This document shows positions 1 to 64,000 of a DNA stretch of 64,000 bases, in pieces; position 1 is the stretch's first letter; each line of letters opens with the position of its first letter. The stretch lies in sequence record MW349129.1, one strand, 5' to 3'. Below the pieces are notes generated by a model that did not search any database, was not told the origin of the DNA, and saw only the letters and a list, made by a program, of their open reading frames with translations. The position numbers were made by a program, and so were the translations under genes.

Positions 1-134
1 TCATTTGGTAATCTTTTTATTGTTTAACTCACTCTGTTCACATTTTGTTATTTTATACTTCCATTCATTTTAGTATAGGGGATCTAAAATGGATCGGCAT
101 ATTTATATATCTTAGTAGAATATAGTATATTAAT

Positions 135-177
135 GAGAAGTTAATTTCTTAACTTCTCACTTTTATAATATATATTT
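135..177 (-). promoter_or_regulatory. Recurrent phage promoter-like motif (TATATTATAAAAGTGAG) followed by hairpin
   Basis: Minus strand reads AAATATATATTATAAAAGTGAGAAGTTAA-gaaa-TTAACTTCTC; same motif-plus-hairpin layout as at 40290, 42244 and 53130. Confidence 0.5.
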
Positions 178-220
178 AAAAACTATTTACAAAAAAAAAG
201 AAGAATCTTGAGATTCTTCT

Positions 221-730
221 TTATCTATAAAAACCTGGATTATCTTTTTTCAGTTGTGCTATATAAGCATCCACTCCGTAAAAATGACCATCGTCATCTT
301 TTTCATAAGGATTAGAAACAGAAATTGGTATATCCTTTTCTTTAGCTTTGAAAGCTATCATTGAGTTAGCTTCATAAAATAGTTTATAATGTTTCATTCT
401 ATTTATATGTCCCCAACTATAACCATTTCTTTTTAAATAATATTTAGCTTTTTGATAGTCGGACATTACATCTTTATTAAATTGTAATTTATCTAAACCT
501 TCTTCTTTCATAAAATTATCTTTTTTATTTTCTATTTCTTTTTTTCTTTCATTAATTTCACGAAGTTCTTCTTTTATTCTCTCTTCTTCTATTTTTGCTT
601 CTTCAATTCTCTTTCTTTCTCTTTCTTTTGCTTCTTTAATTCTCATTCTTTCTCTTTCTTTTTCTTCTTTAATTCTTTTTTGTTTTGCTATTCTTCTATC
701 ACGTTTAATTTCTTTAATTTTATTTAACAT
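221..730 (-). CDS. Hypothetical protein, K/E/R-rich coiled-coil N-terminus
   Basis: 169-aa ORF with AAAGGATGG RBS-like leader upstream. Confidence 0.75.
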   Translation of the reverse strand: MLNKIKEIKRDRRIAKQKRIKEEKERERMRIKEAKERERKRIEEAKIEEERIKEELREINERKKEIENKKDNFMKEEGLDKLQFNKDVMSDYQKAKYYLKRNGYSWGHINRMKHYKLFYEANSMIAFKAKEKDIPISVSNPYEKDDDGHFYGVDAYIAQLKKDNPGFYR

Positions 731-861
731 ATTAATCCATCCTTTTTTATTTTTTTTTATCTATACATATTTACTTCCATTTGAATTTCTCTTCAATAAC
801 TTCTTTTACTTCTTCTGATATTCCGCTAGAATCCACTTTCTTCTCTTATTTCCTACTCTAC

Positions 862-990
862 TCACTGCTCAAAGTCTGTTTCTCTAATAAGTCTAATAAG
901 TTCTTCTTTTTCTCTTTCTTTTTCTTCTTTAATTCTTTTCTGTTTTGCTTTTTCTATTTCTTTAATAATTTCTTTAATTTTGTTTAACAT
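862..990 (-). pseudogene. Truncated paralog of 221..730 (42 aa)
   Basis: Manual translation MLNKIKEIIKEIEKAKQKRIKEEKEREKEELIRLIRETDFEQ*; matches the N-terminus of 221..730; same leader; stop-broken E/K-rich remnants continue toward ~770. Confidence 0.5.
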
Positions 991-1023
991 TTTAAATCCA
1001 TCCTTTTCTTTTATATTCTTCTT

Positions 1024-1143
1024 TTACTTCGTTTGACACTTCGCTAGCTGTTCCTTCATCCACTTACTTCTCTTTTTTGCTGCTTTCATCATTGCTTTTT
1101 TCATCTTGCGATTGTGTATCATTTCATTTATTATCTCTTTCAT
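1024..1143 (-). CDS. Small basic hypothetical protein (39 aa)
   Basis: Manual translation MKEIINEMIHNRKMKKAMMKAAKKRSKWMKEQLAKCQTK*; same AAAGGATGGATTTAAAATG leader as the neighbour at 990. Confidence 0.5.
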   Translation of the reverse strand: MKEIINEMIHNRKMKKAMMKAAKKRSKWMKEQLAKCQTK

Positions 1144-1170
1144 TTTAAATCCATCCTTTTTATTTAAATT

Positions 1171-1210
1171 AGTTGATTAATAACTATCAACTTCATAATT
1201 ATAATATAAA
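1171..1210 (-). promoter_or_regulatory. Recurrent promoter-like motif plus hairpin driving the left-end minus-strand genes
   Basis: Minus strand TTTATATTATAATTATGAAG then AGTTGAT/ATCAACT stem (1171-1192). Confidence 0.5.
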
Positions 1211-1245
1211 TTTAAAAATTAATTTATTACGGGTAAACATGCTTT

Positions 1246-1257
1246 AACATAGCCTTA
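1246..1257 (+). promoter_or_regulatory. Putative late promoter AACA-N6-TA
   Basis: AACAtagcctTA upstream of the baseplate operon; matches the AR9 non-virion RNAP late promoter consensus. Confidence 0.5.
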
Positions 1258-1288
1258 TTAAAAATAACGATTGGTGGTGTAAAAGAGA

Positions 1289-2257
1289 TTGGCTGAAGAT
1301 AAGAAAACTACGGAAGAAAAGTTTAAAAAAGCATTAAAAGAAGAGGGAGATATAAAAGAAATAAAATCCTTTAATCCATATAGAATAAAAGATAAAAACT
1401 CAGAGATATTTAATAAAGGATTACCTTTTATTTTCATAACAGCTCCTAGAATAAATCTAGTAGATGAAAATATAGGAAGAGAAAGTTTCTTTCTTTATTT
1501 AAAATCAGTTAAACCTGATTTATTAAAAAGCTTAAATTTTAGTAATAATGGAGCCTTAAGCTCAGGTAGACCTTTCATCCCAATCCTTTCAAATAGATTC
1601 ATGGGAATATCTATTCCCGATACACAAACAACAATGAAAGAATTTCATGAAACATTTTACGGTTATAAACAACATTTACCTGTAGGTACAGTTAACTCAG
1701 TTGCTGGTGGAGAAATAGCTGTAGATTTTGAAGAGAATAAAGAAATAGACGTTATACACTTAATTAAAGCATGGAGTGAATATATAGAAGGTGTAACTAG
1801 AGGTTACTTATTCCCTTCAGAAGATGCTAAAAATAAACGTTATATAGATTATACTAGTTCTATATATTATTTCTTATTAGATTTTGATGGTGAAACTGTA
1901 TTGCATTATTCTAAGTATACTGGTTGTTTCCCTATAAATGTACCTTACGATATATTCTCACAAAATATCGGTGATGATCCAGAAGTTCCTCATGTTTCGA
2001 TTAACTTTGCTTATTCATATAAAGAAGATATGAATCCTGATATATTAGTTGACTTTAATTCAGTTTCAACAATGTCTACTAGTATAGCTAATTCATCTGG
2101 AACTGAACCCATTAGAGCTAATATTAATAATGCAACTATGGGTATAAAATTAGATTATGATGAAATGTATCCAGTTAATACAGGTAACCCTTATATAGTT
2201 GCGGGACAAAGAAAAGAAGACAAAGCTAAACCTAAATATAGATTAAGATTTTTATAA
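1289..2257 (+). CDS. Putative tail-tube-fold baseplate/tail initiator protein
   Basis: 322 aa; YTGCFPINVPY..SINFAY segment resembles T4 gp19/gp48/gp54-like fold; directly upstream of the baseplate wedge gene. Confidence 0.5.
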   Translation: MAEDKKTTEEKFKKALKEEGDIKEIKSFNPYRIKDKNSEIFNKGLPFIFITAPRINLVDENIGRESFFLYLKSVKPDLLKSLNFSNNGALSSGRPFIPILSNRFMGISIPDTQTTMKEFHETFYGYKQHLPVGTVNSVAGGEIAVDFEENKEIDVIHLIKAWSEYIEGVTRGYLFPSEDAKNKRYIDYTSSIYYFLLDFDGETVLHYSKYTGCFPINVPYDIFSQNIGDDPEVPHVSINFAYSYKEDMNPDILVDFNSVSTMSTSIANSSGTEPIRANINNATMGIKLDYDEMYPVNTGNPYIVAGQRKEDKAKPKYRLRFL

Positions 2258-2280
2258 AGAAAGAGAGTTGAAAATAGTAA

Positions 2281-5268
2281 ATGACTATAACACAGTATTT
2301 CTCTAATGAACAAGAGAAAATAGATTTCCTTAATAATGCTAAAATAGATACTGAAAGCGTTATTAAGATAGGAAGTACTTCATACGATGTCAAAGATAAA
2401 TGGTTCAATATGGCGACTAAGTTCTTTGAAATTGATACAGAAAATACTCCTATAGATGAAAATGAAGATGAAGATTTAATTTCATTGTTAAAAGCTGGAT
2501 TATTTGGTTATATTAATGAAATTAATTCACATGAAGTTAAAAATGCTATATACCATAGAAATGTATTATACGATGAATTATTCTTAAATACAGCTTCTAT
2601 TCCTATGTCTATATATAATTTTGCTAAATTGTATAATGTACCTATTCAAATGGCTAAACCTGCTAATTTTAAAGTAGATTTTGTTATTAGAAAAGATGAT
2701 GTATTAAAATTACCTTCTAAAGAGATTGTATCTACTCAAGAAATAGATAAAAAGAAATCATTAAAAACTTATGAGATAAAATTATCTAAAGATCAAGATT
2801 TCACAATAGGTAGTTTTAAATACTGTTTACCGTATGATGTATCAATGGTATTAAAACAATATCCAATAACTAGAGATGGAAAAGATGCAATTGATTATAA
2901 AATCACAGCTAAATATAATGTTGATAATAATTTATTCAAATTTTCTTCTATTTTAGATAATAATATTAAAGTGACTAAGAATATAATAAATGGTGTAGAC
3001 TATATGTATTTCTCTTTAGATCTATACCAAATAGAAAGAATTTCTAAAGAATTTAATATAACTAGTAATGATATTGCTGAAAATATTTACTTTAATGTCG
3101 GTTATGAAAATCAATTAGCAGGTTTTAATGTATTTTATGAATACTTAGGTACAAGAACACCTATGGAAACTTATTTCAATAATACTTTTACTCCAGACAC
3201 AGATAATCCTTTCTGTTATTATAATTTTAAAGATGACAATTCGTTAGAAATTTCATTCTCAAACATGGCTAATTCTTTTAGACCTAAAGCTAATAGTAAA
3301 GTCATTGTAGAAACTTTAACAACTAAAGGTGAAAGAGGTAACTTCAGTTATAATGATAATTTAAATGTAGCCTTAGATTCTAATAACACATTTGAAAAAG
3401 TACCAATAACTATTCTTCCTAAAGGTAATTCAGTTGATGGTCAGAATAGACCTGATGTTTACACTGAAAAAAGAAGAATAATCAATAAAGCTATTACTAG
3501 AGATAATATTATTACTGATTTTGATATTAAAAACTATTTTAATGATGTTAATGATAATAACAATATTAATAATTCTTTTATCAACTTCATTAAAAAACGT
3601 AATGACCTTTATACACGTATGTATAATGCTTTCCTATTATTAAGAGATAGTGATAGTAAGGTAATGCCTACAAATACTGCTCCTTATATAGAACTTCCTA
3701 AACAGTATTTTGAAGGAAATACTTCATTAGGTAATGAAGAAGATGGTTATGTAATACCTGAGAACAGTTTATTTAAGTATGACCAAGAAAGTAAAAAATA
3801 CGCTCATGTTGAAAAAGGTTTAGATGATGCTGATGAGAAAGAAAAATTTGAAAAAGATAAAGATTCTTTATATTATGTAAATCCTTATTTAATTAAAGTT
3901 AATAAATATCCTTTCTTATCCACTAACTATTATAAGCTTCATGTAAATGAACTATTTACTACTGAATATAAATATATTAATGAATTAATACCTAACAATA
4001 TTACGACTACTGATTTGTATGTAGAAAAATTAAATGATTTCAAAAATACTTTGGAATCAGATACATTTAAATTTAGTTTAGAAATCGGTATGGATAGTTC
4101 ACTTCAAGAAATGAAAGATTTGTTAAAAGTTAGAGCTGTATTATTATCTCAAGAAACTGGAGAAAGATACGGTTACTTTGAATTAAATCCAGAGGAAAGT
4201 ATTGAATCTGAAAATAATATTATTGATGAGTCAGATTCAACTGTAGATAAATCTTCTTTATATTCAGGAATGATATCTACTAATAGATCTTTCCATAATG
4301 GAAAATTATCTATAACAGATTCACTTTACAATGATAAAGGCATAGTACAGGATAATGTATTTATAGATGAAAAATTTGTAGTTAAAGTAGGATTACTCTA
4401 TAAAGATGACGATATGAGATATTTCAATGATCTTGATATATCTGATGAAATGAATTTCTTTAAAGATGAATTCCCTAGTCATAGAGATGATGAAGTTAGA
4501 GATTACACACTAGCTTGTTCTATGGAAACTTTTGAAGGTGTTTCTATTTATAAAGATATGTCACAAGTAATGAGTAGTACAGTATCTATGACTGATGATA
4601 GCTGTAAGGTAGAATTAGTTCCTTTATTCTCATTAGGATACTTTATGAATAACTATGAAGAAGTCTATAATGTCTTAGAAGGTTATAAAGAAATATTAGA
4701 AGATGCTATCCCTAGATTACAAAATAATACTAGTATAGATATGAAACTTTATAATACTAAAGGTCCTTCTAATAATTATTATCTAGATACTGAATTAGAC
4801 GATGATAATTTAAACAATAAATACATCTCTAGAACGGATATATTATTGGATTTAAATATCACTCTATATGCACCTATTAATGATTTCTTAGATGGAGAAA
4901 TTAAACGTTATATTTCTGATTTTGTAGAAGCATGTAATGAAAAAGGTGTATTACCTATATCTAACTTAATTAGATTATTAGAACAAAACTTTGATATAAT
5001 CAAGTATATAGTATTTAATGGTATTTCTGGTAAATATGCTGAAAAAGTGGACAACCACTATCAAAAACTACTTAATACTAATATAAACTATATGGATCTA
5101 AGTAAACAAGAAATTATTGAATACGTTCCTGAATTTATCAATATTAAGAAAGTACTTAAAGATAACAAGGTTGAAGTGAGAAATGAAGAATCAGAGGATG
5201 GAACAACAGTTATTGATTTAGGTTTATCTTACGATGATGTAGTTAATATAACTTATTCAATTTCATAA
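2281..5268 (+). CDS. Baseplate wedge subunit (T4 gp6-like)
   Basis: 995 aa; NTASIPMSIYNFAKLYNVPIQMAKPA and TTKGERGN..DGQNRPD..AITRDNIITDFD motifs typical of gp6/baseplate-J proteins. Confidence 0.75.
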   Translation: MTITQYFSNEQEKIDFLNNAKIDTESVIKIGSTSYDVKDKWFNMATKFFEIDTENTPIDENEDEDLISLLKAGLFGYINEINSHEVKNAIYHRNVLYDELFLNTASIPMSIYNFAKLYNVPIQMAKPANFKVDFVIRKDDVLKLPSKEIVSTQEIDKKKSLKTYEIKLSKDQDFTIGSFKYCLPYDVSMVLKQYPITRDGKDAIDYKITAKYNVDNNLFKFSSILDNNIKVTKNIINGVDYMYFSLDLYQIERISKEFNITSNDIAENIYFNVGYENQLAGFNVFYEYLGTRTPMETYFNNTFTPDTDNPFCYYNFKDDNSLEISFSNMANSFRPKANSKVIVETLTTKGERGNFSYNDNLNVALDSNNTFEKVPITILPKGNSVDGQNRPDVYTEKRRIINKAITRDNIITDFDIKNYFNDVNDNNNINNSFINFIKKRNDLYTRMYNAFLLLRDSDSKVMPTNTAPYIELPKQYFEGNTSLGNEEDGYVIPENSLFKYDQESKKYAHVEKGLDDADEKEKFEKDKDSLYYVNPYLIKVNKYPFLSTNYYKLHVNELFTTEYKYINELIPNNITTTDLYVEKLNDFKNTLESDTFKFSLEIGMDSSLQEMKDLLKVRAVLLSQETGERYGYFELNPEESIESENNIIDESDSTVDKSSLYSGMISTNRSFHNGKLSITDSLYNDKGIVQDNVFIDEKFVVKVGLLYKDDDMRYFNDLDISDEMNFFKDEFPSHRDDEVRDYTLACSMETFEGVSIYKDMSQVMSSTVSMTDDSCKVELVPLFSLGYFMNNYEEVYNVLEGYKEILEDAIPRLQNNTSIDMKLYNTKGPSNNYYLDTELDDDNLNNKYISRTDILLDLNITLYAPINDFLDGEIKRYISDFVEACNEKGVLPISNLIRLLEQNFDIIKYIVFNGISGKYAEKVDNHYQKLLNTNINYMDLSKQEIIEYVPEFINIKKVLKDNKVEVRNEESEDGTTVIDLGLSYDDVVNITYSIS

Positions 5269-5306
5269 AAATAAAATTATAATATAAAGAAAGAGGTATA
5301 AATATA

Positions 5307-6287
5307 ATGGCTAAAACATTTATTTCTGATTACCGCAAAAAACAAGCTGGTTTAAATAGAAAAGCGGCTAATGCTTTAGAACAGAAAAAATACACAGATC
5401 AAATTAATGAAGAATTAGAAGTTTCAAAAGAGAAAGATTTAATTGCAGGTAGAAATAATAAATTACGTGCAACTAATAAGAAAGCTATTAATAATGCTAA
5501 AAATAAATCAGAAAGAGAATTAAAAGATTTAAATGCACAAACTATTATGACTACTTTATTCTCTGCATTAGTATTTAATACTTTCCCTAACAAAATTGCT
5601 GACAAATCTAAATTACGTGATAAAATTGTCTCTAAAAGTAGAATGTTCTTTAACGAAGCAATTAATGCAGAATTAGCTGACTATCAAGGTAGTGAAGTGT
5701 TCTCTAATGCTAAATTTAATGCAGACGTATACGCTAAAGATGCTCGTGGTGTTATTGATCCTAAAGACTCTATTAACGGAGCTAAAGTAGTATACAAAAA
5801 AGGTAGAACTGAATTCGATTACCTAACAAATGTAGTTGCTAAGAAAATTGAATCAGCTGTAATTCGTGAATCTGAATTAGTTGATGTTCGTGAAAAATTA
5901 AATGAGAGCTTAGTTGACACACACAAAAAGAATAATAAAACTTTATTCCGTACTTTACATGAATCAGCTATTAATAATATTGTAAATGATGAAGCTTATC
6001 TTAATGAAGAAGTTTCAGCTGAAGAAGTTAACATGGATGCTTTAGTAGAAGCTACTTTAGATTATACTATTATGGAATTAATCCATACAGCTAAATTGAG
6101 CACATTCAATATGGGTGAAGTTCAAAAAGCTGTTAAGAATGGTACAATTAAAGTTAATACTAAACAAAATAGTAAAATAAAACCTGAAAATGGATCTAAC
6201 AAACCTTCAGCTGATGGAGTTAAACCTAGAACTATTGAAAATGAAAATAAACCAAAATCAGGATCTGTTAAATTAAACGAAGAATAA
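5307..6287 (+). CDS. Hypothetical protein, probably virion-associated
   Basis: 326-aa ORF with RBS in a structural operon, followed by a terminator. Confidence 0.6.
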   Translation: MAKTFISDYRKKQAGLNRKAANALEQKKYTDQINEELEVSKEKDLIAGRNNKLRATNKKAINNAKNKSERELKDLNAQTIMTTLFSALVFNTFPNKIADKSKLRDKIVSKSRMFFNEAINAELADYQGSEVFSNAKFNADVYAKDARGVIDPKDSINGAKVVYKKGRTEFDYLTNVVAKKIESAVIRESELVDVREKLNESLVDTHKKNNKTLFRTLHESAINNIVNDEAYLNEEVSAEEVNMDALVEATLDYTIMELIHTAKLSTFNMGEVQKAVKNGTIKVNTKQNSKIKPENGSNKPSADGVKPRTIENENKPKSGSVKLNEE

Positions 6288-6305
6288 AAAAAAATAATAT
6301 AAATA

Positions 6306-6335
6306 CCCCTAATACTAAATTAATAGTATTAGGGG
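6306..6335. terminator. Bidirectional intrinsic terminator
   Basis: CCCCTAATACTA-aattaa-TAGTATTAGGGG between convergent genes. Confidence 0.8.
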
Positions 6336-6342
6336 ATTATTT

Positions 6343-8085
6343 TTAAAAGTCTTCAAATATTTGACCTGGTTCAAATGTCTTATCTTCTTGTGAAGGTGAT
6401 TGAGCTAATGCATTTGATTTAAATTGATTAGCTATAGTTGACATTTTATTCTTAGCACGTTCAGAATCCATAGTGTTTTCTAAATTAGAGCCAATTGATT
6501 CTACACCTTTAATTTCAGGTGTTCCTTCATCAACAGCAAGTTTAAATGAATTATCAAATGGTTGAGCAAAGTATTCAATTCTATCTTCACCCATTTTACC
6601 ACGACTAGCAATTAGTTTAAATGATAAATGATCATCTTGAGATTCATCTTTACCATTCTCTCTATTTATAATCATACCATAATCTAAGTTTTCTAATATC
6701 ATTGCTGATTCTGCAATTTGACTTCTATCTAATTGTTTAGCAATATCTGTTTTGTTTTCAGATAAAGCTTTTTCTACATTTCTATATGCTTCTCTGTTTA
6801 ATTGTGCTGCTGTTACTAATGGTATTTCTTTTTCTTTAGCAAACACTGTAAATTCGTTAGTGATTTCACCAAGTCTAATACGTAAATCTTCAATATGATC
6901 TGAAGCTCTAATACGTTTTAAATAGTCTTGTACCATCATAATCATTTGATATCCTTGATCTGCTAAATTCTCATATACTTCATACAAGTAGTCAGTTGTC
7001 ACTTCATTATTTTTCTTATATTCAACAACTAAACTAATTCCTGTTTTCTCATAAGTATATTTAATTAATTCATTTACACATTCTTGAGGTGTTTGATCCG
7101 ACTCACTCATAGAATGTCCAGTGATATATTCATACATACGATCTAATGACTCACTCATAGAGTTTTCCATAGTTAAATAATAAACTACTGGTTTTTTATT
7201 AGGATCTAATGATTGTATGTCATTTGCATTATTAGCCAATGTAACTGACATTAACATATTTAATAAAGTACCTGATTTAAATGACTTTGGAGTACCGAAG
7301 AATGAATAAACACGACCATTCTCGAAACCTCCATTAATCATTTTATTTAGCATTTTATAACCAGTTTTTAATTTATTAGATGGATTACGTAATTTTTCAA
7401 TAGAGTCTGCCATTACTTCTACCGCATTATCTACTTCTAAAAAGTTAATAAAGCTATTTTTAGTACTTCCTGCTCCAGTAGAAGTTCTTTTAATAACTTT
7501 AGTAACATCTGATATTGGTTCTAAAACTTGTTTAAGTAAATCAGTTGGATTTAATCTATCCATAGTAATTTGATCATAAATATATTTAAACACATCTGCT
7601 TTTTGATAAAGTTCTAGTGTAGCAAATCTTTCTTTAATATACGTATTAATTTGATCAATTTCTCTATCTGACAATTGTTCTATTTCATTTTTATAATAAT
7701 TATCAATTGTTTTAAGAGTTTCATATAAATGACTTTCTGACATTTGATTTTTAAATTTATCGATTAAATGTTCAATTAATATTTCTGGTGATTCAATAGA
7801 TTCTTCAATTCTTATCTTAACTAATTCTTTAAGAACTTTAATTGTATCTTTTTGATGTTGCTGCCCTTCATCATATACATACTCTTCATTAATATTCTCT
7901 AAAAATTTATTTAATCTTTTTAAATTGGTTGCATTAATTAATCTATTTTCTGTAATAGTATATTTAACAATTTGCATTAATGTATTATAAGGTATACTTA
8001 TATTAGCGTAATTTATAAGTTGATTATTTTCATTAATGTAAAAACTTTCGTTGTTTTTTCCTTTTGAATTGTCTAAAAATGCCAT
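6343..8085 (-). CDS. dnaB: DnaB-like replicative helicase
   Basis: 580 aa; LKTGYKMLNKMINGGF, Walker A-like GTPKSFKS, Walker B MVQDYL, AAQLNR, AESAMILENLD. Confidence 0.85.
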   Translation of the reverse strand: MAFLDNSKGKNNESFYINENNQLINYANISIPYNTLMQIVKYTITENRLINATNLKRLNKFLENINEEYVYDEGQQHQKDTIKVLKELVKIRIEESIESPEILIEHLIDKFKNQMSESHLYETLKTIDNYYKNEIEQLSDREIDQINTYIKERFATLELYQKADVFKYIYDQITMDRLNPTDLLKQVLEPISDVTKVIKRTSTGAGSTKNSFINFLEVDNAVEVMADSIEKLRNPSNKLKTGYKMLNKMINGGFENGRVYSFFGTPKSFKSGTLLNMLMSVTLANNANDIQSLDPNKKPVVYYLTMENSMSESLDRMYEYITGHSMSESDQTPQECVNELIKYTYEKTGISLVVEYKKNNEVTTDYLYEVYENLADQGYQMIMMVQDYLKRIRASDHIEDLRIRLGEITNEFTVFAKEKEIPLVTAAQLNREAYRNVEKALSENKTDIAKQLDRSQIAESAMILENLDYGMIINRENGKDESQDDHLSFKLIASRGKMGEDRIEYFAQPFDNSFKLAVDEGTPEIKGVESIGSNLENTMDSERAKNKMSTIANQFKSNALAQSPSQEDKTFEPGQIFEDF

Positions 8086-8110
8086 AATATCAATACACTC
8101 TCCGTCACTA

Positions 8111-9262
8111 TTATTTTTCTTTTATTAAGTTGATCAAGTCTTCAAAATCTGGATCAATGATATTCTTAACTTCTTTTAAATCTAATTCTTTATCATGTTT
8201 GATGGAATTAAACTTAACAATTGTTTCAGGTGTATCAAGTTCATCATCTAATATGAACTGATACTTTTCATCTACTTTTACTTCCTTGATATTTTTGTTG
8301 TTAAATTGAACCTTTATATTTTTATCAGAACTTGAAATTTGCTTAATTATATCAACGTCATCCTTAGAACTAGAAACAAATCTTACATAATCATTTTCTT
8401 GACGTAACTCATTGATTATTTCTAGTTTCTTTTGTTCTGTTAACTCCTCATATTGATCCATATTTATAGTAACGTAAGTTGGTGCATCTTCATTTTCAAT
8501 TAATTCTACATTGTATTTATCTGTATCAAGATCATTAGTTACAACTAAAAATCCTTTATCTTCAGTATCTTTAAATGAATATCTTGAATATGAACCAGTA
8601 TAATACACTTTATCTTTATATTCGTGATAATCATGAATATGTCCGTATACAGACACTCCTTTGGTAACTCTCATTAATTCTTTTGATTCTAATATAGGAG
8701 CCGACTTAACAGGATTTTCTGAATCATCTTCATCTGGCACAAATGTGACAAAGTCAATCATTCCATGTCCAAATATATTATCATACGTATTGTCTTCAAC
8801 TGAATATAGTAACTCATTATAAAATTCTTTCTTATCATCTGGATACTCTTCAGGTATATATAGCACATTAACTTCTTTACCATTATGTTTAATTAACTCT
8901 GATTCTAATGAATTAATAATTTTAAAATTATCATACTCTAATTCATTTTGATTAAACACATCAAGTTGATTAAAATCATGTGTTTTAGTTCCTTTAATTA
9001 ATCTAAGTAAGAAATTTTTATCTTTAGATAATTCAAACATCGTATCCATAAATTCTAGAACTTCTTTACCAGAAGATTCATTAAATCTAATAACTCTATC
9101 AAACAAGTCACCTGAAATAACAACCATATCAATATCATCATTATCTTTAATATAATTTAAAAAGTATTTATCTAATTCTTCTGATAATTTCTTAGGATTC
9201 TTTTTACCGTAGTGTATATCAGCTATTACAACTGTCTTAAATTCATTACTCATTTTCATCAT
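8111..9262 (-). CDS. sbcD: SbcD/Mre11-like metallophosphoesterase nuclease
   Basis: DIHYG, GDLFD, GTKTHD, GHGM and GHIH motifs, GSYSRYSF. Confidence 0.88.
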   Translation of the reverse strand: MMKMSNEFKTVVIADIHYGKKNPKKLSEELDKYFLNYIKDNDDIDMVVISGDLFDRVIRFNESSGKEVLEFMDTMFELSKDKNFLLRLIKGTKTHDFNQLDVFNQNELEYDNFKIINSLESELIKHNGKEVNVLYIPEEYPDDKKEFYNELLYSVEDNTYDNIFGHGMIDFVTFVPDEDDSENPVKSAPILESKELMRVTKGVSVYGHIHDYHEYKDKVYYTGSYSRYSFKDTEDKGFLVVTNDLDTDKYNVELIENEDAPTYVTINMDQYEELTEQKKLEIINELRQENDYVRFVSSSKDDVDIIKQISSSDKNIKVQFNNKNIKEVKVDEKYQFILDDELDTPETIVKFNSIKHDKELDLKEVKNIIDPDFEDLINLIKEK

Positions 9263-9629
9263 CCTTTGCTAAAAAGTCTATCATCTTCATAAGTGTTTCT
9301 TTAACATATTCTAAGCTTTTATAAGTTGCTTTATCGTCTTTCATCATTAAGTTATTGAAATATATTTCTGGAGATAAATCGTCTATTAAATGACAACAAT
9401 CAAACCCGATTATTCCATTATCATCATACGTAATTCCACCATGAGAATAATATTCAACATCTTTGTCATAATTATTTCCAACTTCAATATAACCATTTAA
9501 AAATCCTAAATCATGTCTGACTATAAATGCTTTATAACCTTTATATTCAAATTCATATTTATTCTTTCTAACTCCAAGTATTTTATCTTCTTTTTCTATA
9601 ATATGTTTAAGTGTATCAACATCAATCAT
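9246..9629 (-). CDS. Conserved phage hypothetical protein (HGGITY..GFDCCH)
   Basis: 127 aa; motif common in phage proteins of unknown function; overlaps the sbcD start. Confidence 0.7.
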   Translation of the reverse strand: MIDVDTLKHIIEKEDKILGVRKNKYEFEYKGYKAFIVRHDLGFLNGYIEVGNNYDKDVEYYSHGGITYDDNGIIGFDCCHLIDDLSPEIYFNNLMMKDDKATYKSLEYVKETLMKMIDFLAKDDENE

Positions 9630-9634
9630 TTTGT

Positions 9635-10111
9635 TTATTCAACTCCATTATCTTGATTATCTATTTCCATCAATAATTGCATCTTATTATCAAATTCTCC
9701 TGATTCAATATTTTCTTTAATAGTTTCTTTTAATTTATCGTCAATATTCTCTCTATTTGTTTTAATGAATTCAAATACTGCTTTAGCCAATTCATCATCC
9801 ATACTGATTAAATTAGCTTCATTATTTTCATCAAAATCTAAATAAGCAAAAGCTGTAGTTCCAAAACATGGTAATCCTCCAAACATCATAAAATTAATAT
9901 CATCTGTTGTAAATTTATCTTCTACTTTTCCAAAATAAGTAAATGAAACTACTGAATGCATAGGTGCTGGCATTACATCCATTGTTATATTTTCTACCGG
10001 TATATCTAATTCTTCAGACATAACTTCATACATATTTTCTTCTTCAAATTGAATTTTCTTTCTAGTATAATTATCCTCATTAGGTTTAATAAAAACAAAA
10101 TTAATTTCCAT
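9635..10111 (-). CDS. Hypothetical protein
   Basis: ORF track gives 9635..10123; start more likely the second ATG of the leader AGGAGATGAAATGGATAATG. Confidence 0.7.
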   Translation of the reverse strand: MEINFVFIKPNEDNYTRKKIQFEEENMYEVMSEELDIPVENITMDVMPAPMHSVVSFTYFGKVEDKFTTDDINFMMFGGLPCFGTTAFAYLDFDENNEANLISMDDELAKAVFEFIKTNRENIDDKLKETIKENIESGEFDNKMQLLMEIDNQDNGVE

Positions 10112-10139
10112 TATCCATTTCATCTCCTGTGTATTGGTA

Positions 10140-10410
10140 TTTTATTATATTTATATATTAATTCAGATTTCAAAATTTCTTAACCAAAATTTTTTAAAAT
10201 TTACACATAATAATATAATATTAGGGGTTAAGGGTTAAGAATTAAAAATATATAAATATTAATAATTACTTTAATATAATATATATTTAATATATAAATT
10301 CATTTTTAATAAATATATTTATTAAAGATAATATTAATAAAAAATTAATTAATAAATATTAATGAAATTTATAGATATATAAGAAAAATAATGAAAACTA
10401 ATAAAAAGTG
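10140..10410. other. Extremely AT-rich divergent intergenic region (candidate origin or promoter hub)
   Basis: About 270 nt almost devoid of G/C at a strand switch. Confidence 0.35.
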
Positions 10411-10415
10411 ACTAT

Positions 10416-10427
10416 AACAATTAAATA
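10416..10427 (+). promoter_or_regulatory. Putative late promoter AACA-N6-TA
   Basis: AACAattaaaTA upstream of 10459. Confidence 0.45.
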
Positions 10428-10458
10428 TTAAAATAAAAGACAGAAAAGGTGAAAAATA

Positions 10459-45979: not shown

Positions 45980-46079
45980 ATTAACCTAATACTCTAAATA
46001 ATGAGTATTAGGTTAATATTTTTAGAAATTTGCAATAACGAGAATTTATAATATTTAAAAGTAAAGGATGAAATAGATA

Positions 46080-49000
46080 ATGGCAGAAGTTTTTAATAAA
46101 GATTTAAAAGAGATAGTTCACGATAATATGATGATTTATTTTAATGAAATTAACACTAACCGTCAAATACCGGATATTAGAGATGGTTTAAAACCTATTC
46201 AAAGAAAAATATTATATATTATGTATAAAAATGGTTATAGATCTGATAAGAAATTTGCTAAATCAGCTAGGATTGCTGGTGACACAACTATATTACACCC
46301 ACATAGTAATGATGGTATTTATGATTCTGCAGTTAATATGGTTACACCATTTTCTATGAACCAACCATTAATTGAAGGACATGGTGCATTTGGTTCTATT
46401 ACAGGAGCTTCAGCAGCCGCTTCACGTTATTGTTTAACTGGAGAACATATAGTTGATATGAGTAATGGAGAACTTGTAAGAATTAAAGATATAGTACCTC
46501 ATAGTGAATTAAATAGTGATAATAAAATTGATAAGACTGTCATGGACTTCAGACGTAAACCAGTTAAAGCAATTAAATTCTTTAATTCAGGTAAACATAA
46601 TGTAATGGAATTAAATACTAATGCAGGTAAAACTATTAAAGCCACTCCAAATCATCCTTTATTAACTGTAATCAAGCATCCTACAAAAGGATTAGATTTC
46701 AAATGGAAGACAATGGATGAAATTAAAGAAGGAGATTACTTAATCAACAGAACTATGGTTAAGAATGATCTTAAGGATTTCAGAAGTAAAAATCTTAATG
46801 AAAATGAAAAAGAAAGTTTTAAAAAATGGGGAGAAATTCTTTCTAATAAGTATTTTAATAGAACTTTAGATCCTGAATACGGAGTATTAATGAGAAGTAT
46901 TGAAACTGAAAAGAGTCTTCCTAATAAGGTATTAGAAGCTTGTTTAGGATATAAGAGAGAATTCTTATTAGAGTTATTTAAACAAGATGGATTTATTGTA
47001 GATAATATTGGTTTAGTTATTGAAAGTCATAGTAAAAGATTCTTGCAAGAAATATCTACATTATTGTCTCAATTTGGTATTTATTCTGTAATATCATTGT
47101 TTAGTGATAGTAATTATAGATTGCAAATTCAAGATATTCATTCACTTAAGAATTTATCTAAACACTTAATTAAAGATGATGATTTATTTAAAGATAAAAT
47201 TGATGAAATTATTGATATGTATAGAAATTTAGAAAGTAATAATCATTATCAAGTTATTCCTTATTTAGATGAAGTATTAGATGAAAGAAAAATGACTTCT
47301 TATTTATATCCAGAACTATTCAATACTAGAAAGAATTTCTTAAATAATTTTAATTTACTTGAAGAAGAATACGGTATTGAAATTGAAGAAAAAGATCATT
47401 TAATGTTATTTATCTCTAAATACTTAGACAACAATACTTATTTTGAACAAGTAGAAAGTATTGAAGAATTGGAAGAAGAGGAAGTAGTTTATTCTATTAA
47501 AGTTGATACAGATGATCATTCATTTATGTCTGAAGGATTTATTCATCACAATACAGAAATGAGATTAAATAAATTCTCAGAAAGAAACTTATTAGATAAT
47601 ATCAATGATAATGCAGTTAATATGATTAAAAACTTTGATGGGTCAATGTTAGAACCTTTAGTATTACCTTCTAAATTACCTTATGTGTTAGTTAATGGAT
47701 CATTTGGTATTGGTGGTGGAGGACACAGATCTGATTTACCGCCTCATTCTACTGAAGATGTAATCAATATTACTATTGACAGAATTAAAAATCCTAATAA
47801 GAAATTGAAAACACTTATTAAAGATAATAAATTTAAACCACAATTTCCTTATGGTGGAGAAGCATTTTGTGATGATTTAGAGAAATGTTATCGTACAGGT
47901 AAAGGTTCTATGTTATTAAGATCTGTAGTTGAAAAAGATGAAAGTAAAATGACTCTTACAATTAAAGAAATTCCTTATAACGTTACTCTAACAAGAATTA
48001 AAGAAGCTATTAGAGAAGCACATAAAGAAGAACAATTAGATGGTCTTAAAAATATTAGTGATGGAACTCAAAATGGTGATGTTCGTTTAATCCTTCAATA
48101 TACAAAATCTTCTGACTTAGATTTAGCATTAAATCAATTGTATAAAGTTAAGACAATTACTTCTAGAGTTAACTTTGATGTTAAATTAGTAGATAATAAT
48201 AAACTAGTTGAAACTAACTTATTAGGAATTATTGATAGATGGATTGAGTTTAGACAGTCTACTGTAAAACGTTTTAAATCATTTAAAATTAAAGACTTAA
48301 GAAGTCGTATTCATATTATCGAAGGTCTATTAGTTGTATTAGATTCTAAGAATATCGATGAATTAATAAAAGTAGTTAAATCTGGTAAAGGTAAAGACGA
48401 TATTATCGATGTAGTTAGTAAGAAATTTGGTATATCTCATGCACAAGCTTCTTATGTAGCTGAAATGAAATTATATACAATTAATAATCTTGAAATCAAT
48501 AAATTATTTGATGAGAAGAAAGAAAAAGAAAAGATTGTTAATGAAGAAATGGTATACATGAAAGATGTAAGTAAATTGAATGATCTTATTATTAATGAAA
48601 TGAAAGACATCAAGAAAGACAAAAATACACTTAAACCATCTAGATTAACTAAGTATTCTGATATTGATTTTAAAAATGATAATAAAGAATTACTAGTTAA
48701 AGATGAAGATTTCATGTGTATTATTACTAGACAAAATAAGATTAAGAAAGTTAAAGATGAAATTAGTAAACCTCAAAAGAGAAATGGTAAAGGTATATCA
48801 ATTGGTAAATTATCAGATGGTGATATACCGTTAAACATCTTTAATGCTAATAGTAAAGATAACTTATTCTTAATTACTGATACAGGAAAAATATTCTATG
48901 ATAAAATTTATGAATTCCCTGAAATTAAATCATTGAATAACTTTGGTAAAGATATCAGTAGATTTGTTAAGAATGAAAAGATTATTAAAGCATTTACTTT

Positions 49001-49634
49001 AACTGATGAAGAATTTAAAGATCCAGATACAGCTTTTGTAGTAACGACAGCTTTAAATAAAACTAAAATGGTTATGGTTGAAGAAATTAAAAAATCTGGT
49101 GTAATTCTTATGAAGTTAAATGAAGATGATAAAGTTATCAATGTTCATAACGTACATTCTAAGAAACCATTTAATTTAATAGCTATATCTGAAAAAGGAA
49201 ATGCTATTAGATTCTCAAGTGAATTAATTCCAGTTCAGAATAGAAATACAATTGGTTCTTCTATATTCAGTAATACAACTATTAATAAAGGAAATAAAGT
49301 TGCTTCAACTGTAGTTGACTCTGGACAAGAGAAAATGCTAATAGTTACTCATAAAGGTTTAGCTAAACAAATAATGACTGAAGACATTCCAGTTAAATCT
49401 AGAATGATTAAAGGTGTTATTGCTGCTAAATTTAAAGATGATAAAGATTCTGTAATGTATATTAGTATGATAGATGATGAAGAAGATAATCTATTATTAG
49501 TTACTGAAAACAAAACTATTAATGTACCTTTAAAAGAAATCAATACGTATAAAAGAACGACTTATGGTAATCCAGTAATGAAACTTAATGATAACGAATT
49601 CTGTATAGATTCATCTGTCATTAAACATAATTAA
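46080..49634 (+). CDS. gyrA: DNA gyrase subunit A with intein
   Basis: PDIRDGLKPIQR, KSARIAG, HPH, AAASRY-TE catalytic Tyr; GyrA-box-like QKRNGKG and C-terminal blade repeats. Confidence 0.93.
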   Translation: MAEVFNKDLKEIVHDNMMIYFNEINTNRQIPDIRDGLKPIQRKILYIMYKNGYRSDKKFAKSARIAGDTTILHPHSNDGIYDSAVNMVTPFSMNQPLIEGHGAFGSITGASAAASRYCLTGEHIVDMSNGELVRIKDIVPHSELNSDNKIDKTVMDFRRKPVKAIKFFNSGKHNVMELNTNAGKTIKATPNHPLLTVIKHPTKGLDFKWKTMDEIKEGDYLINRTMVKNDLKDFRSKNLNENEKESFKKWGEILSNKYFNRTLDPEYGVLMRSIETEKSLPNKVLEACLGYKREFLLELFKQDGFIVDNIGLVIESHSKRFLQEISTLLSQFGIYSVISLFSDSNYRLQIQDIHSLKNLSKHLIKDDDLFKDKIDEIIDMYRNLESNNHYQVIPYLDEVLDERKMTSYLYPELFNTRKNFLNNFNLLEEEYGIEIEEKDHLMLFISKYLDNNTYFEQVESIEELEEEEVVYSIKVDTDDHSFMSEGFIHHNTEMRLNKFSERNLLDNINDNAVNMIKNFDGSMLEPLVLPSKLPYVLVNGSFGIGGGGHRSDLPPHSTEDVINITIDRIKNPNKKLKTLIKDNKFKPQFPYGGEAFCDDLEKCYRTGKGSMLLRSVVEKDESKMTLTIKEIPYNVTLTRIKEAIREAHKEEQLDGLKNISDGTQNGDVRLILQYTKSSDLDLALNQLYKVKTITSRVNFDVKLVDNNKLVETNLLGIIDRWIEFRQSTVKRFKSFKIKDLRSRIHIIEGLLVVLDSKNIDELIKVVKSGKGKDDIIDVVSKKFGISHAQASYVAEMKLYTINNLEINKLFDEKKEKEKIVNEEMVYMKDVSKLNDLIINEMKDIKKDKNTLKPSRLTKYSDIDFKNDNKELLVKDEDFMCIITRQNKIKKVKDEISKPQKRNGKGISIGKLSDGDIPLNIFNANSKDNLFLITDTGKIFYDKIYEFPEIKSLNNFGKDISRFVKNEKIIKAFTLTDEEFKDPDTAFVVTTALNKTKMVMVEEIKKSGVILMKLNEDDKVINVHNVHSKKPFNLIAISEKGNAIRFSSELIPVQNRNTIGSSIFSNTTINKGNKVASTVVDSGQEKMLIVTHKGLAKQIMTEDIPVKSRMIKGVIAAKFKDDKDSVMYISMIDDEEDNLLLVTENKTINVPLKEINTYKRTTYGNPVMKLNDNEFCIDSSVIKHN
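46431..47552 (+). mobile_element. Intein (374 aa) inserted right after the GyrA catalytic tyrosine
   Basis: Block A CLTGEH, block B TPNHP, C-terminal HHN followed by +1 Thr; degenerate LAGLIDADG-like FLLELFKQDG. Confidence 0.92.
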
Positions 49635-49642
49635 ATGAGAGG

Positions 49643-49831
49643 ATGTATTATATGGAACCATGTAAATATATTATAAAAATAAGTAATGATTCATATTTTT
49701 GTTATAGTCATGATGAGCCTTCAGAAACAAAAGATAAAAAGAGAGCAACTAGATTTAATGAATTTGAATTGGCTCAAGAAGAAGTAACATTAATGGGAAT
49801 TGGAGAAATTAAAGCAGTTCCTTATAATTAA
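49643..49831 (+). CDS. Small hypothetical protein
   Basis: 62-aa ORF with GAGG RBS. Confidence 0.6.
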   Translation: MYYMEPCKYIIKISNDSYFCYSHDEPSETKDKKRATRFNEFELAQEEVTLMGIGEIKAVPYN

Positions 49832-49901
49832 AAATTAATCGGGAGATGGCATTAGTTTGTCATCTCCCTCATATTATTAATTTTTTGGTAAATTCTATTG
49901 A

Positions 49902-49913
49902 AACAACCAAATA
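49902..49913 (+). promoter_or_regulatory. Putative late promoter AACA-N6-TA
   Basis: AACAaccaaaTA just after terminator GGGAGATGGCA/TGTCATCTCCC and upstream of the RNAP subunit gene. Confidence 0.5.
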
Positions 49914-49930
49914 TTGTTAAATAAAAAGAA

Positions 49931-52292
49931 TTGGATGTGAAACTATTGGAAAAGAAATATGTTAGATGTAATTCATGTAGTTCAGTACAAGAATATAGTG
50001 AAGATATTACATCTTGTTCGGAATGTAGTTCTGAAAATATTTCAGTTATTAAATCTCCTATTGATTTAGTTAATGAAGCTGAAATATTAGTTACAGAATC
50101 TGAAATGGATTTCTTATTAGATTATAATGATTCTCAAGAATACGACAAAAAAGGCAAATCTTGTTGGTTTGATATATACTTAATTAAATATCCTAGAGAT
50201 AATACTCAAATTAAACATATTGTATTGCAGAATCAAAAAGGAAGAGAAGAAGATTTATTAATTGATTATGCTGGAGACTATAAAGGTGGTAATCCTATTG
50301 TAATAAATGATACAGGAAGCATTAAGACTGTATTAAATGATGTTGATAATTTATCTGAAGTTGTTAAAGTTAGATTTTTAAGTAAAGAATCAACTAAGAG
50401 AAAAGGTAAAGAAGATTTTGGTTTAAATTCAGAAGAATACGTATCATTTAATAAAGATAAATATAATTTTTATAATGATGCTAAATTAAGAACTTTAGTT
50501 AAAGTACTAGAATCAATGGGTAACACATTATTCTTAGATAGTAAAAATGATATTGTATGGAATAAAATATTCACTGAACATAATGTGCTTAATTCGCCTT
50601 TATTTAATTATCAAGAAGTAATGAATTACGATGAGACTAATCTTTATAAAGAATATGGAGATTATGAATTTGAAGAAAGACTAGAAGACGTTATATACGA
50701 ATATCAATTAGAAAATGAAATTGGAGTATTTAATTTCTTATATAATAAAAATAAAGATAATAAACCTAAATTCACTGAAGATAGAGAAGAAGTATATGCT
50801 ACAGTAACTCCATCTATGTTGTTATCTGATGATTTTAAATTGTCAGAAGATCACGGTAGAATTAATCCGAATGTATTGTCTTTATTATACTTTAAAATAT
50901 TAGAAAAGAAATTAGGTATTAGATCAATTGAATTAGTAACTTATGTAAATTCTAATAGAGATGATATAATTCTATTCCCTGTTTCTTATAATGGACAAGG
51001 ATATGTATTAGCTGATTTTAAATTAGACAGTCCTATAGTTTTTAAAAGCATGGATGATGTTAATAAATATTGTGCATATCAATTTGGATATGATCAAGAA
51101 AATGAAAATGAGGAAAATGAAAATACATTTAAATTCTCAGTTAAAGAAGTACCTGCTGAATTTAATTTCCAAAAAGCTATTTCAAGTAATATGGAAATAA
51201 TTGAAAGATTCTTTATGAAGTTCAATGAGAATACTTTAAATGAAACTGTATTAGAACCAGAATCAGTTTTAAATGAGGCTGCTGGAGATAATAAAAAGAA
51301 ACGTCAAGAAATACAAAATAAAATATTGGATGTTATTTCTTCATTAGACAAAGATCAATCTAATATGAATAAATATAAGGTATTTTTTGATGAAATGAAC
51401 GATGAGGAATTCATGAGATATATTAAGCGATTTGTTAATAGTAATGAAAACTTCTACATTGAAGTATTACCTAATAAATCTGAAGCTGGATTTAAAGAAG
51501 TTGAAGAAGCTTTAAACAAACTTGATGTACCTATGAATGAATTTGTTTATTATAAACATGATGGAAATAAGGATGATCCTTTAAGAACTAGATATAAAGT
51601 TCCAGTTGGATAGTTTTTGTTCAACTAAAATCATATTAATTGCTGGGAAAGATTATTATCTTAATCAGCATCATTAAAATTAATGTTCAACGACTAAATA
51701 TATGGCTAAGAAGATATAGTCTGATCTATATGAAATTCATATAGACTAACATAAATGATTTACACGTCAAGAGATTACAACAATTATTGAGTTTCTTTAG
51801 CTCAATTAAAATCATATTAATTGCTGGAAAAGATTATTATCTTAATCAGCATCACTAATTATAGTGTTCAACGACTAAATATATGGCTAAGAAGATATAG
51901 TCTAATCTGTATTAAATTAATACAGAATAATAAAAATGAAAAAGAATGCATATAGTCTAGACGCTTCTACAAGATCAATGAAAACTGGTCAATTAACTTC
52001 ATCTGACAAAGTGGCAAGCGTATCAAATATGGAAGCTTCAGCATTAAAAGCTATTGGAGCTCAAGATATCTTAAGAGAATTGATGGGTCCACGTTCAGAC
52101 TCTATGAATGCTAAGCAAGAATTAAATAAAAATATTTCTATGTATGGATATTCTCGATTAGAAGATTTACCAGATGATCTTTCTGATAAAACTACATTAA
52201 ATACTACTTTCTATTATTTACTAGGTGCTGGTATAGAATCCGATTTACTTAAAGATACTAGACCTGACTACGATCAAGAAGAAGAAGAATAA
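49931..52292 (+). CDS. Phage multisubunit RNA polymerase, beta C-terminal fragment, spliced: join(49931..51611,51758..51792,51939..52292), 689 aa
   Basis: Spliced product KVPVG-YLHVKRLQQLLS-KKNAYSLDASTRSMKTGQLTSSDKVASVSNMEASALKAIGAQDILRELMGPRSD aligns by eye with bacterial RpoB VGY.Y..KL.H.V..K..ARS..T.QP..G..R.GEME..AL.A.GA...L.E.L..KSD. Confidence 0.82.
51612..51757 (+). ncRNA. ORF-less group I intron (146 nt) in the RNAP subunit gene, copy A
   Basis: P1: exon AGTTGGAT pairs 8/8 with GTTCAACT, U-G at the splice site; P/Q/R/S elements; ends AAATG. Confidence 0.9.
51793..51938 (+). ncRNA. ORF-less group I intron (146 nt) in the RNAP subunit gene, copy B
   Basis: P1: exon ATTGAGT pairs with GCTCAAT, U-G at the splice site; core nearly identical to copy A; ends AAATG. 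Confidence 0.9.
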
Positions 52293-52372
52293 AACTAAAC
52301 AGAGGTAACGTTCATTAAATTGAGCGTTACCTCTAATATATTGCAAAAGCGTAACATACATATTTTTAATTA

Positions 52373-52390
52373 TATATTATAATAATGAAG
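52373..52390 (+). promoter_or_regulatory. Recurrent promoter-like motif
   Basis: TATATTATAATAATGAAG. Confidence 0.5.
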
Positions 52391-52445
52391 AAAGAGATTA
52401 TCATAAACTCTTTAAATAAAATAAAACAAATAGGGGACGATAAAT

Positions 52446-52757
52446 ATGCGTAAAGAAAAATTAGAAAGATTATATAATGAATACGGTTTTGAAATGATGA
52501 TAGAAAGAAATAAAAATGTTATCAACGACAGTGTTTTATTAGAAAAAGTAAAAAATGATAATGAAGAAACTATGTCTATAGTTGATACTTATGAAAAAAA
52601 TATTAGTTTATCTACTATTCATGAAATTTTAGAATGCTATAAAATTGTAAGAGCATATCCTGGATTATCACTTAAAGAAATTTTAGTATGTTCTTATTAT
52701 GAAGCAAAAAATGAAACTGTTAGTAAAGAATTAGCACCTATTATTGATAGTTTATAA
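52446..52757 (+). CDS. Hypothetical protein
   Basis: 103-aa ORF with AGGGG RBS. Confidence 0.7.
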   Translation: MRKEKLERLYNEYGFEMMIERNKNVINDSVLLEKVKNDNEETMSIVDTYEKNISLSTIHEILECYKIVRAYPGLSLKEILVCSYYEAKNETVSKELAPIIDSL

Positions 52758-52854
52758 ATGTCATAGATATTAGTCTTAATGACTAATATCTATGATCCTT
52801 TATTTTTTTTAATACACTTAAGTTAATCTATACAAGGGTTATGAAATTGAGTAG

Positions 52855-52866
52855 AACATATAAGTA
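52855..52866 (+). promoter_or_regulatory. Putative late promoter AACA-N6-TA
   Basis: AACAtataagTA upstream of the small 2-TM ORF. Confidence 0.45.
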
Positions 52867-52912
52867 TTCTTAAGTTCATATAATCTATATGAATTTGGAA
52901 AGGAGTAACTAT

Positions 52913-53062
52913 ATGATTACTTGGTTAATAGCTATACTAGTAGTTTTATTAATACTAGGTGTTATATTCCGTGGACCATTAGCGGTAATACCACCTATGG
53001 GATGGTCTGGAATTGTAGTTGCAATTTTAGTTGTAGTAATAGTATTTTACTTATTAAGGTAG
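52913..53062 (+). CDS. Small two-TM membrane protein (49 aa), holin-like candidate; missed by the ORF track
   Basis: Manual translation MITWLIAILVVLLILGVIFRGPLAVIPPMGWSGIVVAILVVVIVFYLLR*; AAAGGAG RBS; flanked by hairpin terminators. Confidence 0.7.
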   Translation: MITWLIAILVVLLILGVIFRGPLAVIPPMGWSGIVVAILVVVIVFYLLR

Positions 53063-53129
53063 ATAAAGAGGTAATGACATTAATTTGTCATTACCTCTAA
53101 TCTATCGAAATTAATTCTTTTTTCAAGTA

Positions 53130-53172
53130 TATATTATAAAAATGAGATAATGATTATATTAGTCATTATCTT
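53130..53172 (+). promoter_or_regulatory. Recurrent promoter-like motif plus hairpin
   Basis: TATATTATAAAAATGAGA overlapping AGATAATGA..TCATTATCT. Confidence 0.55.
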
Positions 53173-53199
53173 TTTAATAAAAAACAGGAGGTACAGGAT

Positions 53200-53490
53200 A
53201 TGAAAGAATTAACAAGTTCGGTAGAAAAGGCAGCAGGTACAAGTTGGAGTGCTTTAGTAACACATCAAGTATTTATAGGGTTAGGTTTAGTTTTATTAAG
53301 TTTAATTGTATTTGCTATTTTGTATTATGCATTTAAAAAATTAAATGTTATGAATAACTTATCACCTATCATTGTATTGGTAGTTATTTTAGTTATTGGA
53401 ATTGATTTGGCTTTATTCGGATATGGTTTAATGCATATATTTAACCCAGGATATTATGCATTACAAGAAATTAAAGAAGTCATTAGATAA
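53200..53490 (+). CDS. Membrane protein (2 TM)
   Basis: 96 aa; AGGAGG RBS. Confidence 0.75.
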   Translation: MKELTSSVEKAAGTSWSALVTHQVFIGLGLVLLSLIVFAILYYAFKKLNVMNNLSPIIVLVVILVIGIDLALFGYGLMHIFNPGYYALQEIKEVIR

Positions 53491-53579
53491 ATGATTTCAA
53501 TGTATTAATACAATAATAGATAATAATTAAAAAAGTTATTATCTATTATTATTTTTAAAATTATAGGAGATGAATAGAT

Positions 53580-53867
53580 ATGAGAAAAGAATTAAGTGAT
53601 TATATTAATAAAGAAAAATTGGATGCGTTAAGTATATCTTTACAAGGAGACGATTTTGATTCTTTAGAACCAAAGGCTAAAGAGGAAGTATTTGAAAAGT
53701 ACTTAAAATTAGAAAAATTACATGTAGAATTTAGATATGAAGAATCATTAGGTAAAATTGCAGAAGGTTTAAAAGATATTTCACGTAAAGAAACTAATTC
53801 AGATTCAAGTAATGTAGACAAAGAAGCTATTTTATCAGCTTTAAAGAATTTTGCACGTAAAATTTGA
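53580..53867 (+). CDS. Hypothetical protein
   Basis: 95-aa ORF with AGGAG RBS. Confidence 0.7.
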   Translation: MRKELSDYINKEKLDALSISLQGDDFDSLEPKAKEEVFEKYLKLEKLHVEFRYEESLGKIAEGLKDISRKETNSDSSNVDKEAILSALKNFARKI

Positions 53868-53887
53868 ATGGAGAGTAGGTTTAATTA

Positions 53888-54184
53888 ATGGAAGATAAAA
53901 TAAATCAAATAGAAAATTATGTCGATGTGGATAAGTTAAATGCAATAAGTAATTATCTTTATGGAATTGACTATAATAAAAAAGAGTATAGTGGTGTCCG
54001 TGAACAAGGAGCACTAGTTTTGGGTAGGGTAGAAAGAAAAGAAATTTTAGAATTTTATATGACAATGGATAAAAATGACATTCAACATTATTTAGCTAAG
54101 AAAATAGAAGGAATTGGAAATAAACATTATAACGCTATGAGCGAATTTGGAGATTTAGTAAAAATAATAAAAGGATTTAAATAG
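53888..54184 (+). CDS. Hypothetical protein
   Basis: 98-aa ORF. Confidence 0.7.
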   Translation: MEDKINQIENYVDVDKLNAISNYLYGIDYNKKEYSGVREQGALVLGRVERKEILEFYMTMDKNDIQHYLAKKIEGIGNKHYNAMSEFGDLVKIIKGFK

Positions 54185-54185
54185 G

Positions 54186-54650
54186 AATGAAATAGTAATA
54201 AAAATAAAATAATGAAAAGGATGATTATATTATGAAAAAATTCGGAGAAGTATTTACTAAAGAACAAGCAGCAAAATTATTAATTGAATTAAATAAAGAC
54301 GCATGGTATCCATCAGAGCCTGGTAGTGCGTTTAGTGGACTTCTTGTTGACAAGGAAACAATAACAAGATATGATTTAGATTTTGAAAAGGAATTTCATG
54401 ATATGTTTTATTATGACACAGAATCTAATGCGATGGAAGAAGATGAAGATTATATTACTATCCCTGAGGCTAGTAATGGTGTGATCGACTTTAATGAAGT
54501 ATATGACATCTTGAAAGATCAGGATTTAATAAGTGGATTAATTAATTTAAATTCAGTTATTGGTAAGAGACTTAATGAAATATTTTGGAGAGTACATGGA
54601 TAAGAAAAGACATTTTGATAGAAATGAAATAGTAATAAAAATAAAATAAT
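54186..54650 (+). repeat. 28-bp perfect direct repeat flanking one gene
   Basis: AATGAAATAGTAATAAAAATAAAATAAT at 54186-54213 and 54623-54650. Confidence 0.85.
54232..54603 (+). CDS. Acidic hypothetical protein
   Basis: 123-aa ORF with AAAGGATG RBS. Confidence 0.75.
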   Translation: MKKFGEVFTKEQAAKLLIELNKDAWYPSEPGSAFSGLLVDKETITRYDLDFEKEFHDMFYYDTESNAMEEDEDYITIPEASNGVIDFNEVYDILKDQDLISGLINLNSVIGKRLNEIFWRVHG

Positions 54651-54669
54651 ATTAATATTAGGAGATGAA

Positions 54670-55770
54670 TTGGATATGGAAAATAATAAAAATGAATTAA
54701 TTAGCAGAGAGAACATTTCACCAGAGGTTTTTAAAAAGGTTGATGACATTAATATACTTGATAAGAAAACTATTATTGAGTATGGACATGAAGTGCAAGA
54801 TAAATTATCTAAAGAATCAGACAAAGTATTAAAGAATATTAAAGAGAATGATTCTAATGAAAAGATTAATAAAGTACTAGATGATATGTTAGAAGTATTT
54901 AACTCATATGATCCACAAAAGATTGATGAAAATATTAAACAGGAAGAAAAAGGTTTAATGGATAAAATTAAATCTATATTTAGTAAAGGTAAAGAAAATT
55001 TAATCGGTAAAGAATTATCTAAAGTTGATTCAGCTTCAAATAATATGACTTTCATTGAAAGACAATTAAAAGAAAGTAGTTCTTCAGTTGATAATTCAAA
55101 TAAAAACTTAGATAATTTAATCCAATCTAATAAAGATTATTATGAAAACTTAAGTGAATATATTGAAGCAGCTAAATATAAGAAATTAGAGTTAAAAGAT
55201 GAAATTCAAAAAGACACTGATGAAGTTAGAAATATTGAAGATACTGGTGAAAAACAAAATCAAATTCAATTAGTATCTGACAAAGAACAAGGTTTAGATA
55301 ATCTTGATAAACGTATTTATGACTTAAGTACTTCATTAGCTCTGGCTGAACAAAATGTATTTGAATTAGAAATGATTAAGAATATTAATTATAGTCTTAA
55401 AGAAAATATTAATAACTCTTTAGTAAATAGTATTCCTATCTGGAAGTCTCAATTAACTAAAGCAGTAGTACTAATTCAACAACAACAATCAATTAAAACT
55501 AATAAAGCTATTAGAGAAGCAACTTCTGATATTTTATTAAGTAACTCTAATATCCTTAAAGATAATGCAGTTCAAATGTTTAATGAATCTAATAAATCAT
55601 TTATTGACATTGATGTTCTTAAACAAACTCAAAATAATATGATTGAAATGACAGAAGATTTAAAACGTATGTCTGAAGAAGCTTATAATGAAAGACTACG
55701 TGGTTATGAAGAGCTTAAAGAAATTAAGGAAGATAAAAAAGAATTAGAAAATAAGAAAATAGAAATGTAA
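54670..55770 (+). CDS. telA: Toxic anion resistance protein (TelA family)
   Basis: 366-aa coiled coil; IIEYGHEVQDKL, GLMDKIKSIF, NSIPIWKSQL motifs. Confidence 0.82.
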   Translation: MDMENNKNELISRENISPEVFKKVDDINILDKKTIIEYGHEVQDKLSKESDKVLKNIKENDSNEKINKVLDDMLEVFNSYDPQKIDENIKQEEKGLMDKIKSIFSKGKENLIGKELSKVDSASNNMTFIERQLKESSSSVDNSNKNLDNLIQSNKDYYENLSEYIEAAKYKKLELKDEIQKDTDEVRNIEDTGEKQNQIQLVSDKEQGLDNLDKRIYDLSTSLALAEQNVFELEMIKNINYSLKENINNSLVNSIPIWKSQLTKAVVLIQQQQSIKTNKAIREATSDILLSNSNILKDNAVQMFNESNKSFIDIDVLKQTQNNMIEMTEDLKRMSEEAYNERLRGYEELKEIKEDKKELENKKIEM

Positions 55771-55774
55771 GAAG

Positions 55775-56950
55775 GTGTATTATTACATGTTAGATATTTT
55801 ACTTTATTCATTTTCTGGTATCGCCATTGTAGGAGGTTCTGCAATGGCGATTTATAATGGAAATAAGTTAATTACAAAGAAAAAAAGAGTTTCACAAAAT
55901 GAATTAAAGCTTAAAGATACAGAAGAATTAATTGATCTCAATGAAACTAAAATAATGGAAAAATTAAACGATTCTTATAAATTAGAAAATACTTTTGATG
56001 GTAAAGAGAGATATTATGCTTTACATTATTTATTAAGTTATCCTGAAATTGAATTCTATAAAGAGATTGCAACTCATGTTTACTCAGCTGTTTTAAATAA
56101 AAAAGATAATATTGGAGCTGACTATACTAAAGGTTTATTTACTGAAGGAAAATCTTATAATGAAAGATTAGATTTATTGACATTCTCTTTAGTGTACAAA
56201 AAAGATGATAAATTTAAAATTAATAAAGACAATGGAATTATGGAAGAGTTTAAAGATTTGCTTGATACCAATATAGAAGATTTAGAAAAGTTAGAAAGAA
56301 AAGGTTTTAGGTATACAAAAGATGATTCAGATGTATTTTATAAATATTCATTCTTAGGAACTAAAATATTAATCGGACTAATTAATTTACATGGCGATCT
56401 TTATATAGCTATTATAGATGAAAAAGAAAATGTTTATATTAAAAATATGAAACTCGTAGAAGAAATTGATCCTTTACAGTTCTTTGATGGAGCAAGATTT
56501 TTATATCATCCATTAGATTTCTATATATTAGATGATGGCAAATTACAAATATTAGATTCAAATTCTTATAATTTAAATATTAGTGAAAATAAAAAAATAA
56601 TATTTGATTTTAAATCTTATGATTCAGAACCTCTATTTAATAAGCGTATAAACTTATATTTTGAATATATAGAAATCGAAAAAGTACCTTTTAATACTGA
56701 AGGTTTACTAAATTATTTAAATAGTGATGTTAAAAGAGGAAATGATGATTTTGTCTATCTTAAAGGAAATAAAGTGGAAAGAAATATAGATAAGAATCAT
56801 TGGTCAAATTTAATAGAAACTAATTATATGATGAATTATAGAGATAAAAAGAAATTCATGAAAAATATTCATAATAAATTAGTAGAAGAAAAAAGAATGA
56901 AAGATATTGAAGAATATAAAAATTACTCTGAAATAGGAAGAAAGGAGTGA
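55775..56950 (+). CDS. Membrane-anchored hypothetical protein
   Basis: 391 aa with N-terminal TM segment; paralogous to 61708..62250. Confidence 0.75.
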   Translation: MYYYMLDILLYSFSGIAIVGGSAMAIYNGNKLITKKKRVSQNELKLKDTEELIDLNETKIMEKLNDSYKLENTFDGKERYYALHYLLSYPEIEFYKEIATHVYSAVLNKKDNIGADYTKGLFTEGKSYNERLDLLTFSLVYKKDDKFKINKDNGIMEEFKDLLDTNIEDLEKLERKGFRYTKDDSDVFYKYSFLGTKILIGLINLHGDLYIAIIDEKENVYIKNMKLVEEIDPLQFFDGARFLYHPLDFYILDDGKLQILDSNSYNLNISENKKIIFDFKSYDSEPLFNKRINLYFEYIEIEKVPFNTEGLLNYLNSDVKRGNDDFVYLKGNKVERNIDKNHWSNLIETNYMMNYRDKKKFMKNIHNKLVEEKRMKDIEEYKNYSEIGRKE

Positions 56951-56957
56951 AAGTTCT

Positions 56958-57689
56958 TTGAGTAAAGATTTTTTCTCTCATAATAAGATAAATTATAATA
57001 AAAAAGATTTAGATGAAATTTACAGACAACAATCTATGGATAGTAATCCATACGGTCATACAGGCTTTGTTAGCAGAGAAACTAAAGAAGAAATTGATAA
57101 ACGCAAAATTTTAGAAAGGGAAAAATTGGAGAGTGTTTATGGCAGTATATATAATCTTGGTTCTATAACTCCTGTAAGTCATAGCCACTATAGACAACTG
57201 GATGAGATTGATACACGTAATACTAATATAAAAGATAACTCTCGTAATTATATTAAAAAAGATTTAGATGAAGAGACAATGAATAGAAGACTTTATAGAA
57301 ACATACAGAATGTGAATACAAAAACTTATGAACAAAAATTAATGGATATATTAGATGAAATAAGAGATAAAAAAATAACTGATGGAAATAGAGAAAGATA
57401 TACTGTTGAAGTTTCAGCTATAATGTATATAACAAGTTGTAAATTTATTCCTGAATTCACTAAAGATGATATAGTGAATGCTTATTTTGATGTAAAAGAA
57501 ATGATGAATAAAAAAGATAAAGCTTTAGGTGGTAGGGAAAGTGTAAAAAGTTTCTCTTTAATATTTGCTAGAGCTATATGGTTTTTAAGAGGTAATATTA
57601 AAGAAAAGAGTATAATAACAAGTCATTCAGCACATGCAATCAATACTAATTTTTTAATAAAAGACTCAGATGATCTTAAAGTATTTTAA
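56958..57689 (+). CDS. Hypothetical protein
   Basis: 243-aa ORF, AGGAG RBS, TTG start. Confidence 0.7.
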   Translation: MSKDFFSHNKINYNKKDLDEIYRQQSMDSNPYGHTGFVSRETKEEIDKRKILEREKLESVYGSIYNLGSITPVSHSHYRQLDEIDTRNTNIKDNSRNYIKKDLDEETMNRRLYRNIQNVNTKTYEQKLMDILDEIRDKKITDGNRERYTVEVSAIMYITSCKFIPEFTKDDIVNAYFDVKEMMNKKDKALGGRESVKSFSLIFARAIWFLRGNIKEKSIITSHSAHAINTNFLIKDSDDLKVF

Positions 57690-57708
57690 TTAGGAGAGTG
57701 AAAAAGAT

Positions 57709-58098
57709 ATGGGAAGTTTAATAGTTTTAATTATGCTAATAGTAAATCTACTATTAGCATCAATTTTCATTTTTAGTAACTTAGGAAAAATGGGTAAATT
57801 TAAAAATAGTTTATGGATTCCAATTGAAAGAGAAATAAAAAATAGAATGAGATTCTTAATGACTATTAATTTTATTCTATTTCTATCATCATTAATACTA
57901 TTATTTAAAAATATTATATCATCTCAAGTATCATTATTATCAATAATTGTATTTGGAGGAATATTTATTTTCTTCTTATTTAAATTAATGAGAGATAATC
58001 AATATTTTAGTAAGAGTAATAAATTTTACAATACAATCTATATGGCAAGTTTATTTTTAGTAACGATAGATGTTTTATTATCGTTCTATAATCTATAA
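57709..58098 (+). CDS. Multi-pass membrane protein (about 4 TM)
   Basis: 129 aa, hydrophobic. Confidence 0.75.
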   Translation: MGSLIVLIMLIVNLLLASIFIFSNLGKMGKFKNSLWIPIEREIKNRMRFLMTINFILFLSSLILLFKNIISSQVSLLSIIVFGGIFIFFLFKLMRDNQYFSKSNKFYNTIYMASLFLVTIDVLLSFYNL

Positions 58099-58167
58099 GA
58101 TATTAATTATAACAAACGTTGCTTTTGCAGATACGATTAAATAAATATATTATAAGGAGAGTTTAAA

Positions 58168-59259
58168 ATGAAAAAATCATTAATAACTGCATCATTACTA
58201 AGTACTGTATTACTATTGGGAGCTTGTGGAAATGAAGGATCTTCATCAGAAGATAAAGAATCAAGTCTAAAACCAGAAAAACAAGAAGAAATTTATTCTA
58301 AAGAAGCAAAATTATTAGGTAAAGCAATGAGTGATGAAGATGCTATGGATGATTCTACAAATAAAGTTTCAGATGATTTTAAGAAATCTTTAGACAGATA
58401 TGAAGATAAAACTAAAAATTTAGATAGCGTAGATACTCAAGTTGGTGATTTAACTTTAAGAGTTGGAAAATCTATTGAAATCATGGGTGATCGTATGTAT
58501 GAATTAGACAAGTTCAATAAAGATAATCCGGATAAAGAAATGGAATATAATTTATCAATTGTTGATGTTGGAATTAATACAGCTCAATCTTTAGAAAGTA
58601 TAAATGAAGATTATGAATCAATCGATGTATCATATAAAAATGAAACTATCGGTAAGAAAGCTAATGAAGAAATTACTGATGTTTTATCAACTTTCCCAGC
58701 ATATGAACTTGATGAATTGATAGATGATTATGGAACAGGTATTGTTGAAAATGATGAAACAGAATTAACACAAGAACAACAAAAAATATTATCAGATACT
58801 AAATATCGAGATGAACTTAAAAAAGAAGTAATGACTCAAGAAGAACCAGATACTTCTAAAAATGAATATAATGAATCTGTAAATATGTTTAATAAATTTG
58901 CACCAGAATTCCTTCATTATAAAGAAGCTGACAAAATGGTATCTTCAACAGAAAATAGCAATATGATGGATATTAGAAATGCTGTTGTAAGTGCTAATAC
59001 AGATGCTGGAGTAGACAGTTATGAAGATATGGAAGAAGATGCTGAATCATTAGATATTGATACTGAAAATATCGAAGATGAAGAATATTCAGAAGATGAA
59101 AAATATGATACTAGCGGTTGGTCTGCAGAAACATATAATGAATTAGTTGATGAATACAATATTCTTACTGATGGAGAAGAAATGGATCATGTTGAAAGAG
59201 ATGTATCTGATATTGAATACGAACAGTTAGAAGAAAGAGTTGCAGATTTAGAAGAATAA
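58168..59259 (+). CDS. Acidic lipoprotein
   Basis: MKKSLITASLLSTVLLLGA-C lipobox. Confidence 0.82.
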   Translation: MKKSLITASLLSTVLLLGACGNEGSSSEDKESSLKPEKQEEIYSKEAKLLGKAMSDEDAMDDSTNKVSDDFKKSLDRYEDKTKNLDSVDTQVGDLTLRVGKSIEIMGDRMYELDKFNKDNPDKEMEYNLSIVDVGINTAQSLESINEDYESIDVSYKNETIGKKANEEITDVLSTFPAYELDELIDDYGTGIVENDETELTQEQQKILSDTKYRDELKKEVMTQEEPDTSKNEYNESVNMFNKFAPEFLHYKEADKMVSSTENSNMMDIRNAVVSANTDAGVDSYEDMEEDAESLDIDTENIEDEEYSEDEKYDTSGWSAETYNELVDEYNILTDGEEMDHVERDVSDIEYEQLEERVADLEE

Positions 59260-59272
59260 TGGAGGAAATTAA

Positions 59273-60679
59273 ATGAAGAAAATCTTTAAAAGTTTAACTC
59301 TTTATATCTTTTTATTTATTTTAGCTTCTTTAACCTTATTTTTAGGGTTTAAGGAAGCTATTAATTATATCATATTAGGGTTATTAACTTTCTTATTAAT
59401 TATTTCTTTTTACTTCTTATTAAGTTATGCGTATAATTTAATTATATCAATATTTGGATATAAGAAATTAAAAAGAGATTATAATATTGTAGCACCTAAA
59501 ACTAGATTTTTAATAATGGTAGCTGCTCATAATGAAGAGACTGTTATTAGAGAGACTATTAGAAATCTTAAAAAGATTAATTATGACAAAAGCATGTTCG
59601 ATATCTGTATCGTTTCAGATAATTCTACAGATAATACAACAAATATTGCTCTGGAAGAGAATGTTACTGTTGTAGATACGATCAAAGGAAGATTTAAAAG
59701 AGAAGGTGTTGGAAAACCAGCAGGATTACAATATGCATTAAGGGAATTAGGATTTGAAATTATAAAAGATAAATATGATTTAGTAATGGTATTGGATGCA
59801 GATAATTTTGTTAGTCCTAATATATTAAGGGAAGTAAATTCGCAATATATCGCTAAGAATAAACCTGAAGCCATTCAAGTTTATCTAGATAGTAAAAATT
59901 ATGATAGTATGATGTCTTTAGCATATAGTGCAGTTTTCTGGACTAATAATAAATTTATTCAAGCTGCTAAGTATAGACTAGGTTTACCTAATTCAATTGG
60001 CGGAACAGGATTCTCAGTTAGATCAGAATATCTTATTAATAGTGGCGGGTTTAACTATGAATCATTAACTGAAGATTTAGAAATGGAAGTTGAAATAATT
60101 AGTAATGGTGGAAGAGTTTTATGGAATGATTTTGCATCTATTTACGATGAGAAACCAGATGGATTAAAAGTTTCTATGGTCCAACGTTTAAGATGGGCTA
60201 AAGGTCATTTTTATGTAGGATATAAAAATTTCTTTCCATTATTAAAATTATTTGCAAAGACATTTAATATTAAATATATAGATAAAATAGTTTTCCTTAT
60301 GACAATGGGAAGAAGTCTACATTTAGCACTAATGTTATTAGTCATATCATTGCAAGGATTATATTTATATTTAAATAATAAAACAGAAATTATCATAAAT
60401 AATTTTCATTATCCAACTGTATTACAGCTATTAAATGATAATTTCTTATTCTTAGGAACTTTTAATGCTATTCTATTAAGTTATAGTTTCTTATTTTTAC
60501 CATTATATGCTATATATAGTAGAATAAAGAGTAAAAATATAATTAAGAATGCAATATCATTTTTATATTACGTAGCAACTGATTTTATAGTTCAAACTCA
60601 AGCAATATTTGTTTGGAAAGAACAAAAGAACTGGGTAAGAACTCCTCACGATAAAAATAAAATAAAAACAGAAAAATAA
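59273..60679 (+). CDS. Membrane-embedded processive glycosyltransferase family 2
   Basis: AAHNEE, SDNSTD, DADN (DXD), TEDLE, QRLRW (QxxRW); N- and C-terminal TM helices. Confidence 0.9.
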   Translation: MKKIFKSLTLYIFLFILASLTLFLGFKEAINYIILGLLTFLLIISFYFLLSYAYNLIISIFGYKKLKRDYNIVAPKTRFLIMVAAHNEETVIRETIRNLKKINYDKSMFDICIVSDNSTDNTTNIALEENVTVVDTIKGRFKREGVGKPAGLQYALRELGFEIIKDKYDLVMVLDADNFVSPNILREVNSQYIAKNKPEAIQVYLDSKNYDSMMSLAYSAVFWTNNKFIQAAKYRLGLPNSIGGTGFSVRSEYLINSGGFNYESLTEDLEMEVEIISNGGRVLWNDFASIYDEKPDGLKVSMVQRLRWAKGHFYVGYKNFFPLLKLFAKTFNIKYIDKIVFLMTMGRSLHLALMLLVISLQGLYLYLNNKTEIIINNFHYPTVLQLLNDNFLFLGTFNAILLSYSFLFLPLYAIYSRIKSKNIIKNAISFLYYVATDFIVQTQAIFVWKEQKNWVRTPHDKNKIKTEK

Positions 60680-60681
60680 TA

Positions 60682-61341
60682 TTGAATATGAATAAATTAA
60701 AGGAGATATCTAATATGCATATTAAAAAATTTAATGAACCGCAATTACATTTTGTATCTAAAATGATTGACATAGGTTATAATAATAAAATCATTCTCTT
60801 ATTATTCAAAAAAGAATTCAATGTAGAAACAATATCTGCATATATAACACAAGTTCGTAGAGGTCAACAAGGAAAAGATATTAGTCAAAACTATAAATTT
60901 GCAATTGAAGGAGGTTATCCTACTTATTTTGAATGGATAGATTATTTAATTGAAAATGATGTATACTATAACACTAAATTTGAATTATTTGGGGAGCTTA
61001 TTAAAAAGAAAATTAAAGATGATGATGAGTCTTTCATAATTACTAAAAGTAAATCATTTGATATATTAGCTTTCTTGCAAGAAACTGAAGAAGGATTTAA
61101 AGTAATTAAATCTATAGATGATTTAAATTTTGATGAGAAATTTGTTCACCGAATTAAATCAATTAGTGAAACAATGAATGGTGTAAATCTAAATTATAAA
61201 AATTCATATCTAATAACAATTGATATTGAGAATAAAGATAAATACAAAGATATAGTCAATGTATTATTTCACGCAGTTAAAGGTATGGACTCTGTAATAA
61301 ATTATAATTTAGAGATTTATTATCTTGGGTATGATTTATAA
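60682..61341 (+). CDS. Hypothetical protein
   Basis: 219-aa ORF; start may be the later ATG after AAGGAG. Confidence 0.7.
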   Translation: MNMNKLKEISNMHIKKFNEPQLHFVSKMIDIGYNNKIILLLFKKEFNVETISAYITQVRRGQQGKDISQNYKFAIEGGYPTYFEWIDYLIENDVYYNTKFELFGELIKKKIKDDDESFIITKSKSFDILAFLQETEEGFKVIKSIDDLNFDEKFVHRIKSISETMNGVNLNYKNSYLITIDIENKDKYKDIVNVLFHAVKGMDSVINYNLEIYYLGYDL

Positions 61342-61386
61342 TTTTTAAAAATACCGTCATAAAGAAAGAATAAAAGGAGAGATTAA

Positions 61387-61704
61387 ATGTTTCCAACAAT
61401 TTTAATACTAATGATAGTACTGTTAATAGTGCTATCATTTTATAATCATAAATTAAATAAAGAGAATAAAAATATTGATTCAACAGAAAATATACCTAGA
61501 TATGCTATGGCACACAGAAATGCTAAATTGATTTATATTAAAGCTGATTCTAAAACATATTTAAATTCTCAAATTAATAAATTTAAAAATGATAAGAGAT
61601 TTAAAGATTATGGATATGAAATTGATAAAGTTGATTGGAATGGAAATATTGTACATGAAAGTAGAGATAATAATTTTAAATTGATTAAAGATCGGAGAAA
61701 ATAA
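61387..61704 (+). CDS. Membrane-anchored hypothetical protein
   Basis: 105 aa with N-terminal TM segment. Confidence 0.7.
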   Translation: MFPTILILMIVLLIVLSFYNHKLNKENKNIDSTENIPRYAMAHRNAKLIYIKADSKTYLNSQINKFKNDKRFKDYGYEIDKVDWNGNIVHESRDNNFKLIKDRRK

Positions 61705-61707
61705 TTT

Positions 61708-62250
61708 ATGGGATTAATAGTAATTACATTGGCATTCACTACACTTATTCTTATTGTAATTATTCTCTTACAAGCAAATCAAATAAAAAATATTAATAAA
61801 AATAATAATAGATATTTTAACGAAGACGAATTTCATAATAGTCAAGATATTTTTGGATATAATGAAAAAGGAATTATGGATTTTTTAAATATGTCTTTTG
61901 CATTAGTTTCAGAATATGATAAAAAAGAAAGATTATATGCAGGTCATTACCTGTTAAAAAATATGAATGCGAAATTTTTGATATTTGATTCTAACTATGA
62001 AACATATAAAGAAGTAACTTCAAAAGAATTACTATTTAAAAAAGATAAAAGAGAATATCTCTTTTCAAAACAAATAGAAAGACCTAAATTTTATGACCAC
62101 TGGTCTAATTTGATTCAGACTAATGAAAAACTTAATATTAAGAATTTAAAAAGATTAACGAATAAATACGATAATATTCTAAAACAAAAATTTGACCTAG
62201 AACAAATTAATGAATTTAAAGATTATATGGAAGGAAGAATTACACTATGA
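61708..62250 (+). CDS. Membrane-anchored hypothetical protein, short paralog of 55775..56950
   Basis: KERLYAGHYLL versus KERYYALHYLL; HWSNLIQTN versus HWSNLIETN. Confidence 0.75.
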   Translation: MGLIVITLAFTTLILIVIILLQANQIKNINKNNNRYFNEDEFHNSQDIFGYNEKGIMDFLNMSFALVSEYDKKERLYAGHYLLKNMNAKFLIFDSNYETYKEVTSKELLFKKDKREYLFSKQIERPKFYDHWSNLIQTNEKLNIKNLKRLTNKYDNILKQKFDLEQINEFKDYMEGRITL

Positions 62251-62423
62251 TATTAGCGATATTATTTATCGTATTTTTTGGTTTAACTTTAATTTCCTTT
62301 ATACTGACAGCTGTATTTTGGTATGATGAATTATATTTAATAATAACTACAGTTTTGGCTATAATAACTGTAGTATTATTTGTAACTGTAGGTATATTTA
62401 GCATAATTGCTGAATATTATTAA
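62247..62423 (+). CDS. Small two-TM membrane protein (58 aa), missed by the ORF track
   Basis: ATGA overlap with the upstream stop; manual translation MILAILFIVFFGLTLISFILTAVFWYDELYLIITTVLAIITVVLFVTVGIFSIIAEYY*. Confidence 0.65.
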   Translation: MILAILFIVFFGLTLISFILTAVFWYDELYLIITTVLAIITVVLFVTVGIFSIIAEYY

Positions 62424-62436
62424 GGAGTTGATATGG

Positions 62437-62709
62437 ATGATGAAATTATTTAATATATTTAAAAAAGAAGACAAAAGATTTAAATTGATCAGAAATAAAT
62501 TTAGAGAAGAAAATATATCAGCAGTAATTAAAAAGGTTGATAATCAGATTGAAATTGAGTATTTACTATTTGGTGATAAATTTTGTTTAATGCATCCTTC
62601 GTATTATTCAAAAGAAGATACTATGCAAGTAGAAAATAAAATAAGAGCTGTTATGGCATATTATGGTTATTTAGATAATGAATATATTATGTATGCAGAC
62701 GTAATTTAA
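62437..62709 (+). CDS. Hypothetical protein
   Basis: ORF track 62407..62709; ATG after AAGGAG more plausible. Confidence 0.65.
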   Translation: MMKLFNIFKKEDKRFKLIRNKFREENISAVIKKVDNQIEIEYLLFGDKFCLMHPSYYSKEDTMQVENKIRAVMAYYGYLDNEYIMYADVI

Positions 62710-62735
62710 TTATATTAAAAAAGGATGATTAAGTA

Positions 62736-62825
62736 ATGATAACGACATACATCATATTTTCAATTTTAGTACTAGGTTTAGTTAATATTATTTCATACAA
62801 AAAAATCAAAAGCAAAATAAATTAA
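62736..62825 (+). CDS. Possible 29-aa membrane peptide
   Basis: AAAGGATG RBS; MITTYIIFSILVLGLVNIISYKKIKSKIN*; hairpin downstream. Confidence 0.4.
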   Translation: MITTYIIFSILVLGLVNIISYKKIKSKIN

Positions 62826-63042
62826 AAATTGGAACTAACCTTTCTATATGAGAGGTTAGTTCCTCATATTTGATTTTTTTCATAAAAAAGAGAGATTGAC
62901 TGTTATTTTATAAGTGAATATTAGTTTCATATACTTAGAAAAAACTTTTAATTTTTAAGGAAAATTTCTAGCTTTTTTATAAAAAATTTGTTATAATAAA
63001 TAACGTTATAGTATTAAATAATTTTTGGAGAGTGAATGTTAA

Positions 63043-64000
63043 ATGTCAAAATTAACGAGTAAAATTAATGATTTGATTAAATCAAATCCATCAGTATATG
63101 GTAAAGAAGACAATTATACACCTATGTATGAATCAGGAATTGACTTATTAGATTATAGAAATGGTTTCTTAAACACTGTTACGGATGATGAACGTATTGG
63201 ATTAATGGGTGGTAAAGTAACTACATTTATCGGTGGATCAGGTTCAGGTAAAACAACACTTGCTATTCAAGCAGCAGCAAAAATTGTTGAAAAATATGAC
63301 AACTCAAGTGTTATTCATTATGACTTTGAAGATGCAACTACTGATGAACGTATTTATCAAGTAACAGGTTGGTCTAAAGAAATGAAACAAGAAAAATACA
63401 CTAAATTAAATAAAAAGATTAGTTTAGATTCAGTAGATCAATTAATTCGTGGTATTCGTGATACTAAATTAGAAAATGAAGAAGAGTTTACTATTCATAC
63501 AGATAAAATTGATCCAGAAACTGGTGAAAAAGTTTCATTCATGGCTCCAACAGTAGTTATCATTGATTCTGTTGCTACAATGGCTTCTAAAGAGATTGAT
63601 GATAAAGATGGTGAAGGTGGACAAATGAATGCTACTAAACAAGCTAAAGATAATACAACATTCATTAAACGTATTATCGGTTCATCTACATTAAATTCAG
63701 CTAATATTATGCTTATTTTAATTAATCATATTACAACTAAAATTGATATTAATCCTTATGCAGCTACACCTAAAGAATTAAATTATCTTAAACAAGGTGA
63801 AGCATTACCAGGTGGTAAAGCAATCAACTACATGGCAAATAACATGTTTAAGATTAGTCCATCACAAGCTTTAGATCCAGAAGGAAATTCTAATCAAGCT
63901 AAATATGGAATTAAAGGTTTCATAAATACAGTTGAAGTTATTAAATCACGTTCAAATGCAGCTGGTGCTAAATTTGATTTAATCTTTGAACAAAAGAATG
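63043..64000 (+). CDS. RecA/UvsX-like recombinase (runs off the window end)
   Basis: Manual translation: SGIDLLD, Walker A GGSGSGKTT, YDFE, Walker B VIIDSVA, LINH, PGGKAINYMA, VIKSR; not in the ORF track because incomplete. Confidence 0.88.
   Translation, partial: MSKLTSKINDLIKSNPSVYGKEDNYTPMYESGIDLLDYRNGFLNTVTDDERIGLMGGKVTTFIGGSGSGKTTLAIQAAAKIVEKYDNSSVIHYDFEDATTDERIYQVTGWSKEMKQEKYTKLNKKISLDSVDQLIRGIRDTKLENEEEFTIHTDKIDPETGEKVSFMAPTVVIIDSVATMASKEIDDKDGEGGQMNATKQAKDNTTFIKRIIGSSTLNSANIMLILINHITTKIDINPYAATPKELNYLKQGEALPGGKAINYMANNMFKISPSQALDPEGNSNQAKYGIKGFINTVEVIKSRSNAAGAKFDLIFEQKN

Follow-up and report, generated by a model that had tools for sequence, protein, structure and literature searches.

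Self-splicing group I introns inserted in conserved motifs of phage genes have been described in Staphylococcus phage Twort (three introns in orf142 and two in nrdE), in the td, nrdB and nrdD genes of T4 and in the gene for DNA polymerase in SPO1. Those of Twort and T4 measure about 250 nt or more, have complete P2-P9 cores and in many cases carry endonuclease ORFs, and exon skipping has been reported for Twort orf142. The Azoarcus pre-tRNA-Ile intron (about 205 nt), a compact natural intron with short peripheral elements, is usually named the smallest natural self-splicing group I intron, and P2, P8 and the GNRA tetraloop-receptor clamps are all kept in it. In every group I structure known to us, P8 belongs to the P3-P8 stack. 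Introns are also present in the RNA polymerase genes of the Bacillus jumbo phages AR9/PBS1, which share phage clade and gene set with the phage studied here. For MarsHill, Madawaska and Machias, introns were predicted from protein alignment by Korn et al., who gave exon counts but did not state to which class the introns belong, how they are built, how large they are or how they are related. Core genes are likewise fragmented by many group I introns in the intron-dense crAss-like phages (Zeta group), in which the introns were located via endonuclease domains and up to 14 per genome were termed 'unprecedented' (Yutin et al. 2021, PMC7886860).

The DNA examined was a 64-kb stretch (64,000 nt, referred to below as the window) of the Staphylococcus jumbo phage Madawaska (MW349129). 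In GenBank, its virion RNA polymerase beta-subunit gene is entered as a join of three pieces, with the remark 'based on alignment to YP_009282982'. Given this join and the prediction of Korn et al., the gene split itself is already known, and the finding as first stated in the original prediction (two near-identical 146-nt group I introns flanking a 35-nt micro-exon) is not new. Both inserts are very probably compact, ORF-less group I introns that are spliced from the beta-subunit mRNA. They resemble the Twort introns in that several occur in one gene and in the conserved R and S core sequences; in contrast to the Twort and T4 introns, they are 146 nt long, lack P2, P8 and an ORF, and belong to a family with 12-33 copies per genome. 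Compared with the Azoarcus intron, they are about 30% shorter and have no P2, P8 or GNRA clamps. The parts of the gene are as follows (window positions).

49946..51611, + strand: exon 1 of CPT_Madawaska_233, the gene for the beta subunit of the virion RNA polymerase (GenBank CDS start; DC4 colinearity)
51605-51611, + strand: last 7 nt of exon 1, GTTGGAT, the 5' strand of P1 of intron 1
51612..51757, + strand: intron 1, 146 nt, no ORF, P2 or P8 (absence in relatives; Rfam; MFE fold; covariation)
51758..51792, + strand: micro-exon, 35 nt, which encodes YLHVKRLQQLLS together with the final T of exon 1
51786-51792, + strand: last 7 nt of the micro-exon, ATTGAGT, the 5' strand of P1 of intron 2
51793..51938, + strand: intron 2, 146 nt, with the architecture of intron 1 shifted by +181 (Rfam; MFE fold; comparison of relatives)
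51939..52292, + strand: exon 3, up to the stop codon (RpoB C-terminal conserved region)

The GenBank CDS start 235946 corresponds to window position 49946, and exon 1 is colinear with DC4 L002:548-2198. The ORF 49931-51613 closes with TAG at 51611-51613, and the apparent start of the ORF 51936-52292, ATG (51936-38), consists of the final three bases of intron 2. Excision of both inserts leaves 1681+35+354 nt if the first TTG is taken as the start, and 1666+35+354 nt with the start given in GenBank; the predicted exon junctions read GGAT|ATTT and GAGT|AAAA. The exon 3 product reads KKNAYSLD...SNMEASALKAIGAQDILRELMGPRSD..., and the joined product, ...RYKVPVG-YLHVKRLQQLLS-KKNAYSLD..., matches the uninterrupted DC4 gene residue for residue, so that the predicted in-frame join of three exons was borne out. 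The boundary of intron 1 has a 1-nt ambiguity by alignment alone, and it was placed at 51612-51757 because group I introns have a U ahead of the 5' splice site and end in G. The two 146-nt inserts were found as direct copies at 51612-51757 and 51793-51938, with 88-91% identity over ~160 nt including flanks; the 132-nt cores show 89.4% identity with 14 differences, of which three compensated base pairs account for six, and the copies are thus alike although 'near-identical' was a somewhat generous wording. The RpoB-like nature of the gene was likewise supported, as the intact DC4 orthologue, which is present in the virion proteome, aligns with bacterial beta residues about 1198-1319, with VGYLHVKRLQQLLSKK opposite VGYMYMLKLNHLVDDKM, and exon 3 gives a weak RNA_pol_Rpb2_7 match. 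The motif that is missing without splicing aligns to a conserved stretch of bacterial RpoB.

The fold assigned to the two introns comprises the following elements.

51612-51618, + strand: L1 of intron 1
51619-51625, + strand: guide sequence of intron 1, GTTCAAC
51631-36 with 51700-05, + strand: P3 of intron 1
51641-46 with 51665-70, + strand: P4 of intron 1
51649-53 with 51658-62, + strand: P5 of intron 1
51672-76 with 51681-85, + strand: P6 of intron 1
51692-96 with 51717-21, + strand: P7 of intron 1
51706-16, + strand: 11-nt linker of intron 1, CTAAGAAGATA, standing for P8 and J8/7
51725-32 with 51738-45, + strand: P9 of intron 1
51757, + strand: terminal G of intron 1
51793-51799, + strand: L1 of intron 2, TTCTTTA
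51800-51806, + strand: guide sequence of intron 2, GCTCAAT
51807-51938, + strand: core of intron 2
51938, + strand: terminal G of intron 2

The features foreseen for each intron, an exon-matched P1 in which U·G lies at the splice site and a G as the last base, can be read from the sequence. GUUGGAU pairs with GUUCAAC at the site of intron 1 (site A) and AUUGAGU pairs with GCUCAAU at that of intron 2 (site C), in both cases over 7 bp with U·G at the splice site. P1 was also recovered in the MFE folds of introns 1 and 2, together with P4, P5, P6 and P9 (z-scores -3.5 and -3.3). The terminal G (omega G) at 51757 and 51938 corresponds to the last aligned base in 40 of 48 family copies. P10 of intron 1 is weak (1 bp to the micro-exon). 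The introns contain no endonuclease ORF, and the ORFs that overlap them (34 and 44 aa) are due to chance.

When the 181-nt segments were scanned against Rfam, Intron_gpI (RF00028) matched intron 1 at 29.6 bits (E 3.7e-6) and intron 2 at 30.1 bits (E 2.6e-6), both short of the gathering score of 50 bits. No RF00028 match at the gathering level was obtained in the 64-kb window, and an E-value scan of 5 kb missed the introns, RF00028 being seen only with the 181-nt scan. Since they score about 30 bits against a gathering score of 50, both introns are missed by routine annotation. The P, Q, R and S elements fit RF00028 at high posterior probability, with P2 and P8 of the model deleted; in particular, GUUCAACGACUAAA and AAGAUAUAGUC align to the consensus of the conserved R and S sequences, which form P7 (the helix that binds guanosine) and J8/7 in the P3-P7 pseudoknot. 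The group I assignment therefore holds for the core, as seen in the Rfam alignment and the covariation, but the introns are not canonical, given the missing P2 and P8 and the score of ~30 bits. The stretch from P3' to P7' has only 11 nt (CUAAGAAGAUA), so that a P8 hairpin is impossible. Three candidate pairings were rejected. UAUAU with AUAUA, which overlaps P7', clashes as a P8 substitute with the P3 covariation (C-G to A-U in the gyrB copy); pairing of the linker with L1 is not conserved, as intron 2 can form 7 of 8 pairs but intron 1 only 5 of 8 and the gyrB copy none; the GGCUA with UAGUC helix of the MFE folds is a competitor of P7 and is not conserved either. None of the loops L5, L6 and L9 is a GNRA tetraloop, and GNRA loop-receptor pairs could not be seen, which leaves the introns without the usual tertiary clamps. 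With P8 and these clamps absent, unaided autocatalysis is uncertain.

Covariation was analyzed in 48 family members. Because the alignment was fitted to the structure of the model, the counts are biased towards that structure; with this bias, 96.7% of the cells were paired as compared with 78.5% in shuffles, double-change cells numbered 241 versus 64, and slid controls gave 29-48% paired. P3 covaries (5 of 6 pairs), as does P9, and 3 of 4 pairs in P5 and 4 of 5 in P6 are changed on both sides, while P4 is invariant and P7 (GACUA with UAGUC) invariant or nearly so. Among the cases used, all with guide and core directly next to each other, at least 10 further insertion sites have their own exon-matched guide, with U·G in each. 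An automated search for P1 and open frames over the 48 copies was too noisy (23% GC), and it preferred a spurious upstream pairing for intron 1.

The family includes ORF-less copies, 12 in Madawaska and 33 in LY01. A 38-nt core probe matched three times in the window, against 0 expected, and led to the third member there.

39331..39485, + strand: 155-nt P8-less gyrB intron (core probe; 133.9 bits)

This intron interrupts the Toprim motif (...ITSDAD|DDGLHI...), has an additional small hairpin between P1 and P3, and shows 94.7% identity with its LY01 orthologue. All 12 Madawaska copies sit in genes given as joins in GenBank (gyrB, both RNA polymerases, DNA polymerase, prohead protease, terminase), and these essential genes must be expressed, since the phage forms plaques. 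A P8 of 4-8 bp (6-8 bp in most) is kept in 24 paralogues, which indicates that its absence is a secondary loss, and the P8-less state arose at least 4 times in the family tree. One of the paralogues with P8 is the intron of the virion RNAP beta C-terminal gene, at about 156030-156170 of the record.

In the mechanism proposed, each intron would fold on its own, and its guide would base-pair to the 7 nt that close the upstream exon, so that the 5' splice site is marked by a U·G wobble. This site would be attacked by a guanosine bound in P7, and the released 3'-OH of the exon would then attack behind the terminal G of the intron. After two such events, exon 1, the 35-nt micro-exon and exon 3 would form a single reading frame of 684 codons. 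In this view the ribozyme is reduced to P1, P3, P4, P5, P6, P7 and P9; P2 is missing, and P8 has given way to about 3 nt in front of a normal J8/7 strand.

An alternative is that these are spliced but not autonomous group I-derived introns, which need a phage or host protein (maturase, chaperone-like) or another RNA. We consider this possible but doubtful. The absence of P2, P8 and visible GNRA loop-receptor pairs would fit such a need, dozens of near-minimal copies per genome would make a shared trans-acting factor pay, and several homing-endonuclease-like proteins are encoded by these phages. Such proteins at times act as maturases too, as is generally known (reviewed in PMC3984707). However, no candidate cofactor was found, and P8-less copies occur in unrelated metagenomic lineages in addition to the at least four origins in the tree, which suggests that the RNA itself tolerates the loss of P8. 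Engineered group I mini-ribozymes, moreover, keep activity after large deletions, which also speaks against a cofactor.

Evidence for the excision of both group I introns came from the related phages. Intron 1 is exactly absent from DC4, SA1 and MarsHill, and the DC4 and SA1 genes lack precisely the two 146-nt blocks. Among the nine related phage records compared, the site of intron 2 is filled in Madawaska only. In the RNA polymerase gene of these phages, four sites that take up introns lie in a stretch of about 90 nt, and the shortest micro-exons measure 18 nt; MarsHill carries a 1328-nt endonuclease-encoding intron at another site in the same gene, of which the aligned part is 98.4% identical between Madawaska and MarsHill. 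In the micro-exon, 10 of 35 nt are changed relative to MarsHill and 12 of 35 nt relative to DC4, all without effect on the encoded amino acids, so that 12 of 12 codons match the intronless relatives at 29-34% nucleotide divergence; over 357 nt, Madawaska and MarsHill differ at 20 nt (10 of them within the micro-exon) and at no amino acid. The micro-exon is under purifying selection at the protein level. As its nucleotide changes leave the protein unchanged, it must be translated in frame with both neighbours, and we infer splicing from this selection and from the fact that the interrupted genes are essential.

This selection also bears on a reading in which both inserts stay in the RNA as dead relics or MITE-like repeats, a 555-aa product (TAG 51611-13) and a 117-aa product (ATG 51936) being made and the micro-exon remaining silent. 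The RNA polymerases of these phages are already divided over several genes, an in-frame ATG stands exactly at the end of intron 2, and unspliced and exon-skipped RNA would both stop directly after GGA. A split gene of this kind is nevertheless highly improbable. Conservation of every micro-exon codon at such divergence is unexpected for untranslated DNA, the missing motif aligns to the conserved RpoB stretch, and compensatory changes maintain the ribozyme helices. Furthermore, no Shine-Dalgarno-like sequence precedes ATG 51936 (ACAGAATAATAAAAATG), unlike the annotated genes here, which do possess ribosome-binding sites. The GGA-UAG at the end of exon 1 (the take-off codon and stop of T4 gene 60) would fit translational bypassing as in that gene, with take-off at GGA before UAG and landing downstream, but such bypassing is contradicted by the anatomy and may be regarded as effectively refuted, given that the gap is 146 nt and not about 50, no GGA landing codon is present at 51755-51760, the second gap follows AGU and not GGA, and the gaps carry a covarying group I fold that recurs in many genes.

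As regards the origin of the two beta-subunit introns, it had been proposed that a single intron settled at both sites and adapted its guide each time. This is no more than plausible: by identity, the nearest relative of intron 2 is intron 1, but in the family tree intron 2 groups with the prohead-protease introns, within a six-member P8-less clade. The guide of intron 1 pairs with site C at 6 of 7 positions; this site is AUUGAGU in Madawaska and CUUUCGA in alleles that have no intron. A co-conversion-like tract of synonymous changes flanks both introns, and this recoded exon tract suggests that the block of intron 1, micro-exon and intron 2 came as one unit from another phage. More generally, the family occupies conserved motifs in essential genes of MarsHill-like Staphylococcus jumbo phages; copies may gain new sites and genomes through recombination in co-infection, with flanking exon sequence carried along, and reverse splicing into guide-matching sites would be a further possible route. 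A phage reverse transcriptase was considered as a link and rejected, as the same enzyme is present in the intron-free DC4 and SA1, so that there is no correlation.

In the literature searched, descriptions were not found of the intron class and its minimal architecture, the multicopy family (12 in Madawaska, 33 in LY01), the four-site clustering with micro-exons down to 18 nt or the co-conversion-like tract, and searches on small or P8-less group I introns gave nothing relevant. We tentatively suggest that the 146-nt elements and their metagenome relatives might form a minimal group I class which splices autonomously without P2 and P8 and spreads by reverse splicing into transcript sites that match 6-7 nt of the guide. 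If so, they would be the smallest natural self-splicing group I introns; a natural, selected core of about 132 nt plus P1, with no P2, P8 or tetraloop clamps, would change what counts as the minimal natural group I ribozyme and provide structural studies and engineering with a very small scaffold. Closely related introns that have no ORF and occupy many sites, each with a re-matched guide, are circumstantial evidence of a kind that, in arguments for ectopic spread through reverse splicing, has up to now been drawn mainly from rDNA (PMC3984707).

Rfam at its default threshold is blind to all copies. The 33 LY01 copies, which in contrast to those of the crAss-like phages would be invisible to an endonuclease-domain search, are unannotated, and the interrupted genes are listed as fragmentary 'hypothetical proteins'. 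Annotations of this kind would be mended by the covariance model built here, which would also resolve genes, the terminase among them, that Korn et al. were unable to reconstruct. A scan of IMG/VR for the R...S signature and a scan of the GTDB genomes each gave 0 matches, and the latter provides no evidence for a bacterial reservoir. By blastn, the family was found in six Staphylococcus phage records only and in none of the Bacillus phages. Relatives were detected in gut and freshwater metagenomes, and the metagenome scan showed related compact introns arrayed on human-gut contigs of 143-393 kb.

The DNA matched Staphylococcus phage Madawaska (MW349129.1), a jumbo phage of 265 kb, with 100% identity by Megablast, and record coordinates were converted to those of the window by subtracting 186000. 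Both inserts lie in CPT_Madawaska_233, whose GenBank product is 'viral RNA polymerase beta subunit' and which is already given as a three-piece join, with 'exon junctions predicted based on alignment to YP_009282982'. The introns of phages MarsHill, Madawaska and Machias were predicted through protein alignment to AR9; exon counts are all that is given, and what kind of elements interrupt the genes is not described (Korn et al., bioRxiv 10.1101/2020.12.14.422802; later J Virol). Based on this join and these predictions, the three-exon structure of the gene is already known. The group I assignment and the 146-nt architecture without P2 and P8, the multicopy mini-intron family, the four-site hot spot with micro-exons of 18-35 nt and the recoded exon tract around the introns appear undescribed in the literature searched. 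The parts of the gene are as follows.

49946-52292: virion RNA polymerase beta-subunit gene (exon 1 ends at 51611)
51612-51757: intron 1, at site A
51758-51792: exon 2, the micro-exon
51793-51938: intron 2, at site C
51939 onward: exon 3

The two copies of the original prediction are both real, being 146 nt each, 181 nt apart from start to start and 88-91% identical. A 38-nt core probe found three copies in the window (none expected by chance), the third in gyrB. When the window was aligned to the uninterrupted gene in phage vB_SauM-UFV_DC4 (L002:548-2581), taken as the intronless reference, just two long gaps appeared: 51612-51757 and another of 146 nt at about 51793-51938, which the aligner placed a few bases off at a point where the ends of intron and exon resemble each other. 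The predicted in-frame join of three exons was borne out, as the DC4 protein segment ...RYKVPVGYLHVKRLQQLLSKKNAYSLD... corresponds exactly to exon 1, T plus the 35-nt micro-exon, and exon 3. For intron 1, a 1-nt ambiguity left by the alignment was settled by the rule of U at -1 and a terminal G.

The two inserts are very probably group I-derived introns that are spliced in vivo. Four classical group I core elements were read directly from the sequence of each, and the helices P1, P3, P4, P5, P6, P7 and P9 are present. As had been proposed, each intron has its own exon-matched P1, of 7 bp with the last U of the exon opposite G at the splice site, and ends in G.

Core elements and helices of the introns
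P4 5' strand and J4/5, both introns: AAUUGCUGGGAAAG
P4 3' strand, both introns: AAUCAGCA
J6/7, P7 5' strand and J7/3, both introns: GUUCAACGACUAAAU
J8/7 and P7 3' strand, both introns: AAGAUAUAGUC
P1, intron 1: GUUGGAU with GUUCAAC, 7 bp
P1, intron 2: AUUGAGU with GCUCAAU, 7 bp
P3: UCAUAU with AUAUGG
P4: UGCUGG with UCAGCA
P5: 5 bp
P6: 5 bp
P7: GACUA with UAGUC
P9: 8 bp

Minimum free energy (MFE) folds of each intron with 10-nt exon flanks gave P1, P4, P5, P6 and P9 (z-scores -3.5 and -3.3). An Rfam scan over 5 kb reported no match, nor did the whole 64-kb window at gathering thresholds; in 181-nt scans, RF00028 (Intron_gpI) scored 29.6 and 30.1 bits (E 3.7e-6 and 2.6e-6; gathering score 50), and in both alignments the P2 and P8 of the model were deleted. 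The 11 nt from P3' to P7' (CUAAGAAGAUA) leave no room for P8, and since P1 runs directly into J1/3, P2 is absent as well. Reportedly, the Azoarcus intron of roughly 205 nt is the usual 'smallest' example of group I introns, which our literature search did not confirm. The introns lack P8 as well as the usual tetraloop clamps, so splicing may depend on a protein rather than on an autonomous ribozyme, a serious if less likely possibility. In the MFE fold of intron 1, AAAUCAU (J1/3 and the P3 5' strand, 51628-51634) pairs with AUGAUUU (51753-51759) across the 3' splice site; this alternative to P3 might affect presentation of the 3' splice site, or might be a chance pairing in AT-rich RNA.

In an alignment of 48 copies, itself fitted to the structure of the model, 96.7% of the cells were paired (78.5% in shuffles) and 241 cells showed double changes (64 in shuffles), and slid controls were 29-48% paired. 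Covariation was rich in P3, P5, P6 and P9, and P4 and P7 did not vary, as one would expect of the catalytic core. Of the 48 copies, 24 have a P8 hairpin that is short (4-8 bp, mostly 6-8) and precedes NAAGAUA, and 15, including all three window copies, have an 8-12 nt linker without a hairpin; in the remaining nine, the model match ends ahead of P7'. The core tree requires at least four losses of P8, and copies without P8 were also found in unrelated metagenomic lineages.

MarsHill, which lacks both introns, is 98.4% identical to Madawaska over the aligned part of the gene. The two are the same for 155 nt upstream of site A, and 18 differences, all synonymous, fall between -5 and +82 of that site, 10 of them in the 35-nt micro-exon; the Ser codon ahead of intron 2 is AGT in Madawaska, where all intronless alleles have TCG. 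This pattern shows purifying selection on the reading frame of the micro-exon, which must then be joined to both its neighbours. Joining the 5' splice site of intron 1 to the 3' splice site of intron 2 would skip the micro-exon and create an immediate stop (GGA-UAA). The start ATG of the apparent downstream gene consists of the three final bases of intron 2, with nothing resembling a Shine-Dalgarno sequence ahead of it. A genuinely split gene and gene-60-like bypassing of the gaps conflict with four observations: the micro-exon is conserved, the fold covaries, and neither a ribosome-binding site nor a landing codon is present. The recoded exon tract around site A also resembles co-conversion: intron 1, exon 2 and intron 2 were probably acquired as one block, through recombination with a diverged donor.

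Among 47 other copies, the nearest relative of intron 2 by identity is intron 1 (89.4%), followed by intron 1 of phage LY01 (87.1%); intron 1 of Madawaska and that of LY01 are 94.7% identical. The cores of introns 1 and 2 have 14 differences, six of which form three compensated pairs. In the core tree, a single P8-less clade of six (SH-aLRT 82) contains both introns, but in it intron 2 clusters with prohead-protease introns (short alignment, moderate support). The guide of intron 1, GUUCAAC, can pair with site C (AUUGAGU) at six of its seven bases, two of them as wobbles, which falls within the 4-6 nt said to be enough for reverse splicing (PMC3984707); with the intronless alleles of site C (CUUUCG), this pairing is impossible. 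The proposed colonisation of two sites by one intron is thus plausible, in one direction or the other and in Madawaska or another phage.

Insertions in nine related phages were mapped on the intronless DC4 gene, and DC4 and SA1 had none at the four sites found.

Insertion sites in the RNA polymerase gene
Site A, after nt 1651 of the DC4 CDS: P8-less mini-introns in Madawaska, LY01, AH12 and Machias
Site B, 18 nt beyond site A: other introns in LY01, AH12 and Machias; larger inserts nearby in S6 and PALS_2
Site C, 35 nt after site A: intron 2, in Madawaska only
Site D, after about nt 1737 of the DC4 CDS: a 1328-nt endonuclease-encoding intron in MarsHill; introns of about 160 nt in AH12 and Machias

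The stretch encodes the part of the protein that lines up with a conserved segment of RpoB from bacteria, VGYMYMLKLNHLVDDK...GEMEVWALEAYGAA (E ~1e-3). In LY01, AH12 and Machias, two introns are separated by a micro-exon of just 18 nt. The Machias (L014:2960-3640) and AH12 (L010) orthologues apparently contain an intron at each of sites A, B and D and so four exons, two of them micro-exons (18 and 68 nt), and the Machias record annotates only a three-piece join. At site D, the MarsHill intron (L003:2299-3626) and the Machias mini-intron (L014:3411-3603) are nearly identical at their 3' ends (P7', P9 and 3' splice site; 57/66 nt) and differ in their 5' halves; these introns look mosaic. The different, larger inserts about 21 nt after site A measure 1918 nt in S6 (L012), with a 1311-nt ORF inside, and 581 nt in PALS_2 (L011); the core covariance model, built on the three window copies, had no match in either. 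GenBank labels the gene at 49946-52292 'beta subunit, N-terminal', whereas the portion that is conserved aligns near the C-terminus of bacterial RpoB (residues ~1198-1319), and the label may be inaccurate; exon 3 has a weak RNA_pol_Rpb2_7 match.

By blastn against INPHARED, the family was found at 125 places, all of them in six records of Staphylococcus jumbo phages. In the whole Madawaska genome, the core model found 12 copies, all within genes that GenBank gives as joins or fragments: two each in this gene, the non-virion RNAP beta C-terminal gene, the prohead protease and the terminase, and one each in gyrB, the virion RNAP beta C-terminal gene and the DNA polymerase catalytic and exonuclease subunits. 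The same model found 33 mini-introns in LY01 (OR836606.1), none annotated. They often number 4-5 per gene (e.g., L004:40375-41104, L007:26783-28125, L008:33675-34417 and L006:37984-39177), and the record has no joined CDS, its intron-bearing genes appearing as fragmentary 'hypothetical proteins'. The gyrB intron (39331-39485; 155 nt, P8-less) lies inside the Toprim motif (...ITSDAD|DDGLHIQ...), with a 4-bp P1 and an extra small hairpin (CUGU...ACAG) in the place of P2; its LY01 orthologue is 94.7% identical. The gene upstream of the RNAP gene is gyrA (46080-49634), which has an annotated class 1 intein, in contrast to the introns of gyrB and the RNAP gene. Between two annotated terminase large-subunit fragments in a further piece of the Madawaska record (L016:7207-8563; record ~57007-58363), a homing-endonuclease gene is followed by two tandem mini-introns, 8247-8390 and 8420-8563. 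These boundaries might allow TerL to be reconstructed, which was not possible in the study of Korn et al. (bioRxiv 10.1101/2020.12.14.422802).

The R...S signature with a short spacer was absent from IMG/VR and GTDB genomes and was found at 67 metagenome loci, in which the core model found 125 copies. Zeta-group crAss-like phages have up to 14 introns per genome, termed 'unprecedented' (Yutin et al., PMC7886860); since these were detected by endonuclease domains, ORF-less mini-introns of the present kind would have escaped that approach. Related compact group I introns form arrays, with up to six within 3 kb, on human-gut contigs of 143-393 kb (metagenome loci L027, L064, L041, L056 and others). 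Five of the 53 distinct metagenome sequence contexts (L046, L065, L058/L078 and L072) are P8-less, in lineages unrelated to Staphylococcus phages.
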